From: Nitrososphaeria archaeon
Lineage (GTDB): Archaea > Thermoproteota > Nitrososphaeria > JACIWG01
Reading direction: 5' to 3'
NCBI GenBank assembly: GCA_050011875.1
Contig: JBEKIG010000007.1
Location: 52,260-116,259 of the forward strand
Length of the DNA stretch: 64,000 nucleotides
Part shown: positions 1 through 64,000 of the stretch, piece by piece
How positions within the stretch are numbered: position 1 is the stretch's first letter
Layout: every line of letters starts with the position of its first letter
Notes under the pieces: model-generated
Told to the model about the DNA's origin: nothing
The model's input: the letters and a program-made list of their open reading frames with translations, nothing else
Database searches by the model: none
Program-made: the position numbers and the translations under genes

Positions 1-529
1 TTGGGTTATGCACTAGTAGGTAGCATTATGACTTAAAATTTGATATCAAGACTTGATGCTGATTGATTCCATTTTTTATTTTTAATAGTTAATTCCACTT
101 TAGTCTACTTTAATCAAGATAAAGGTCTGTCTTAGATATCATGTCAACGATTAAGTAAAGATTTATCGTGAATAAACATGTTGACGATTTTTTTCGTCAC
201 TAAACTGTTATTAATTAATCAAGGAATTCATTGATAGAAAAGCGTTCGACAACTAGCCTAACCAAGATCAGTGAATTGTTTAAGAACAGCTGCTCTTTAC
301 TGAATATACAGAGTTTCCTGATTATAACAAGCTTTTTTATTTTAAACCTGATTCGATCCTTCATGCTGACAAATCCGAAATCATATAACCTTTGTAACTA
401 GTATCTCTTTATAGTATCCCTTTAGTATTCGTCCTAATGGCCCTTTAATAGATTCTTTTAATGCTTCTCTAAATTCTTCCCAGTGAGATTCCCATTCATA
501 GCCCAACAAATTACAGGAACATAAGAAGC

Positions 530-781
530 ATGACCGTGCTTCTGGCGGAGTCATGCGAGGTAAAGCAAGGTAAGGTTCATAACCACATTAGGTTCTATAT
601 CGCGTTAGGAAGAAACTATAACTTCGCGATAATAAATGTCTATACCAACAAACTTGAAGTAGGTTTCCCTTTGTAATCGCCTGAACAAGATTCTACATTA
701 TTCGTCTGGATTATAGGAGTTGGATGCGTAATCATACTTATAGCTGAGATAATATACTTCTTGCTATCAGTAAGGGATTAA
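530..781 (+). pseudogene. Possible remnant of a protein with a C-terminal membrane anchor
   Basis: Manual translation MTVLLAESC...EVGFPL*SPEQDSTLFVWIIGVGCVIILIAEIIYFLLSVRD*: one in-frame TAA followed by a hydrophobic TM-like tail. Confidence 0.25.
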
Positions 782-903
782 GAATACCCATTTCCTTTCA
801 ACTATTTCCCAAACTGGTAAACGGTTTTTAAGGTCGTTTCAAGGCCAAAATTACCTAAAAAAATAGTCAAAAAACATCATAAAAACATTTGATGAAACGA
901 GTC

Positions 904-923
904 TGGCACCGCGCGCGGTGCCA
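904..923. repeat. Perfect 20-bp GC-rich palindrome TGGCACCGCGCGCGGTGCCA
   Basis: Reads identically on both strands; sits in AT-rich non-coding DNA. Confidence 0.95.
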
Positions 924-957
924 TTTACTAATATGGTAAACGTAAGGACACATAACT

Positions 958-1176
958 TCAGAGAATTTTTTTCTTGATCAAGTCGATTTTTAAGTTTTTT
1001 ACTTCGTCTAAAGTGCCAGCTATGCTAACTTGTATCGCCTGCTGGTTGACGCACACTTCTTTGAACCTTCTGTCCTGGCTTTCCACTAAACTGGTGAGGG
1101 CGGCCTTTTGTTCGTTCATCGCCGCTAAAATCAGAAGCTGTGTCTCCCTGTCTGTTAGCTTTCCCTTAGCAATCAC
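958..1176 (-). CDS. Hypothetical coiled-coil protein, possibly 5'-truncated
   Basis: 72-aa ORF; the frame stays open upstream (KLARQTFLTALGILAPESVDLIKRV) without a start codon and runs into the repeat block. Confidence 0.4.
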   Translation of the reverse strand: MIAKGKLTDRETQLLILAAMNEQKAALTSLVESQDRRFKEVCVNQQAIQVSIAGTLDEVKNLKIDLIKKKIL

Positions 1177-1268
1177 TCTCTTTATCAGGTCAACAGATTC
1201 AGGTGCAAGTATCCCTAACGCTGTTAAGAATGTTTGGCGCGCTAACTTAAATAAAAATAAAAAATAGT

Positions 1269-1503
1269 TTGAGCCAAAAAAAATATTATAAATTTGGTTT
1301 GGCTCAACACGTTTTAAAACAAAATGCTAACGCCAACTATTTCCTATTGGCTCAACTTATTATCATTTTGCATGAGAGTGTGTTGATGTTTAATATTGCA
1401 CAGGGGGATCATACTGAGCCAGTTTGCAGAATATTTAGCGTTAACATTTCCGATTTTTTTTGATTGAGCCAGAATTAAAAATCTTAAAAAAACTCCGGCT
1501 CAA
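1269..1503. repeat. Cluster of six TGAGCC-core motifs (consensus TTGAGCCA) in both orientations
   Basis: Copies at 1269(+), 1300(-), 1348(-), 1414(+), 1464(+), 1496(-); two inverted pairs with 31/32-bp offsets and AT-rich spacers. Confidence 0.8.
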
Positions 1504-1796
1504 GATGTTATTTACGATGTTTGGTCTGTAAATGGTATACTAGTTAACATCAGAAACAGGTAGTGTTCACTCCCTTTTTTTCGGGTTAAAATGAACAAAC
1601 ATCAACAAGTATCCCCGTGTGAGTTTTGTTAATCTGGGATATTTATAAAACTAAGCATTTTCAAATCTTAATATTTTTTGTCTGAGGCCTTTGCATACAA
1701 GCAATTTATCAAAGGTTGTTCTTGGCAGTGTCAATCATCTGTTTTGTTTTTTATAAAAAGAATTGAAAATGCTGGTATAACGTTAATTTTTTGGGT

Positions 1797-2024
1797 TTAC
1801 CAAGCTTCAAGCAAGGTTTCTGTACTTCTTACACCATCTAGAAGGTGAACTCTTGCTATAACATCTAGTACATCGTCAAGGTCGTTCGTTTCTATGAACA
1901 CAACCATGTCCACTCTACCGAAAGTTTGAAAAACTTTTTTGATTCCTTTGATTTTACTTATTTGCTCTTGTATTGTGTTACCTTTAACAGGTACGGTCTT
2001 GACTAAGAGGCAGGCCTTAAGCAT
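1797..2024 (-). CDS. Stand-alone Lrp/AsnC ligand-binding (RAM) domain protein
   Basis: 75 aa with the GRxDxV and STETL pattern of RAM domains; no HTH. Confidence 0.85.
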   Translation of the reverse strand: MLKACLLVKTVPVKGNTIQEQISKIKGIKKVFQTFGRVDMVVFIETNDLDDVLDVIARVHLLDGVRSTETLLEAW

Positions 2025-2254
2025 TAGTTCTCAATCTCCACAAGGGTTTCGGTAAACACTACTCCGGCTATGTTACTGATCTTGATCACATTTCTACCAA
2101 GTTCCTTTCCGTTCGAGGTTATTAGGTGAACTACGACATCATATCTTCCGAGAACAGGGTATGTGTCTACAACGGTTTCTATGCTCTTTATTCTTTCTAT
2201 GACGTCTATGAATTTGCCCTTCTCAGTCCTTATCAATATACATGCATCTACCAT
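2024..2254 (-). CDS. Stand-alone Lrp/AsnC ligand-binding (RAM) domain protein
   Basis: MVDACILIRTE...GRYDVVV...FTETLVE; start moved to ATG 2254, which has a TATA-like TTATATA about 30 bp upstream; overlaps its paralogue by 1 nt. Confidence 0.85.
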   Translation of the reverse strand: MVDACILIRTEKGKFIDVIERIKSIETVVDTYPVLGRYDVVVHLITSNGKELGRNVIKISNIAGVVFTETLVEIEN

Positions 2255-2373
2255 AACGTCTTCAAAAATTATAGTGTTCTGCCATATATAAGATTTTAGA
2301 ACCGATTTAGAAATATCGGTGTGCACGCTTAAAAAGGTGGTTTAGACTTTCCTAAATATCAAGGACTACTTGA

Positions 2374-2568
2374 TCAAGTATTTTTTGACTTGGTTTTCCT
2401 GTGATTGGGTCTAGTTCTCTTGCAGTATAGAATTCTGGTCGCGTAGCCACCTCCTCCAACATAGAGCTCCACCCATTTACTGTTCAGCTCAAGTTTTTCG
2501 AATGACTCCTTCTCCAAATCTACCTCAAGTATTTTTCCCGCATAACCATTATGATTTTGCGCTTTCAT
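2374..2568 (-). pseudogene. Truncated aldehyde:ferredoxin oxidoreductase (AOR), N-terminus only
   Basis: GYAGKILEVDL...YVGGGGYATRILY is the AOR N-terminal signature; similarity ends after about 48 aa (AORs are about 600 aa). Confidence 0.85.
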
Positions 2569-2573
2569 TCTTC

Positions 2574-2810
2574 TTAGCCGCCTTCGACTAACGGTAGAAT
2601 CCAAAGCTCGTCTACGTCTGATACTTCTGCGTTTGATTTTACAATCTTCATCTTGTTGATTGATAGGACATAATCGTCAAGAGGTACCCCAGACAGTTCT
2701 TTTATGTCTCTTATGCACAACTTGCCGTCTAGCTTTATTTCTTTTTCCTTAAAGCCTATCTTCTCACAAAGTGGGCTAAATACTTTAAGCTTCATTCTGT
2801 TATCCTCCAC
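2574..2810 (-). CDS. MoaD/ThiS-family sulfur carrier (ubiquitin-like SAMP)
   Basis: 78 aa ending PLVEGG (di-glycine); directly upstream of the AOR remnant, a common pairing. Confidence 0.85.
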   Translation of the reverse strand: MEDNRMKLKVFSPLCEKIGFKEKEIKLDGKLCIRDIKELSGVPLDDYVLSINKMKIVKSNAEVSDVDELWILPLVEGG

Positions 2811-2910
2811 ATATTAGAGATATCCAAATATGATTTTTAACCTTTAACCTTCTCGACACTAACATGTACAACTTCTAACATATGCTACTCTTGAATTAAG
2901 ACAGGCCGTA

Positions 2911-3333
2911 CTATTTCCTTTTACTGAAATATTCTTTAGCTTTATCAAAAGCTGGCTGAGCCTGTGCTGAAGGTTTCATGGGGGGAACGAAGACACAGTA
3001 AATAGTCATCTTTGACTTCGATGAGTTCCTAACTTGATGCTCTACACCGGCGTGTGCGTAGATCAAGGAGCCTCCGGAAACAGGAGTAACCTTTTCTTTT
3101 CCATTAACAATCTCGATAGCATTACCTCTTCCTTTTACCACGAGTATTATTTCATCGCCTTCATGGGTGTGCAGGCTCGTTGAACCTTTAGGCTCGAAAG
3201 TGACAAACAAAACGGTTGCCTTGTCGCTACCGTTAATGTCTGGATGAAGTGCAACCCTATACTCTCTCGGGTTCGGTGGTGCTAACTGAACTCGAGGGAT
3301 ATCCTTTGTATATATTACAACCATATTAATCAA
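2911..3333 (-). CDS. Cupin domain protein
   Basis: HTHEGDE...GVEH cupin metal-binding motifs. Confidence 0.85.
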   Translation of the reverse strand: MINMVVIYTKDIPRVQLAPPNPREYRVALHPDINGSDKATVLFVTFEPKGSTSLHTHEGDEIILVVKGRGNAIEIVNGKEKVTPVSGGSLIYAHAGVEHQVRNSSKSKMTIYCVFVPPMKPSAQAQPAFDKAKEYFSKRK

Positions 3334-3432
3334 ACGGAACTCTACTTTAAATGTATATAAACAATTTGATAGGTTTGCCAGCGGATAAAAGACATATTAA
3401 GTTCCTGATGATACTGAATGCTTTAGATTTGC

Positions 3433-4758
3433 TTGAGCCAAGAAAAAGATGTGGATAAACAACTTAAAGATAAGGCTATAGAACGGCACCTATTCTACCG
3501 CGGAAAGATAGAAATCGTGCCAAAATGCTGGATTTCGAGTTTAGATGATTTTTCTATATGGTATACTCCAGGAGTCGCTGCGGTATGTAACGAAATATTA
3601 AAAGACAAGGAGAGATCCTTTGATTACACATTAAGGTGGAATACAATCGCTGTCGTATCAGACGGCACACGTGTCTTGGGTCTTGGGAACATAGGCCCAG
3701 AAGCGGCAATTCCTGTTATGGAAGGCAAGGCGCTCATCTTCAAATACTTGGGTGGTGTTGACGCTGTGCCAATCTGTCTGAGCACGCGAGATGAAGATAA
3801 GATCGTGGAGATCGTAAAGTTCATGGAACCTTCCTTTGGTGGAATAAACTTGGAGGACATCGAAAAGCCTAAATGCTTCTCAGTTCTCGAAAGGCTGAAG
3901 AAACAGCTGTCTATACCTGTTTGGCACGATGACCAGCAAGGATCAGCAACTGTAATATGCGCTGGACTAATGAACGCGCTTAAGCTTGCAGGAAAAAAAA
4001 TGAAGGATGCCAAGATAACGATGATTGGTGCTGGTGCAGCTAACTATAGCGTAGAAAGACTAATCGTCAAAGCAGGAATTGATGAAAAGGAGATCGTTAT
4101 GGTTGATAGCAAAGGAATCCTGAACGACTCAAGAAAGGATCTTGAAGCAAATGAGCCATACAAGTGGAAATTATGTTTGAAGACAAACGGTGAGAGAAAA
4201 ACCGGAGATATTGCCAAGGCATTAAATGGCGCTGACGTCTGTATCGCTATGTCAAGGCCGGGACCTGGGATCATAAAGAAAGAATGGATTAAAGGGATGA
4301 ACAACAAAGCTATTGTTTTCTCGTGTGCAAATCCCGTTCCAGAAATTTGGCCTCATGAATCAAAGGAAGCAGGAGCCTTTATCATAGCCACTGCTAGAGG
4401 TGACTTCCCCAATCAACTAAACAACTCCCTCGTATTTCCAGGAATCTTCAGGGGAGCTCTTGATGTTAGGGCAAAGAGCATTTCAGATGGAATGTGCTTA
4501 GCTTCAGCAAGAGAAATAGCAAAGATGGCTGAAGATAATGGGCTGACTCCGGAGTATATTGTACCAACGATGGAAGAATGGGAAGTCTACCCAAGACAGG
4601 CCGCTGCAGTGGCATACCAGGCAACAGTAGAAGGACTTGCTAGAGTCAAAATTACCCAACAAGAAGAGCTTAGAAGCGCTAAGGAGTTAATCCTTTCTTC
4701 CAGAAAGAAGCTTGAGGTTTTAAAGGAAGCTGGTCTAATCTCTAAGCCTCAACATTAG
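3433..4758 (+). CDS. NAD(P)-dependent malic enzyme
   Basis: YTPGVA, VLGLGNIGPEAAIPVMEGK, INLEDI, HDDQQG, GAGAA and ANPVPEI motifs. Confidence 0.95.
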   Translation: MSQEKDVDKQLKDKAIERHLFYRGKIEIVPKCWISSLDDFSIWYTPGVAAVCNEILKDKERSFDYTLRWNTIAVVSDGTRVLGLGNIGPEAAIPVMEGKALIFKYLGGVDAVPICLSTRDEDKIVEIVKFMEPSFGGINLEDIEKPKCFSVLERLKKQLSIPVWHDDQQGSATVICAGLMNALKLAGKKMKDAKITMIGAGAANYSVERLIVKAGIDEKEIVMVDSKGILNDSRKDLEANEPYKWKLCLKTNGERKTGDIAKALNGADVCIAMSRPGPGIIKKEWIKGMNNKAIVFSCANPVPEIWPHESKEAGAFIIATARGDFPNQLNNSLVFPGIFRGALDVRAKSISDGMCLASAREIAKMAEDNGLTPEYIVPTMEEWEVYPRQAAAVAYQATVEGLARVKITQQEELRSAKELILSSRKKLEVLKEAGLISKPQH

Positions 4759-4942
4759 CGGATGAAAATAATAAAGGAGATTAGTCTAATTCTTCTTTTT
4801 TCCACATGTTGGCCTTAATTTAGGACCTGATGTTTTACAACATAAACTTAACCAATTCGCTCTCATCGAGATTGCATAAGACACGTAAAATGTGTTGGAA
4901 ATGGAGACGGAGCCAATTAATTTTTACAAAAATCTTCCTATT

Positions 4943-5284
4943 TTACGTGGGCTGTTTAGAAACAGTCATCTTTTTGATTTCTTGTACGGCTGTTGCGAAA
5001 TTCATATCAGACTCCGGAACTTCCATATCTATCTTTGAAAACATTTCAGTTACGATGGCTCTTAATAGAATGTTTGACCCGTATCCGAAGAGTGCACTTA
5101 AGAAAGATTCAAATTCTTTTGGGTAATCCGACACTTCCTCGAAAGATTTTAGATAGTAGTTCTTCATAAAATGTATTATTATAGCCTTTTTAGCGTTTTC
5201 ACCAAGAATTGATAGCGAGGATTCAACTGACTCGGTCACCAAGCGCCTGAATTGTTGGTTATCCAAAATAAAGCACCTATTCAT
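4943..5284 (-). CDS. Small archaeal helical protein (DUF3227-like)
   Basis: SLSILGENAKKAI...FESFLSALFGYGS pattern recalled from TACK hypothetical proteins. Confidence 0.55.
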   Translation of the reverse strand: MNRCFILDNQQFRRLVTESVESSLSILGENAKKAIIIHFMKNYYLKSFEEVSDYPKEFESFLSALFGYGSNILLRAIVTEMFSKIDMEVPESDMNFATAVQEIKKMTVSKQPT

Positions 5285-5575
5285 TCGCTTTGGGGAGATA
5301 TCGACCTAAACATCCCCTTTTTTCTCCTCTGTAAACAAAGTGTCAACAAAGTAATAATGAAATCCAAATGTCGTCGAATTCATAGATATTTTTTTCCTCG
5401 TTTGTTGATAGTGTCTTTTTATTCTATATAAATATTTTTATAAGGAAGCAGTTAATCTAAAGCTTATTCTAACTATTTTTATCCAATTTGTTTGAGAAAG
5501 ATTTATGAAATTATATGTGAACCATTAAAAATCAGTTGACGGAAAAATAAGTGATTGAAAGTTTACTTTTACGAT

Positions 5576-5962
5576 TCAGAGATGAGTTGGTTTACCCTCC
5601 GTTATTGTCTTAGATGGAATAAACTTTCCAAACATTTTAAGGAAGTTTGTGTCTTCATTCACATTCCTTAGATCATCTGGTAGCATAACAGGTATTTCTT
5701 CACTTATTGGAAACCATCTACCACAATTTATGCACAAGACCATACCCCATTTTATCTTGGCTGCAAGACACTTTTTACAGTCTTCTAATAGCAAATTTTT
5801 GTCTTTTCTGGATGATTTAATGTTGTTGTAAGAGCAAAACATTTCGCATGTTTCTTTAGGTTCTTCACATGGTGTTTGTTCAACCTTCTCGAATACATGC
5901 AGTTCTAGCGGATAGTTCTTGCACACAGGACATATGAGGATATCCATTAATCTGTACCTTAT
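5576..5962 (-). CDS. trm112: Trm112-family methyltransferase activator (Zn-binding)
   Basis: (I)RYRLMDILICPVCK...CINCGRWFPISEEIPVMLPD; first ATG at 5947, but the conserved N-terminus extends to an ATA at 5962. Confidence 0.85.
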   Translation of the reverse strand: MRYRLMDILICPVCKNYPLELHVFEKVEQTPCEEPKETCEMFCSYNNIKSSRKDKNLLLEDCKKCLAAKIKWGMVLCINCGRWFPISEEIPVMLPDDLRNVNEDTNFLKMFGKFIPSKTITEGKPTHL

Positions 5963-7371
5963 GTTATGCTCACCGTCTTGTACGATAGAGGTTCATTTAT
6001 AGGACGTTCTCTAACCAGATTTACAGCCTCTGTAAGCGAGTTTACAGCAAGGTTTTCAATTCTATTCAGAGAACGTTGGCTTCTTGCTTCTGCAGTAGTC
6101 TTTATCTGTGGTAAAGTATTAGATGCTCTGATTATAAACCAACCATCATCCAAGTCTACCCTGACACCGTCTATTGTTAAAGCATTGTAGCCTTCTCTAA
6201 CAAACTTTTCTTGCAGCTTAGCTATTACTGTGAACTTGATTCCTTCTGGGATATCATATACATTTCTTCTTGTAAAATATTTTGGTAAAGAATCAACAAG
6301 TGTCGAAAATTTTTCATCGGATTCCGAAAGTAATTGTGCAACCTTTAATGTAGCAAATATCGCGTCATCAGCGCCATACATATCTCTAAAATAAAGGTGG
6401 CCAGAAATTTCACCTCCCATATACGCATTCTCATTAATCATCTTCTCCAAGATGAACGAATGTCCAACCTTCGTTACAATCGATATGATACCACTTTCTC
6501 TGGCAACGTCGTCGAGTAGCTTTGAACAGCTCACCTCGTAGACGATCTTCTCACCAGGTGACTTTATGTAATGCCTAATAAAAATAGCGAGCATCTTGTC
6601 TCCTTCAATAATTCTCCCCTTATCATCCAAGAAGACTGCACGATCACCATCGCCATCGTATCCAATTCCAAAATCATAGTTTCCAGTTACCAATGGGATC
6701 TTAAGGGGCTTTAAAGATTCATCAGTTGGCTCAGGAGACCGAGAAGGAAAAGTACCATCAGGATAGTTATTCATTGCCTCAACGTCCAAACCAGCTTTTT
6801 CCAATATCTTGTCAGCAAACAGTGAGCAACAGCCATTGCCCATGTCCATAAGAACGCGAAGAGGGCGAGATATCTTGACTTTGTTAAGAACGAAGTCCTG
6901 AAAGTCGCGAATTATGATTTTACTCCAATCTTCAATCCTACCAGATGGAGCTTCATTGTACATTCTCTTTACGGCAATATCTTTGATTTTTTCCAGCCCC
7001 ATACCCCAACCGCAGAGTATACTTTTCTCTTTACAAAGTTTAAGACCATTCCATTCAGGAGGATTATGGCTCGCACTAATAACAGCACCTCCATCAAGAC
7101 CATAATGTGATATCGCAAAATATACCGTTGGGGTAGGTACAAGACCAACGTCATAAACATTAACGCCAACAGAAAGCATTCCTTTTATAAAAGCTTCCTT
7201 CAGGGATGGACTGCTTACTCTTACATCATTTCCTACAGCAACATTTTTTCCCACACCTCCTAAGTAAGTCCCATGAGCTTTACCGATAACCTCATAAACT
7301 CCTTCGTCGAGGTCAACGCCATATAAACCTCGAATGTCATACGCTCGGAAGATCTGATCCGTAATATTCAT
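5959..7371 (-). CDS. Phosphomannomutase/phosphoglucomutase
   Basis: FRAYDIRG, SASHNP phosphoserine loop, DGDGDR and GEISGH motifs; start moved to ATG 7371. Confidence 0.95.
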   Translation of the reverse strand: MNITDQIFRAYDIRGLYGVDLDEGVYEVIGKAHGTYLGGVGKNVAVGNDVRVSSPSLKEAFIKGMLSVGVNVYDVGLVPTPTVYFAISHYGLDGGAVISASHNPPEWNGLKLCKEKSILCGWGMGLEKIKDIAVKRMYNEAPSGRIEDWSKIIIRDFQDFVLNKVKISRPLRVLMDMGNGCCSLFADKILEKAGLDVEAMNNYPDGTFPSRSPEPTDESLKPLKIPLVTGNYDFGIGYDGDGDRAVFLDDKGRIIEGDKMLAIFIRHYIKSPGEKIVYEVSCSKLLDDVARESGIISIVTKVGHSFILEKMINENAYMGGEISGHLYFRDMYGADDAIFATLKVAQLLSESDEKFSTLVDSLPKYFTRRNVYDIPEGIKFTVIAKLQEKFVREGYNALTIDGVRVDLDDGWFIIRASNTLPQIKTTAEARSQRSLNRIENLAVNSLTEAVNLVRERPINEPLSYKTVSIT

Positions 7372-7551
7372 ATATAAAAAATAGGTATATGATTGTATAA
7401 AAACTTTTGCGACGCAGACGATAGAAACTTGTTTTACATGCGGTCTCATCAAATGTTAGACTCTTTGCTAATAACATGTTGAAGATAGAAGTCTTAAATA
7501 GTTTACTTGGAGACCGGCTAACCTAATTAAAAGCGTTTTGGTGTTGAAACA

Positions 7552-8595
7552 ATGAAAGTTGGAATAGTCGGATATGGCGTATACATCCCTAGATGGAGAA
7601 TCAGAACCGAAAATATTGCTGAGGTCTGGGGACAGGACGCAGAAGCCATTAAAAAAGGTTTGGGAGTTGAAGAAAAATCGGTGCCTTCAATGGACGAGGA
7701 CACGGCAACCATAGCTGTTGAGGCGGCTAGGAACGCGATGAAAAGAGCCTATGATTTAAAGGGCCATGAAATAGGCGCCATATACGTTGGATCCGAATCT
7801 CATCCTTATGCTGTGAAACCCACAGCTGTGACAGTTGCTGAGGCACTTGGCCTAACACCTAATATTACTGCGGCAGATACAGAATTCGCCTGTAAGGCAG
7901 CTACCGCAGGGATGCAGGCGTGTCTTGGGCTTGTTAAAGGAGGATATGTGAAATATGGCATTACAATAGGTGCTGATACAGCACAAAGTGCTCCAGGAGA
8001 TGCCCTCGAGTATACAGCTGCGGCAGGTGGAGCTGCATACATAGTTGGTGAAGACAACATTCTAGCAGAAATAGAGGGAACCTGCTCTTATACTCAAGAC
8101 GTCCCTGATTTTTGGAGAAGAGAGGGATCGCTGTACCCCAGACATGCTGGAAGGTTTACAGGTGAACCTGCATATTTTGAGCATGTCATAAAATGTAGTA
8201 AGAACCTAATGGAGAAACTTAACACATGCCCCACTGACTACACTTACGCAGTATTCCATATGCCAAATGGAAAGTTTCCTCTAAGGGCAGCAAGCCTCCT
8301 TGGATTTGATGTAAAGAAGGTGCTACCTGGGCTAGTGGTCCAAAATATTGGAAACACCTATTCTGGCTCATCATTACTTGGCCTAGCAGCGGTACTTGAT
8401 GAGGCAAAGTCAGGTGACAGAATCCTTATGACCTCATATGGCTCAGGAGCTGGATCAGACTCCTTTAGCATAACGGTCAAAGATGCGATAGAGCAAAAGA
8501 GAATGCTCGCACCCCCTGTAAAGTATTACATAAACAAAAAGAGTTACTTAAGCTACTCAATTTACGCAAAGAATAAGAAACTATTTAGAGATTGA
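7552..8595 (+). CDS. mvaS: Archaeal HMG-CoA synthase
   Basis: [17 protein letters not shown] catalytic Cys, FHMPNGKFP and SYGSGAGSD motifs. Confidence 0.95.
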
Positions 8596-9770
8596 TGGTT
8601 ATGCCCAATAAAAGAGAAGTGGCAATAATATCCGCTGCCGCAACAAAATGTGGAGAACACTGGGATAAAGGGATAAAGGATCTTGCTTGGGAAGCAGGTG
8701 TAAAAGCAGTTGATGAAGCAGGAATAAGCGGCAAGGACATAGAATACCTTGTCGTAGGAAACATGTCAGGAGGAATGTTCGTCGGACAGGAACACATAGG
8801 CGCCTTAGTAGCTGATTTCCTAGGATTAAACCCAATTCCTTCGCTTAGAGTAGAAGCAGCGTGTGCTTCAGGTGGAATCGCATTCTCACAGGGCTGCCTT
8901 GCCGTAGCCTCAGGGCTCTATGATATAGTTGCAGTCGGAGGAGTAGAGAAAATGACAGACGTTGAACCTGAGCAGGCGACAAGTGTCCTTTCAGGAGCAA
9001 TGGACTTCGAATGGGAAGCCTATTTTGGAGCTACCTTTCCAGGGTTATATGCACTTATGGCCAAAAGATACATGTACGAGTACAACGTTAAAATTGAAAC
9101 GCTAGCTAATGTTGCAGTCAAAAACCACTTCCACGGTAGCCTTAATCCTTTAGCTCATTTTAGAAACAGGATAACAGTAGAGGAGGCTTTAATATCGCCA
9201 ATGGTCGCAGACCCTTTAAGAAAGTACGATTGTAGCCCGGTATCTGATGGAGCAGCGGTAGCAATACTTGCACCTTTAGAAATTGCAAAAAAGTACACGG
9301 ACACTCCAATAATTGTTAAGGCAAGTGTTCCGGCTTCAGACACACTAAGTCTTCTAAAAAGGAGGGACATTTGCACAATAGACGCGACCGTCTATGCGGC
9401 AAACAAGGCATTCCAACTTGCGCATATGGAAAGGAAAGACATCGATGCCGTAGAAGTACATGACTGCTTCACAATAGCAGAGCTTCTAGCAATCGAGGAT
9501 CTAGGCTTCTGTAAGAAAGGAGAGGCGTCGAAGATGGTTAACGAAGGACAGACATATGTAGGAGGGAAGTTTCCAGTAAACATGGACGGTGGACTGAAGG
9601 CATCAGGACATCCCGTAGGAGCAACCGGTGTTAAGCAGATAGCGGAACTCGTCAAACAATTAAGAGGAGAGGCTGAGAGGGGAAGACAGGTTAATGGGGC
9701 TGAAGTAGGACTAGCGCACAATGTCGGAGGCTCAGGAGGAACTGCTGTTGTCACAATCTTGTCGAGGTAA
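8592..9770 (+). CDS. Acetoacetyl-CoA thiolase (archaeal type)
   Basis: [24 protein letters not shown] and HNVGG motifs; overlaps HMG-CoA synthase. Confidence 0.95.
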
Positions 9771-9780
9771 GGATGATTAG

Positions 9781-10215
9781 ATGAGCACTACAGCTGCACA
9801 CTGGAGAAGAATGAAGGATAGGTACAGGTTACTTGGGTCAAAATGTGAAACATGTGGTACAACATTTTTTCCGGCAACAAAGGTCTGCTCGAAATGCAGA
9901 AGAAAAGGAAAGACAGTTCCAATCGAATTCTCTGGGAAGGGCAGGATATTCAGCTATACGATCCAGCATGCGGCCCCTAGGATGTTCGAACAGCACACAC
10001 CGTCAATCATAGCACTGGTGGAGCTGGATGAGGGACCTAAAGTGTTATCTCAGATTGTAGACTGCGAACATAATGAGCTAAGAATAGGAATGGAAGTTGA
10101 AGCATGCTTTAGAAAACTCTTCGAACAGGATAGAGGCGGAATAATAAGCTATGGCTTCAAGTTCAGACCACTAGACAATTCTTGGACAAAATACTATGAG
10201 GCAAAAAAAGAATAA
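9781..10215 (+). CDS. DUF35 Zn-ribbon/OB-fold scaffold of the thiolase-HMGCS complex
   Basis: CxxC...CxxC plus OB-fold ending YGFKFRP; canonical third gene of the operon. Confidence 0.92.
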   Translation: MSTTAAHWRRMKDRYRLLGSKCETCGTTFFPATKVCSKCRRKGKTVPIEFSGKGRIFSYTIQHAAPRMFEQHTPSIIALVELDEGPKVLSQIVDCEHNELRIGMEVEACFRKLFEQDRGGIISYGFKFRPLDNSWTKYYEAKKE

Positions 10216-10355
10216 GAACTTTCATTTTTACATAAATTTTTATCATATAATTTTTATATTGTACTGTCTTACTAAGTCATACCATCTAACTTCATTTACA
10301 TGTGCAGGCTTTAATTGTTTAAGATTAAAATAATTCATATCGCTGTTCCTCAACG

Positions 10356-11171
10356 ATGGAACCATCATCAATCGACGTCATAATGTTAACTAAAAACAGT
10401 ATCAAACCATGTCTAATTGAATGTTTAGATTCACTATACAAAGGTATACCTATGAATAACTTAATAGTAGTTGATGGAGGAAGTACCGACGGAACATTAG
10501 AGCTTCTATCAAATTATCCAAGAATAAGACTTCTTATGGATGAAAAAGGAAATAGAGCGACGTCAAGACAAATTGGCATAAATAATGTAACAACAGATTG
10601 GTTCATGTTTATAGATAGCGATGTCATATTATGTGATAAATGGTTTGACTTAGTGAAAAAGTATCTTGACAGACCATCCATTGGTGCAATCTGGGGCGCA
10701 GCACTCCAAAGAGCAGAAGCTTACCAAATACGATACTCTACCATGGCAAAACTCTATGGCAAAGATGAAGAATGGATCGCCGTAAGAGCAGGACAACTTA
10801 GAGGATTAACTCATGACACTATCATAAGAAGGAAAGCTATAGAAGGAATAAAAATTCCAACAAACCTGCATGTACTAGAAGATCATTATATCCGGTTGTA
10901 CGTTGAAGGCAAAGGATATAAGTGGATTTCTACAAATAGGCCTTTTTGCTATCACATAGCTAATGAAAGAGAACGTCCAAAAGATTGGTATATTTTTGGA
11001 CAAGCCTCTAAAACACTAGGCCTAGTCAAATCTAAGAATATAATTATGTATATACTGTTAGGGCCATACAAGTCCTTATTGATATACTTAAACAGCAGAA
11101 ATTGGGGTGCTGCTAAAACACAATACCTAACTTACATATACATAATCAAAGGATGGTTTAATCCAACCTAA
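10356..11171 (+). CDS. Glycosyltransferase family 2
   Basis: VVDGGSTDGT and FIDSDV (DxD) motifs. Confidence 0.9.
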   Translation: MEPSSIDVIMLTKNSIKPCLIECLDSLYKGIPMNNLIVVDGGSTDGTLELLSNYPRIRLLMDEKGNRATSRQIGINNVTTDWFMFIDSDVILCDKWFDLVKKYLDRPSIGAIWGAALQRAEAYQIRYSTMAKLYGKDEEWIAVRAGQLRGLTHDTIIRRKAIEGIKIPTNLHVLEDHYIRLYVEGKGYKWISTNRPFCYHIANERERPKDWYIFGQASKTLGLVKSKNIIMYILLGPYKSLLIYLNSRNWGAAKTQYLTYIYIIKGWFNPT

Positions 11172-11248
11172 TTTTAACAGATTATCTTAAGAGTATGATA
11201 AGCTTAAACGTCGATTGTTCCTGTTATCAAGGTCAATAAGCATAGTGG

Positions 11249-12253
11249 TTACGACTTAAAAGATTGTGGTCTTGATTCTTTTCCCGATATTTTATAGAGG
11301 ATATAGCCATAAGAGATAGCCACCCCTGGCAATAAATAATAAATGAAACTAACGAAGCCATATAGGCGGTTACGTTTTGCCTTAAAAATGTGGTATACCA
11401 ATAGAGGTATGAAGTATAAGAGAGCAATGGGCCAATAGAAGAAAGAAACGATAAGTACGAAGGGCAGAAAGAAATAAATAATTAGCCTAAAGTAGTGTGT
11501 TCTAGAACGTGTGCCCAAGAATCCATCATAGATACGGGGCATTTGTCTAAAGCAATATTTGACATATTTAAGATAATTGAGTCTTTTGGTTGTAGCCACA
11601 TAACCCCTCGAATGCTTAAAAACTTCGGGCTTAAGATGTATACAATGGGTTCGACTATCTGCCACCGTCTTAAGCTTTGCCCCTTTAACTCGTAAGAAGA
11701 ATTCAGTATCTTCGGAATAGTCCATTTTCTCGTCGAATCCTCCTATTTTGTCAAAAGTCTCTTTTTTTATCATGGTGAAGCCTAGTCCTAAACCAGAAAC
11801 ATTCGTGAAACCATCATTCAACCGCATCATGTATATTTTCTCATCCAGCTTTTGTTCGCCTTCTAGGTAGTATGGATACCCTATGGCAACTACATCTTTC
11901 TCATTCAACAAATATTCTACTAACCGCTTAACTGATTCACTGTCCGGTGCCAAAACATCACTATCCCAGAATAAAATAAAGTCACCAACCATATTTCTCA
12001 GGCATATGTTTCTTGCCTGCGGTATGTTTGACTTTTCCCTAAGAAGTGAAATCTCCAAATAAGCATCTCTCTCTTTCTCTGAGAAACTCTGTAGAACTTC
12101 AAATGTTCCATCTGTAGAATAGTTGTCTACAAACACTATCTTAGTCCTCTTCCTAGGATAAGCCTGACTTAAAATAGAAGTCAATACACTTTCTATACAA
12201 TATCTCCTATTAAATACCGGTACAGCTATTGTTATTACTGGTAGAGAATCCAA
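11249..12253 (-). CDS. Glycosyltransferase family 2 with C-terminal TM helices
   Basis: VDNYSTDGT, WDSDV and GGFDE...ED motifs; hydrophobic C-terminus. Confidence 0.9.
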   Translation of the reverse strand: MDSLPVITIAVPVFNRRYCIESVLTSILSQAYPRKRTKIVFVDNYSTDGTFEVLQSFSEKERDAYLEISLLREKSNIPQARNICLRNMVGDFILFWDSDVLAPDSESVKRLVEYLLNEKDVVAIGYPYYLEGEQKLDEKIYMMRLNDGFTNVSGLGLGFTMIKKETFDKIGGFDEKMDYSEDTEFFLRVKGAKLKTVADSRTHCIHLKPEVFKHSRGYVATTKRLNYLKYVKYCFRQMPRIYDGFLGTRSRTHYFRLIIYFFLPFVLIVSFFYWPIALLYFIPLLVYHIFKAKRNRLYGFVSFIYYLLPGVAISYGYILYKISGKESRPQSFKS

Positions 12254-12490
12254 CTTGTTCGCTTATAAATAAAGTTTCGAATAGGATATATTATAAGGTT
12301 TGCTAACTTGAAATTAATAGTAGGTTAATAATAATATGACCGCATTTTTTGATTGCCTTGCGAAAAGTTTATACAATCAGCTATCTCCACGAATAAAAAC
12401 CGATTGATTTCCATATAGTAATCTTTTTTGCAATCTGATTTATGAGTAAATGAGATAGTTTAGCGTAAATTCAGCAACGGAGAGCTTCTA

Positions 12491-12715
12491 CTAGCTAAAG
12501 TGAGCTAATAGTGCTTGCATACCCTGCGGTGTCAAAAATAAGCGCCCATCAGTCAGCTCAGACACATAACCCTTTTCCTTAAAAAATTCTAGTTTGTTTA
12601 ACTCAGATAACAACTTTTTCTTATCAATAGCCTCTTTTTCTGATACAGCATGATGAGTGAACATCAGCTCCTCTAATAATGTATACACCCTGTCAGACCT
12701 CAAATCTCTTGGCAT
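12491..12715 (-). CDS. Small hypothetical protein, winged-helix-like
   Basis: 74 aa with a KGYV...GRLFLTPQG wing-like pattern. Confidence 0.55.
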   Translation of the reverse strand: MPRDLRSDRVYTLLEELMFTHHAVSEKEAIDKKKLLSELNKLEFFKEKGYVSELTDGRLFLTPQGMQALLAHFS

Positions 12716-12805
12716 TTTACTACCAAATCTCTTATTACAACTTGCCCTTTATTAATCTTAGCTATTAGATAAGACTCACCCATTACCATCTATTACCATC
12801 ACCCA

Positions 12806-14392
12806 TTACTCTCTTTTGAAGATTGAAATGAGATTAGATTCATAAGTCAGCACAAGATTTATCAGAGGCTGGATTAACTTAATTCTTTTTAATAATAATC
12901 TAAAATTTTCTATGTCAGATTCTTCTATAGCCTTAACTGCAGGCAGCAGCGTTAAGTAGAGGAAAACAAATACACATGCATACAGAATTAAACCCAAGAA
13001 TCTGTAGTAAAACTGCTGGCTGGCTGATTGGACATACAATGAAAGGAGCAGAGTTGGAATCGCTGACAAGATAGACGCCAAATATATTCGAGAAGACGAC
13101 TTCAGATCAAATTTGACTTGAAGCTTTTTTATAATGGCCCATAAACTGTAAGCAAAAGAGCAGGTAAATGAAATTATTATTGCAATAAGAAATCCAGGCA
13201 CACCGTAAAATTTTGTAAGAAGAAAAGCTAGTGGTAGAAAAATAATCATATTAATTAAACCACTGTATAGAGAAATTCTTGTTTCACCAGATCCATAAAT
13301 TATGTAATTAATGACAACAGACCCAAAGCCAGCGTATAGGTTAGTTAGAACATAAAGAGAAAGAAAAAGAGGGGCTGAAGTATAGACTCGCCCATAGAGA
13401 GTAAATACGATATCTTTTGATAGGATAGCAGTAATCAACGTACCAGGAACTACAAATATGGCAGTATATTTTACAGAAAATTTGAACAGACTATTGAGTT
13501 CAGAAGTACCACGCTTTACTTTAGAGAAAGCAGGAAAGAGTGCGGCAGCCGGATAGGTCAGCACACTAATTAATGTAAGTAGTCCGGTAGCAACATTAAA
13601 GTTACCGATATCCATATTAGAAACGAAAAGTGCTAATATCAAGAGCTGAATTTGTGAAATTACAGTGCCAAGCAAATTTGAGACATATAAGGGGAACCCG
13701 TAGGATATCATCAACCTCATATTTTCAATGAATTTGTTATTAGAGGGTTTACCTAATCCTTTATAGAGCTTGTAAAAGAAAATTCCACCAAGGCAACAAG
13801 CAAAGATATAACTGATTACATGACTAGTTAATGCGCCAAACACACCAAAACCTAATACCAAAAGTAAAGCGGATAAAACAGTCTTTACCAAAGCTTGTAT
13901 GTTAAGTATTATAGCATTACCCTCCATTTTATCTAATCCAATAAAAGAAGAACTCAAATAGTTGAAGGAAGTCTGAAGCAATATCATAAGAGATGAGAGC
14001 TTTATGAACAGACCCATACTTGGCCTGTTGAGAACATAAGTGGCCAATGAATCTGAGAATAAGAAACAAAGAATAGAGAATATTACACTTGTAAAGAATA
14101 TATAGAAAAAACCAGATTTTAATATACTGGCTGCGAGGTCATTTCTACCTTCGGCTCTGAACTTCGCGGCGAATCTCGTCAAGGCAGTTCCGACACCAAG
14201 ATCAAGGAAGTAAAGTATTAGATTGGGAACCACCAAGGCTAGAACAAAAAGACCGTAGCCATTAGGCCCCAGAAGTCTAGCCACGATAATAGAGCATATT
14301 GCAAGGATAACTAAGGAAAGGAAATATCCTACAAACAGAAGTATGCCTCCTCGCGCAGAACTCTGAATAGTATCAGAAAAGCTCTCCGTCAT
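12806..14392 (-). CDS. Oligosaccharide flippase (Wzx/RfbX, MOP superfamily)
   Basis: Many predicted TM segments; ARLLGPNGYG and DLGVGTALTRF motifs. Confidence 0.9.
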   Translation of the reverse strand: MTESFSDTIQSSARGGILLFVGYFLSLVILAICSIIVARLLGPNGYGLFVLALVVPNLILYFLDLGVGTALTRFAAKFRAEGRNDLAASILKSGFFYIFFTSVIFSILCFLFSDSLATYVLNRPSMGLFIKLSSLMILLQTSFNYLSSSFIGLDKMEGNAIILNIQALVKTVLSALLLVLGFGVFGALTSHVISYIFACCLGGIFFYKLYKGLGKPSNNKFIENMRLMISYGFPLYVSNLLGTVISQIQLLILALFVSNMDIGNFNVATGLLTLISVLTYPAAALFPAFSKVKRGTSELNSLFKFSVKYTAIFVVPGTLITAILSKDIVFTLYGRVYTSAPLFLSLYVLTNLYAGFGSVVINYIIYGSGETRISLYSGLINMIIFLPLAFLLTKFYGVPGFLIAIIISFTCSFAYSLWAIIKKLQVKFDLKSSSRIYLASILSAIPTLLLSLYVQSASQQFYYRFLGLILYACVFVFLYLTLLPAVKAIEESDIENFRLLLKRIKLIQPLINLVLTYESNLISIFKRE

Positions 14393-14402
14393 TATAGCAC
14401 CA

Positions 14403-15134
14403 CTACTTTCTTAAATTTGAAAAATACCTTTTTGCGTTATTATAAGATTGCATAGTACCTATATCCCACCATGCACCCTCTAGAAGATATCCGTATACAA
14501 GTTCTTTCTTGCAAAACCATTCTATGAACCTACCTGGAGAATCAGGGTTAAGCCCGCCCTCAATATATTCTTCCAGTCTTGTTAAAATCCTGTTTGGAAA
14601 AATGTATAAGCAGGTGCCAATCATGGTTGTCTTAGGATTTTCAGGTTTTTCTGTAAACTCCAAGATCCTGTTATCAGCGTTTATGATAACAGTCGAATAG
14701 TTCTTAACGACCCTAAAATCTCTTATATCATATAAGCCTACGATAGGAACTTTCAGTTGTCTGTATACTTCTATCATATCTCTCAAGCTACTAGTAAACA
14801 GATTATCGCCAGCAACAACAAGATAGTCATCCTTCACAACAGCAGTCAAATTTGCCAGAGCCTTTACAGCTCCAACCTTCTCCCTTTCGCTTCTAGCTGC
14901 TTCTGCTATGATCATAATATCTTTTCTTCCGCTTTTTGAAAGCCACGCATCAAAATTGGGCTTAAATTTCGTATTTGTTGATATAGTAATATCCTCGATC
15001 TCTAGCTCATCAATCTTGTCTAACAAATATTCGATTATGGGCTTACCAGCAACAGGAAGAAGAGGTTTAGGCCTGTCAATTGTCAAAGGCCAAAGTCTCC
15101 TTGCAAACCCTCCTGCTAGGATCACAGCCTTCAT
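14403..15134 (-). CDS. Sugar-phosphate nucleotidyltransferase (NTP_transferase domain only)
   Basis: ILAGGFARRLWPLT...PKPLLPV, EKP and WWDIGT motifs. Confidence 0.9.
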   Translation of the reverse strand: MKAVILAGGFARRLWPLTIDRPKPLLPVAGKPIIEYLLDKIDELEIEDITISTNTKFKPNFDAWLSKSGRKDIMIIAEAARSEREKVGAVKALANLTAVVKDDYLVVAGDNLFTSSLRDMIEVYRQLKVPIVGLYDIRDFRVVKNYSTVIINADNRILEFTEKPENPKTTMIGTCLYIFPNRILTRLEEYIEGGLNPDSPGRFIEWFCKKELVYGYLLEGAWWDIGTMQSYNNAKRYFSNLRK

Positions 15135-15289
15135 TAAAACATAACACCCCAGCCAACTAAAGATGATAAAAGGAGTGTATTAAACAATATCAGACTTAAT
15201 AAGGGAATGCTCAAGAATTCCTTATCGAGCTACTACAAAAAGCTTTATGCACGTATACTTCTAATTCCTCTTGAAGACTTTATGTGCTT

Positions 15290-17203
15290 TTATTTTGAAG
15301 AACGACCTCCTCTTAGATGCCTTAACAGATCTAGCATTTCCTCATATGTTTTAAAGACTCTCTTACTTCTTGTCGTCTTCTGGAGCTTTTCTACAATTAG
15401 TTCTGGAGAACTTGTACCCAATCTGTTGAATGTAGGCTGTCTGTCAACAATAAGGTTCCCCTCTTCGTCTATGCCCGTAGCTTCTATACCATCAACCCTA
15501 AATTCAGTTTTAAGATATGGAATTGTGTCACCTGCAAGATGAGTGACAAACAGTGCAAGACTCTGCTTCGGTAGATTGTTAAGAAATACCGCCACAATCC
15601 TAGCGATTGCCTTTGGTTCAGTTAATGCTTCAAACTCGTCCATCAGAATAAGCTTCCTTTCTCTTCTAGAAAGTATTGGAATTGTTGATTTTAGTGCATG
15701 TTCTAAACTGCCTATCTTCCTGACAGTTCTCCTTCTGAAAAGGTATATGCTTATTATCGGAGACTCTGCTTTATATGCTGGAACAGGAAGACCGAGCATA
15801 GACATTGTTGCAACTTGAGCCACCGTTGTAAGTAGGGTTGTTTTACCGCCACTGTTAGCGCCCGTTAGCAGGACGACTTTAGACGTGTTAGCACCAAATA
15901 TCTCCAAGTCCGTGCGCCCTATCGAATAGTCTACGTTCTGTATTTTGACTTGTCCTTTAAGCTCGTCTTGAATTAGAAAGATGTTTCTTCCACCGATGAA
16001 CCCTATGCCTTCTTCTACGGTCTTCGCGAAGGATAGATGGTATTCTTCCTTGAAATTGAAAATAGATAAAATTAGATCGAATTCATAAAGTTCTTCGGCG
16101 ATCTCTCCCAACATGTCAAGATATTTTGATAGATCACGAGAAACTCTGAGGTATTCCATGAACGAGGCCTTTGCCTTGCTCTTCTCTAGTCCTTCAACGA
16201 TCTGGTTTACCATGTAGGTTGAAAAGTAAAATGGTGTTCTGGCGTTCTCTAAGGCATCTCTGACCAGCGTCGATAGTCTCTTCTCATCTAGGCCCAATTT
16301 CGACCCAAGTCTCCCAATAACATCAGAAATTAGGCTTTTATACTCTCTAGAATCCGAATTCGATTTCATCATGCTTTCTATACCTTCATTAATTTCAAGT
16401 TCGCCCTCCTCTATTGTAGATCTAGGATCAACTCTATCCAGCTTCATGTTTCCAAGGAGATTTAGCATATTGCTTGCATCTTCAACATTTGAAAAAAGAC
16501 CGTATAGTTCAAGCTCTTTTTCCTTGAACATTCTTCCGATCGTCTGGTACGCTTCTAAGACGGTCTTGAAGGATTCAAATATCCCGATGAACCTGTCTGG
16601 CACAAGTTCGAAGAACTCAAAGGATCCTTGGAGTGATATACAATCTTTAACTTCACCAAAGCCAACACAAATAAGTAAATCTTTACCTTTTGAAAGCTCT
16701 GCAATATCCTTTTTAGAGACAACGTCGACGTGCAAACCCTTGCTTATACTGGACAGGGACTGCCTAAGTTCCTCGCTACTAACAGCTATAGAAGAATTTA
16801 ACGGAGGCTTTACTGTAACCAATTTAACATTTTTTATAACATCTCTGGCCAAAGAAGAAATCTCCTTATTCGATTTGAGGGTTGTGAAGATATTATTGAG
16901 GAAAGAGATTCTCTCATTCAACTTTCCGGCATTTGAAAATGGTGTAAGGGTGAGAATCCTGTCTTCAGTAACCTTGTTACCACAGTATGGAGTGACAAGC
17001 TTCAGGATGTCTTTTAAAAGTTGTATTGAATCGGAAGTCCTAAATACTTCCCTGTTATCTGAACCAGTGAATTCACTCCTATACCGTTGGATAAGCTTTA
17101 GAGCCTCTTTTCTATCAACATTTTTGGTATATGAAATTCCTTCTAAGAAGGGTAACCTTATATAAATGTCAAAGAGGATGTCCTCAACACCCTTTAGTGT
17201 CAT
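15290..17203 (-). CDS. MutS-family ATPase (archaeal MutS5-like, C-terminal domain V)
   Basis: TGANSGGKTTLL Walker A, LMDEFE Walker B and FVTHL; no recognisable mismatch-binding or Smr domain. Confidence 0.8.
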   Translation of the reverse strand: MTLKGVEDILFDIYIRLPFLEGISYTKNVDRKEALKLIQRYRSEFTGSDNREVFRTSDSIQLLKDILKLVTPYCGNKVTEDRILTLTPFSNAGKLNERISFLNNIFTTLKSNKEISSLARDVIKNVKLVTVKPPLNSSIAVSSEELRQSLSSISKGLHVDVVSKKDIAELSKGKDLLICVGFGEVKDCISLQGSFEFFELVPDRFIGIFESFKTVLEAYQTIGRMFKEKELELYGLFSNVEDASNMLNLLGNMKLDRVDPRSTIEEGELEINEGIESMMKSNSDSREYKSLISDVIGRLGSKLGLDEKRLSTLVRDALENARTPFYFSTYMVNQIVEGLEKSKAKASFMEYLRVSRDLSKYLDMLGEIAEELYEFDLILSIFNFKEEYHLSFAKTVEEGIGFIGGRNIFLIQDELKGQVKIQNVDYSIGRTDLEIFGANTSKVVLLTGANSGGKTTLLTTVAQVATMSMLGLPVPAYKAESPIISIYLFRRRTVRKIGSLEHALKSTIPILSRRERKLILMDEFEALTEPKAIARIVAVFLNNLPKQSLALFVTHLAGDTIPYLKTEFRVDGIEATGIDEEGNLIVDRQPTFNRLGTSSPELIVEKLQKTTRSKRVFKTYEEMLDLLRHLRGGRSSK

Positions 17204-17330
17204 AATTGAATTATGGCCTAGAAAGGTGTTTTAAGCTTTATCACAGAAAGTTCACACACCTCTAATATTATTAAAAAAGAATTATAAACAACATACGAGA
17301 AACATGTTACTTGAGGTGTTTAGGTAGATC

Positions 17331-18298
17331 ATGTTTTTTGGACAAGGGAATTACACATATAATGTTATAGAAGGATGGGGAAAACACTTCTATTCACCTT
17401 CCGTCGAAGTTTCAGGATTAGCAATTGACGGAAAAGACAACGTGTACATTCTTACGAGGGGACTTGACCCTGTTTTGGTTTACGATTGCAACGGAAGCTT
17501 TATCAGATGTTTTTGGGAAGGGAATTTGCTAGTTGGCCACATGGCCTATGCATTACACCAGATAGTTTCCTTCTCTCTGCAGACGGAGACCATACCGTAA
17601 AAAAGTTTACTCCAGAAGGGGAACTTATGATGATATTAGGTAAGAGAAACCAGCCTTCTAACACTGGATGTGTCGGCAAAGATTATAGTACAATCAAACA
17701 GGCTGCGGGCCCATTTAACTATCCAACTGACATTGCCTTAGATGATGAACAGAACATTTATGTATCAGATGGCTACGGAAATTGCAGAGTACACGTTTTT
17801 TCTAAGGAAGGGGAGTTTATTTGTTCTTGGGGGGAACCAGCAAGAAGGCCGGGACAGTTCAACCTACCCCACGGTATATTCGTCCATGACCGTATAGTAT
17901 ACGTGGCTGACAGAGAAAATTCTCGCATCCAGCTATTTGATACCAAAGGAGAGTTTCTTAACGAATGAAGTGTTAATAGGCCCACAGACGTTTACGTACA
18001 TGATAAGGAAGTCTACGTTAGTGAGTTAGGATATAATACGGGCTTAAGACTGATATCAACTGAGCCTAAGGACAGTGTTAAAACTGCGAGGGTGAGCATC
18101 TTTAGCTTGGACGGCGAGCTTCTCTCAAGGTGGGGAACAGATGATCGTCTGTCGCCAGGAAGCTTCTATGTGCCACACGCGCTCTGTGTGGATTCTAAAG
18201 GAAGCATCTATGTAGGAGAAGTCATCATAACATCACCGGAGAAGGGAAAAGTGCCTGGAAACGGTCATTCTTTACAAAAGTTTACGCCAAAACCATAA
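17331..18298 (+). pseudogene. NHL-repeat beta-propeller protein, disrupted
   Basis: Three consecutive ORFs form one NHL protein (FNYPTDIA, FNLPHGI, VADRENSRIQ, FYVPHAL); frameshift near 17510-17520 and in-frame TGA at 17966-17968 where Trp is expected. Confidence 0.88.
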
Positions 18299-18415
18299 AT
18301 AATTTGGCAGGCAATTAGATGACTCCTTACCAATTTCTGTTTGCTACATCATTCTCACTGTTCTTCAAAATATATGTCAACCAAGGATAACAGAAAAAAG
18401 GATAGAAGGATGGAT

Positions 18416-18742
18416 CTAAGATCTTTTTAGTTCTTTGCCACATTTATAGCAGAAGCGTGAATCGAATCGGTTCTTTTCTCCACACTGTAGGCAGATTATT
18501 GGCGCCCTTCCGGTTGATTCTTGAATATTCTTTTTAGTTGTTTCGAAAGCCTTCTCTATTTCCTTAGCTGCTAGAGTGAAAGCCTTCTCCATCTCTTGGC
18601 CCATCTTGTTAAAGGCTTCCCTGAGTTCATCAGAAGGGGCTACAACACCTGCTTCAACACCTAATACAGTTCTAGCACCACATTTTGGACAAAAGTTCGC
18701 ATCTTCAGTAAGAGGTTGGCCACATTTTGAGCAGAATCCCAT
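18416..18742 (-). CDS. Double zinc-ribbon protein with central helical linker
   Basis: CSKCG...FCPKCG at the N-terminus and CLQCG...FCYKCG at the C-terminus. Confidence 0.85.
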   Translation of the reverse strand: MGFCSKCGQPLTEDANFCPKCGARTVLGVEAGVVAPSDELREAFNKMGQEMEKAFTLAAKEIEKAFETTKKNIQESTGRAPIICLQCGEKNRFDSRFCYKCGKELKRS

Positions 18743-18900
18743 AACAATTACCAGTTTTATAGAACATTAGGAGGGATTTAAATTTTATTCTATCCGTCAC
18801 CTTCCTGTTATAAGCGAGGGGGAGATATTTGGATAAATCCCCAACATTAAACTGATCTAATGCTTTTAAGTTGTTTAGCGACAGAACTCAGATTAAATAC

Positions 18901-19995
18901 TTATTTTATGTAGAAATCTGCTAATACGGTGAAGGGCCTTAAGCTAGCCTTAAGATCGTCATCAGTAACTGTTAGATTGGAAATCCTATCAAGTATTTTT
19001 CTACGAAGTTTACTTGGTACGAATGAGGAGTAAGCCACATAACTAAGTTTTTTTGGCATGACAATTAGAGGATTATACAAGCCTTTAACTGAACTGCAGA
19101 AGATATTTTGTGTATACGCGTCAAAAAAGGCTCTTGTGATTATTCTGCCCTTGAAACCTTGGAATGGTCTATAGGGCAAGGATAGCATAAAAAATGTAGG
19201 TGTTGAAAGAGCTTTAATCATGCCACTTAAGTAGTGTCTCCTAAGGACATATCTATTTCTTATTTGAAGGTATTCTGTAAGGTCTGGAACCTTTCTGAAG
19301 GATTTTGAAACATGATGAAGGCCGACGGTTATAGGAATGAAAATGGACTTAAGACCATAGCTCCACATATTAAACGCTAGATCTGATTCGTCCCAGCATT
19401 CGAAAAGTTTGGGCTCGAAGAAGAGTCCTTTAACCTCCCTGATCACTTTGACTTTGGAAGCGAAGCATTCGCCACTAGCGTAAGAAATAAATGAGCTTTT
19501 GTAAGGGCATTCAGAAACTTGCATTCCATTATATCTTCTAATTACGCTAAAATTCCAGTCCACAAAATAACCTGCGTCACTTACGTGAAAACCGTCACCA
19601 GCCAAGTTTAATCCCTGAGCTAATACAATATCTTCACTCCGTTCAAGAAGGCCGATAAGATCTTTAACAAAATCTCTATTGGTGATGATAAAATCATTAT
19701 GCATGAAGATCGCATACTCTGGGGAACCTTTTTTATCATCATACCTTCTAAATCCTAGCTCGTTACCCCCCGAGTAGCCATGATTTCGATCTAACTTTAT
19801 TAGAATTATATCCTTTCCAAACCTATCTTCTATGGTTTCAAAGCTGCCGTCAGAAGATGCGTTATCGATGACAACAACATCCAGTGAAGGATGATTGATA
19901 CTTAGAGCACTTTCGATAGATTTGCGGACTATAGACTTAAAATCTGAGCTATTATAGTTGAGTATGAAGACGACAACTTTAGGTCTAAGCATCAA
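18901..19995 (-). CDS. Glycosyltransferase family 2
   Basis: ILNYN, IDNASSDGS and NHGYSGGN motifs. Confidence 0.85.
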   Translation of the reverse strand: MMLRPKVVVFILNYNSSDFKSIVRKSIESALSINHPSLDVVVIDNASSDGSFETIEDRFGKDIILIKLDRNHGYSGGNELGFRRYDDKKGSPEYAIFMHNDFIITNRDFVKDLIGLLERSEDIVLAQGLNLAGDGFHVSDAGYFVDWNFSVIRRYNGMQVSECPYKSSFISYASGECFASKVKVIREVKGLFFEPKLFECWDESDLAFNMWSYGLKSIFIPITVGLHHVSKSFRKVPDLTEYLQIRNRYVLRRHYLSGMIKALSTPTFFMLSLPYRPFQGFKGRIITRAFFDAYTQNIFCSSVKGLYNPLIVMPKKLSYVAYSSFVPSKLRRKILDRISNLTVTDDDLKASLRPFTVLADFYIK

Positions 19996-20100
19996 ACTAT
20001 CCTATACTCTCCACTTCTCTAATCTAAAAACGTATCTTTAGGCTTTATTATAGAGATTGCTAATAGAATATAATATAAGGGTGTGAACCATGATAAAATT

Positions 20101-21363
20101 TTATTCATTTATTACACCAGATCTTGGAATCTTAACTGTAAACGTTGAACCTGCACCTACTTTACTTTCAAAATCAATCGAACCATTATGTATTTCAATC
20201 AGCCGTTTACAGACGGAAAGCCCCAAACCTTGACCTTTAGATTTGGTTGTAAACAAAGGAGTAAAAAGCTTATGAAAATTCTCCTTAGGTATTCCGACGC
20301 CTGTGTCTTGGACGCTAATGAGAGCCATATCATTCTCCACGGAACCCCTGACTGTAAGTTTGCCGCCGTCTGGCATCGCTTGAACAGCGTTATTGAACAG
20401 GTTCACGAACACTCTCTTCATCATCAGCGAATCAACCATCAAAAAAGGGAAGCCATCGCTGATGTCAATTGCAACCTTAACATTTTCAGGCACATTCACC
20501 ATCGACAGAGCATTAACTATTAGTTGGCGCATGTTGATGATTGTGAATACTGGCTCTATTGGCCTGCCAAAATCTTGAAGATCCAACACAATCTTGTTCA
20601 TGTAATCTATCTGTTCGCGGCAAGCTACTATAAGTTGATCTAAGCCTTCCCTCTTAACAACTTCTCGTGTTCCAAGGGGAAGAGTTTCAATCCTAGTCTC
20701 AGCTAGATATAGGAGGTTAACTAGAACCTGTAATGGATTACGAAGATCATGGCCTACCATGGTCGAGACCTGCCCTATCGCAATTATCCTTTCTGCTTCT
20801 TTAAGTTCCTTAGTTCTCTCATCGACTATCTCTTCTAGGTGCTCAGTATGTTTTCTAAGCTTTTCCTCAATCCTCTTACGCTCTGTAATATCTCTCCCTA
20901 TGCCTTCAAGAACTATTAACTTGCCAGTGGGATCAGAAACTGGGATGTTAACCTGCTCTGTCCACACCAGACGGCCATCTTTACGCTTCCATCTCAGCTC
21001 TTGTCGAATATGCCCCTTTTTGTTAGGTGATTGAACCATCATTTCAGCCAATTTTGGGGCGTCATCAGGGTGAATAATCTTCCACCAAAGGTTTTTATCA
21101 TTGTAATGTTCTTTAGGAGTATAGCCCAATATCTTTGTAGAAGCAGAATTAACGTACTCAAACCCCTCTTCAGGACGATACAGAAAGATTAGGTCGTCAG
21201 CGTTTTCAGCAAGCCTACGGAAACGTTCTTCAGATATACCGCTAGGTAAGTACACATCATTTTGATTCTGGAAATCTTTATTCCGAATAGACATACTGTT
21301 ATAGCCTATTATAATAGATGCTGGATGTTTAAATCTATATGCATTATGAAAAATAAGACGCAT
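20101..21363 (-). CDS. Cytoplasmic PAS-domain histidine kinase
   Basis: PAS (IHPDD...GRDITERK), H-box GHDLRNPL, N box, DTGVG, LFTPLFTTK and GQGLGL; true start may be 21294. Confidence 0.92.
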   Translation of the reverse strand: MRLIFHNAYRFKHPASIIIGYNSMSIRNKDFQNQNDVYLPSGISEERFRRLAENADDLIFLYRPEEGFEYVNSASTKILGYTPKEHYNDKNLWWKIIHPDDAPKLAEMMVQSPNKKGHIRQELRWKRKDGRLVWTEQVNIPVSDPTGKLIVLEGIGRDITERKRIEEKLRKHTEHLEEIVDERTKELKEAERIIAIGQVSTMVGHDLRNPLQVLVNLLYLAETRIETLPLGTREVVKREGLDQLIVACREQIDYMNKIVLDLQDFGRPIEPVFTIINMRQLIVNALSMVNVPENVKVAIDISDGFPFLMVDSLMMKRVFVNLFNNAVQAMPDGGKLTVRGSVENDMALISVQDTGVGIPKENFHKLFTPLFTTKSKGQGLGLSVCKRLIEIHNGSIDFESKVGAGSTFTVKIPRSGVINE

Positions 21364-21441
21364 ACATTAGCTGACAGGTTATATTTGCCATAGTAATCAA
21401 AATCTTGTCTCTAATACTTTATTGCAAGGAACTAAGTGAAC

Positions 21442-21649
21442 TTAGAATCACAGAAGAATATTCAACCCAAAATAAACCTTCTTCCCTTAAGTACGATGCT
21501 ATCATTGGACATTATCTTGTAGTTTGAGCCTATTAAACTATCGACAATTCTTTCTTGAACGTCTATTACACAGCCTTCCATAACAATAGAATTTTGATTT
21601 CTCCACTTTTAATGTTGCAGCTGTTCCCTATACTCGTATATGGACCAAG
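21442..21649 (-). pseudogene. rfbA: C-terminal remnant of long-form glucose-1-phosphate thymidylyltransferase
   Basis: Manual translation LGPYTSIGNSCNIKSGEI/(fs)NSIVMEGCVIDVQERIVDSLIG...RFILG; immediately downstream of rfbD; catalytic domain missing. Confidence 0.75.
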
Positions 21650-21665
21650 TTAAATTATTATCCCA

Positions 21666-22586
21666 TCAAGCAAGGCCTTCCATCTCAAACTTCAACCTTC
21701 TAACAGCCTCATCTATATTTAAGGGCTTATGCCTGAGTTGGGAAGTGGCTTTTCTAACATCTAAAGAAGAATCATTAGGTCTCATAGCGAACCAGTTCAT
21801 ATCTCCCATTTTGGCAGGCCTGATCAGCAGTCTATCGAGATCAAAAATTTCCGCGAGTTTGGTGACAAAGTCAAAACGGGATAATCTTGTGGCACCAGAC
21901 ATGTGATAAACGCCTGTAAACCATCTGTTAACAGCTTCTAATACCATCTCAGCTAAGCTAGAGTTCAAAGTGGGAGAAATAAACTGATCAACAAGTATGT
22001 GAATAGTCTCCTCTTTACGGAGTTTTTCTAGAGCCCACAATGCAAAGTTAACTTTACCGAGGGCAGGCCTAGAACCAAATATGACACTAGCCCTGACAAC
22101 AAGGTAGTCTAAACCAGAAGATTTAACCAGCTTTTCACTTTCGAGCTTAGAATTACCGTAATAGTTTACTGGACTACATGAATCATCTTCTTTATACATA
22201 CCTTTATCACCTTGGAAAACATAGTCGGTTGAAATGTAAACAAGGTATACGCCGAACCTTCTACAGGCATCAATAATGTTTCTTGTGCCGTCAATGTTGG
22301 TTTGATATGCAAAAACCTTGTCCCTCTCACATAAATCAACATCTGTTAATGCGGCTGCGTGAACAACTATGTCGGGACGTATCCTACTGAAGGTGTTCAT
22401 TATCGCTCCTGAGTTAGTTACATTTAACTTGAAAGGATGGCCAATATTTACAAGATGTTCATAGTAACCAGAGTAAACCTCAAAACCTTCTTTGAGAGCT
22501 AATTCGACCAAGCAAGAGCCAAATAAACCACTAGCGCCAGTTACGATAGCCTTCAATTTGTTAGCCCCCTTGAACATATATTTCAA
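21666..22586 (-). CDS. rfbD: dTDP-4-dehydrorhamnose reductase
   Basis: TGASGLFG, HAAALTDVDLCE, ISTDYVF, YGNSK and DQFISPT motifs. Confidence 0.92.
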   Translation of the reverse strand: MKYMFKGANKLKAIVTGASGLFGSCLVELALKEGFEVYSGYYEHLVNIGHPFKLNVTNSGAIMNTFSRIRPDIVVHAAALTDVDLCERDKVFAYQTNIDGTRNIIDACRRFGVYLVYISTDYVFQGDKGMYKEDDSCSPVNYYGNSKLESEKLVKSSGLDYLVVRASVIFGSRPALGKVNFALWALEKLRKEETIHILVDQFISPTLNSSLAEMVLEAVNRWFTGVYHMSGATRLSRFDFVTKLAEIFDLDRLLIRPAKMGDMNWFAMRPNDSSLDVRKATSQLRHKPLNIDEAVRRLKFEMEGLA

Positions 22587-22921
22587 AATGGTTATTTAAT
22601 ACTACTGTTTACTAATTTTAAGATATAATTTTATCTAAACTTGCACATTAACTTCAATCTACGATTCCATTCCTTTAACTTGCCTAGCAAGTTTTAGTAC
22701 AACTGTAGAATATCCATTTACACTAAACCTTAATTAATGTGTTATCAGCCAAAAAGGTCTTTGCACTTTAAATCAAATTTGTGCCTTATTCTGTAGAACC
22801 TTTTATAAAGCATCTAAAATAATAAATATTACCACACTTTTATGATATTGAATTTATGTTCGTTTATATTTATTGATTTACCAACAGAAATTTATAACCT
22901 AACCCCGACCTCTTTGCTTGA

Positions 22922-23836
22922 CTAGGGTGAGGCTATTGTTTTTCTAAGACCATCTTCTAGACTCATCTTGGGAACGTATTCTAAAGATTTGACTGCCCTA
23001 GAAACGTCAGCCGTGCTCTGACGTATGTCTCCTTCTTTTACCGGCTTATGTAAAGGTACTATATGAGACTTTTCGGACACCTTTGCGATAATCTGCGCTA
23101 ATTGATTAATTGTTGTTTTAGTTCCTGTTCCTATGTTTATCGTTTCTTGAATGTTAGACTTTATAGCCTTTAATATGTATTCGACTGCATCTCCTACGTA
23201 AATGAAGTCTCTGTATTGTTCTCCATCACCATATATTATTGGAGGCTCGTCTCTACTTATTCTCCTAATGAACTGAGTTATAACTCCACTGTATTGGTTA
23301 AAGGATTGCCTTTGTCCATACACATTAAATAAACGTAGTATCACTGTACTGATCTTTCCTATCGTGTTATATGATTTACAATATTCTTCCGCTTCTAGCT
23401 TGCTCTCTGCATATGGTGAAAGCGGTTTCGTTGGGTGGCTTTCGTTTATCGGAACTCTTAATGGATTGCCGTACACAGCAGCAGATGAGATGAATACAAA
23501 CCTTTTTACTCCCGCTTCCATCGACTGATTCAGAACATTAAATGTTCCCTTTGAATTGACTTCTCGATACAAAAGAGGCTTTACAATTGACTCTTGGACG
23601 CTTGTCAGCGCAGCTAAATGTACTACCACATCCACATCTTCAAAAGATTCCAGAAGCTTACTTTCCTCTCGAATGTCCACATGCTTGAAATCTATCTTAG
23701 GAAGAACATTAGTCAAGTTATCCAACTTTCCTGACCACAGGTTGTCCACCACCACAACATTTTCTCTTAGGGACACTAGCTTTTCGACGAGGTGGCTTCC
23801 AATGAAACCAGCACCGCCTGTTACAGTAATCTTCAT
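22922..23836 (-). CDS. NAD-dependent nucleotide-sugar epimerase (GalE/WbpP-like)
   Basis: TGGAGFIGSH, SSAAVYG, YAESK, RLFNVYG and RDFIYV motifs. Confidence 0.9.
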   Translation of the reverse strand: MKITVTGGAGFIGSHLVEKLVSLRENVVVVDNLWSGKLDNLTNVLPKIDFKHVDIREESKLLESFEDVDVVVHLAALTSVQESIVKPLLYREVNSKGTFNVLNQSMEAGVKRFVFISSAAVYGNPLRVPINESHPTKPLSPYAESKLEAEEYCKSYNTIGKISTVILRLFNVYGQRQSFNQYSGVITQFIRRISRDEPPIIYGDGEQYRDFIYVGDAVEYILKAIKSNIQETINIGTGTKTTINQLAQIIAKVSEKSHIVPLHKPVKEGDIRQSTADVSRAVKSLEYVPKMSLEDGLRKTIASP

Positions 23837-23873
23837 TTTTCTTCACTAAACAAATTATAAACATAAAAAAGAT

Positions 23874-24143
23874 TTATTGGCTCTTTGCTTCAGTTGATTC
23901 TGCCTTGTTTTCCTCCGTCTTAGGTTCTTCCTTCGTAAGCTCTTCTATCGGTTGCGGGGGAGGAGTTGTCGCGAGAGTAAATCCTATCCAGCCTAGAACG
24001 GCTAGAACGCCTCCTATTATTACAAATGCTGTTATCTGCAGAATGATTTGAGGGTTCCAGAAGAAGAGAAGCCATGCATATACAACTATTCCGATGATAC
24101 CTGCGAGAAGTAATGTTACTCCTATTAATTGATCTCTACTCAT
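23874..24143 (-). CDS. Small conserved two-TM archaeal membrane protein
   Basis: Two hydrophobic helices then WIGFTLATTPPPQPIEE and a charged tail. Confidence 0.75.
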   Translation of the reverse strand: MSRDQLIGVTLLLAGIIGIVVYAWLLFFWNPQIILQITAFVIIGGVLAVLGWIGFTLATTPPPQPIEELTKEEPKTEENKAESTEAKSQ

Positions 24144-24464
24144 CTAATATCACTCATTTTCTGTGTTCGTAGGGGTTTAAAAATATTCCTTACTATAGTC
24201 TGTCTTATTAGAACTTGCATTCTGTGATGAAATAAAAAATTTCGTTAAAATACACAGTAGTGAGTTGGAGATCTATATCACAGAAATCCGTTGAACACCG
24301 CCTGCAACTAAATTTAATGAGTAAATTGATTAAAATTAACTATGTCTTAGACAAGGTCTTCAGTTAAGTGGCAGGAAGAAGAATCGGGCGTTCTGAAGAA
24401 GCCTTTTTCGATGCTAGCTATAAAATATTTCGATTACAAGAAAATTATTGAATAAGGTTCCGGT

Positions 24465-25370
24465 TTAAAGTGTTAAATCAACCCGTTTTGCATTATCATT
24501 TTTATACATTAAATAGATGCCGGACATCACGATTATTATTGCTGCAATCTTGTAGACGCTTATCGCTTCCTGTAGAAATATTGCTGCAAAGAAGAGCCCG
24601 AATACTGCAGCTGTTGAAAATACGACTATTGTCTTTACTGTACCTATGTTTTGCAAGGCTTTCAGGAAAAAGTATAGCGACATGCCAAATCCTATTGTAC
24701 CTATGAGTATCAGATCTGGAATCTGTCCTATTCCTATTTGCAAGGGTGTTTTTAGAGCGATTACGACTGCAGCTAGTATAAAGAATCCAACGATTGATTT
24801 TACTTGGGAAAGTTTTGCTGGTTCGATTTTGCCTGTTAAGATCTTGCTTACATTGTTGTCTATCGACCAAAACACGGTTGCACCGAGAACTAGAAGGTTA
24901 CCTAATGAAATTTCTATAAATAATCGTGATAGATCAAGGTTAGTTGCCACGATAATTACTCCCGTCAGTATCATTAAAATGGCTATGTAATCCGCCTTTT
25001 TCGGTCTTTCTTTGAAAAACAGTATGGCGAAAACGATCGTGAATACTTGTTCCCCATTCGAGAGAATAGCTGTATCAGAGGCGGATGTCCTCTGAAGGCC
25101 TAGAAAGTACAGTGTCGGCGCTATCGCTGCTCCACATATTGCTGATGTCGCGAATAATATGGAAGTTCTACTCTTTAGCGGGAAGGATGATTTTCTTGCA
25201 AAAGGTGTTAGTGCTATTGCTGCGAGCAGGTAGGATAGACATGATAACAATAGTGGATTTATCGTCTGCATTGCTACTTTTCCAACTGTGGAAACTGAAC
25301 CAAAGCATAATGCTGCTCCTAAGGCGTATAAATATCCTATTGATGACATATTTCTAGGCTGATCAGCCAT
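24465..25370 (-). CDS. EamA/DMT family transporter
   Basis: About 10 TM helices in two repeats; FFKER and FLQEAIS ends typical of EamA. Confidence 0.88.
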   Translation of the reverse strand: MADQPRNMSSIGYLYALGAALCFGSVSTVGKVAMQTINPLLLSCLSYLLAAIALTPFARKSSFPLKSRTSILFATSAICGAAIAPTLYFLGLQRTSASDTAILSNGEQVFTIVFAILFFKERPKKADYIAILMILTGVIIVATNLDLSRLFIEISLGNLLVLGATVFWSIDNNVSKILTGKIEPAKLSQVKSIVGFFILAAVVIALKTPLQIGIGQIPDLILIGTIGFGMSLYFFLKALQNIGTVKTIVVFSTAAVFGLFFAAIFLQEAISVYKIAAIIIVMSGIYLMYKNDNAKRVDLTL

Positions 25371-25749
25371 CGGAGCTCAAGAGGTTCAGAAGTATCAGAT
25401 ATTTAGTTTTTAACGGAGCCATTTTCTTTTTTAAAATATTTATGAAACATTTTTTGGGATATCTTCTTTCTGAAGTGTGTTAGAGCCTATAGCCTTTGTT
25501 GGAGAAGAATAAACCAATGAGAGACATTCTTGAAGGGATTGGAACATGATGTTTGCTCATAACATTCTTTATAGGAAAGAGTTGGAAGAGCTGCGGTCCA
25601 TTCCTGTAAGATTATGCAGTGATAAATTCAGCATTTAGGGACAGGGTTCCCGATTCAAAGAGCTCTATTAAATGTTAATTTCCAATAAATTTTGAAACGA
25701 ATAGAAATAAATTCTAATCCTTTTAAGCCATAAGCATGACGTTCACATT

Positions 25750-26310
25750 ATGGGTGAAACAGTTTCTATCTTTGGCTTTGCAGGTAGCCTTCGAAAAGGT
25801 TCTTACAACAAGATGCTATTGAAGGCGTGTTTTGACCTATTACCAGAAAATGCACGACTTGAAACGTTTGACCTTGAAGGCATCCCGCCATTTAATCAGG
25901 ACTTGGAACGTGAACCTCCAGAAAAAGTGAAGGAGTTTAAGGCGAAGATTAAAGCTGCTGACGCAATTTTAATTGCAACACCTGAATACAATTACTCTAT
26001 TCCAGGCGTTCTAAAGAACGCTATTGATTGGGCTTCAAGACCCTACGTGGATAATTCCTTCAAAGACAAACCTGCTGCTTTGATGAGCGCGTCTACGGGG
26101 ATGATTGGATGTGAAAGAGCGCAGCTTCACCTTCGCCAGTGTTTTGTCTTCCTCAATGTGCACGCCGTTAACATGCCTGAGGTAATCGTTACTTTTGCGC
26201 CAAAAAGATTTGATGATGAAGGTAGGCTAATAGATGAGGAGGCCAAAGGATACATCAGGATATTATTTGAGAATTTAGTCGCCTTAACCCTAAAACTGAA
26301 AACAAAGTAA
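25750..26310 (+). CDS. NADPH-dependent FMN reductase (ChrR-like)
   Basis: GSLRKGSYN and TPEYNYSIPGVLKNAIDWASR motifs. Confidence 0.92.
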   Translation: MGETVSIFGFAGSLRKGSYNKMLLKACFDLLPENARLETFDLEGIPPFNQDLEREPPEKVKEFKAKIKAADAILIATPEYNYSIPGVLKNAIDWASRPYVDNSFKDKPAALMSASTGMIGCERAQLHLRQCFVFLNVHAVNMPEVIVTFAPKRFDDEGRLIDEEAKGYIRILFENLVALTLKLKTK

Positions 26311-26438
26311 CGCTCGAAGTCTACCTGTGGTATGCTCAAATTTGTCGTTACACTAACGTGTTTTCTTTCCAAAGGGACATGTTCGAGATCTTTTTAGTAT
26401 TTTAGGAATATTTTTTGTTTTCATAAAGTTGAAATCTT

Positions 26439-27284
26439 TCAAGTTTTGTTAGTAAAAGATTTTTCCACATTTAAACTCTTTAGTATTGAGGTGGCGTAGA
26501 AGACGTTTTCTATGCTTGATATCCCTAGAATGGGGGTTCTCCTGAACCCTCCATCTTTGTTTATACAGTTCAGCACGAATCTTATATGCTCTCCCCCAAA
26601 CTTTACTCTTTCTGTTAACACTTCCAATGATTTTACTCCATAGTATGTATATTCCATATATGGTAGGATATTCTCTGGCCTTGTTACGAATCCTCCATCT
26701 GGCCGCTCACATTTTCTTATATAATCTAGCGATCCTTTTCTGTTTATCATTTCAATTCTGTTAAGGCATTTCAAAGCGCCAAGAGCGTGATAGGTTGAGG
26801 TGATCGTACTGTGCCCTATCATGCCAAAGCCTCCATCCACGTTTTGATGATTAACTATTTCTTTTATAATCTTTAAATTAAATTCGATTGAGTCAATTAC
26901 AGAAAGTTCTGATACAAAATTTATCTTCTTGAACTCCTGTTCAAATTCATAGACCCTCCTCTTCTCAGGGAATGTCATGCTTTTCTTAACTAAATCAAGG
27001 TTTTTGGAGACAATTTCCTTTGCCTGCTCATTTTTTTCTAAAACCTGCAGGCTTTTTATGCAAGTGTAAAGCGAATACACGCTGTCAATCTTTTGGCTGG
27101 TTAACCATTCAGTGCACCTGCTTCTCTTCTCGAACTCAACACCTATATCAGCTAAAATCGATAGCGCACAGTATGTTGCCGTTGAGTTAGGGTAATCTAC
27201 AGGAGACATCTTAAAACCTCCGCTCTCATCATAGCGTTCTAAGACGAATTCTCCTATCTTTGGCCAGATTTCAGTTAAGGTCAC
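26439..27284 (-). CDS. Prenyltransferase/squalene-oxidase repeat protein
   Basis: Repeated QNVDGGF, CERPDGGF and CINKDGGF motifs, each followed by a TYxA-type helix. Confidence 0.78.
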   Translation of the reverse strand: MTLTEIWPKIGEFVLERYDESGGFKMSPVDYPNSTATYCALSILADIGVEFEKRSRCTEWLTSQKIDSVYSLYTCIKSLQVLEKNEQAKEIVSKNLDLVKKSMTFPEKRRVYEFEQEFKKINFVSELSVIDSIEFNLKIIKEIVNHQNVDGGFGMIGHSTITSTYHALGALKCLNRIEMINRKGSLDYIRKCERPDGGFVTRPENILPYMEYTYYGVKSLEVLTERVKFGGEHIRFVLNCINKDGGFRRTPILGISSIENVFYATSILKSLNVEKSFTNKT

Positions 27285-27441
27285 CCGTATCCACCTCTGG
27301 GCATATTGCCTAGACTTTCCTAATACTTTTAAGTTTTAGACAACTTCCATAAATTGGGGCTTTATTATAATAGAAGTGAGCATATAGATTCGTTATATAA
27401 GTCGTTTATAGATTCATTTATAAAATCTTTCTGTATTCTCT

Positions 27442-28032
27442 TTGCATATGAATGGAACGGCGGCTCAGACGAATAAGACGAAGGGAGCCGTTGAGACAAG
27501 AAACCTTGCCCTAATAATTGTGTTCTCGGCATTGATAGCTGTCTCCACAATATTGGTCATACCACTCCCTGCTCCCATAGCGGAGATAACTTGGGCTCCA
27601 CCGATCTACTTTGCATTGAGCGTTTTGGCTGGGCCTTGGCCTGCCTTCTTTTCAACGGCTTTGGGTTCATTTATTGGGGAATTCTACAACGTTTCTTATA
27701 GAGGCTTCCCTTTTATTTATGCACCCGGAATAGTGTGGGCAAGAGCGCCCGAAGCGCTCATCATAGGATGGGCGAGAAAAAAGAAGGGAGCAACACTTGC
27801 GATGGTGATGGGGCTCGCAACCGTGTATGAGACACTTGCCTTTCTGATTCCCGATTGGCTCTTCTATACCTATGGTCTTTTTGGATATAGCCATCCGATG
27901 AGCCTGACCGCTGGTTTTTACTTTGCCTTACCTGATGTTCTCACGATGGTTGATATTATATACATCCCCATATCGTTTGTCATAATCAGGTTCGCCAAGC
28001 CTGTTTTCCAGAGTATGGGATTCGCAAAATAA
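27442..28032 (+). CDS. ECF transporter S component
   Basis: About 6 TM helices; N-terminal FSALIAV (AxxxA-like) motif. Confidence 0.7.
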   Translation: MHMNGTAAQTNKTKGAVETRNLALIIVFSALIAVSTILVIPLPAPIAEITWAPPIYFALSVLAGPWPAFFSTALGSFIGEFYNVSYRGFPFIYAPGIVWARAPEALIIGWARKKKGATLAMVMGLATVYETLAFLIPDWLFYTYGLFGYSHPMSLTAGFYFALPDVLTMVDIIYIPISFVIIRFAKPVFQSMGFAK

Positions 28033-28331
28033 GATTTAGTTTGTTTGACTAAAAGGTAAACTTGATTTCTTTTGATACGGTTTCCTCCAAAAAAATCTTA
28101 TTACTTCACCTATCTCACACTTGGTAACCAGACAGCCGGTAGACATGGACTTAACAAGGCTCGCAACATTTTCCTATTCCCATTCCACAAAGGAAAACTG
28201 AAAAGGAGAAATTTGAATGGTAAAAATAAAAGGATGCAATCAGTCGCTCATATGGATTACTTTAAAATAACGACCGATGGAGTCAAACTGTTATGGAAAA
28301 CCGTTTAAGAAACCGAGGTTATGTTTAAGCA

Positions 28332-29333
28332 ATGGGAAAACTGACCAATGAAGAATTAAAAAAGCTTCTGAGCTGTATAAAGAAAGATCATAGAGTAATC
28401 GTACCGCCTTCACCTGGATTTGATTCGGGTGTACACAAATTACAGGGAAAGTACTTAGTTATTTCAACCGACCCTTGCATTAATGTCCCACTAAAATGGT
28501 TCGGATGGCTACTAATACACTATGCTGCCTCAGACGTAGCACTCTTTGGAGCAAAACCAGAATTCTGCACCATTAACCTTTTGGGTCCACCATCTACAAA
28601 ACCCAAAACCTTCCAAAAGATCATGCAGCAGACCTGCCTTGCTATCGATGAACTTCAAATGACTATTGTGACAGGGCACACCGGAACCTACACAGGGCTC
28701 TCAACCCCAATAGGGGTCTGCACGGCCTACGGAACGGTTGAGAGAAACAAGCTTATAACACCGGGTGGCGCTGAACCTGGAGACTGCATTTATTGCATAA
28801 AACCACTTGGCCTAGAGGTTGCCGTCAACTTTGCTTTAACCCGCAGGCTCAAAGCAAAAGGCATTTTCGGAGTTCAAAAAACGCGAGAATTGGAAAAACT
28901 TGTGCCGATGCAGAGTTGCGTGAGAGAAGCTTTGCTACTCACCGGAATTGGTGGCGTTCACGCTATGCATGATGCTACTGAAGGAGGTTTAACAACTGCA
29001 TTGAATGAGATGGCCGAAGCTTCCAAAGCCGGTTTTAGAATAGACTTCGATAGGATTCCAATCTGTAAAGAGGTGCAAACACTGCGGAAACAATTCAAAC
29101 TATCAGATGAGCAATTGTTATCCATGTCGTCCACCGGAACAATCCTAGCTAGTGTTAGTCCGAAAGAAAAAGAGAAAGTCGAAACAATCATGAATCGGAA
29201 CAATATTCAAGCAAAAGTCTTAGGCGTTTTCACAAAAAGTATGCAGCGTATTCTCGTACAAGGAAGAGAAAAAATACCGTTTCCCATAAAAGCTGATGAT
29301 CCTTATGCAAGAATTCTCTCTGAAAAGATATAG
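28332..29333 (+). CDS. AIR synthase-related (PurM/HypE/ThiL superfamily) protein
   Basis: MGKL, STDP, GHT and AMHDATEGG motifs. Confidence 0.88.
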   Translation: MGKLTNEELKKLLSCIKKDHRVIVPPSPGFDSGVHKLQGKYLVISTDPCINVPLKWFGWLLIHYAASDVALFGAKPEFCTINLLGPPSTKPKTFQKIMQQTCLAIDELQMTIVTGHTGTYTGLSTPIGVCTAYGTVERNKLITPGGAEPGDCIYCIKPLGLEVAVNFALTRRLKAKGIFGVQKTRELEKLVPMQSCVREALLLTGIGGVHAMHDATEGGLTTALNEMAEASKAGFRIDFDRIPICKEVQTLRKQFKLSDEQLLSMSSTGTILASVSPKEKEKVETIMNRNNIQAKVLGVFTKSMQRILVQGREKIPFPIKADDPYARILSEKI

Positions 29334-29352
29334 ATAATCATTTATTTTTTCC

Positions 29353-30309
29353 TTATTGCTTTTTGGTTTTAACGATGTAGTCTGAGAATAATTTCTTGAA
29401 TATTTCAGTGTCTATTATCGGTGATCCATCGTCTCTCGCTATTGCCTGTTTTGGTAATAACACATCCCTGTACGAGGACATTCTTTCCCTCAATGTATCT
29501 TCTAGGATCGGTTCATCGGGATTCTGATAGAACGTTCCTATAGGAATCTTATCATCCTCTTCAACTGACTTATGCCATGCCTGGAAGACCTTCTTTTCGA
29601 TGGCTTCTTTTGTCTGTTCCCTTACTACAGGATCCCACTCCGGCTGTTCCTCAAGGCGGTAGATCCTTTTCTTGTAGTAATCTGCTGTATTTATGTCGTT
29701 GTAAGTTACACACGGCTGAAATACGTCGAGGAACGCTGAACCCCTGTGTTTTACGGCGGCGATTATCAGGTCTTTAAGGTGTTCGGAGTACATAGAGTAT
29801 CCCCTTGCTACAAAAGTGTATCCTGATGCGAGCGCAAGCGCTATCGGGTTTACTGGACTGAACATGTTCGGTTCCGCTAGAGACTTAGTCTTCAAACCTT
29901 TCCTTAGAGTCGGTGAAGCCTGTCCTTTAGTCAGTCCATATACACCATTATCGTGCATCACCACCGTCATGTCAATGTTCCTTCTTCCTAGTGCCACAAA
30001 GTGGCAGGCTCCTATTCCTAATATATCGCCATCCCCGCCATGAACTATGACCGTCAGCTCAGGGTTCGCGATCTTTATTCCTGTAGCGAAAGCTATGTCT
30101 CTGCCGTGCAAAGCATGAACGCCATTAACCTTAACGAAATGCGACATCTTCCCAGAACAGCCTATACCTGAAACTATCACCGTCTTTGCTGGATCAATAT
30201 TCATTTCTGCAAATGCCTTGTAGATGGAAGCCGCTATGCCAAAATTTCCACAACCTATGCACCAGTCCATCCATACATCTGTCCTGTAGTCAATTGGGTT
30301 ACGCGCCAT
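29353..30309 (-). CDS. korB: 2-oxoacid:ferredoxin oxidoreductase beta subunit
   Basis: WCIGCGNFG, SGIGCS, GDGD TPP motif, YGLTKGQASPT and QPCVTYN. Confidence 0.95.
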   Translation of the reverse strand: MARNPIDYRTDVWMDWCIGCGNFGIAASIYKAFAEMNIDPAKTVIVSGIGCSGKMSHFVKVNGVHALHGRDIAFATGIKIANPELTVIVHGGDGDILGIGACHFVALGRRNIDMTVVMHDNGVYGLTKGQASPTLRKGLKTKSLAEPNMFSPVNPIALALASGYTFVARGYSMYSEHLKDLIIAAVKHRGSAFLDVFQPCVTYNDINTADYYKKRIYRLEEQPEWDPVVREQTKEAIEKKVFQAWHKSVEEDDKIPIGTFYQNPDEPILEDTLRERMSSYRDVLLPKQAIARDDGSPIIDTEIFKKLFSDYIVKTKKQ

Positions 30310-32212
30310 ATGTCAGAACCACCCTTTTTTCACCACCAAAAATCTGTCGTATCCCCTGGGAAAGTTCATTCCTGTATATTGGTCTCCCAGTGTATTTTAC
30401 TATCGACTTGTCTAATATTATTCCAGTGTTTAAAGTAATAACCTTTGATGCCTGCGCAAGATAGTTGTGCTCTACGGGAATCACCTTGTCCCTGTCGAAT
30501 TTTGAAATAATCGACTTCACGTAATTGGATGGGAATGGTGAAAACATCTTTATATTCAAGTACGCTCCTTTAAGGTCTTTGTCATTTAACTGTCCTATTG
30601 CATCAAGTGCAACTCCTTTTGTAAACCCCCATCCTATTAATAAGTAGTTCGCGTCTTCTTGCCCGTAGTACACTGCTCTCGTTTCAGATGGGATCTCTTT
30701 ATCGGCTAGCTCAAGCTTCATCATTCTTTTATCATACATTTCCACCCTATTGACGGGGTCTTCATCTATGTGGCCTTCCTCCGAATGTTCATCCCCAGAC
30801 TGATATTGCACTACGTAGGATCCTATGAAAGCTCTCGGCGATATTGGAGGGTTAGCTAGACTAAAACGCTTGTAACCTTCCGTTTTATAATAGATTTTTC
30901 CTCTCTCTATTTTCACTTTCGATAGATCGGGAATAGCTATAGTTGAAATGCAATTCGCCAAGAACTTGTCTAAAAGATGAATGACAGGAGTCTGGTACCT
31001 TTCTGCTAAATTGAACGCTTCTATAGAATCGTAGAAGACTTCTTGATGGTCACCTGAGGAGAGAACTATCCTCGGAAATTCGCCATGAGAAGCAAACAAT
31101 GGGAACAAAAGATCTTCTTGGCCACCTCTTGTTGGTTGGCCAGTGCTTGGAGCACCTCTCTGGTAATAGGTTATGACAAGGGGGACCTCGTTCTGTCCCG
31201 CCCATCCTAATCCTTCGACCATTAAACTAAATCCTGGTCCACTTGTAGCGGTTGCACTTCTTACGCCCACAATTGAAGCCCCTATCGCTGACGCTATCGC
31301 AGAAATTTCGTCTTCCGTTTGTAATACGACTACGGATCCTAGACTCTTGTCATCTACGTTCATCCTCTGATAAGTCTCTATTGTAAAGCTTTCATCAGCC
31401 GCTGGTGTTATAGGATAGTAGCTCTGATACCTTAAACCGCCGACCATTTTACCCATTGCAACGATATCATTCCCGCTCGCTACAATAAGTTCTTTGTTGT
31501 TTAGCCGTGTCGGTTCTAATTCAATTGAAGCATCATGCCTGTTTTTGATCAAGTCGGCTACATATTTCACTGCGAACTTGTTATGTTCAACAAGCTCAGG
31601 TCTCTCGGAAAACCTGCTCTGGATACTTAATTCGATGGCTTCTTTTTCGAGCCCTGTTATACCCACTATCGAACCTATGATTATCGCGCTTATGTAACGT
31701 GACGCTTGTGCCGGAATCAGCTTAAATTGTTTACTGAGCTCTGAGAGTATAGAGGGATAGTTTAGGTCGATGACATTTACCTTCTTAGCTCCTTTCAGGT
31801 ACTTCACAAGTGAAGAAATTGTGCCATCAATCCCAATCGTATCAAATTTATTTCTCAACCTTTCTCTAAGTCTTGGTTCTATGCTCGGTATGTTTACACT
31901 TTTAGCTGCTGATGTTGAAGTATCATAAACTAAGAAACCTTTTTCATCTAAGTCCTCGAAATGCGTGAAGACAGTTTCGGCGTCCATAGCGCAAACAATC
32001 TGCACTGGATAATTTAACGAAGTAGGAAGAACCGAAGAAGAGATTCGAAAATGAGTATAACTGTGCCTGCCCTTTATATTGGAAAAATACTCTCTGTCAG
32101 AAAAGCATCCGTACCCTAGATAGGAGAAGGTCTTAGTAAGTATCTGCGCACTTGATTCTAGGCCAGCCCCTTGAGCGCCTCCTAAGAGAAGGTTTAGCTC
32201 TTCTCTGGCCAT
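30299..32212 (-). CDS. korA: 2-oxoacid:ferredoxin oxidoreductase alpha subunit (fused gamma-alpha)
   Basis: GGAQGAG, YFSNIKGRHS, YPITP, EDEI, TSGPGFSLM and QRGAPSTG motifs. Confidence 0.95.
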   Translation of the reverse strand: MAREELNLLLGGAQGAGLESSAQILTKTFSYLGYGCFSDREYFSNIKGRHSYTHFRISSSVLPTSLNYPVQIVCAMDAETVFTHFEDLDEKGFLVYDTSTSAAKSVNIPSIEPRLRERLRNKFDTIGIDGTISSLVKYLKGAKKVNVIDLNYPSILSELSKQFKLIPAQASRYISAIIIGSIVGITGLEKEAIELSIQSRFSERPELVEHNKFAVKYVADLIKNRHDASIELEPTRLNNKELIVASGNDIVAMGKMVGGLRYQSYYPITPAADESFTIETYQRMNVDDKSLGSVVVLQTEDEISAIASAIGASIVGVRSATATSGPGFSLMVEGLGWAGQNEVPLVITYYQRGAPSTGQPTRGGQEDLLFPLFASHGEFPRIVLSSGDHQEVFYDSIEAFNLAERYQTPVIHLLDKFLANCISTIAIPDLSKVKIERGKIYYKTEGYKRFSLANPPISPRAFIGSYVVQYQSGDEHSEEGHIDEDPVNRVEMYDKRMMKLELADKEIPSETRAVYYGQEDANYLLIGWGFTKGVALDAIGQLNDKDLKGAYLNIKMFSPFPSNYVKSIISKFDRDKVIPVEHNYLAQASKVITLNTGIILDKSIVKYTGRPIYRNELSQGIRQIFGGEKRVVLTYGA

Positions 32213-32226
32213 TTCAAAACAGTCTC

Positions 32227-32544
32227 CTAGTCTCCAGATGGCGACTCTTCTGAGGCAACTTCATCATTATAAACATGAAAGGTCAGAATATCGCCCACAT
32301 GCTCTCTTAGCTCATCAATCGAGTAAACCGGTTTCCTGCATGTGACACAGTAGAGCCAACCATTTTCTTCGAAGGCCTTATTCAAATCTAGTGCTTCAAA
32401 GTGTTCACATCCCCCTTCTAAGTATGGTACGATTTGCTCCTTACTATTGCAGTATCCGAGAAAGTTGTAAGTATCATGTAAAACGTACTTCGCACATCTA
32501 GTACAGTAAAACTCTTTACCTTTAGTGCTCAAAGCTATCTGCAA
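32227..32544 (-). CDS. Small Cys-rich putative metal-binding protein
   Basis: CxxC...C...C...CxxC...H; ends 14 nt before the korA start. Confidence 0.7.
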   Translation of the reverse strand: MQIALSTKGKEFYCTRCAKYVLHDTYNFLGYCNSKEQIVPYLEGGCEHFEALDLNKAFEENGWLYCVTCRKPVYSIDELREHVGDILTFHVYNDEVASEESPSGD

Positions 32545-32996
32545 TGATTTAGTTATTATTTCCGATATAAGTTTTTTGTATTTAAGTACATAATAAAGAA
32601 ACTTTCCAATTAAAAAAGATTAGGTAAACCAATAATTCGTTATGTAATACACAATCCTTACGTCTTCAGAGTGTTGTTCTTGGAAGTAAGTAAATCTAAT
32701 AGTTAAACTTAGCTTTTAAGATACATAATCTAATTGTTATTCAAACTTCCAGCCACCATGACTACTAGAATATGACTAGAACATCATTAGAACAGTTCTA
32801 TTAGGGTTCTACAAAATTGGGTATTAAATACACATCTTGTAATAGTAGCCGCACGCAAGAGAGCAGTGGAACCAAAACTCAAAATCATGAGGTAAATCCA
32901 CCATCACCTTCTTTTTATTATAAGAGCAAATATTCTTATTCTTTTTTAGCCGATGTATGTCATCCATGGTTCAGTTATCAGACTAAGGATCAAATA

Positions 32997-33620
32997 TTAT
33001 GAAAAACTGGAATCTTTTAAGAGATTTGATAGCTCTCTTTTAACTTGCCCCACTGATTTAAACAGAATAGTTTGAACACCAAATTTTCTGAAGAACTCCA
33101 CATTGACGGTTGAATTGTCAACGATGATCACTTCGTCATCCTTAACGTTCAATTTCTGAAATAATATTTTCAAGAGCCTTTTATTGGGTTTCAACATACC
33201 ATGTTCAAAAGAATAAACGTAGCAATCGAACTCTTTGTCCAAATTATATTTCCTGTTCAAGTATTCGACCCTCTCTTTAGTGTTGTCCGATAGGACAGCG
33301 ACCTTGTAACATTTCCTAAGTTTTCTTATCAAAGTCTTCATACCCCAATTTCTAGTGTAAGATGAATTCCATATTTCATTTAGGTAACCGATAGTTTTAT
33401 TATCCGTGTGCAGCTCTCCTTTAGCAGCCTCCCAAAATTTCTTCTCGTCTATCTTTCCTAGCCTATAATCTCCACCTAAACTATGCCCACCAAAAATTTT
33501 TTCAAGTTTACTCTTTGGCACATGTAATATCTCCTCAAATCGCCTCACCGCCTTGGCCGTTCCATCCGCAAAGTAAACCCCACCTAAGTCGAAGATTATT
33601 GCTTTAATTTGGCTTGGCAT
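32997..33620 (-). CDS. HAD-superfamily phosphatase (YihX-like)
   Basis: IIFDLGGV, LSDN, LKP and VDN motifs; start moved to ATG 33620. Confidence 0.85.
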   Translation of the reverse strand: MPSQIKAIIFDLGGVYFADGTAKAVRRFEEILHVPKSKLEKIFGGHSLGGDYRLGKIDEKKFWEAAKGELHTDNKTIGYLNEIWNSSYTRNWGMKTLIRKLRKCYKVAVLSDNTKERVEYLNRKYNLDKEFDCYVYSFEHGMLKPNKRLLKILFQKLNVKDDEVIIVDNSTVNVEFFRKFGVQTILFKSVGQVKRELSNLLKDSSFS

Positions 33621-34091
33621 ACCAAATACGAGCAACAAGGTTTAGCTATAAGGATTTGGTTAAACTAGCTAAATTTTTAACAGATCATGTAGCCCTATCC
33701 TAAGCTTCTGCCTTAAGTTCATTAATCCTCCAACAAGTATACAAAATAAAGGTAATATTTATTGAATGCAGATAAAACAAATTTATTACCTAAAAAAATA
33801 AAGATAAAACTATATAGAGCTTAGTTTAATTTTAATAAGCAAGAATTATCGATAAGATCGAGACTATAATGGAAGTGAAATCTTATTAGTGATTTCCATA
33901 GTGATTTTCTTTCGATTTTAACGGAACTAATGTTAGGTCTATCCGTTAACTTAAAGATATATTATTTGAGAATAAACCCAACAAAACTCGAGATAAACAT
34001 AATCTTTTTAATATAGTCTTTTATAGCTATTCCAGCGTCGATTTCAGTGTTGAAATTATTCGCTTTAAACCAAAAATGGGGGTGAAGAGTA

Positions 34092-34241
34092 TTGGGATAT
34101 AATAATTACAGGGGAAGACCACGCGAAATGCATAAGATAACTTGTAGTGACTGTGGAAAGGAAGCTACTGTGCCATTCAAGCCAACAGAGGGCAAGCCTG
34201 TATATTGTAATGAATGTTACCAGAAACATAGAAGATATTAG
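34092..34241 (+). CDS. CxxC-x17-CxxC small protein (not in the ORF track)
   Basis: TTG start after GGGGGTGA: MGYNNYRGRPREMHKITCSDCGKEATVPFKPTEGKPVYCNECYQKHRRY; T-rich terminator-like tract follows. Confidence 0.9.
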   Translation: MGYNNYRGRPREMHKITCSDCGKEATVPFKPTEGKPVYCNECYQKHRRY

Positions 34242-35056
34242 ATTATCTCTTCGCGATTAATCTTATCCACTTTTTATTTTTTTTATAACTACAAAGATTA
34301 TTATAATTATTACTAATAGGACAGAAATTATCATATAGAGAAGCAATGGTGTAACAATATCGATCAAGGTTTGGGTTTTGGTTGAATAAGAGATGATAGT
34401 GCAAAATTTTTTATAAAAGCATCAACGTAGATCCTAAACTCAACAAACGTCAAGTAACGAGAAACATACCCTCTATGATGCGGTATGGCTGGTTATTCGA
34501 GAAAGGAAGAATTTGTTAACCTACATGGAAAGCAGGGGCGCTACATCCTCTGCTATGGGTTCAAATATGTATGAAAAGACCTGTCCAACGTGAAGTACTC
34601 TGATAACTAAGCGTTTTGTAGTCAAGTTAACCAGTTAGGTGACGACCTTATACAGCGTTTCCCTATCAATGCAGTAAGATGACAATTACCTATATTACTT
34701 TTGCCCGCATTCTGGACAGAAGCGAGCTAACATGGGGATTCTGTTATTGAAGTAAGAGCATGTTATTGAAGCGTAAGCCCAAATACGATTAGGACTTAAC
34801 ATGGTCCCACATAAATTGCAATACTTAAATGTTAACGGAAGACGGCTATTACAACTTGGACAGACCGAGTGCTTGGCAGGTACAGGCAGAGGAACGAGAA
34901 CCTAAAGCCCAAGTTGCAAGCCGATCATCTTCAAGCTGATTATTTCTAAGTGCCTTAAAAAGTTTAGACAAACATCGAAATTTGAACCAAGTAAATAATG
35001 CATCATGAGTACCTGCATGTAGCAAAATTTTTATATTCACTTTAAGAATTTCTGAC

Positions 35057-35485
35057 GTGCCTTCTGTAAATAAGATAGTTGTAGACTGGCAAAGGAACTT
35101 CAGATTTATAGGAAAGGATGAGAATAATCTCACCTTAAGCTTCGATACGTCGATAAAGAGTGGGGGAGACGGTACCGCGTTATCGCCTATGGAAACTCTG
35201 TTAGCGTGTCTAGGGGCATGCACCGGCATGGATATAGTACTGGTGATGAAGAAAAAAAGGCAGAACCTCATCAAGTTTTCAGTCGAAGTCACTGGTCATA
35301 GACGAGACGAAGATCCCATGATATACACCGATATCGAAATGAAGTACATTCTTACGGGGAAAGGCATAAGCAAGGAAGCGGTCGAAAGGGCCATTGAACT
35401 TTCAGAAGAGAAATACTGTTCAGTGGGCGGAATGCTCAAAAAAGCGGCCAACATAAGGACAACATATGAAATAGTAGAAGAATAA
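35057..35485 (+). CDS. OsmC/Ohr family protein (YhfA-like)
   Basis: SPMETLLACLGACTGMD and EKYCSV motifs. Confidence 0.9.
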   Translation: MPSVNKIVVDWQRNFRFIGKDENNLTLSFDTSIKSGGDGTALSPMETLLACLGACTGMDIVLVMKKKRQNLIKFSVEVTGHRRDEDPMIYTDIEMKYILTGKGISKEAVERAIELSEEKYCSVGGMLKKAANIRTTYEIVEE

Positions 35486-35639
35486 TCACCTACTGGCGGT
35501 TGAACAATAATTATTCGAAACCCACCTGGAATTATTTAAATCGATTACTTTAATTTTTAAAATAAGGGTTAACTGATTTATTGCATATATACCTGCGTCT
35601 TTGACAATTTGGTTTATGAGAGCAGAACATTCCTATCTT

Positions 35640-35906
35640 GTGTTGACCGTTCTCTAGTTCACATATTTCTTGTTATTTTAATGCCAGCAGCTTATCATAG
35701 CACTTCTGCCAGATATTAGCAGCTTTCCTGATACCAACATCCTATTTGGCATTCGATACCATGTTATTTGCTTCATACGCCTGATTCTCGATTCTATCTA
35801 ATTCCTTCATGCTTGTGATGTTCGTCTTAATCTCTGACCAGTCGAAACCAATTGAATGGGCAAGAAACGTCGGTATTCGTTCTTTCTCATTTTCCTTAGC
35901 ATTCAT
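35640..35906 (-). pseudogene. Possible decayed helical-protein gene
   Basis: MNAKENEKERIP...SNAK*DVGIRKAANIWQKCYDKLLALK*QEICEL: coding-like frame with in-frame TAG and TAA. Confidence 0.3.
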
Positions 35907-35982
35907 GTTGCACATTAGAAGTTATGAAAGTATTACTAAACAAAAAATTTAACAGCATATAAAATGATGTTAATGGGTAGAA

Positions 35983-36990
35983 ATGACGTTCGTCTTAAAA
36001 TGTACAAAGGAAACCATACTGGAGAAGACGGGTAAGAAGGTGGCGATAATCGGTGCTGGCCCAGCGGGGTTAAAGGCCGCCGATGAACTTATCTGTTTAG
36101 GGCACGAAGTTCATGTCTACGATCAGATGCCCGAAGCTGGCGGACTACTTGTCTTCGGAATTCCAGAAGACAGAATAAAAAAGGAAAGTGTGAGAGAATA
36201 CGTGAAGCAATTAGAGTATGCTGGTGTGATATTCAAGACGAACGTAAAGGTCGGAAGAGACGTCAAATTCGCTGATCTGATAAAGGACTATGATGCCGTT
36301 TTACTGGCGACTGGTGCCTGGAGTAATCGAAGGATGAATCTGTCCGGAGTAGATCTCAAAGGCGTCTACTATGCGCTAGACCTGATAATTCACAATAATT
36401 ATGAAAAGCTCGGTTACCCAGATAGCTTTCACCCACCACTGTTGACTGGAACTGTAGTCGTAATCGGGGGAGGGCTTACGGCTGTTGACGCTTGCACCCT
36501 TGCTTTAGAAAAAAAAGCCGAAAAAGTGATATTGATGTATAGGAGGACTAAGGAATACGCGCCGGCAGGCCGAAGGATGATCGAAAAACTTCAATCCTTG
36601 GGGGTCGAATACGATGAACTATCTCAGCCGGTTGAATTCGTTGGGGATGAAATGGGCAATTTGAAGGCGGTAAAAGCTGTCAGAACACGTTTAATAGAAA
36701 ACGATATAAAAGGTCATCCTAGGTCTGTTCCCATCGAAAGCACTGAATATATGATACCAGCTGACTCTGTTTTGTTGGCAACGGGTTTAATTCCATCATT
36801 TCCAACTGACGCTATTGATGTAGTAAAAGCAAGTAGCCAAGGTGGCGGAGAAATGTTTAGGACGAACATTGTTAACGTGTTCATAGCAGGAGATGTTAAA
36901 CATGGCGCATCATTTATTTTGCCTGCCATGCAAAGTGGAATCCAAGTTGCTGAATTAATTCACGAATATCTTGTTAAACAGAAGGATTAA
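35983..36990 (+). CDS. FAD/NAD(P)-dependent oxidoreductase, GltD/SudA-like, lacking the N-terminal Fe-S domain
   Basis: IIGAGPAG, GGLLVFGIP, ATGAW, IGGGLTAVD, YRR and FIAGD motifs. Confidence 0.88.
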   Translation: MTFVLKCTKETILEKTGKKVAIIGAGPAGLKAADELICLGHEVHVYDQMPEAGGLLVFGIPEDRIKKESVREYVKQLEYAGVIFKTNVKVGRDVKFADLIKDYDAVLLATGAWSNRRMNLSGVDLKGVYYALDLIIHNNYEKLGYPDSFHPPLLTGTVVVIGGGLTAVDACTLALEKKAEKVILMYRRTKEYAPAGRRMIEKLQSLGVEYDELSQPVEFVGDEMGNLKAVKAVRTRLIENDIKGHPRSVPIESTEYMIPADSVLLATGLIPSFPTDAIDVVKASSQGGGEMFRTNIVNVFIAGDVKHGASFILPAMQSGIQVAELIHEYLVKQKD

Positions 36991-37291
36991 CTACCTTAAA
37001 ATCATAATCTTACCAGTTTAAGCAATTTTATGGGATCTATCTACAAATAGTTAACCATGACATTTTTAATTAAAAATAGAGATACCTTATAAAATCATCG
37101 AAACTTTTTAGTTGGTCTGTCTACACAAACTGTTCTTTTAAAGTGTCAAGAACAAGGCTATAAATTTCCTAGTCAGTGTGTTCATTGTTTCCGTAGGTAG
37201 TACTTAACTTCTGACTCGAACCTTTAAAAGTGGTCAAATCGATATAAGCACCTGAAAAATCGAAATCGTAAACATGTCAGCATCAGATTAA

Positions 37292-37423
37292 ACCCTAGAT
37301 AGCATTAAACAATATATCGATTTAGGTATCACCGACTTCAATATAGGAACTGATACTAAGATTCTCTATAACCTTTGGAGAGAACAAGGCAACAGATTCA
37401 GGAAGCTATTCTCTAAAATTTAA
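37292..37423 (+). pseudogene. C-terminal remnant of an HpcH/HpaI-family aldolase
   Basis: Manual translation TLDSIKQYIDLGITDFNIGTDTKILYNLWREQGNRFRKLFSKI*. Confidence 0.55.
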
Positions 37424-37558
37424 GAATACTACATTAAGCATCAGTTGATCTCTTTCTCCTATCGCTAGATTTTAATTGGGTAAAAAGCTTGGTTCCAATC
37501 TAGGAACTTGAAAAACTTAAATCACTTAGTTATTGACTGATCCTTAAGATATTAAATC

Positions 37559-38321
37559 TTGAAAATTAAAAACTTTACGATCAACGTTATTATTGCAATA
37601 ATCTTAATCGTTATATTATTCCCTATTATTTGGATGTTACTTTGTTCTTTCAAATCGAATGTGGATATTATTACTCTCAAATTTTTCTTTAAACCGACCC
37701 TAGCCAATTATTTAAATGTTTTATCAACAGGGCGGCTCCTTACCGGTTTAAAAAACAGCGTGATAGTTGATGCAGGTGCATTACTTATAGGATTTGCGGT
37801 CGGTGTCCCTTTGGCGTATATCTTTGCTCGAGTAAACTTTCGTGGAAGAGAGTACTTGAAATTTTATGTCGCTTCTCTAAGATTTATGCCTCCTGTCGCA
37901 GTCATTATTCCTTTCCTGGCTATCTGGTTAATAGTAGGTCTATATGATACGCAGATTGCGCTTATTGTTACGTATTCGATGATAACCTCGTGCACGATGA
38001 TCTGGTTATGCATCGAATGCTTTACCTCAGTACCTATCAGTTGTGAAGAATCTGCCGCAGTAGATGGCTGTGATCCTTTCCAAGTTTTTTATTCCAAGTG
38101 TGCTTGCGATGCTTGTTTTCACTTTTATCTCAGTATGGAATGAATTCTTCCTAGCATTTGTTCTTACTGTCTTCAAAGCGTATACTCTGCCAGTAGCAGT
38201 CGAAGGAGCAATGGGTTCGTGGGGGCAGGTTTCCGCTATGGTTATCCTGTTTTCACTTCCACCATTACTATTAACATGGATTCTTTTAAGATACCTGCCA
38301 AGTTACTATAAAATAGAATAA
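37559..38321 (+). pseudogene. Carbohydrate ABC permease (MalG-type), frameshifted orphan copy
   Basis: EESAAVDG EAA loop and WNEF; 23-nt deletion after 38092 relative to the 53176-53944 paralogue. Confidence 0.88.
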
Positions 38322-38519
38322 TCGAAACCTCAAACAATTTCTATAATTAAAAAGGCAATAATACTTGAAAATTAAAATATGGATTAAAAGTTTCAAGAAT
38401 AATAGACGGTTGCTGTTCATTCGCAAACTAGTAGGCATGTATAAGTAAATATATATAAATTTGTTAGATATATTCAGAAATATTTCAGAAGTTCAGTATA
38501 ACTATATTGTAATAAACTC

Positions 38520-38790
38520 TACTTTCGAAATATATTTGAAAAATTTTTCTTCCTTGTATCTGGAGTTATAATAAGTGTTCCTTTCACTTTTTTTGTTGAG
38601 ACATTAACTAACTAGTACTTAATAAATTTGAATACGTCACAATTCTATATTACTATACTTTCTCTATCAATATCAACGTCTTTTATTGAGGAATTTGCAA
38701 AGGTCTACCCTCTATTCTATCGCCATGGAGAAACTGAAAGATAGATTTTTATCTTAGGTTTTCTAGTAGAATTAACTTTAAACTATTACA
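38520..38790 (+). pseudogene. PrsW-family intramembrane protease remnant
   Basis: EKFFFLVSGVIISVPFT...N*YL...FIEEFAKVYPLFYRHGETER*IFILGFLV: EExxK motif, TAG stops at 38613 and 38742, 3' part missing. Confidence 0.65.
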
Positions 38791-39045
38791 GGTAATATAA
38801 TAGCTAAATTTTCAAAAAAATAGAGCAAGTACAGCCTAAAGTACCATATGAGAATGAATTTGCATGCTTCGAATTCGAGGAATCCATCAATAAAGTAGCT
38901 GTCGATACTATTTATTAGAATAGACCACCACATTTAAAGTTCAGAGATGAGCGTCCAAATCCTTGGTTCATCATTTCTTAGAGGAATTTAATCGTAAGGC
39001 CTTGTGTTCACGTGTTTTTGCTCTTTCTCAGGCTATCGGTCGCGG

Positions 39046-39618
39046 CTATAGTCCGATAGTCTTTACCATCATCTTTCCCATGTACCTTACACCTTCTATG
39101 CCCTCTTTATCTTTGGCGACTTCCCCCTTCTTATTACCTATGGCGAACGCCCTTCCACCGCTTGGGATTATCATCCTGACTGCTGTTACGAACATGATCA
39201 TCTGGTCACAGGTTCTTGCTGCACCAGAGCGACGGGCGACAGCGATGACACCACCAACCTTCCCTGCGAAGTCCTTTTTTTCCCGTGCTAGGGCGAGGTA
39301 GCCTATCCTATCTATGGATGTCTTCATCTGCGCCGTCACACCCTGAAAGTAGGAGGGGCTGCCAAGAATGAAGCCATCCGCCTTGAGAATCTCCTGGTAG
39401 AGCTTCTCGCCGTCATCATCGATAACACATTCCTTAGTGTTAAAGCAAGTCCTGCATGCGTTACATGGTTGGAGACTGTAGTCGGAGATGCGTATTAACT
39501 TAACATCTGCACCCTCCTCCTTTGCAGCAGTCAAAGCCTCCTGCAATATCATGTCGGTATTACCCCCAACCCTAGGGCTTCCACTTATCCCTACAATGAG
39601 CATTTCTATCTCTTCCAT
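39046..39618 (-). CDS. Iron-sulfur flavoprotein (ISF, flavodoxin-like)
   Basis: GSPRVGGNT, CxxCxxCx5C cluster motif and GSPSY. Confidence 0.9.
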   Translation of the reverse strand: MEEIEMLIVGISGSPRVGGNTDMILQEALTAAKEEGADVKLIRISDYSLQPCNACRTCFNTKECVIDDDGEKLYQEILKADGFILGSPSYFQGVTAQMKTSIDRIGYLALAREKKDFAGKVGGVIAVARRSGAARTCDQMIMFVTAVRMIIPSGGRAFAIGNKKGEVAKDKEGIEGVRYMGKMMVKTIGL

Positions 39619-39961
39619 ACCACATTTCTAACTAATATATCTACTCTCGTTTATCTCCCTTCCAGAGAATTACAGAAAATTCAATTTAATAAGAAAAAAC
39701 AAGTTAAACCGTCTTTAACATATTCTACAAAACAATTCCAAAAATTTGATATGGGCCAAACATTGTTTGACAAAAAATTGAAAAAATTAACCAACACTGC
39801 TTTACGAATCGTTTTGTGCAAATTAGTTTCAAGTTCCTTTACTGCATCATAAAAGAAAAAGATAAAGGTAGAATTTTAATTTTACAAAATGCAATAACGA
39901 AAGTTTATAAGAATTTAAAGAAAAAAGTGGAGGTGGTTATACTTTTCTACATTATCGCCTA

Positions 39962-40369
39962 TCATTCTGAGGTTTTTCCGTCAAAGTGTTCTTCGCTAGT
40001 CATCGCTTCCTTCTTGGTACGGCGCACTACGCCGTCCTGGTGTTCAGGCGGAGAGTAGATCGTGTAAAGTTTGAGGTTCACGAGCTTAGAGGTGTTGACA
40101 ACGTTATGTCTGGCACCCGATGGGATGATGACCGCGCTTCCGTCCTTGATACGGTGTTCTACGCCGTCAATAACCACTTTACCTTTCCCTTCCTCAAATC
40201 GGAAGAATTGATCAACATCTTCATGCGTTTCCTCACCTATTTCTTCACCGGGCTTGAGGCTCATGAGCACGAGCTGGCTGTGCTTCCCCGTATAAAGTAC
40301 ATGACGGAAATCAGCGTTCTTTTTTGTTTCTTTCTCGATATCGACTATGTATCCTCTCAAATCTATCAC
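39962..40369 (-). CDS. Cupin domain protein
   Basis: SQLVLMSL.PGEEIGEETH..VDQFFR...HNV...YSPPEH pattern. Confidence 0.9.
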   Translation of the reverse strand: MIDLRGYIVDIEKETKKNADFRHVLYTGKHSQLVLMSLKPGEEIGEETHEDVDQFFRFEEGKGKVVIDGVEHRIKDGSAVIIPSGARHNVVNTSKLVNLKLYTIYSPPEHQDGVVRRTKKEAMTSEEHFDGKTSE

Positions 40370-40817
40370 CTTGATTTATAAAAGCACCCAACCCCTTATT
40401 AAGATTTATACAAACAAAGTTGCCCTGAGCTGAGCGACCGACTTCTCAGAAGCTTTAAACATACGTCACATTGGCTCTATTATTTTTAGAGGAACTGTGA
40501 ATATTGCATTTCTATTTTTATCGTATTGGCTATTTACTGTTGGTAAGTACCGACGATGAGGATTATATTAGTTTTGACTTTCGTTTATCTGAGGTGAAAA
40601 GGAGTTGAAACATATGAAACACTCGTCAAGTGGATTAAGGAAGCGATAGGTTCACCTTAGTTAATGGATAACTGTTGGCACACTTTAAGGGGGATATCCT
40701 TATCTCTTTGGTGCATCTTATTAATTGGTTTCGTATATGTAGAAATGATCTAACGTAAATCTCTGAAGATTCAGTTTTCTAATAAAAATTTAAATAAAGC
40801 TAAGAAATTGGAACCAT

Positions 40818-41768
40818 ATGGAATTTCTAGTTTTGGGTTGTAGGGGATATGGTAAAGTACACATTGAAGCTCTTCAAAAGTTAGGCGTGGAAGTAAGTGC
40901 TTTTGCCAGGACTGAAGGAGCATTAGAGGAGTGCTCCAAATATTCTCACTTGAAGAGGTCATTCACGGACATCAACGAAGCAATAAATTCTCCTGCTGAT
41001 GTGATAGATATAGTGTTGCCTCACAGCATGCACAAAGAGATCGCCGTCAAGGCATTGAAGAGGGGGAAACACGTTCTAGTCGAGAAGCCTATTGCCACAA
41101 CGGTTCGAGATGCTTGGGAAATGGTGAATACCGCGAAGGAGATGAAGAGGAAGTTTATGGTCATGGAACAGTGCTTTTTCGACCCCTCCGTCAGTATGAC
41201 AAAGAAACTGATAAGTGAAGGAAAAATAGGAAAGGTTCACTCTATTATAGTAAGGGCTCAGGAAAGGTGGGGTGGAGGAGGATGGAGGGTCGGCATGAGA
41301 GAGATGGGAGGTGGTAACCTAATAGATGGAGGAATCCACTTTATGGATACTTTCCTTAACTTCGGGGGAGAGTATTTAGAAGTCAAGGCCTTCACCTACA
41401 GAACAGGGGAGATATTAGAGGGTGAAGATACGACCATGGCACTGTTCAGGTTCAGGGCTGGTGCTTATGGTATGTTCTACTACAGCTGGAATTACCCAAA
41501 TCCTCCTGCCCTACCAAGATTTGAAGTTGTTGGTGATGGGGGAAGCATAGTAGAAGACGTAAGGTTGAGGTTGAAGAGACCTTATGGGCCGCTTATCGTA
41601 AACGGAAACCCATTGCCTGTTGAGGATGTGGATGTCTACTATGGGATGATGAGGGATTTTAAAAAAAGCATCGAAGAGAATTCGGAAGTTCCCTTCCCAC
41701 CCGAGTTAGCTGTGAGGGATCTGGAAGGAGTTATAGCGATATATTCAGCCAGCAACGCATTCAGATAG
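40818..41768 (+). CDS. Gfo/Idh/MocA oxidoreductase
   Basis: GKHVLVEKP and GGGNLIDGGIH motifs. Confidence 0.92.
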   Translation: MEFLVLGCRGYGKVHIEALQKLGVEVSAFARTEGALEECSKYSHLKRSFTDINEAINSPADVIDIVLPHSMHKEIAVKALKRGKHVLVEKPIATTVRDAWEMVNTAKEMKRKFMVMEQCFFDPSVSMTKKLISEGKIGKVHSIIVRAQERWGGGGWRVGMREMGGGNLIDGGIHFMDTFLNFGGEYLEVKAFTYRTGEILEGEDTTMALFRFRAGAYGMFYYSWNYPNPPALPRFEVVGDGGSIVEDVRLRLKRPYGPLIVNGNPLPVEDVDVYYGMMRDFKKSIEENSEVPFPPELAVRDLEGVIAIYSASNAFR

Positions 41769-42087
41769 TGAAAAAGAGCTTTTAATGGAAATAGCCCTAT
41801 TGATCCAATTTTTCTGAGAATAATTAGGTTTAGGTATTAGAATACATTCTTAGTTTTCTAATAACATTGTTATATCAGGTCTTAATTGGACCTCATCGAC
41901 GGCCGTATAGTTGACTGCCAAAAATGTGTTTTGTTTCCGATTTACTTTATTATTTGATTCTATTAGCTTATGCGTTGAAGATTCTGGTAAAGGGACTAAA
42001 TATGTTGTTTGAGCTGAATAGAATGAGTAAAAGAATCTCAAGATTTCAAATGCAGCTGCAATCAAAAATCAGGGTCGTGAATGAAAA

Positions 42088-42951
42088 ATGAATGAAATGA
42101 CAGGTAAGGTTTGCATTGTAACGGGAAGCAACTCGGGTATTGGAAAAGAGACTGCTTTGGGTTTAGCTCAGATGGGCGCGCACGCCGTAATGGTGGTGCG
42201 CAACATGGGACGTGGTGGAAAAGCTAGAGCTGAAATAATCAACAAAAGCGGGAACCGTTCCATAGACCTTATGAATTGTGACCTTTCGTTGATGAATTCG
42301 ATACGAAAATTTGCCGAGGAATTCAGAGGCAAATATGATAGGCTGGATGTGCTGATTAACAATGCGGGAGCAGCCTTCAACTCCCGAGAAGTAACAATTG
42401 AGGGTCTAGAAAGGACTTTAGCCGTAGACTATTTTGGGCCGTTTCTGCTTACACATGAACTTTTACCCTTGCTCAAGTCTAGCGCGCCCTCAAGAATAAT
42501 AAATTTGAGCTCAGGGCTACAAAAGAATGGGCAAGTCGATCTTGACGGCCTAAAAGGTGAAAAAGAGTTTGACCATTCAGGGCCATCAGTTTATGCCAAC
42601 GCCAAACTTATGGTCACCATGTTCACCTATGAGCTTGCACGCCAGCTTGAGGGTACTGGAGTAACTGCCAACGTAGTTTTACCCGGCTTCGTTGCAACAA
42701 ATCTTGGAATAAACAGCGGAAGCCTCGTATCTTCCATAATGTTCAAGCTGTTCCGTCCCATGCAGGTTAGTCCTAAGAAGGGAGCTGAAACTTCTCTTTA
42801 TATGGCCTCGTCCGAAGATGTAAGCAATGTTACTGGAAAATGTTTTTCAAAGAAACAGGAAAAAACAACCCCACAAATATCCCAAGATAGGCAATTGCAA
42901 AAACAATTATGGGAAAAGACGCTAGAAGTCTTAGGTTTGACTTCCTACTAA
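42088..42951 (+). CDS. SDR oxidoreductase, retinol-dehydrogenase/protochlorophyllide-reductase-like subgroup
   Basis: TGSNSGIG, INNAG, GPFLLTHELL, YANAK (YxxxK) and QLWEKT tail typical of this subgroup. Confidence 0.88.
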   Translation: MNEMTGKVCIVTGSNSGIGKETALGLAQMGAHAVMVVRNMGRGGKARAEIINKSGNRSIDLMNCDLSLMNSIRKFAEEFRGKYDRLDVLINNAGAAFNSREVTIEGLERTLAVDYFGPFLLTHELLPLLKSSAPSRIINLSSGLQKNGQVDLDGLKGEKEFDHSGPSVYANAKLMVTMFTYELARQLEGTGVTANVVLPGFVATNLGINSGSLVSSIMFKLFRPMQVSPKKGAETSLYMASSEDVSNVTGKCFSKKQEKTTPQISQDRQLQKQLWEKTLEVLGLTSY

Positions 42952-42978
42952 TCAGTTAGCATAAGAGGAAATATTAAT

Positions 42979-43416
42979 TTGGGTCGCCTCGATCCGAAAA
43001 AACTGCATGTCCTGTTTGCACTAGGAGCCTCGCAAGAAATTCTTATTTTACATAGAAGGTACACGCTTACTCATTCTGACACCACAGGCGACCTTTTTCT
43101 TACAATCGAACTCGATTACAATAGTAAACAGATATCAAGGATCTACACACACTTTATGCGTGATGAAATACTGGCTGAATGGAAGGAAGACGATGGAGAA
43201 AGTTTCTTTCTTAACGTGTATTGCTACATATCTGGAGGTTCCATCTTTGGTAGGGCATCTTGGCGTGAATCTATCTTTCGCAGTGAAATGTCCTTGGTCT
43301 TGGAAGCAATTAGATACGGAGGTCTCAAAATGTTTGCCAAATATACAAAACTTGATCAAGCAGTGATAATGATACATTTTACATCCTCAAAATCCTCCTT
43401 ACCCAAAATTGAGTAA
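42979..43416 (+). CDS. STAY-GREEN (SGR) family protein, Mg-dechelatase homologue; premature stop near the C-terminus
   Basis: RRYTLTHSD.TGDLFLTI, MRDEILAEW and IF..EM.LVLEAIRYG; TAA 43414-43416 is followed in frame by WGSSRDYKI* (to 43446), the expected ExWG tail. Confidence 0.88.
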   Translation: MGRLDPKKLHVLFALGASQEILILHRRYTLTHSDTTGDLFLTIELDYNSKQISRIYTHFMRDEILAEWKEDDGESFFLNVYCYISGGSIFGRASWRESIFRSEMSLVLEAIRYGGLKMFAKYTKLDQAVIMIHFTSSKSSLPKIE

Positions 43417-43534
43417 TGGGGGTCATCTAGAGACTACAAAATTTGATCAACCACTAGCTCGCACTACCCCAAATCCAATACATTGATCGAACTATGCTTC
43501 TTAAGAGTCCACCATTTTGCAATCCTAAGGGAAT

Positions 43535-44305
43535 TCATCGACGCTTGAATTTCACAAAAACGACAATGGCAATCAATGATATTGCTAAGATAATTGCACC
43601 TATTCCAGCTGTTGTGACTATGCTCTGATTTCCGCTTTGCATTACGGAGATGCCGACTAGCGCCCAGATGATGACTAGTCCATATGCTACGTCTTTCCTT
43701 GTTGTTATGACGAGTAGAGCTATCAACATGGCGACGATTATGATTAGGATGGCCCATGTCTCTGGACTTATTCCGAATCCGTTCCATTTAATTGAAACCA
43801 GCGTGACAGATACGTTGGCAATAGATGCGATGGTGATCCAACCTAGGTAAACGCTGAAAGGCAGATTAACAGCCAGTTTTTCACGCATCGGAGACTTAGA
43901 TTTTCCAATGTTAAGACGCAGGTATATCGAAATCAGAGTTGACAATAGCAGGAACATGATAACAACGGACAGACTAAGAAACTCAAACTGCCAAAGGAAA
44001 AGCCATATAATATTTAATACACTGCTCAAGATAAACAGTGGGCCAATACTTTTTTGAAAGTTTTTCCCCCGCTCAGCTGGCAATGCTTGAAAGACTACAA
44101 AAACCCCTAACAGGATGTAAATGACGCCCCAGATAGAGAACACGTAGCCAGCAGGAGTTACTAGTGTTGGGTTCGCATCAGAAACTTGAGCCGTGTTTCT
44201 ACCACCCAGAATCGTGGTACTACCGGCTAAGTCGTTAACTAGCACAGTAAGCAAATAAGCAATGATGTTTAACCATCTCAAATAAGCTGGATTGGAAGTC
44301 TTCAT
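43535..44305 (-). CDS. TspO/MBR-related tryptophan-rich membrane protein
   Basis: TPAGYVFSIWGVIY, LNIIWLFLW and FSVYLGWITIA motifs; about 8 TM helices. Confidence 0.78.
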   Translation of the reverse strand: MKTSNPAYLRWLNIIAYLLTVLVNDLAGSTTILGGRNTAQVSDANPTLVTPAGYVFSIWGVIYILLGVFVVFQALPAERGKNFQKSIGPLFILSSVLNIIWLFLWQFEFLSLSVVIMFLLLSTLISIYLRLNIGKSKSPMREKLAVNLPFSVYLGWITIASIANVSVTLVSIKWNGFGISPETWAILIIIVAMLIALLVITTRKDVAYGLVIIWALVGISVMQSGNQSIVTTAGIGAIILAISLIAIVVFVKFKRR

Positions 44306-44491
44306 TTATATATTCGAAGAATTTCCTTCTATTTTAAGTATATAAATATGATTCCTTGATAGAGTACAGATTTATGGTATAAAATGTGAACATTCCATGT
44401 ATTACTGTATGGTGGTACACCTGACTCGCAACGGGAGGAAGAGCTACTTATATCCGATTTAGGCGTTAAACCCTAACCTATAATTCTACGG

Positions 44492-45643
44492 TTAATAGGC
44501 TGGATGTTGTGCTACAACTTCCTCGTTTAATTCCACGCCGAGGCCAGGTTTAGTCGGCGGTATGATGTAGCCATTCTCCCACCGTATAGGTTCCTTTAGA
44601 ATTTCGGTGTGAAATCCACCCAACGTTTCTATTCCTTCTTGAATTAAGAAGTTGGGGCTACAGGTATCAATTTGAATATTCGCGGCAGCTTCGATTGGGC
44701 CGGCGTATAGGTGCGGTGCAATCTGCGCATAATGTGCTTCCGCCATCCCAGCAATCTTCTTGGCTTCTAGGATCCCTCCAACTCGTCCAAGGGCCATCTG
44801 TAGAATCGATGCTGCTTGCTTCTCCAAGAGTTCAGCGAACTCATATTTAGTTGACAGCCTTTCACCGGTTGCTATAGGTATGCTTGTGGATCTGGCAACC
44901 CTAGACATTTCCTTAACGTTCTCTGGAGGAACAGGCTCCTCAAACCACAACGGGTCGTACTTCTCAAGCCTCTTAGCCAACCGGATTGCACCAGAGGTCG
45001 TCATCTGGCCATGGGTTCCGATCATTATATCACATTTTTCACCGACGGTCTCACGCACGCTTCTAACAATAGCTTCTACGTTCTGGAGGGTTTCGAATGA
45101 AGGTTGCTCAGGAGAAGATACTGCAGGCCCAAGCGGATCGAACTTAAGAGCGGTGAAGCCTTGCTTTACATATTCCATTGCCCTTTGTGCAAAACGCTCT
45201 AGGTCATCGAACAAACCTTCACCAGCTGCGTACGGGTAGATGTAAGTGTAAGACCTCAGCTTTTCATGGTATTTCCCCCCGAGTAGATTGTAGATAGGCT
45301 GATCCAAGGCTTTGCCTATAATATCCCAGCATGCCATCTCAAATGCGCTGATCACTCCCAACATGGTCAGATCAGGATGCTCCGTGTACATTCTAGTGTA
45401 TAGTTTCCGCCACAGACTTTCTATCTTGAAAGGATCAGAGCCAATAACATCGCTTATACCGACGTCTTTAATCAGATTCATCGTAGTTTGAGGGTTAAAC
45501 GGTACACTGTAGGCTTCGCCGAAGCCTACTATTCCGTTGCCCGTCACTAGTTTTACAAATACCCAGTTTAGTCCTCCATAATGTGGAGGAGGATTCTCAA
45601 CAGCATATGTCTGAACTTCTGTTATTCTCATGAATACGTACAC
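44492..45643 (-). CDS. Mandelate racemase/galactonate dehydratase-like enolase-superfamily protein
   Basis: EMACWDIIGK, KFDP, GTHGQ, WFEEP, ATGER and APH motifs. Confidence 0.92.
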   Translation of the reverse strand: MYVFMRITEVQTYAVENPPPHYGGLNWVFVKLVTGNGIVGFGEAYSVPFNPQTTMNLIKDVGISDVIGSDPFKIESLWRKLYTRMYTEHPDLTMLGVISAFEMACWDIIGKALDQPIYNLLGGKYHEKLRSYTYIYPYAAGEGLFDDLERFAQRAMEYVKQGFTALKFDPLGPAVSSPEQPSFETLQNVEAIVRSVRETVGEKCDIMIGTHGQMTTSGAIRLAKRLEKYDPLWFEEPVPPENVKEMSRVARSTSIPIATGERLSTKYEFAELLEKQAASILQMALGRVGGILEAKKIAGMAEAHYAQIAPHLYAGPIEAAANIQIDTCSPNFLIQEGIETLGGFHTEILKEPIRWENGYIIPPTKPGLGVELNEEVVAQHPAY

Positions 45644-45790
45644 TTGAGAATTGGCATATAAGTCTTTTTTTCTTTCTCTTGACCTTTTTTAGAATATGGA
45701 AGCCAATCTTTAAATGCGATGTGAACTTGTCTCACAAATCAGTTCCGTATTTAATAAATATTATATATGAGGGTTCTATGAGAGGAAAAC

Positions 45791-46969
45791 ATGAAAATAA
45801 CTGATGTGAAGACCTACATTGTTGGAGTTCCGCCACCTTATCGTGGCGGACGCAACTGGGTTTTTCTAAAACTTTCAACCGATGAGGGTATAGAAGGCTG
45901 GGGCGAGTGTAACGCATCATTCTTGAGACAATACACTCTAGTTCAGTTGATTCAAGAGCTTAGCGAAAAATATGTCATCGGACAGGATCCATTCGATATT
46001 GAAAGGATCTGGGAAGCGTTATATAAATCAACAAAAGAATATTCTGCTCACTTTTTCCAACATCCCGGAATCCTCACAGGTCAGGTCATAGCCGCCTACG
46101 AGATGGCTTGCTGGGACATCGTTGGGAAGGCGTTGAACCAACCAGTATACAGGTTGCTTGGTGGCAATAAAAATGAGAAGTTAAGAGCTTATACATATCT
46201 TTACGATTGGGCTGCTGGAGATCCACCAGAAAAGGCGGGACCTGCGGCCTTAAAGTTAGTAGAGAAGGGTTTTACACTCTTCAAGCTTGATCCTCTACCA
46301 CCTATTGCACCGCAGCCTAGGGAAATCTCTCTAAAGGAGCTGCGATACGCTGATGCTGTATTCAAGAATATTAGAAATGCGGTTGGTGACAACTGTGATA
46401 TAGGATGTGGCACTCATGGACAATACAATACTTATAGTGCAATTAAATTAGCAAAAATTCTGGAGAAGTACGACATATTATGGTTTGAGGAACCAGTTCC
46501 ACCAGAAAACATAGATGAGATGGCAAGGGTCGCTCAACATACAAATGTTCCCATCGCCACAGGCGAAAGGCTATCCACGAAGTGGGATTATCGTCTTCTA
46601 CTCGAAAAACAGGCTGCACAGATTATACAAGTCAATGTTGGCTTAAGCGGGATACTCGAGGCTAAGAAGATAGCAGGTATGGCTGAAGCATACTATACTC
46701 AGATAGCACCCTGGATGTTCTGTGGCCCTGTGGCCGCTGCAGCAAACATACAGCTCGATGTGACAGTTCCAAACTTCCTTGCACAAGAAGGCATCGAAAC
46801 CATGAGTGGCTTCCACGCAGAAATTGTTGAGGTTCCAATAAAAATTGAGAAAGGCTACATAATACCTTCAACCAAACCTGGATTGGGAATAGGCAAAGTC
46901 AAAGAGGAAGTATTAATTAAACACCCCTATCAACCTGAACAAAAACCTGCTGCCTCTGGTCGAAGTTAG
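45791..46969 (+). CDS. Mandelate racemase/galactonate dehydratase-like protein, divergently transcribed paralogue
   Basis: Same motifs as its neighbour but APW instead of APH. Confidence 0.92.
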   Translation: MKITDVKTYIVGVPPPYRGGRNWVFLKLSTDEGIEGWGECNASFLRQYTLVQLIQELSEKYVIGQDPFDIERIWEALYKSTKEYSAHFFQHPGILTGQVIAAYEMACWDIVGKALNQPVYRLLGGNKNEKLRAYTYLYDWAAGDPPEKAGPAALKLVEKGFTLFKLDPLPPIAPQPREISLKELRYADAVFKNIRNAVGDNCDIGCGTHGQYNTYSAIKLAKILEKYDILWFEEPVPPENIDEMARVAQHTNVPIATGERLSTKWDYRLLLEKQAAQIIQVNVGLSGILEAKKIAGMAEAYYTQIAPWMFCGPVAAAANIQLDVTVPNFLAQEGIETMSGFHAEIVEVPIKIEKGYIIPSTKPGLGIGKVKEEVLIKHPYQPEQKPAASGRS

Positions 46970-47027
46970 GTGCAGTGTGTAAAGGATAATATTTTTTTCT
47001 TTTTTAAGAAGTTGGTGGAATAGAGGT

Positions 47028-47354
47028 ATGAAGATAATTAATGAAAAGGATGTCGATGTCAATAAGGTACCTGGCGAAAAAGGCTTTATCAATTACCAGA
47101 ACCTTTTCAAGTCTGAAAAAATAGGGATAACATTAACTACGATAGAGCCTGACTCATTTGCGCCAAAGCCTGTTCACTCTCACAAAGAGAGACAATTTAA
47201 TTTCATAATTGAAGGTGAGGGCACCATGGTCTGCGGTGGCAGAGAGATTAATGTTAAGGTTGGTGAACTGATAATCTTTGACAGCTGGGAGGATCATAGC
47301 TTTAAGGCTATGGGCAGCAGGCTCAAGTCCGTTGAGATAAAACTATACGAATGA
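47028..47354 (+). CDS. Cupin domain protein
   Basis: HSHKERQ...EGEG...EDH motifs. Confidence 0.85.
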   Translation: MKIINEKDVDVNKVPGEKGFINYQNLFKSEKIGITLTTIEPDSFAPKPVHSHKERQFNFIIEGEGTMVCGGREINVKVGELIIFDSWEDHSFKAMGSRLKSVEIKLYE

Positions 47355-47600
47355 AGTATGATTACAAAGTTTTCAGAAAAGTACTTGCCCATGATTCTAG
47401 AATACGCGCGTTAAGTAATAAAACGCTAAATCAAACGACAAAGTAGATTCCATGTTTTGGACTTAAATATGAAAAATGGAAGGGTAGCGGAAAGAAGAGA
47501 TAGCCCCTTAATTTAGTAGCTTGAAGGTGTATGCAATCAATGACATTCTGTCTCCTATTCTGGAAAATTGTAGTCAGAATCGGATGGAATGACGTACATT

Positions 47601-49109
47601 TCAATTATCTAATAGCTTGGAAATTTCTAAAATCTTGTCGTATACCTTTCTCCATCTAACATAAAGACTGTCATATATTTTGACGTTTTCTTGAACGGGA
47701 TTAACTGATCTTGTTTTAACGCACACCTTCTCAGCTTCCAACAGATTAGAGTACTTTCCTCCTCCAACGGACGCGCAAAGCCCTACGCCTACAGTTGTAG
47801 AGTCCTTTGATTCAGGGACCATAACCGGCCTGCCAAGTATATCAGCTAATATTTGGCACCATATTTGACTCCTTGAATTCCCTCCACAGAATCCGAGTTT
47901 CTCGATTTTCTTCTTCGCTATATTTTCTATCTGAAGGCAGTTTGCTCTAATAGCGTAGCAGGTGCTCTCGATTACTGCCCTAGCAATTTCTGCCTTTTTA
48001 GTGGGTTCAGATGACCAAGTTTCAAGTCCTACAATCGCACCTTGTGGAAGAATCAATTTCTTTTGGTCCATTATTGTCGAGCCCAAGAATGCTAATACCT
48101 TCGAATGACCAACAGGTACGGCTTCGACTTCACGGTTCAAGAATTCATATGCATCTGTGCAAACAACCTTTGACGTCATCGTCTCAAGCTCGGCAAAGTT
48201 ATCTCTAAACCATCTGTAAGCCCAACCTGTGATTCCTGCATTGCTTTCTAAAAAGAACTTCCCTGAAATAACATGATTACCAAACCATGTCCGTCTTTTT
48301 CTGTCAATAATAGGGGCGTCGGTCACCATAAGGATAGGTGTTGTAGTTCCTCCTACGGCTACGGTGTCACCTATGTCGACCCCTCCAGAACCAAGGACAC
48401 CACATTGCGCATCAGCTCCTCCCATTATTACCAAAGTTCCTTTTGCTAGACCCGTTTCAAATGAAGCTTTTTGGCTAACTTTTCCTAGGATTTGGGAACT
48501 GTTGAGCACTTTTGGAAATATCTCTTCGGGTAACCCAATTTCGTTGATAACATTCCAGTTCCAGTCTCCTTTGAAAACATCGAATAAGCAAGAAGACCCA
48601 GCGTTAGAAGGTTCACAGGCATATTCCCCAGTCAATTTATATAGTATCCAATTGCTCGCCATGAGCATCTTGGAGACTTTATTGAATAAGTTTGGTTTGT
48701 ACTTCTTTAGCCATAGCAACTTTGGAGGAGGCATTAGAGGTGCTACTGGCCAATGCCCAGATCTTTGATAAATTTCCTCTCCAAATCTTTCTTGTAAATC
48801 CTTACCTATATCAAAGATTCTTTTGTCAGTTGAAAAGGGAATTTCTTCCCCTTCACTGTTGATAAGAACGATATCCTCCCTGAATGCGGTAGAGCTGACA
48901 GCTAAGATTTGGGATGGGTTTAAATGCGTCCTTTCTAAAACGTCCCGTATTGCACTTTTAAAGGCATCCCAGCCTGTCTTAGGATCCCAAGTCTTGCGAT
49001 TCCATTCTTTTATAGAATCTCCGATGATTCTTCCTTCTGTTGTCAGAACAGCGCACTTTGCACCACCTCCTCCTGCGTCAAGTGCAATCACAAAATTCTT
49101 GTCAGACAA
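47601..49109 (-). CDS. FGGY carbohydrate kinase (LsrK/YoaC-like)
   Basis: ALDAGGGG, STAFRE, GGADAQ, ESNAGITG and RWFRD motifs; TTG start at 49109 after AAGGAGTG. Confidence 0.88.
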   Translation of the reverse strand: MSDKNFVIALDAGGGGAKCAVLTTEGRIIGDSIKEWNRKTWDPKTGWDAFKSAIRDVLERTHLNPSQILAVSSTAFREDIVLINSEGEEIPFSTDKRIFDIGKDLQERFGEEIYQRSGHWPVAPLMPPPKLLWLKKYKPNLFNKVSKMLMASNWILYKLTGEYACEPSNAGSSCLFDVFKGDWNWNVINEIGLPEEIFPKVLNSSQILGKVSQKASFETGLAKGTLVIMGGADAQCGVLGSGGVDIGDTVAVGGTTTPILMVTDAPIIDRKRRTWFGNHVISGKFFLESNAGITGWAYRWFRDNFAELETMTSKVVCTDAYEFLNREVEAVPVGHSKVLAFLGSTIMDQKKLILPQGAIVGLETWSSEPTKKAEIARAVIESTCYAIRANCLQIENIAKKKIEKLGFCGGNSRSQIWCQILADILGRPVMVPESKDSTTVGVGLCASVGGGKYSNLLEAEKVCVKTRSVNPVQENVKIYDSLYVRWRKVYDKILEISKLLDN

Positions 49110-49196
49110 AACAAAACACTCCTTTGGTATAGTATAGTGAATCCTAAGGGATACTTCAATTTTATCTGAATACAATAGCTGTTTACGTTTATAAAC

Positions 49197-50759
49197 TTAG
49201 CTCCGTCCTTGAACAATCCTAAAAGTATCTAATTCATCCCATGTTTTTGACATTCTGCGTATTGACTCCTTAAATATTTTGTAAATTGATCTGTACTTTT
49301 GTACGTTCTCCGGATTCGGTATCGATTCGTAAGAAACTGAGGTGGCTTCTCTCACAGCAATTTCATGGTTTCTGTAGACTCCAGTGCAGATTCCAGCGAT
49401 CATTATAGCTCCCAATGCCCCCAACTCGCTACTACGTGGTACCTTAATCGGGAAATTCATTACATCTGAAAATATCTGGACCCAGATTCTGCTTCTACTT
49501 CCACCACCTCCGATCCTCGCTTCTTTTATAGTGACGACTTTCTCTAAATTTTCAATTTGTTTAAAAGACGAGAGAGCGACACCTTCATAAACAGCCCTCA
49601 GCAGGTGCTTCTGCGAATGCCTGCCATCTATTCCGTAGAAGCCTGCTCTTGCGTTAGGTGAATAATATGAGCCGTAGAGGAAAGGATGATATAAAACTCC
49701 TCCTGATCCAGCTGGAATAGACTCTATTTGTCTATCACAGTATGCATGTGTCGTCATGTTCATTTTCTCCGCTTCCAATCGATTTTGGCTTCCACATTGA
49801 TCAATGAACCAGTTTAGGTTTGTAACTCCTACTGATGAAGCGTTTGCGATTATCCATCGGCCTGGAATCCCAGTGACTCTGGTCCCACATTTCTTGTTTG
49901 GGTCCAGTATTAGTCTGTCAATTATCACTTCGTTTATTTGCAATGTGCCATTAATAACAAGCAATTGTCCGTGTTCGAAGCAGCCTGCACCGAGAGCGGT
50001 GGCGTCAGTATCATGAAGTCCGGATGCAACTGCTGTCCCTTCTTTTAGTCCGGTTTCACTTGAAGCTTTTGAGGTTATTTCCCCGCATTTGATCCATCCT
50101 GGCACAATTTGAGGAAGTTTTTCCTTACATTCCTCTAAGTCTAGAATTTCGAAGATTTTATCAGAATATCTTCTTGTTTTTACGTCAGTAAGGGTTGCGG
50201 CCGCGTCACTCTCATCGGTGCAAATAACGCCTGTAAGCTTGTATTTTATGTAATCCTTACAAAAAATGATCCATTTTGTCTTCGAATAGTTTTGAGGTTC
50301 GTTACGCTTCAGCCATGCCAAGATGCTGATCGGGTTACCCGAAGAAGCCTTCTGCCCAATTACTGGAAATATTGTATCATTCTTACCATTCTTCTCCCAT
50401 TCTCTTACGATGTCGACTGATCTAGTGTCAATAGACAAAATCCCCTTACGCACAGGTTGCCCTTCTTTATCCAAGAGATATAGGCCGTCACCCTGTCCTG
50501 TTACCCCTACACCGATAACCAAAGATGGATCTATCTTGGACTTGTTCAGGGACTGCCGGATCACATGCTTTGTGCAGTTCCACATCACATCCATGTCCCT
50601 TTCAACCCATCCAAGATAAGGTTGCTCAACGTCAAGCTTTATGGCCTCTACCACCACCTCCCTTCCTCGCGTATCACAAATAGCCGCTTTTATGTTGGTT
50701 GAGCCTATGTCGATTCCAATTAAATAGTCGTCCACTTTCGGGTTGTCGTCCATTTTCAA
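49197..50759 (-). CDS. FGGY carbohydrate kinase (L-xylulokinase-like)
   Basis: IDIGST, TGQGDGLY, FCKDYI, PFLYGS, RAVYEG and GGGSRS motifs. Confidence 0.9.
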   Translation of the reverse strand: MKMDDNPKVDDYLIGIDIGSTNIKAAICDTRGREVVVEAIKLDVEQPYLGWVERDMDVMWNCTKHVIRQSLNKSKIDPSLVIGVGVTGQGDGLYLLDKEGQPVRKGILSIDTRSVDIVREWEKNGKNDTIFPVIGQKASSGNPISILAWLKRNEPQNYSKTKWIIFCKDYIKYKLTGVICTDESDAAATLTDVKTRRYSDKIFEILDLEECKEKLPQIVPGWIKCGEITSKASSETGLKEGTAVASGLHDTDATALGAGCFEHGQLLVINGTLQINEVIIDRLILDPNKKCGTRVTGIPGRWIIANASSVGVTNLNWFIDQCGSQNRLEAEKMNMTTHAYCDRQIESIPAGSGGVLYHPFLYGSYYSPNARAGFYGIDGRHSQKHLLRAVYEGVALSSFKQIENLEKVVTIKEARIGGGGSRSRIWVQIFSDVMNFPIKVPRSSELGALGAIMIAGICTGVYRNHEIAVREATSVSYESIPNPENVQKYRSIYKIFKESIRRMSKTWDELDTFRIVQGRS

Positions 50760-50801
50760 TCTACTTTTTGTTAAGTTATCCGCAGATGCGTAAAATGGTG
50801 A

Positions 50802-51614
50802 TTACATACTGTGACTTAAGTAATCGAATCTTCCACCATCACAAAGTATTAGTTGACCTGTGATAAAATTTGATTCGTCTGAAGCTAGGAATAAAACTAA
50901 ATTAGCAATATCCTGAGGTTCACCATAACGTCTAAGCGAGGTGACACTTTTTATGTCCTCAAGAGCCTTATTGAATCCCTCTTGATTGTTCATACGCGTT
51001 TTCATGGTTTCAGTAATAATCATTCCAGGTGCTATAGCATTCACATTTATATTATGTGGGCCAAGAACATAAGATAATCTTTTAGTAAGAACATTAAGTG
51101 CAGCCTTAGAAGGCGCATAAGAGACGCTGTTTGAACTTATTTTTCCAGGTGTTCCTAAACTTGTAATTGAAGATATATTGATAATTTTACCGTACTTTCT
51201 TTCGATCATTTTTGGTGCCACTGCTTGGATACAGTAGTACGCACCATAGACATTGATTCCCATAGCATAATCCCAGTCTTCTTTTGTAGCTTCTAGGTAA
51301 CTAGGACTATTTACTGCGCTCCCTGCATTATTCACAAGTATATCTATTTTGCCAAATTCGTTAAATGCTCTATCTACCATTTTAAAGACTTCTTCTTTTT
51401 TTGAGACATCTGCTTTAACGACGATAGCTTTCCGTCCCATTTTTATGATTTTATCAAGAACTTCTCCTGCTTGATCTTTACTTTTAGAATAATTTACAAC
51501 TACACTTGCTCCCTCTTTAGCGAACGTAAGTGCGGTTGCTCTACCTATTCCACGCGAAGATCCTGTTATTAATACAACTTTATTCTCTAATCTCATATTA
51601 TTTACAATTTTCAA
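50802..51614 (-). CDS. Classical SDR oxidoreductase
   Basis: TGSSRGIG, VNNAG, YAPSK and FITGQ motifs. Confidence 0.92.
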   Translation of the reverse strand: MKIVNNMRLENKVVLITGSSRGIGRATALTFAKEGASVVVNYSKSKDQAGEVLDKIIKMGRKAIVVKADVSKKEEVFKMVDRAFNEFGKIDILVNNAGSAVNSPSYLEATKEDWDYAMGINVYGAYYCIQAVAPKMIERKYGKIINISSITSLGTPGKISSNSVSYAPSKAALNVLTKRLSYVLGPHNINVNAIAPGMIITETMKTRMNNQEGFNKALEDIKSVTSLRRYGEPQDIANLVLFLASDESNFITGQLILCDGGRFDYLSHSM

Positions 51615-52010
51615 TTCCTTATATTTAAAGTTCTCTAAGAACTAACATTCTCTTAATTCTGGTCGAATTGTATAACCTTTTTCTCTATCTCTCATTTAAT
51701 TTCATTTCCTTTATCTTATCTTTACCCTTTTCCACTTAGGTGAATGTTTCTGATATACTTAGTTCTCCGTTTGTAGTATCTGTAAAACTCTTTCCTATAC
51801 GTTCTAGTTTCGTGCTAGCTTTCTACAGCAAACTTTATAAATAATTGATATTTCAACTAAAATAATGAATATTATTTCTCATTTAAAAAATTTCCAAAAT
51901 AAGCTGTGCTTAGCTTGCTCATCGATGACACTTCTATCTAGTTGGGTAAACGATTCATTAACTTGCTATCTGTATGGCATGTCAGCTAAACTAGTGAGGA
52001 AAGATTAAAC

Positions 52011-53075
52011 TTGATGAAAATCACGGTTATCCCCGATAAATATCTGTCTGAAGATGAATGGAAAAAAGCGTTCATGGATAAGCTCGGAAACTTTTACAAC
52101 GAAGCTGACATCAGTTTCCAAGAATTGAAGGAAGAGTATGAAAGATGGCCTGAGAAACCAGAATATAAGAGGATAAAAGAATATACTGGAAATCCTTTAG
52201 AGGTTGCTAACTTGGCCAAGGACACAGAAATACTTGTCGTGCAGTTCTCTCCAGTTTCTAAAGAAGTTTTTGATACAGCAAAGAACTTAAAATTGGTCGC
52301 ATGTAATAGGTCAACACCTGTAAATATCGATGTACAAGCGGCAACGGACAAAAATATACCTGTAATTAACGCTCCTGGCAGAAACGCTGATTCGGTAGCA
52401 GACTTTACGATGGGCCTTCTTTTGGCTGAGATTAGACACATTGCAAGGTCTTTTGAAGCCGTACGCAATGGGACATACCCCTCTTGTACAGAAAATTGGC
52501 GAAAATCAATACCGGAACTAAGAGGGAAGGTAATAGGAATCGTAGGGTTCGGAAAAATTGGGAGTAAGGTTGCCGAAAGAGCTAAGGGATTTGGTATGAA
52601 AATTGTTGGATACGATCCCTTTGTTCCTGAAGAAACAATGAAGAACTTTGATACAGAAAAGGTGGATCTGAATACCCTACTACAAAGATCAGATTTTGTA
52701 ACAATTCACATGAGATTAACTCCACAGACCACTAATCTAATAGGAGAAAAGGAACTGGCCCTGATGAAGAAAACATCTTTTCTCATAAACACTTCAAGGG
52801 GGGAAGTCATAGATGAAAACGCACTATACAACGCCTTAGTTGAAAAGAAGATAGCAGGAGCTGCCCTAGATGTTTTTGTTCACGAACCCATGTACAAAGA
52901 TTCAAACAACAAATTCATTCATTTGAACAATATAACCTTTACACCTCATATGGCAGGCCCATCTGATGATATGTTCTACAGAGGCGCATGCATCCTACTA
53001 GAAGATATTGCAAGGTTCTTACGTGGTGAAAAAATGGAGAATGTACTAAATCCAGACATTTACCTTCATAAGTAA
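52011..53075 (+). CDS. D-isomer-specific 2-hydroxyacid dehydrogenase
   Basis: PGRNA, GFGKIG, INTSRG, LDVFVHEP and TPHMAG motifs. Confidence 0.92.
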   Translation: MMKITVIPDKYLSEDEWKKAFMDKLGNFYNEADISFQELKEEYERWPEKPEYKRIKEYTGNPLEVANLAKDTEILVVQFSPVSKEVFDTAKNLKLVACNRSTPVNIDVQAATDKNIPVINAPGRNADSVADFTMGLLLAEIRHIARSFEAVRNGTYPSCTENWRKSIPELRGKVIGIVGFGKIGSKVAERAKGFGMKIVGYDPFVPEETMKNFDTEKVDLNTLLQRSDFVTIHMRLTPQTTNLIGEKELALMKKTSFLINTSRGEVIDENALYNALVEKKIAGAALDVFVHEPMYKDSNNKFIHLNNITFTPHMAGPSDDMFYRGACILLEDIARFLRGEKMENVLNPDIYLHK

Positions 53076-53175
53076 GAAAACATTAAATAAAAGCCATCTG
53101 ATATTAGAGAATTCTTATCTTTTTATTATTATTTCACTGTATGCTTTGTCGATTTAAAATGCAGTAATCGAAATA

Positions 53176-53944
53176 CTAGGCTGTGGTTCTGTAGTAATAT
53201 GGTAGGAACCTCATAATAATGTAACAGAATAATAGTGGAGGAATTATCAGCAAGATGACCATAGCGCTGACTCGCCCCCATGGAACCATCATCCCTGAAG
53301 TTACAGCTGATGCCACAGCCACTGGCATAGTGAACGATCTGGAAGCTGTAAGAATATATGCCATGAAGAATTCGTTCCATACCAAGATAAAAGTGAAAGC
53401 AAGCATCGCAAGCACACTTGGAATAGCAAGAGGCAAGGCAACTTTATAAAAAACTTGGAAAGGATCACAGCCATCTACTGCGGCAGATTCTTCACAACTG
53501 ATAGGTACTGAGGTAAAGAACAATAAGCGCAGTTTGCGTATCATATAGGCCTGCTTCTAACCAGATAGCTAGAAAAGGAATAATGACTGCAACAGGAGGC
53601 AAAAATCTTACAGAAGCGACATAAAATTTCAAGTTTTCTCTTCCCCGAAAGTTTACTCGAGCAAAGATGTATGCCAAAGGGACACCGACCGCAAATCCTA
53701 TAATTAGTGCACCTCCAGTAACAATCACGCTGTTTTTTAAACCGGTAAGGAGCCGCCCTGTCGATAAAACATTTATAAAATTGCCTAGGGTCGGTATGAA
53801 GAAAAATTTGAGAGTAATAATATCCACATCCGATTTGAAAGAACAAAGTAGTATCCAAATAATAGGGAATAATATAACGATTAAAATTATTGCAATAATA
53901 ACGTTGATCGTCAAGTTTTTAATTTTCAAGTTCTTCTCACCCAT
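53176..53944 (-). pseudogene. Carbohydrate ABC permease (MalG-type), frameshifted
   Basis: Two overlapping ORFs; 50-nt deletion at about 53518/53519 relative to the 37559-38321 copy; overlaps the upstream permease. Confidence 0.88.
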
Positions 53945-54798
53945 ACAAATCTCCAGAAAAGGGTCATTAGTACTATCGTGATCAATAACATAATAATGGA
54001 CATTGTGCAGGCATACGAGACTCTACTTGCTCCCTGAATAGCTTCCCAATATGCATAAAGATCTAGTGTCTCAGTAGTTATACCAGGGCCTCCAGTAGTC
54101 ATAACGTATATGTAATCAAAGCTTCTTAATGACATTACCATGATATAGAAAATCAGACCGACCAGACCAGGTTTGATTATTGGATATAGGATATTCCTAT
54201 AAAGTGTTAAACCACCGGCTCCAAAAACTCTTGCAGCCTCAATAGCTTCTTTTGGAATCGCCTCATACAATATTATAACAAGAGCCGCGAGAAGACAGCC
54301 CCATTGCCAAATATTTACAAGCGCACATGCAAAAAGCGCTAAATAAGGATCAGATAGGATCGGTGTAGTAAACCCTACATAACTTAAAAGGAGAGGGAAT
54401 ATCCCTACGACAGGAGAATACATTAGTCTCCACATAAACGCACCCGCAACAGAGGGAACCATCGCAGGTATTATAAGTACCAATAAACAAACGGATTTAA
54501 ATTTGCCTCTAACATATTCATTAATTATTGTGGATAAGACAATTCCGACCAATACAGAACCAAGGATAGTTATTGCCAACCATTCAAAAGTAACTCCAAT
54601 GTCATTATAGAATCGTGGATCATGTAAGAATAAATTGACGTAATTTGTTAGTCCAATAAATTTACCTGTCCCTGGGAACCTAAAATCCAAATTGCACAAC
54701 GATAACCAAGCTGCTTCAACTAAAGGGTAAGTGCCTAATCCGAATAGAAAAACAAATGTTGGAATAAAAAAAAGGTAGAAGAACTGCTTCTGATTCAA
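53926..54798 (-). CDS. Carbohydrate ABC permease (MalF-type)
   Basis: FIGLTNY, EAARVFGA and TTGGPGITTET motifs. Confidence 0.92.
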   Translation of the reverse strand: MNQKQFFYLFFIPTFVFLFGLGTYPLVEAAWLSLCNLDFRFPGTGKFIGLTNYVNLFLHDPRFYNDIGVTFEWLAITILGSVLVGIVLSTIINEYVRGKFKSVCLLVLIIPAMVPSVAGAFMWRLMYSPVVGIFPLLLSYVGFTTPILSDPYLALFACALVNIWQWGCLLAALVIILYEAIPKEAIEAARVFGAGGLTLYRNILYPIIKPGLVGLIFYIMVMSLRSFDYIYVMTTGGPGITTETLDLYAYWEAIQGASRVSYACTMSIIMLLITIVLMTLFWRFVWVRRT

Positions 54799-54842
54799 GC
54801 CATTCTTCCTTTTATTTTTTTTTCTTAGCGGAATTTTCTTGT

Positions 54843-56336
54843 CTAAGTACTGGAAAGGACATTTTTAGCGTACGCTACTGCATCGTCGAGAGATGCTTTG
54901 ATCATAGCGTCAGTTACTGTTGTCCCAGAATATGCTGCTGTAAACAGTTCTTCCAGATTTATTCCTAAGTAATCGCCTATCTCTGGCCAAGCTGCAATCT
55001 GTGGAATACAGAGCTTTTGTATGGGTATGCAAGCTGATACTGTTTGAAGGTAATTAGCCGGATACTTTCCTGCCATAGCTGAACTATTTAAAGTGGAGGT
55101 CCTAGCAATACTTATGCCTGCTCCTCCATTGACCCTATTGAGTTCATTTGTTGTGTTTGTCCACCACCCAATGAATGCGCCTGCTGCTTTACGTAGTGCG
55201 TCAGTTGGACAACCATAGGTGGAAATCCCAAGCCCGTGACAAGATGTAGCTGAGACATTTATACCTGTGTCCGAATTTTTACATGGTATACTGACAGCGA
55301 ATTTGTTATATGCTACAGATTCACTTTGGTTATCAACGTAGTCATAGAATCCATTTGCATCCTCCATAATTGCTTCTTTTCCAGCCTCATAATCGCTGAG
55401 TACATCGGACCAGAGCATTGTAGGGCTTGGAGCCAGCTTTATCAATTTTATATAATACGCTGTAGCTGCAACCGCTTCCGGAGAGTTGAAAACAGGGTTA
55501 TTTGAAGCATCTAAGTATGTTCCACCAAACCTAACCAAGTATGGGCTCCACCTCCATACATTCGCTCCAGAACCACGTGCTCCTCGTGTCCCACATCCAT
55601 ATATGGAAGGTGGGTTCTGTAATTTTGTAGCAGCATTCAGGAAGTCGTCCAGAGTTACAGGTAAAGAAATGCTAGTGTTTGGTCCTATCAAGTCTGTCCT
55701 ATAGAAATTCATATCTGCTTCACCGTACATAGGAGCACCATAGGGTGTTCCATTGTAACTCAATGTATTTGTATACGAAGAAAAGAAATCGCTGAAATTA
55801 CCGTCTGAAGGATAATAGTCTTGTATCGGATAAATCCACTTATTCGCCGCCATTGTTGCTATATTTGCCTCATCAACATAGTACACTTGGAATGCACCTG
55901 CATGTGTGGAGGCGTCCAACAATTCTTTAGCTCTACGATCATCTTCTGAGTAAAAAGCAATCACAGCGCGTACTCCTGTCTCTGAATAACATTGGTCTAA
56001 CAATTTATCTTCTATATCCCAAACATTTGTGTCTTGTGCAAGAATGTTTATAGTTGTACCTCCAGTAGCAGTTGCCGATACTATAGTCGGGGAAGCTATT
56101 GTCGTTGACGTTGAAGTTGATGAAGGGGCAGATGCCGTAGAAGTGATTGTAGAAGTAGTAGCTGAAGTAACTGTAGTAGCTGTTGTAACTGTAGACGTGG
56201 TAGTCACATGCTGAGGGAACATCGTATATGTTGCTGCCGCCCCGACAACAAGTCCTGCGACAGCGGCAATTGTATATCCAAGAAAATTCCTTCTATCCAT
56301 TTTCTTAGGTTGTTCTTGAGTCATAATTGGCACCAT
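54843..56336 (-). CDS. Carbohydrate ABC substrate-binding protein with Tat signal and Thr/Ser-rich linker
   Basis: DRRNFL twin-arginine motif, hydrophobic helix, T/S stalk and family-1 SBP motifs (FYRTDL, FGG..D...P.FNS). Confidence 0.9.
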   Translation of the reverse strand: MVPIMTQEQPKKMDRRNFLGYTIAAVAGLVVGAAATYTMFPQHVTTTSTVTTATTVTSATTSTITSTASAPSSTSTSTTIASPTIVSATATGGTTINILAQDTNVWDIEDKLLDQCYSETGVRAVIAFYSEDDRRAKELLDASTHAGAFQVYYVDEANIATMAANKWIYPIQDYYPSDGNFSDFFSSYTNTLSYNGTPYGAPMYGEADMNFYRTDLIGPNTSISLPVTLDDFLNAATKLQNPPSIYGCGTRGARGSGANVWRWSPYLVRFGGTYLDASNNPVFNSPEAVAATAYYIKLIKLAPSPTMLWSDVLSDYEAGKEAIMEDANGFYDYVDNQSESVAYNKFAVSIPCKNSDTGINVSATSCHGLGISTYGCPTDALRKAAGAFIGWWTNTTNELNRVNGGAGISIARTSTLNSSAMAGKYPANYLQTVSACIPIQKLCIPQIAAWPEIGDYLGINLEELFTAAYSGTTVTDAMIKASLDDAVAYAKNVLSST

Positions 56337-56710
56337 TATATTGAGTTATATTTAAAGTTAAATGTAAACGGGTTTATTAAATTTTGCAAATTACGCATCT
56401 AAGATAATAAACACTTGATGGAATAAATTATTATATTATATTATATTTTATTATTAGTATTTATATTTCTTAAATAACTTTTGATCGCAATATGGAATCC
56501 ACATATTCCTTTCCCTTTAGATTCATTCTTAATATCACTTAAAGAAAAATATCTTTACATCCTTATTATTACAATCTTAAATAAAACCACTCCATTAAAA
56601 CACACTATTGGTCAATTTCGCTAGAATTTCAAAACATAATTTCTTAGGATATTTATCATTGAATAGGGTGTGTCCACACTTCGTCTTGGCTTAATTATAT
56701 CGTCTCAATT

Positions 56711-56956
56711 TTATCTCATAGTACCACCAAAAGGTATTGTCACTGTAGATATTGTCTCCTCTTCTTCTATTACTTCTTTATGTGTCTTGTTTATTTCTTT
56801 GTATGCCTCAGCGCATGCTTGGGAGCAAAACTTTAACGATCCTCCTTGAACTTTCCTGTTTACAGCCTTTTCATGGAAAACTTTTTCTCCAACGTTCGGA
56901 AGAACTTCATTTGTGGCATCTTCATCCTTTTCTTTTACTAATGACATATAGGTCAA
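56711..56956 (-). pseudogene. TRASH/YHS-like domain fragment
   Basis: KFCSQACAEAY motif; the expected N-terminal Cys is absent (VLPNVG) and there is an in-frame stop upstream. Confidence 0.35.
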
Positions 56957-57378
56957 AAACCATGAAGGAAAAGCAATTGCTTAAGTATTTCCCGAAGATA
57001 TTCGGGAAACAGCTAGGATCATTATTAACTTGTGTTTCCCTTATTTTCAGTTCAATTAATGGATTACATACTTTTATCGGAGGATGTCATACCTAGTGTT
57101 CTTCGGTTTTCTTCTCCAAATCAGTAGAAGTTGTATGAGTCAATTAAATCGTAGAAGTTGAAGTTAAGTTAGTCGCTAACGTGAAGGTCTAAGATAAGGT
57201 CATAGTGAGGAGCTCATGCCTGTATAAGTCGAAGTTGCACTGGTTGGGAGAAGCTATGAGGATAGTGGTGCGGGACTATGGACTAAGCAGAATCATTGGC
57301 TTCATGGGTTGCTTTGAATTTGACAAACGAGCATTAAGGGAGCGCGTCGATAAAACGGTAACGCTAGACCCTAAGGCA

Positions 57379-57840
57379 TTAAATCCATAATTTTAGCCTC
57401 TTTTTCAAAGCAAAAAATAATGGGAAACCAATTCCTATAATTGCAATTATTTCCCCAATTGCAACTGTTATTATGGTTAAAAGCAAAGGTACGGCAAATA
57501 TCCGGTTAAGAATAAATGCAACCCAAAGAGAAATGGAGGCGATTAAAATTGGCTGTGCTTTATTACCTAATTTCCAAATGGCAATTTGTGGCAAAATCAA
57601 TACAAATGGGGTTATCCAGTCTAACATTCCAACAGGGCTTGATAAGTTTCCTATAAAGTTTCCAATTGTTATTCCAGCAATCATTGGAAAGCCGAATAAT
57701 GGTATTAAGGCGTACATCGCATCCGAAATCCGACATTGGATAGATAAAAAAGCGATTGGAGCAATTGCTAATGTAATAGCGTAGTAAGATGCTGCAAATA
57801 TCGCTGTTAAAGCAATCATTCTTGTTTTTCCTTTCTTCAT
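57379..57840 (-). CDS. queT: QueT-family transporter (predicted 7-deazaguanine precursor uptake)
   Basis: AIFAASY..ITL.IAPIAF..IQCRISD and GITIGNFIGNL.SP.G.LD match the QueT signature. Confidence 0.82.
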   Translation of the reverse strand: MKKGKTRMIALTAIFAASYYAITLAIAPIAFLSIQCRISDAMYALIPLFGFPMIAGITIGNFIGNLSSPVGMLDWITPFVLILPQIAIWKLGNKAQPILIASISLWVAFILNRIFAVPLLLTIITVAIGEIIAIIGIGFPLFFALKKRLKLWI

Positions 57841-57888
57841 TTACATCACTTCAGGAGATTGTCCGTAATATTTTTCCTTATATTTCAT
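57841..57888 (-). CDS. 15-aa upstream ORF MKYKEKYYGQSPEVM
   Basis: Preceded by GAGGTAGG; its TAA abuts the queT ATG (TAAATG). Confidence 0.3.
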   Translation of the reverse strand: MKYKEKYYGQSPEVM

Positions 57889-57894
57889 TTCTAC

Positions 57895-58026
57895 CTACCT
57901 CATGGATTTTTCATAACTATAAAGTACGCCTAACACCTGTTTCAATAATAATGCAACGATCGGGATAGATAGCGAAAAGTCTTTCCTCTTACTATACTCT
58001 ATCTTACTTTCTTTTTCCAAATTCAA
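57895..58026 (-). CDS. 43-aa small ORF after a strong Shine-Dalgarno
   Basis: GGGAGGGAGGTGA then TTG at 58026 or 58020; MNLEKESKIEYSKRKDFSLSIPIVALLLKQVLGVLYSYEKSMR. Confidence 0.35.
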   Translation of the reverse strand: MNLEKESKIEYSKRKDFSLSIPIVALLLKQVLGVLYSYEKSMR

Positions 58027-58027
58027 T

Positions 58028-58080
58028 TCACCTCCCTCCCGGGGTTTATTCTGCGGAACGGCGGGAGGACGCCACCCGCA
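58028..58080 (-). promoter_or_regulatory. Candidate structured 5' leader: hairpin with anti-SD loop
   Basis: UGCGGGUGGCG-UCCUCC-CGCCGUUCCGCA stem-loop, GAAUAAA linker, then GGGAGGGAGGUGA; TATA-like TTTTAATTA near 58103-58111. Confidence 0.5.
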
Positions 58081-58199
58081 CGCATTCTTACGCGCAACTG
58101 TGTAATTAAAAATTTACTATTGTTATAGAAACTAGACGTAATGTAAAATCAATTGAACTTGTGGGAATATTTGGGATAAAAGGATGTAACAGTTTATGA

Positions 58200-58460
58200 C
58201 CATGGAGTCTCCGAGAGAAACTTGTTAATGATCTATCGTCACTCTTTAGCCTTGATGAAATTTCGTTCCACAGTCTAAGTAACTCAAATCCATGCGTTTT
58301 TAAAGAATTATTTCATTGACCATGTCTTCAACGATCTTAGAAAATTCTTTTTCCTCTTTTATATTCAGAATCTTTATAGAAGTCTTTCAACGAACGTCCT
58401 CGCATAAGAATAGAAATCGCCTCTAAACCTCGTGTTAATCTTTCTTAAATATGAGTCAAG
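58200..58460 (-). pseudogene. Remnant of a type IIG/TaqI-like restriction-modification protein (specificity region)
   Basis: LDSYLRKINTRFRGDFYSYARTFVERL(fs,P)IKILNIKEEKEFSKIVEDMVNEII resembles the LDxYL..IST.FRG.Y.Y...F.E.LPI motif. Confidence 0.6.
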
Positions 58461-58721
58461 TTCGGCTTAACCTTTGAACCTCTAATAATTTTTGACTATT
58501 AAATCTTATAAGAAAACTATAAGATGAGGATTTTTAAAAACGCTTAATAAAATTGCATGATGTCTCAGTACGATATTTTGTATCGTAAAGCTTGCTAAAT
58601 GAACATAGAAGCTTATGAAGCCCTTGAAAGCAAGATCCTAAAATGTGTCTATAATTGACATTTACCTAAATAAACCTCCGGAAAGAGAGGACCTACAAAG
58701 TTATATGGAAATCAACCTACA

Positions 58722-58788
58722 GATTCCATATAGATATCTTTACCCATATACATATAGATATCAATATGGAATCCATATAGATATCTAT
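58722..58788. repeat. CATATAGATATC x3 with nested palindromes
   Basis: Copies at 58727, 58751 and 58774; palindromes ATATGGA-A-TCCATAT (58764-58778) and ATAGATATCTAT (58777-58788). Confidence 0.8.
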
Positions 58789-59346
58789 CAATATGTGTAG
58801 ATAGCCATAGTCAATTAAATGTCTGCGATAAAAAGAGGCAAGAAAGGGAAAGCAAAGAATTCTCTCTAGTAGATTAAAGGCAGTACGCTAGGGTTATCCA
58901 ACGGAAAGGAACAAATTATCCAGAAGTCATAAGGAAACTGGCACTAAGAAATCTTAGGAGATTGCTGAGTTCTAAGCAGATAAAAAGGCTTTATCTTTAA
59001 CAGAAACTTCAAAGACAAAAATCCAGTCAAGACCCTCACAAAAATTACCAATATAAATTAAAAAAGTAATATGTGGAATCCTCGGATTAACTTATGTGTG
59101 ATGAGAATAATTTTTTTATGCTTACAGTAACGAAAGAAAAAGGCAAGAATAATTTTAGTTTCAGGGTGTCTCTCACTTTATATAAAAATCATGGTATTTG
59201 AGAGCTTAAGGTTCGCCTTTCCGTTATTGGAATACACTAGAAAAAGTATAACTGCAGCCGCCTCCTTGGCTTTTCTCCGAATTTGGTGGAGCCTAAATGC
59301 AAAGAAGTTGTCCTACAAAGATATAGACATAGGCTGAATCATAGTG

Positions 59347-60411
59347 TCAGCGTATCTCCTCAACACGTTTCTTCAAGAATGCTTCGACCTCCGTTAGACT
59401 TGGGATACCTGCCCTACCTCCCACTTTGGTGCACTTAATGGATGATACAGCACTCGAAAATTCTATCGCTCTAACAATATCCCATCCTTGGGCAATTCCG
59501 TAGCTGAAGGCGCCATGGAATACGTCACCAGCACCCGTTGTGTCCATAGCTTGGACCTTGAAGGCTTTTCGGGCGATGACTTCCTTCCCGACTACGAACA
59601 CCGAGCCATCCTCCCCGAGTGTAACCCCAACAACCTCTGGGCCATAGGAGAGAAGCTTCTTACACATGACAACGGGATCCGTTTCCTTGGTGAACTCCAT
59701 CGCCGTCTTCCGAGATAGAATGAGGTATGTTATGTTCTTCAAGAACTCGAGCAGTTTAGGATGCGAATAGGTTTCCATATCATAGCAAGTTAGAACACCA
59801 TTCCTCTTGGCCGTACGCGCAGCATCAAGGGTTACATCGGAGCATTCCCCTAAATTGAGCACCTTTCCTTCCGTCAAAATATCTAGCTGTTCATTTGAAT
59901 AGATTTCGTGTCTCTCCTTCTCATCTGCGGTCAGCGGGTTTGTCATCGCCCACATAGCTGCACGGCGTATGTCTGTAGGGAGGTTAAAGTCCTTGAGATA
60001 CTTGGCTTCTACCCACTGATTAGTACCATTCTTGCCCAAAAGGATAAAAGTCAACCAGGTTTTGATGTCTTTGTCAACGAACACATGGCTCGTGTCTACG
60101 TTGTACTTCTTAAAATCAGAGATAGCGAATTTACCCCATTCATCATCTCCAACCTTTGATATCATCGCTGCTTTTCCCCCTAAACGGCCGACCGCGGCCA
60201 TCGCTGTAGCTACTAATCCGCCTCCCTGAATTGACCATGCGGAAAACTTCCTAGAATTAACAGGGAGCTCAATGTCAGGTCTAAACTGAGTATATTTACC
60301 TTTGAAAATTACATTTGGATCTTCTACTCGAAGCAGGCAATCTATAACGCTTATTCCTAACCCAACTACATCGAACTTCATCACAGTCCTCCCGTTCCAA
60401 TCCCTATGCAA
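59347..60411 (-). CDS. PfkB-family carbohydrate kinase
   Basis: GGGLVATA...RLGG...KVGDD, VTLGEDG and DTTGAGDVFHGAF motifs. Confidence 0.92.
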   Translation of the reverse strand: MHRDWNGRTVMKFDVVGLGISVIDCLLRVEDPNVIFKGKYTQFRPDIELPVNSRKFSAWSIQGGGLVATAMAAVGRLGGKAAMISKVGDDEWGKFAISDFKKYNVDTSHVFVDKDIKTWLTFILLGKNGTNQWVEAKYLKDFNLPTDIRRAAMWAMTNPLTADEKERHEIYSNEQLDILTEGKVLNLGECSDVTLDAARTAKRNGVLTCYDMETYSHPKLLEFLKNITYLILSRKTAMEFTKETDPVVMCKKLLSYGPEVVGVTLGEDGSVFVVGKEVIARKAFKVQAMDTTGAGDVFHGAFSYGIAQGWDIVRAIEFSSAVSSIKCTKVGGRAGIPSLTEVEAFLKKRVEEIR

Positions 60412-60642
60412 GGTTAGAAATTAAATCGTTCGGTTAAAAGAAGGTTTAACTCCCTACACCTGTGAAATCTTTGCAGATCTTTTGTTGAACTGCTGTTTTC
60501 CGAAAAACTTGTTGGCTTCTCCTTTTATCACAGATACCAAGATTTCGTTTGGAATCAAGGTCGCTGAGTAGGAGAACTTCCTGGAAGGGACACACTGACA
60601 TCACAAGATAGAAGACGGCAGATTTAGAGCTGGTAAGTGGTC

Positions 60643-61107
60643 CTATTTAGAGAGATCTTCTGCAACTCTTTGCGTCCATTTCTTGGCTTTTTCTAGCTCA
60701 CCCTCTTTCAGATGCAAGTCGTTCCCCTCGCCTTCTATGTACGTAATCAGAGGAACGGTGATAAGCCTGAAACCAAGACCCCCAAGTTTGCCTTCTAAAC
60801 CCTTAGCTGCGCTTCCGCTAAACCTTGACTGAATTTGAGTGTCAAAAGCCGCAGCCAGCTTTCCAGAAAATTCTTTGTTTGACAAACCGTTAAGAAACTG
60901 CATAATCCCCTTCGATGCACTGAAAGCCATCGTGGGCGCACCAGCAATTAAGCAGTCGTAGTTCTTAATAATAGCCTTGTCAACATCATTTACGAAGAAG
61001 GAGTCTACTTTAATTCCCTTCTCCTTCAATACCTCAGCAATCGCTTCAGCCACTTTCGCCGTCAATTTCATAGGAGAAACAGAATCGTAGATGATTAGAA
61101 CCTTCAT
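60643..61107 (-). CDS. Flavodoxin-like protein
   Basis: IIYDS...T.KVAEAIA, AGAPT, AAAFDT and GELEKAKKW motifs. Confidence 0.85.
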   Translation of the reverse strand: MKVLIIYDSVSPMKLTAKVAEAIAEVLKEKGIKVDSFFVNDVDKAIIKNYDCLIAGAPTMAFSASKGIMQFLNGLSNKEFSGKLAAAFDTQIQSRFSGSAAKGLEGKLGGLGFRLITVPLITYIEGEGNDLHLKEGELEKAKKWTQRVAEDLSK

Positions 61108-61291
61108 ACAAACTTCATTGCAATTCAGTAAACCGTCATCAATTATTAAGCGTTTAAATTCGCGAACTAGACAAAAATTAGTTTGAAGTATATGTTTTTC
61201 GAAGGATGCTAGATTCTACTTCTTTTTTTATCCAGCTAGACGTTTTGGTTTAATGAGCATATATTAAGCTTAGTTGATGTAAGTTTCAAAT

Positions 61292-61490
61292 ACTCGTAGT
61301 TTCTGGGGTCATTTTAACCGCACTATTCGGTATCGCACCTTTTCTTGAAAGTGGCTGTTGTGGGTTGCCCAAGTTTAGGCCTATAAAAAGTGTGATAACA
61401 ATGACAAAGATAACCGCTAGCACTATGACAAAGGATATTTCATATTTTCTGTTGTGGAAAACTATCTTTGAAAACCGTATCTTTACACCT
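61292..61490 (-). pseudogene. Possible N-terminal remnant of a membrane-anchored protein
   Basis: KYEISFVIVLAVIFVIVITLFIGLNLG...GAIPNSAVKMTPET then stop; no clear start codon. Confidence 0.3.
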
Positions 61491-61740
61491 ATGGTAACTG
61501 GTTTTTTATCAATCTACTATTTCTAATTCTGTTAAGAGATTTGAAGGCACATGCTTAGCATCTAAAATTTTGATCTAACCGACAGGATAAAGATCTGAAA
61601 TATATAATAGTCTGTCCGCGTTGTAATTCTAAGTCGATCGGTAGGCTTTAGCTTTGCTTTGACCAGACACTATATCATCGCTCTAGCGTGCCAATCCTCC
61701 ACGATCGAGCTGGTTTTCTATTCGTCTAAGAAGGCTTGAA

Positions 61741-61935
61741 TTGAGCCCTAATAATTCTCCATTATTCGGTATGGGGGTAAAGTTTGGGACTACCAAGGAG
61801 AACGCCTGGGACTATCTGCATAAGCTCACGGAAGAGGGAACCGTGATATTGACACCGACATCAGGCGGTGTAAGGGCCCAATTGACGGACAAAGGCCTGC
61901 AAATGTTGCGTCAAGGAAAACGTCTTAACGTTTGA
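61741..61935 (+). CDS. Winged-helix-like DNA-binding protein or fragment
   Basis: FGTTKENAWDYLHKLTEEGTV...AQLTDKG resembles a recognition helix plus wing. Confidence 0.45.
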   Translation: MSPNNSPLFGMGVKFGTTKENAWDYLHKLTEEGTVILTPTSGGVRAQLTDKGLQMLRQGKRLNV

Positions 61936-62010
61936 CAGATACCCCGGACAAGTCTGCTGGAAAATCATGAAATAAAAACCGGACGCCACTTTTAGCGTTA
62001 AAAAACCTAA

Positions 62011-62098
62011 ATTTAACGGAAAACTTAACGCTAACTTAACGTGAAACTTAACGGCAAACTTAACGCTGACTTAACGGACTTGACAGCATATTTGTCAA
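62011..62098 (+). repeat. Iteron-like tandem array of ACTTAACG
   Basis: Exact copies at 62023, 62034, 62046, 62058 and 62069 plus ATTTAACG at 62011 (11-12 bp period), followed by inverted repeat TTGACA-N7-TGTCAA. Confidence 0.9.
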
Positions 62099-62544
62099 AA
62101 AAAGGTGGCCCCTTAAGATCATAAAGATAACTTCCAGATCAAACCTTTTTAGGAAAATAAAGTCTGATGCTAACCAAAAATTGTAGCCAGATAAAAAATG
62201 ATCCCAGAATATTTGCAATAAATTCTTTGGATGATTTTTTTGGTGCATCGAAATCTACAGCCAACATTATAAAACGCATATACGATGGCGTTGGCCGTGG
62301 ATAGATCTAGATCAATGGTAGCGATGATTTGGCATGAGTTCGGTAAGAATGATGTGAAGGTTAAATTGTAAACAATTCAGCCTGTTTTGTTGTTGTAGCC
62401 TAAACTCATTTTCAAATTGTACTATTTAAACGCATTCAACAGCGTACGCATATGCCTGTTGACGAAGCATTTTGACCAATTAACCTTAGTAATAATAATA
62501 ATTTATGAACGATTCTAGGAAAGTGATATATCTATGCTACATAA

Positions 62545-62943
62545 ATGCGATGGAAAGATATGGCAGAATTTAAGGAGAACGTTGCTAAAGGTGCTCTAAT
62601 CGCGGTGGTAATAGTGTTAATCCTTGGAGAAGGATCAAACTACCTTTTTCAAAAAACGACACCTACCTACACAATAGTTACAGACAAGACAAGTTACGTT
62701 GTAGGTGACACAATAAGGTGGACAGCTTCAGGCTTGATAAAAGGAGAAAGCTATGTCGTTGGAGCCGACCTAAATGGGGACGTCTTGCAAACAGGTAGTT
62801 TTACTGCAACCGCAAACACAGTGACAGGTTCTTACGAAGTAGGAAGTAACGTCGTTGGCGCAACGAGCTTTATAATAGGACAGCCAACTTCATCAGGGGC
62901 AGTAGAGATCTTAGCCTCTGTACCAATTACATTATCACAGTAA
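62545..62943 (+). CDS. Small membrane-anchored or secreted beta-rich protein
   Basis: N-terminal hydrophobic helix, then TDKTSYVVGDTI (Ig-like start) and T/S/G-rich sequence. Confidence 0.7.
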   Translation: MRWKDMAEFKENVAKGALIAVVIVLILGEGSNYLFQKTTPTYTIVTDKTSYVVGDTIRWTASGLIKGESYVVGADLNGDVLQTGSFTATANTVTGSYEVGSNVVGATSFIIGQPTSSGAVEILASVPITLSQ

Positions 62944-63298
62944 GAAATCAAAAAGACTGGTTGGATAATAAAAATCAAAAAGTTTATAATTAATATCGAC
63001 AAAATTTTTTAATTTTTACTTTTATTTCTACTTTGTTAGACCCCAGAATTGCCCACTTAAGTTTAAAAATAAAGTAAACGCGGCTAGTCCTCTAGGCTGG
63101 AGTTTCATCATAAAAGTATTATTAGATTAATTATTAATTTTTCGCCCGACAATATTGTCAGTGTATCAAAGCCCGAATTTATTAAGAAAATATTTAACTG
63201 TCATATCCTACATTCAATAAATAGTATGATTTCAGAAAAAGAAATAAACAAAAAAAGGTTCCGGATAACTGCCCAAGCTGTAAAGAGAGTATTTTGGC

Positions 63299-63633
63299 CT
63301 ACGATAAAACTGTAGAAAAGAAAGGAGGCGACAAGAAACTGGTGTTATGTGTCAATGAGTCACTTGCACCCTTTATTGTGACGTTGTATATTCCAAGGTC
63401 GGCGGCAGACTGAACTTTATCGAAAGCGTTGACGAGGCATACCCTATTGATGGAACAGTGACTAAATATGAAATCAAACTTGCACTCCAACCAGCTGGTA
63501 CACTAGCTGAGAGTGAAACTGTTCCACTTAATTCGTTAAGCGAAGTTGCTTTAATTGTTGAACTTCCAGAAGATCCGACTATGATCGTCAAGTTGTACGA
63601 GGATGCCGATATTTTTGATTGAATGTTCAACAA
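63299..63633 (-). pseudogene. Frameshifted fragment of an Ig-like surface-protein repeat
   Basis: GTVSLSASVPAGWSAS...STLSI continues in another frame as GIYNVTIKGASDSLTH. Confidence 0.55.
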
Positions 63634-63732
63634 AAATCTATAATGGGTCTTTATTTTTTAAATAGTAAAAGGATAAATAATAAGCATGTGGCATTTTTAA
63701 AGGCTGTCGATGTCCAAAGGTTTAAAAAATAA

Positions 63733-64000
63733 ATGAACAAAATAAAGTCAACTATCGTACTAGTGCTTTTACTCGCTATGCCATTCGCACCATTCTTAGC
63801 TAATGCATCGTCTGGAACTGTAAACGTCTTAACAGGTCCCCCCCCACTAGGCACAATAGTCGTAGGACCAGTACATCTTGGAGCAGGAGCCAATATTACA
63901 CTTGACTTCCATTCAGTAATATTCTCCGGAGCCCAATTCTACCTTGTATGGAGCTCGAACGGCTTTTCACAGATATCATCTGGCGACTTCGTATTCACTC
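63733..64000 (+). CDS. Secreted surface (possibly S-layer-like) protein, runs off the window end
   Basis: MNKIKSTIVLVLLLAMPFAPFLANA signal peptide; frame open to 64000; not in the ORF track. Confidence 0.75.
   Translation, partial: MNKIKSTIVLVLLLAMPFAPFLANASSGTVNVLTGPPPLGTIVVGPVHLGAGANITLDFHSVIFSGAQFYLVWSSNGFSQISSGDFVFT

Follow-up and report, generated by a model that had tools for sequence, protein, structure and literature searches.

The DNA analysed here, called the window throughout, is a stretch of 64,000 nucleotides from the metagenome-assembled genome of a Nitrososphaeria archaeon, a genome that is 97% complete with 4.8% estimated contamination. Three genes of the window are considered: a gene for a short-chain dehydrogenase/reductase (SDR), an open reading frame (ORF) of the Staygreen family (SGR), homologous to the Mg-dechelatase that takes magnesium out of chlorophyll, and a membrane gene resembling TspO. 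Their positions and those of the features within them are collected in Table 1. The SDR stop codon is followed after a 27-nt spacer by the TTG start codon of the SGR ORF, with the SD-like motif AAGAGGA in the spacer; a relative from the same genus (L002) has GGAGG at the place of that motif. The SGR ORF and the TspO-like gene are convergent and lie 118 nt apart. All coordinates of this arrangement, including the convergence, hold as they were given in the preliminary description, and the designation of the membrane gene as TspO-like holds through remote homology only. The surroundings in the window consist of a GFO/IDH/MocA oxidoreductase, cupins, two enolase-superfamily genes and a kinase-like ORF.

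Table 1. Positions in the window of the three genes and of the features within them.
Feature	Position	Strand	Description
SDR gene	42088-42951	+	287 aa, intact classical SDR, TAA stop ending at 42951
SD-like AAGAGGA	42963-42969	+	9 nt ahead of the SGR start codon, read off the sequence
SGR ORF (Staygreen family)	42979-43416	+	145 aa, starts with TTG, probable young pseudogene
Codon 115, GGT (Gly)	43321-43323	+	Asp in the family, corresponding to Asp114 of AbSGR-h
Premature TAA, codon 146	43414-43416	+	CAA or another sense codon in relatives
Former SGR C-terminal tail, WGSSRDYKI and TGA	43417-43446	+	now untranslated
TspO-like membrane gene	43535-44305	-	256 aa, intact long form

The SDR belongs to the Pfam family adh_short (PF00106; 3.2e-35, 121.8 bits) and carries the cofactor motif TGSNSGIG, NNAG (at 91), and, with the catalytic Ser, Tyr and Lys, SSG (at 141) and YANAK (at 169). 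Its best NCBIfam model was PRK06197, at 183 bits and below the cut-off of 268, and no NCBIfam model passed. Several enzymes of pigment metabolism are SDRs, such as retinol dehydrogenases and chlorophyll b reductase, and protochlorophyllide reductase, whose light-dependent form is LPOR, had been named at the outset among the members of its subgroup. No particular tie to that enzyme emerged from the PDB sequences: the best match was 3rd5 (3.3e-25), FabG-type and uncharacterised SDRs ranked ahead of LPOR, and the LPOR chains matched only the N-terminal half of the protein, residues 9-142, at 1.5e-15.

The membrane gene is a long-form relative of TspO/MBR, an assignment that is reached through remote homology. 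The protein itself matched neither a Pfam family (E up to 10) nor an NCBIfam model. Six of nine scanned relatives (50-73% identical) scored 25.2-33.3 bits on TspO_MBR (PF03073; cut-off 24) and covered profile positions 6-143 of 145, and at E up to 1 the same profile was matched by 8 of 14 members of the alignment. The family has at least 6859 homologues, and the long form of 256 aa is common to thousands of them. In an AF2 model (pLDDT 70.5), a core of some 170 residues that resembles TspO precedes three further helices at residues 181-255. Model residues 5-179 were compared by VIA-align with RsTSPO (Z 9.5, rmsd 4.5, 151 of 157 residues aligned) and with BcTSPO (Z 9.0, rmsd 4.1, 144 of 151), scores to be read with caution, as helical proteins call for a Z of roughly 13 before a match is decisive. 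In a Foldseek search of the model against the PDB, no structure was found at E up to 0.001, and BcTSPO (4rym) ranked 34th with a probability of 0.72; the family profile, run against PDB sequences, found no TspO chain and only weak ribonuclease-kappa matches (E 0.15 and weaker). In the ESM Atlas, clusters named tryptophan-rich sensory protein came up with a feature score of 0.98, and 8 of the 256 residues are Trp. By analogy with bacterial TspO, for which a light-dependent degradation of porphyrins is reported as well, the protein probably binds porphyrin-type pigments.

The neighbourhoods of related genes were compared at the best 80 of 521 SGR loci and at the best 80 of at least 563 TspO-like loci. 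A TspO-like gene was present in the flanks of five of the 80 SGR loci, in four of them directly adjacent to SGR, for an expectation of 0.26-0.78 that is a rough length ratio and has to be read with small counts and non-independent related genomes in mind; on a quick tree these loci represent two to four separate origins. At four of the 80 TspO-like loci (L107, L110, L111 and L116), orthologues of the window SDR (63-70% identical) are found no more than 2.1 kb from the TspO-like gene, the rough expectation being 0.25-0.78. Genes for SOUL haem-binding and PNPOx-like proteins stand between the two, an association present in three or four genomes of Bathyarchaeia. Only about three lineages are behind each of these pairings. 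An orthologous SDR was present at a single SGR locus of the 80, that of L002, which is also the only one with all three genes together; four more loci have SDRs that are 25-27% identical. Starting from the TspO-like gene, SGR was nearby at one of the 80 loci, plus one relic of 33 residues, and none of these loci had both an SDR orthologue and SGR. Two further SGR matches, at L165 and L169, were rejected as false: the query ORF carried a second gene, and the Pfam family concerned is DUF1475. As to the suggestion that SDR and TspO neighbours might recur near SGR, the TspO-like gene does so, and an orthologous SDR does so within the same genus only. The link between SGR and the TspO-like gene is at most facultative, and a connection of the SDR with the TspO-like gene through tetrapyrroles is plausible because SDR orthologues recur near TspO-like, SOUL and PNPOx-like genes in Bathyarchaeia. 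The commonest neighbour of SGR is heliorhodopsin (15 of 80 loci), and a full-text literature search retrieved no paper with both ‘heliorhodopsin’ and ‘staygreen’ or ‘stay-green’.

One explanation of such a neighbourhood is that the three genes are not functionally linked, the SGR ORF being an eroding, horizontally acquired passenger with an unrelated SDR on one side and a widespread membrane gene on the other, within a region of sugar-acid catabolism. None of the surrounding genes is tetrapyrrole-related, SGR was found in only four of the 61 related genomes searched, and on the quick tree, in which 36 of 76 inner branches are unresolved, the window copy groups with copies from Bathyarchaeia and not with that of a family-mate. 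The same explanation would fit the 75 of 80 SGR loci without a TspO-like gene and the 79 without an orthologous SDR, but it would not account for a TspO-like gene adjoining SGR in lineages of at least two and up to four origins, for flank matches in excess of the rough expectation, or for the company kept by the orthologues of the SDR in Bathyarchaeia. A purely fortuitous grouping of this kind is considered unlikely.

Membership of the SGR ORF in its family is clear. The Pfam Staygreen profile (PF12638) is matched at 3.5e-40 with 137.7 bits, compared with a cut-off of 27, over profile positions 2-138 of 147, and the PDB chain 7y5y_A is matched at 1e-37 over residues 2-137; the NCBIfam scan gave no model. 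As previously read from the translation, H32 and D34 are retained in the THSD motif (31-34) and D62 in the RDE motif (61-63), and R26, Y28 and T29 are retained as well. Asp34 and Asp62 are reported in PMC8531759 to be needed for catalysis by AbSGR-h, the homologue from an Anaerolineae bacterium. Homologues of SGR in non-photosynthetic bacteria and in Archaea have already been published (PMC8531759; bioRxiv 10.64898/2026.03.19.712979), and the physiological role of the prokaryotic homologues is stated in PMC8531759 to be unknown. The window copy has two intact near relatives, P0002 and P0003; P0002 (90% identical) and a TspO-like protein, P0123 (95% identical), are each assigned to a contig of 1557 nt, which may be one and the same.

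The ORF departs from its family at sites that are otherwise almost never changed. The preliminary description had pointed to a stop codon nine codons early and to YGG in place of the usual YGD, and both are confirmed. Codon 146 is TAA instead of CAA, and in the read-through frame nine more codons (WGSSRDYKI) precede the TGA, so that ten residues are lost, namely that of codon 146 and the nine that follow. The lost tail corresponds in the alignment to the family's near-invariant WG..DY ending, all 119 SGR homologues extend at least nine residues past the end of the window protein, and when the TAA is read through the Staygreen match grows to profile positions 2-147 and from 137.7 to 148.8 bits. 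The possibility of a recoded TAA was rejected: the adjacent SDR uses TAA for its own stop, and no sign of another genetic code was noticed. The second lesion is the substitution D115G. YGD is present in 118 of the 119 homologues and Gly at its last position in none of them. According to PMC8531759, Arg26 and Asp114 form a buried salt bridge in AbSGR-h that is required for solubility and activity, and Table 2 of that paper lists the D114N mutant as insoluble and inactive. In the window protein, the Arg26 of this pair is kept and its partner has become Gly115. Further near-invariant residues are changed as well (P25H, G44E and H83Y). Of the 58 columns with a conservation of 90% or more, seven are changed in the window protein, compared with a median of two and a maximum of five among the 119 homologues, and its branch on the quick tree is 0.71 long as against a median of 0.24.

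The pattern of substitution points in the same direction. Compared with the copy of L002, the SGR ORF has 15 non-synonymous and four synonymous differences, which gives a dN/dS of 1.02, a value based on just 19 substitutions and obtained with a synonymous divergence (0.043) below that of the flanking genes (0.12-0.18). For the flanks, the corresponding dN/dS values are 0.21 (SDR), 0.28 (TspO-like gene), and 0.08 and 0.10 (the enolase-superfamily genes), and Fisher's test on the N:S counts gave p = 2.8e-4. The L002 copy of SGR is itself frameshifted, with a 1-nt deletion, a 6-nt deletion and a 5-nt insertion, in addition to S33F, within 450 nt; two of these indels sit in single-base runs, and sequencing errors may be among them. 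The four flanking genes of L002 (3966 nt) have exactly the same lengths as in the window. Elsewhere, broken copies of SGR were found at only two of the 80 loci, both from the window's own family. The third broken copy in this family is that of the family-mate G004, which has two in-frame stops; in that genome the TspO-like gene is broken too and the contig is described as of low coverage, so the quality of that assembly is doubtful and its stops are not firm evidence. The suspicion, voiced when the ORF was first described, that SGR may be decaying is borne out by the nonsense codon, by D115G and by the contrast in dN/dS.

These lesions weigh heavily on the idea that the trio is an active module, in which the shortened SGR would remove the metal from Mg- or Zn-tetrapyrroles, the SDR would reduce the products, and the TspO-like protein would bind or export them. 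Such a module could draw on the retained D34, D62 and H32, on the apparent co-transcription of SDR and SGR (a 27-nt gap and an SD-like motif), on the recurrence elsewhere of the SGR-TspO and SDR-TspO pairings, and on the presence of the stretch in runs labelled peat metagenome, peat being rich in plant pigment detritus. It is opposed by the loss of a tail that every homologue keeps, by a dN/dS near one together with a frameshifted sister copy, by the single SGR locus of 80 that an SDR orthologue adjoins, and by the position of D115G, at a residue where even the conservative change D114N abolishes solubility and activity (PMC8531759). A working module is accordingly judged quite improbable.

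The premature stop is a genuine feature of the DNA, since the check on 43414-43416 returned the same TAA in separate assemblies of two runs and in one metagenome contig. The Logan contigs of runs X1 (depth 9.4) and X2 (depth 42.9) and the metagenome contig L181 are identical to the window over 2.2-7.3 kb, with zero differing letters, and all three may derive from the window's own source sample. A related soil contig (run X4, from another study, 95% alike) has C at 43414, giving CAA, and A at 43322, giving GAT, together with the other ancestral codons and a GG insertion in the tail; L002 also reads CAA at the position of codon 146. The G-run of the tail has a length of 5 in the window, 7 in X4 and 10 in L002. 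Run X3 covered the SDR and TspO-like genes in part and SGR not at all, and a metagenome scan with the window SGR retrieved only two loci, 100% and 57% identical. It is hardly credible that SGR is in fact intact and that errors of sequencing or assembly produced the stop and the unusual residues: the genome is metagenome-assembled with some estimated contamination and the agreeing runs may be its own source, but the Logan assemblies of two runs and the further contig agree without any difference, and the changes consist of roughly ten point substitutions at separate sites rather than indels in single-base runs.

On balance, the locus is probably what remains, in this genus alone, of a loosely connected set of genes for tetrapyrrole and light stress, in which SGR has recently been inactivated and the two other genes still work. 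The SDR, intact and under purifying selection, would act as an NAD(P)-dependent oxidoreductase, and the TspO-like gene would encode an intact membrane protein with the five-helix core of TspO/MBR and three extra helices. SGR was probably once co-transcribed with the SDR, given the 27-nt gap and the SD-like motif ahead of it. The change from CAA to TAA has cut off its conserved 10-residue tail, Gly has replaced Asp115, the counterpart of the salt-bridge partner of Arg26, and the copy of the sister species is frameshifted as well. In the ancestral unit, SGR may have removed Mg from chlorophyll-type pigments, which the TspO-like protein may have bound, the unit as a whole dealing with photosensitising tetrapyrroles; the decay of SGR might mean that this peat archaeon has ceased to depend on the part linked to light. 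A search of the 97% complete genome found no gene for heliorhodopsin, photolyase or SOUL. The window copy of SGR is probably a young pseudogene, as judged from its sequence, and it is unlikely that de-metallation still works in this genome, in view of the nonsense codon, the lost Asp and the dN/dS of 1.02 compared with 0.08-0.28 in the flanks. Some residual or altered activity may persist, since the ORF is open for 145 codons and retains H32, D34, D62, R26, Y28, T29 and the SD-like motif. Of the tetrapyrrole module first proposed for the trio, the connection between the SDR and the TspO-like gene keeps its plausibility and the de-metallation does not.

A wider suggestion can be offered tentatively, as a possibility that falls short of being probable. 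Non-phototrophic archaea and Chloroflexota might share an undescribed loose set of genes that protect against light and photosensitising tetrapyrroles, of which the window trio would be a remnant, in a dark-adapted lineage, that is losing Staygreen. At the core of the set would be the long-form TspO and one SDR clade, together with a haem-binding protein of the SOUL type and a PNPOx-like protein; frequent partners would be Staygreen, heliorhodopsin, photolyase, UvdE, Msr and AhpC. In terms of gene context, Staygreen, long-form TspO, SOUL, PNPOx-like proteins and this SDR clade accompany genes of light sensing and of UV and oxidative repair. If such a set exists, the prokaryotic Staygreen homologues, which occur widely among microbes that do not synthesise chlorophyll, would gain a testable role. 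The window copy would not be a working example of that role; it would represent a dated case of Staygreen loss, in which the tail and the salt-bridge Asp go first. Intact loci suited to a test of a role linked to light or pigments include L023, L021, L116 and L110.

Each of the three genes can be compared with a known system. The SDR resembles LPOR in its classical SDR motifs, and LPOR chains are among its PDB matches; unlike in a full-length relative of LPOR, the similarity stops at residue 142. The SGR ORF belongs to the same Pfam family as AbSGR-h (PDB 7Y5Y) and plant STAY-GREEN, and it has H32, D34, D62, R26, Y28 and T29 at the same positions as AbSGR-h. It differs from AbSGR-h in having Gly at the position of Asp114, in losing the conserved C-terminal tail to a stop codon, in the alteration of several other near-invariant residues, and in a neutral pattern of substitution. 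The TspO-like protein differs from the bacterial TspO/MBR proteins (RsTspO, 8E7W; BcTSPO, 4RYI), which have about 150-160 aa, in its 256 aa with three extra C-terminal helices and in a sequence of its own too diverged for Pfam. It is like them in being rich in Trp, and its N-terminal 170 residues or so probably correspond to the whole TspO domain.

The short-chain dehydrogenase (SDR) gene, the Staygreen-family gene (SGR, a homologue of Mg-dechelatase) that follows it after 27 nt with an AAGAGGA in the spacer, and the convergent membrane gene were recovered exactly as the preliminary description had them, by ORF analysis, Pfam and alignment, including residues H32, D34 and D62 of the SGR product (numbering from AbSGR-h, the Anaerolineae homologue of PDB 7Y5Y). 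Their interpretation as a tetrapyrrole-processing module was upheld for the families and for the caveat that SGR may be decaying, but not for the three genes as a conserved operon. All the families at the locus are known and their combination is ordinary; the most interesting member, SGR, is dying. The source genome (2.64 Mb, 119 contigs, 97% complete) yielded one SGR and one TspO-like gene; the nearest named loci are in records titled Nitrososphaeria archaeon, one with flanking proteins 94–97% identical, and the stretch of these three genes is present in full in runs labelled peat metagenome.

Features of the locus and of compared loci (window positions unless a locus handle is given)
Feature	Position	Strand	Remarks
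SDR, 287 aa	42088-42951	+	Pfam adh_short, 3.2e-35
AAGAGGA	42963-42969		SDR–SGR spacer
SGR ORF, 145 aa	42979-43416	+	TTG start; Pfam Staygreen, 3.5e-40
SGR stop, TAA	43414-43416	+	
G-run	43417-43423		slippage-prone tract in former coding sequence
Membrane gene, 256 aa	43535-44305	-	ORF; convergent with SGR ORF
Hydrophobic ORF	37559-38143	+	overlaps next ORF
Hydrophobic ORF	38064-38321	+	
Enolase-superfamily (MR/MLE) paralogue	44492-45643	-	divergent from next paralogue, ~55% identical
Enolase-superfamily (MR/MLE) paralogue	45791-46969	+	
524-aa ORF	47601-49175		
33-codon SGR relic	L102:5361-5459	-	MKRLNPENL...PRCYTFTHS, E about 2e-6
TspO–SOUL–PNPOx-like–SDR cluster	L116:2084-5762		
TspO–SOUL–PNPOx-like–SDR cluster	L110:2862-8718		
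TspO–SOUL–PNPOx-like–SDR cluster	L107:4006-6345		
DUF6512 gene	L103:4266-4808	-	also L113, L117, L131
SGR of heliorhodopsin–SGR loci	~6001-6432 in most		L033, L035, L054, L063, L065, L070, L017, L046, L056
Unnamed ~182-aa protein	L030:5051-5599	+	also L043, L042, L016
HbpS-like haem-degrading-family gene	L087:6464-6790	+	PF03928, 8.6e-16

NCBIfam gave no name to any of the three proteins. The SDR carries all the classical motifs; its best PDB match is 3rd5, an uncharacterised mycobacterial SDR (3.3e-25), and chains of the light-dependent protochlorophyllide reductase align with its N-terminal half only (1.5e-15). The membrane protein itself has no Pfam match and belongs to a family of at least 6859 proteins with E ≤ 0.001 among 8000 candidates, many of them 70–96% identical and some carrying the source name benzodiazapine receptor or tryptophan-rich sensory protein. 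Six of nine relatives scanned pass the Pfam TspO_MBR cut-off (25.2–33.3 bits, profile positions 6–143 of 145, within the first ~170 residues). An AlphaFold model has eight long helices (pLDDT 70.5), and VIA-align of its residues 5–179 gave Z-scores of 9.5 for the bacterial structure RsTSPO (151/157 residues) and 9.0 for BcTSPO (144/151), which are supportive but short of decisive for helical bundles; in the ESM Atlas, the feature score to clusters named tryptophan-rich sensory protein is 0.98. On the relatives' Pfam matches, the model, the alignments and the Atlas, the protein is most likely a long-form TspO relative with a TspO core and three extra helices, and by analogy it may bind porphyrin. 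Beyond it, cupins, a GFO/IDH/MocA oxidoreductase and the 524-aa ORF flank the enolase paralogues in what resembles a sugar-acid catabolism cluster, and the overlapping hydrophobic ORFs resemble a single transporter permease disrupted by a frameshift.

The SGR product matches 7Y5Y at 1e-37 and also retains R26, Y28 and T29. Table 2 of PMC8531759 gives the AbSGR-h variants D34N and D62N as soluble and inactive, H32A as weakly active, and R26D, Y28A, T29A and D114N as insoluble and inactive, and the same source describes a buried ionic bond between R26 and D114. At the position of D114 the window has Gly (residue 115), while in the protein search set Asp is found in 118 of 119 homologues and Gly in none. 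All 119 extend at least nine residues past the last residue of the window's SGR. Across 58 columns with at least 90% agreement it departs seven times, P25H, G44E and H83Y included, against a median of two and a maximum of five in the 119 others. After the TAA the frame continues as WGSSRDYKI before a TGA, and reading through gives a Pfam match that ends at profile position 147 with 148.8 bits instead of at 138 with 137.7 bits; the tail being still recognisable to profile position 147, the stop is young.

An assembly slip as the source of this stop is excluded: Logan assemblies of two runs (depths 9.4 and 42.9) are identical to the window over 2218 bases and a 13-kb metagenome contig over 7333 bases, although a second population is not shown, because all three contigs may come from the source sample. 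A soil-run contig of another study (X4), ~95% alike, has C at 43414 (CAA) and A at 43322 (GAT, Asp), and also carries the ancestral bases in codons 25, 44, 45, 79, 83, 88 and 105; an extra GG behind 43417 puts its tail out of frame. After codon 147, the window has a run of 5 G, X4 one of 7 and the same-genus sister genome (L002) one of 10.

Selection was estimated by the Nei-Gojobori method against this same-genus genome (locus L089). The dN/dS is 0.21 for the SDR (21.5 synonymous and 16.5 non-synonymous differences), 0.28 for the TspO-like gene (27 and 25), and 0.08 (42 and 12) and 0.10 (39.5 and 15.5) for enolase-superfamily genes 1 and 2; for SGR it is 1.02 (4 and 15), and Fisher's test on the non-synonymous and synonymous counts gave p = 2.8e-4. 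The sister SGR has deletions of 1 and 6 nt, a tail G-run longer by five, and an S33F change within THSD, while its four neighbour genes have the same lengths as in the window. In a quick tree, the end branch of the window's SGR measures 0.71 against a median of 0.24. Judged by dN/dS and these lesions, the SGR of this genus is probably a recent pseudogene; at best it encodes a crippled enzyme. Breakage is found in only 2 of 80 other-species loci, both in the window's taxonomic family, and for one of the two, in family-mate G004, quality is in doubt, since the TspO-like gene there is likewise broken.

Gene company was assessed by searching the best 80 of 521 genome loci that encode SGR, including flanks of up to 6 kb per side, with the window proteins and by clustering all their ORFs. 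An SDR orthologue (94% identical) occurs in the same-genus locus only; four further loci have unrelated SDRs (25–27%). A TspO-like gene lies near SGR in five, with 0.26–0.78 expected from a simple comparison of the DNA searched with genome size: convergent in the same-genus locus, as in the window; directly upstream in a Bathyarchaeota locus (L023, 71% identical, same strand) and in two Dehalococcoidales loci (L021, L029); and 1.8 kb upstream in a Dehalococcoidia locus (L044). By the quick tree these five need two to four separate origins. The commonest near neighbour is heliorhodopsin (15/80; in nine on the same strand and no more than 202 nt away; representative PF18761, 1.8e-97), followed by DegV and an unnamed 182-aa protein (13 each), PNPOx-like genes (9–10), MsrA/B (8–9), NmrA/DUF2867 (8) and photolyase (7); tblastn added AhpC (10), UvdE (3) and DUF1722 (3). 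Of the 80 loci, 29 have one or more of heliorhodopsin, photolyase, TspO-like, UvdE and DUF1722. The unnamed protein, with no Pfam hit, lies directly upstream of SGR, mostly in Dehalococcoidia. In L087, from a family-mate whose SGR is intact, the HbpS-like gene stands just upstream, and MOFRL and aldehyde ferredoxin oxidoreductase genes downstream.

Seen from the other side, TspO-like genes gave at least 563 loci; among the best 80 of these, which are mostly from Bathyarchaeia, SGR adjoins the TspO-like gene in one, the L023 locus. In a further TspO-like locus, L102, only the first 33 codons of SGR are left, between heliorhodopsin and SOUL genes; this looks like a second, independent loss. SDR orthologues occur in four: L116 (70%, 1.4 kb upstream), L110 and L111, which look like close kin (66%, 2.1 kb downstream), and L107 (63%, directly upstream on the same strand); L167 has a relative 43% identical. 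SOUL haem-binding genes are found in 7 of the 80, and DUF6512 genes (~180 aa) in 14–15, mostly adjacent to or overlapping the end of the TspO gene. Long-form TspO, SOUL, PNPOx-like and SDR genes (63–70% identical to the window's) recur as a Bathyarchaeia cluster, beside which stand AhpC, UvdE and DUF1722: in L116, the AhpC, SDR, SOUL and PNPOx-like genes share a strand and the TspO-like gene lies on the opposite one, and the order in L110 is UvdE, DUF1722, TspO-like, SOUL, alpha/beta hydrolase, PNPOx-like, SDR.

The order SDR–SGR–TspO is a genus-level arrangement and not a conserved operon, and its members belong to a loose gene company recurring in Bathyarchaeia, other archaea and Chloroflexota, in which tetrapyrrole-binding families (TspO, SOUL, perhaps PNPOx-like) stand together with genes for light sensing and UV/oxidative repair. 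No heliorhodopsin, SOUL or photolyase gene was found in the source genome, the heliorhodopsin negative being the weaker since its control search matched none of 14 named control genomes; the loss of SGR would fit a lineage no longer meeting light. SGR turned up in 4 of the 61 relatives whose genomes were searched, every one a member of the window's family, and the tree places the intact family-mate copy apart from that of the window; the two lineages likely acquired it separately.

The physiological relevance of prokaryotic SGR homologues is given as unknown in PMC8531759 and bioRxiv 10.64898/2026.03.19.712979, and the latter brings up neither TspO nor gene neighbourhoods. A full-text search whose coverage leaves out ~1.7 million PubMed Central articles and most subscription journals found no paper co-mentioning heliorhodopsin and staygreen or stay-green. 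The value of the locus lies in the context pattern to which it led and in the clear view it affords of the loss of a Staygreen gene.
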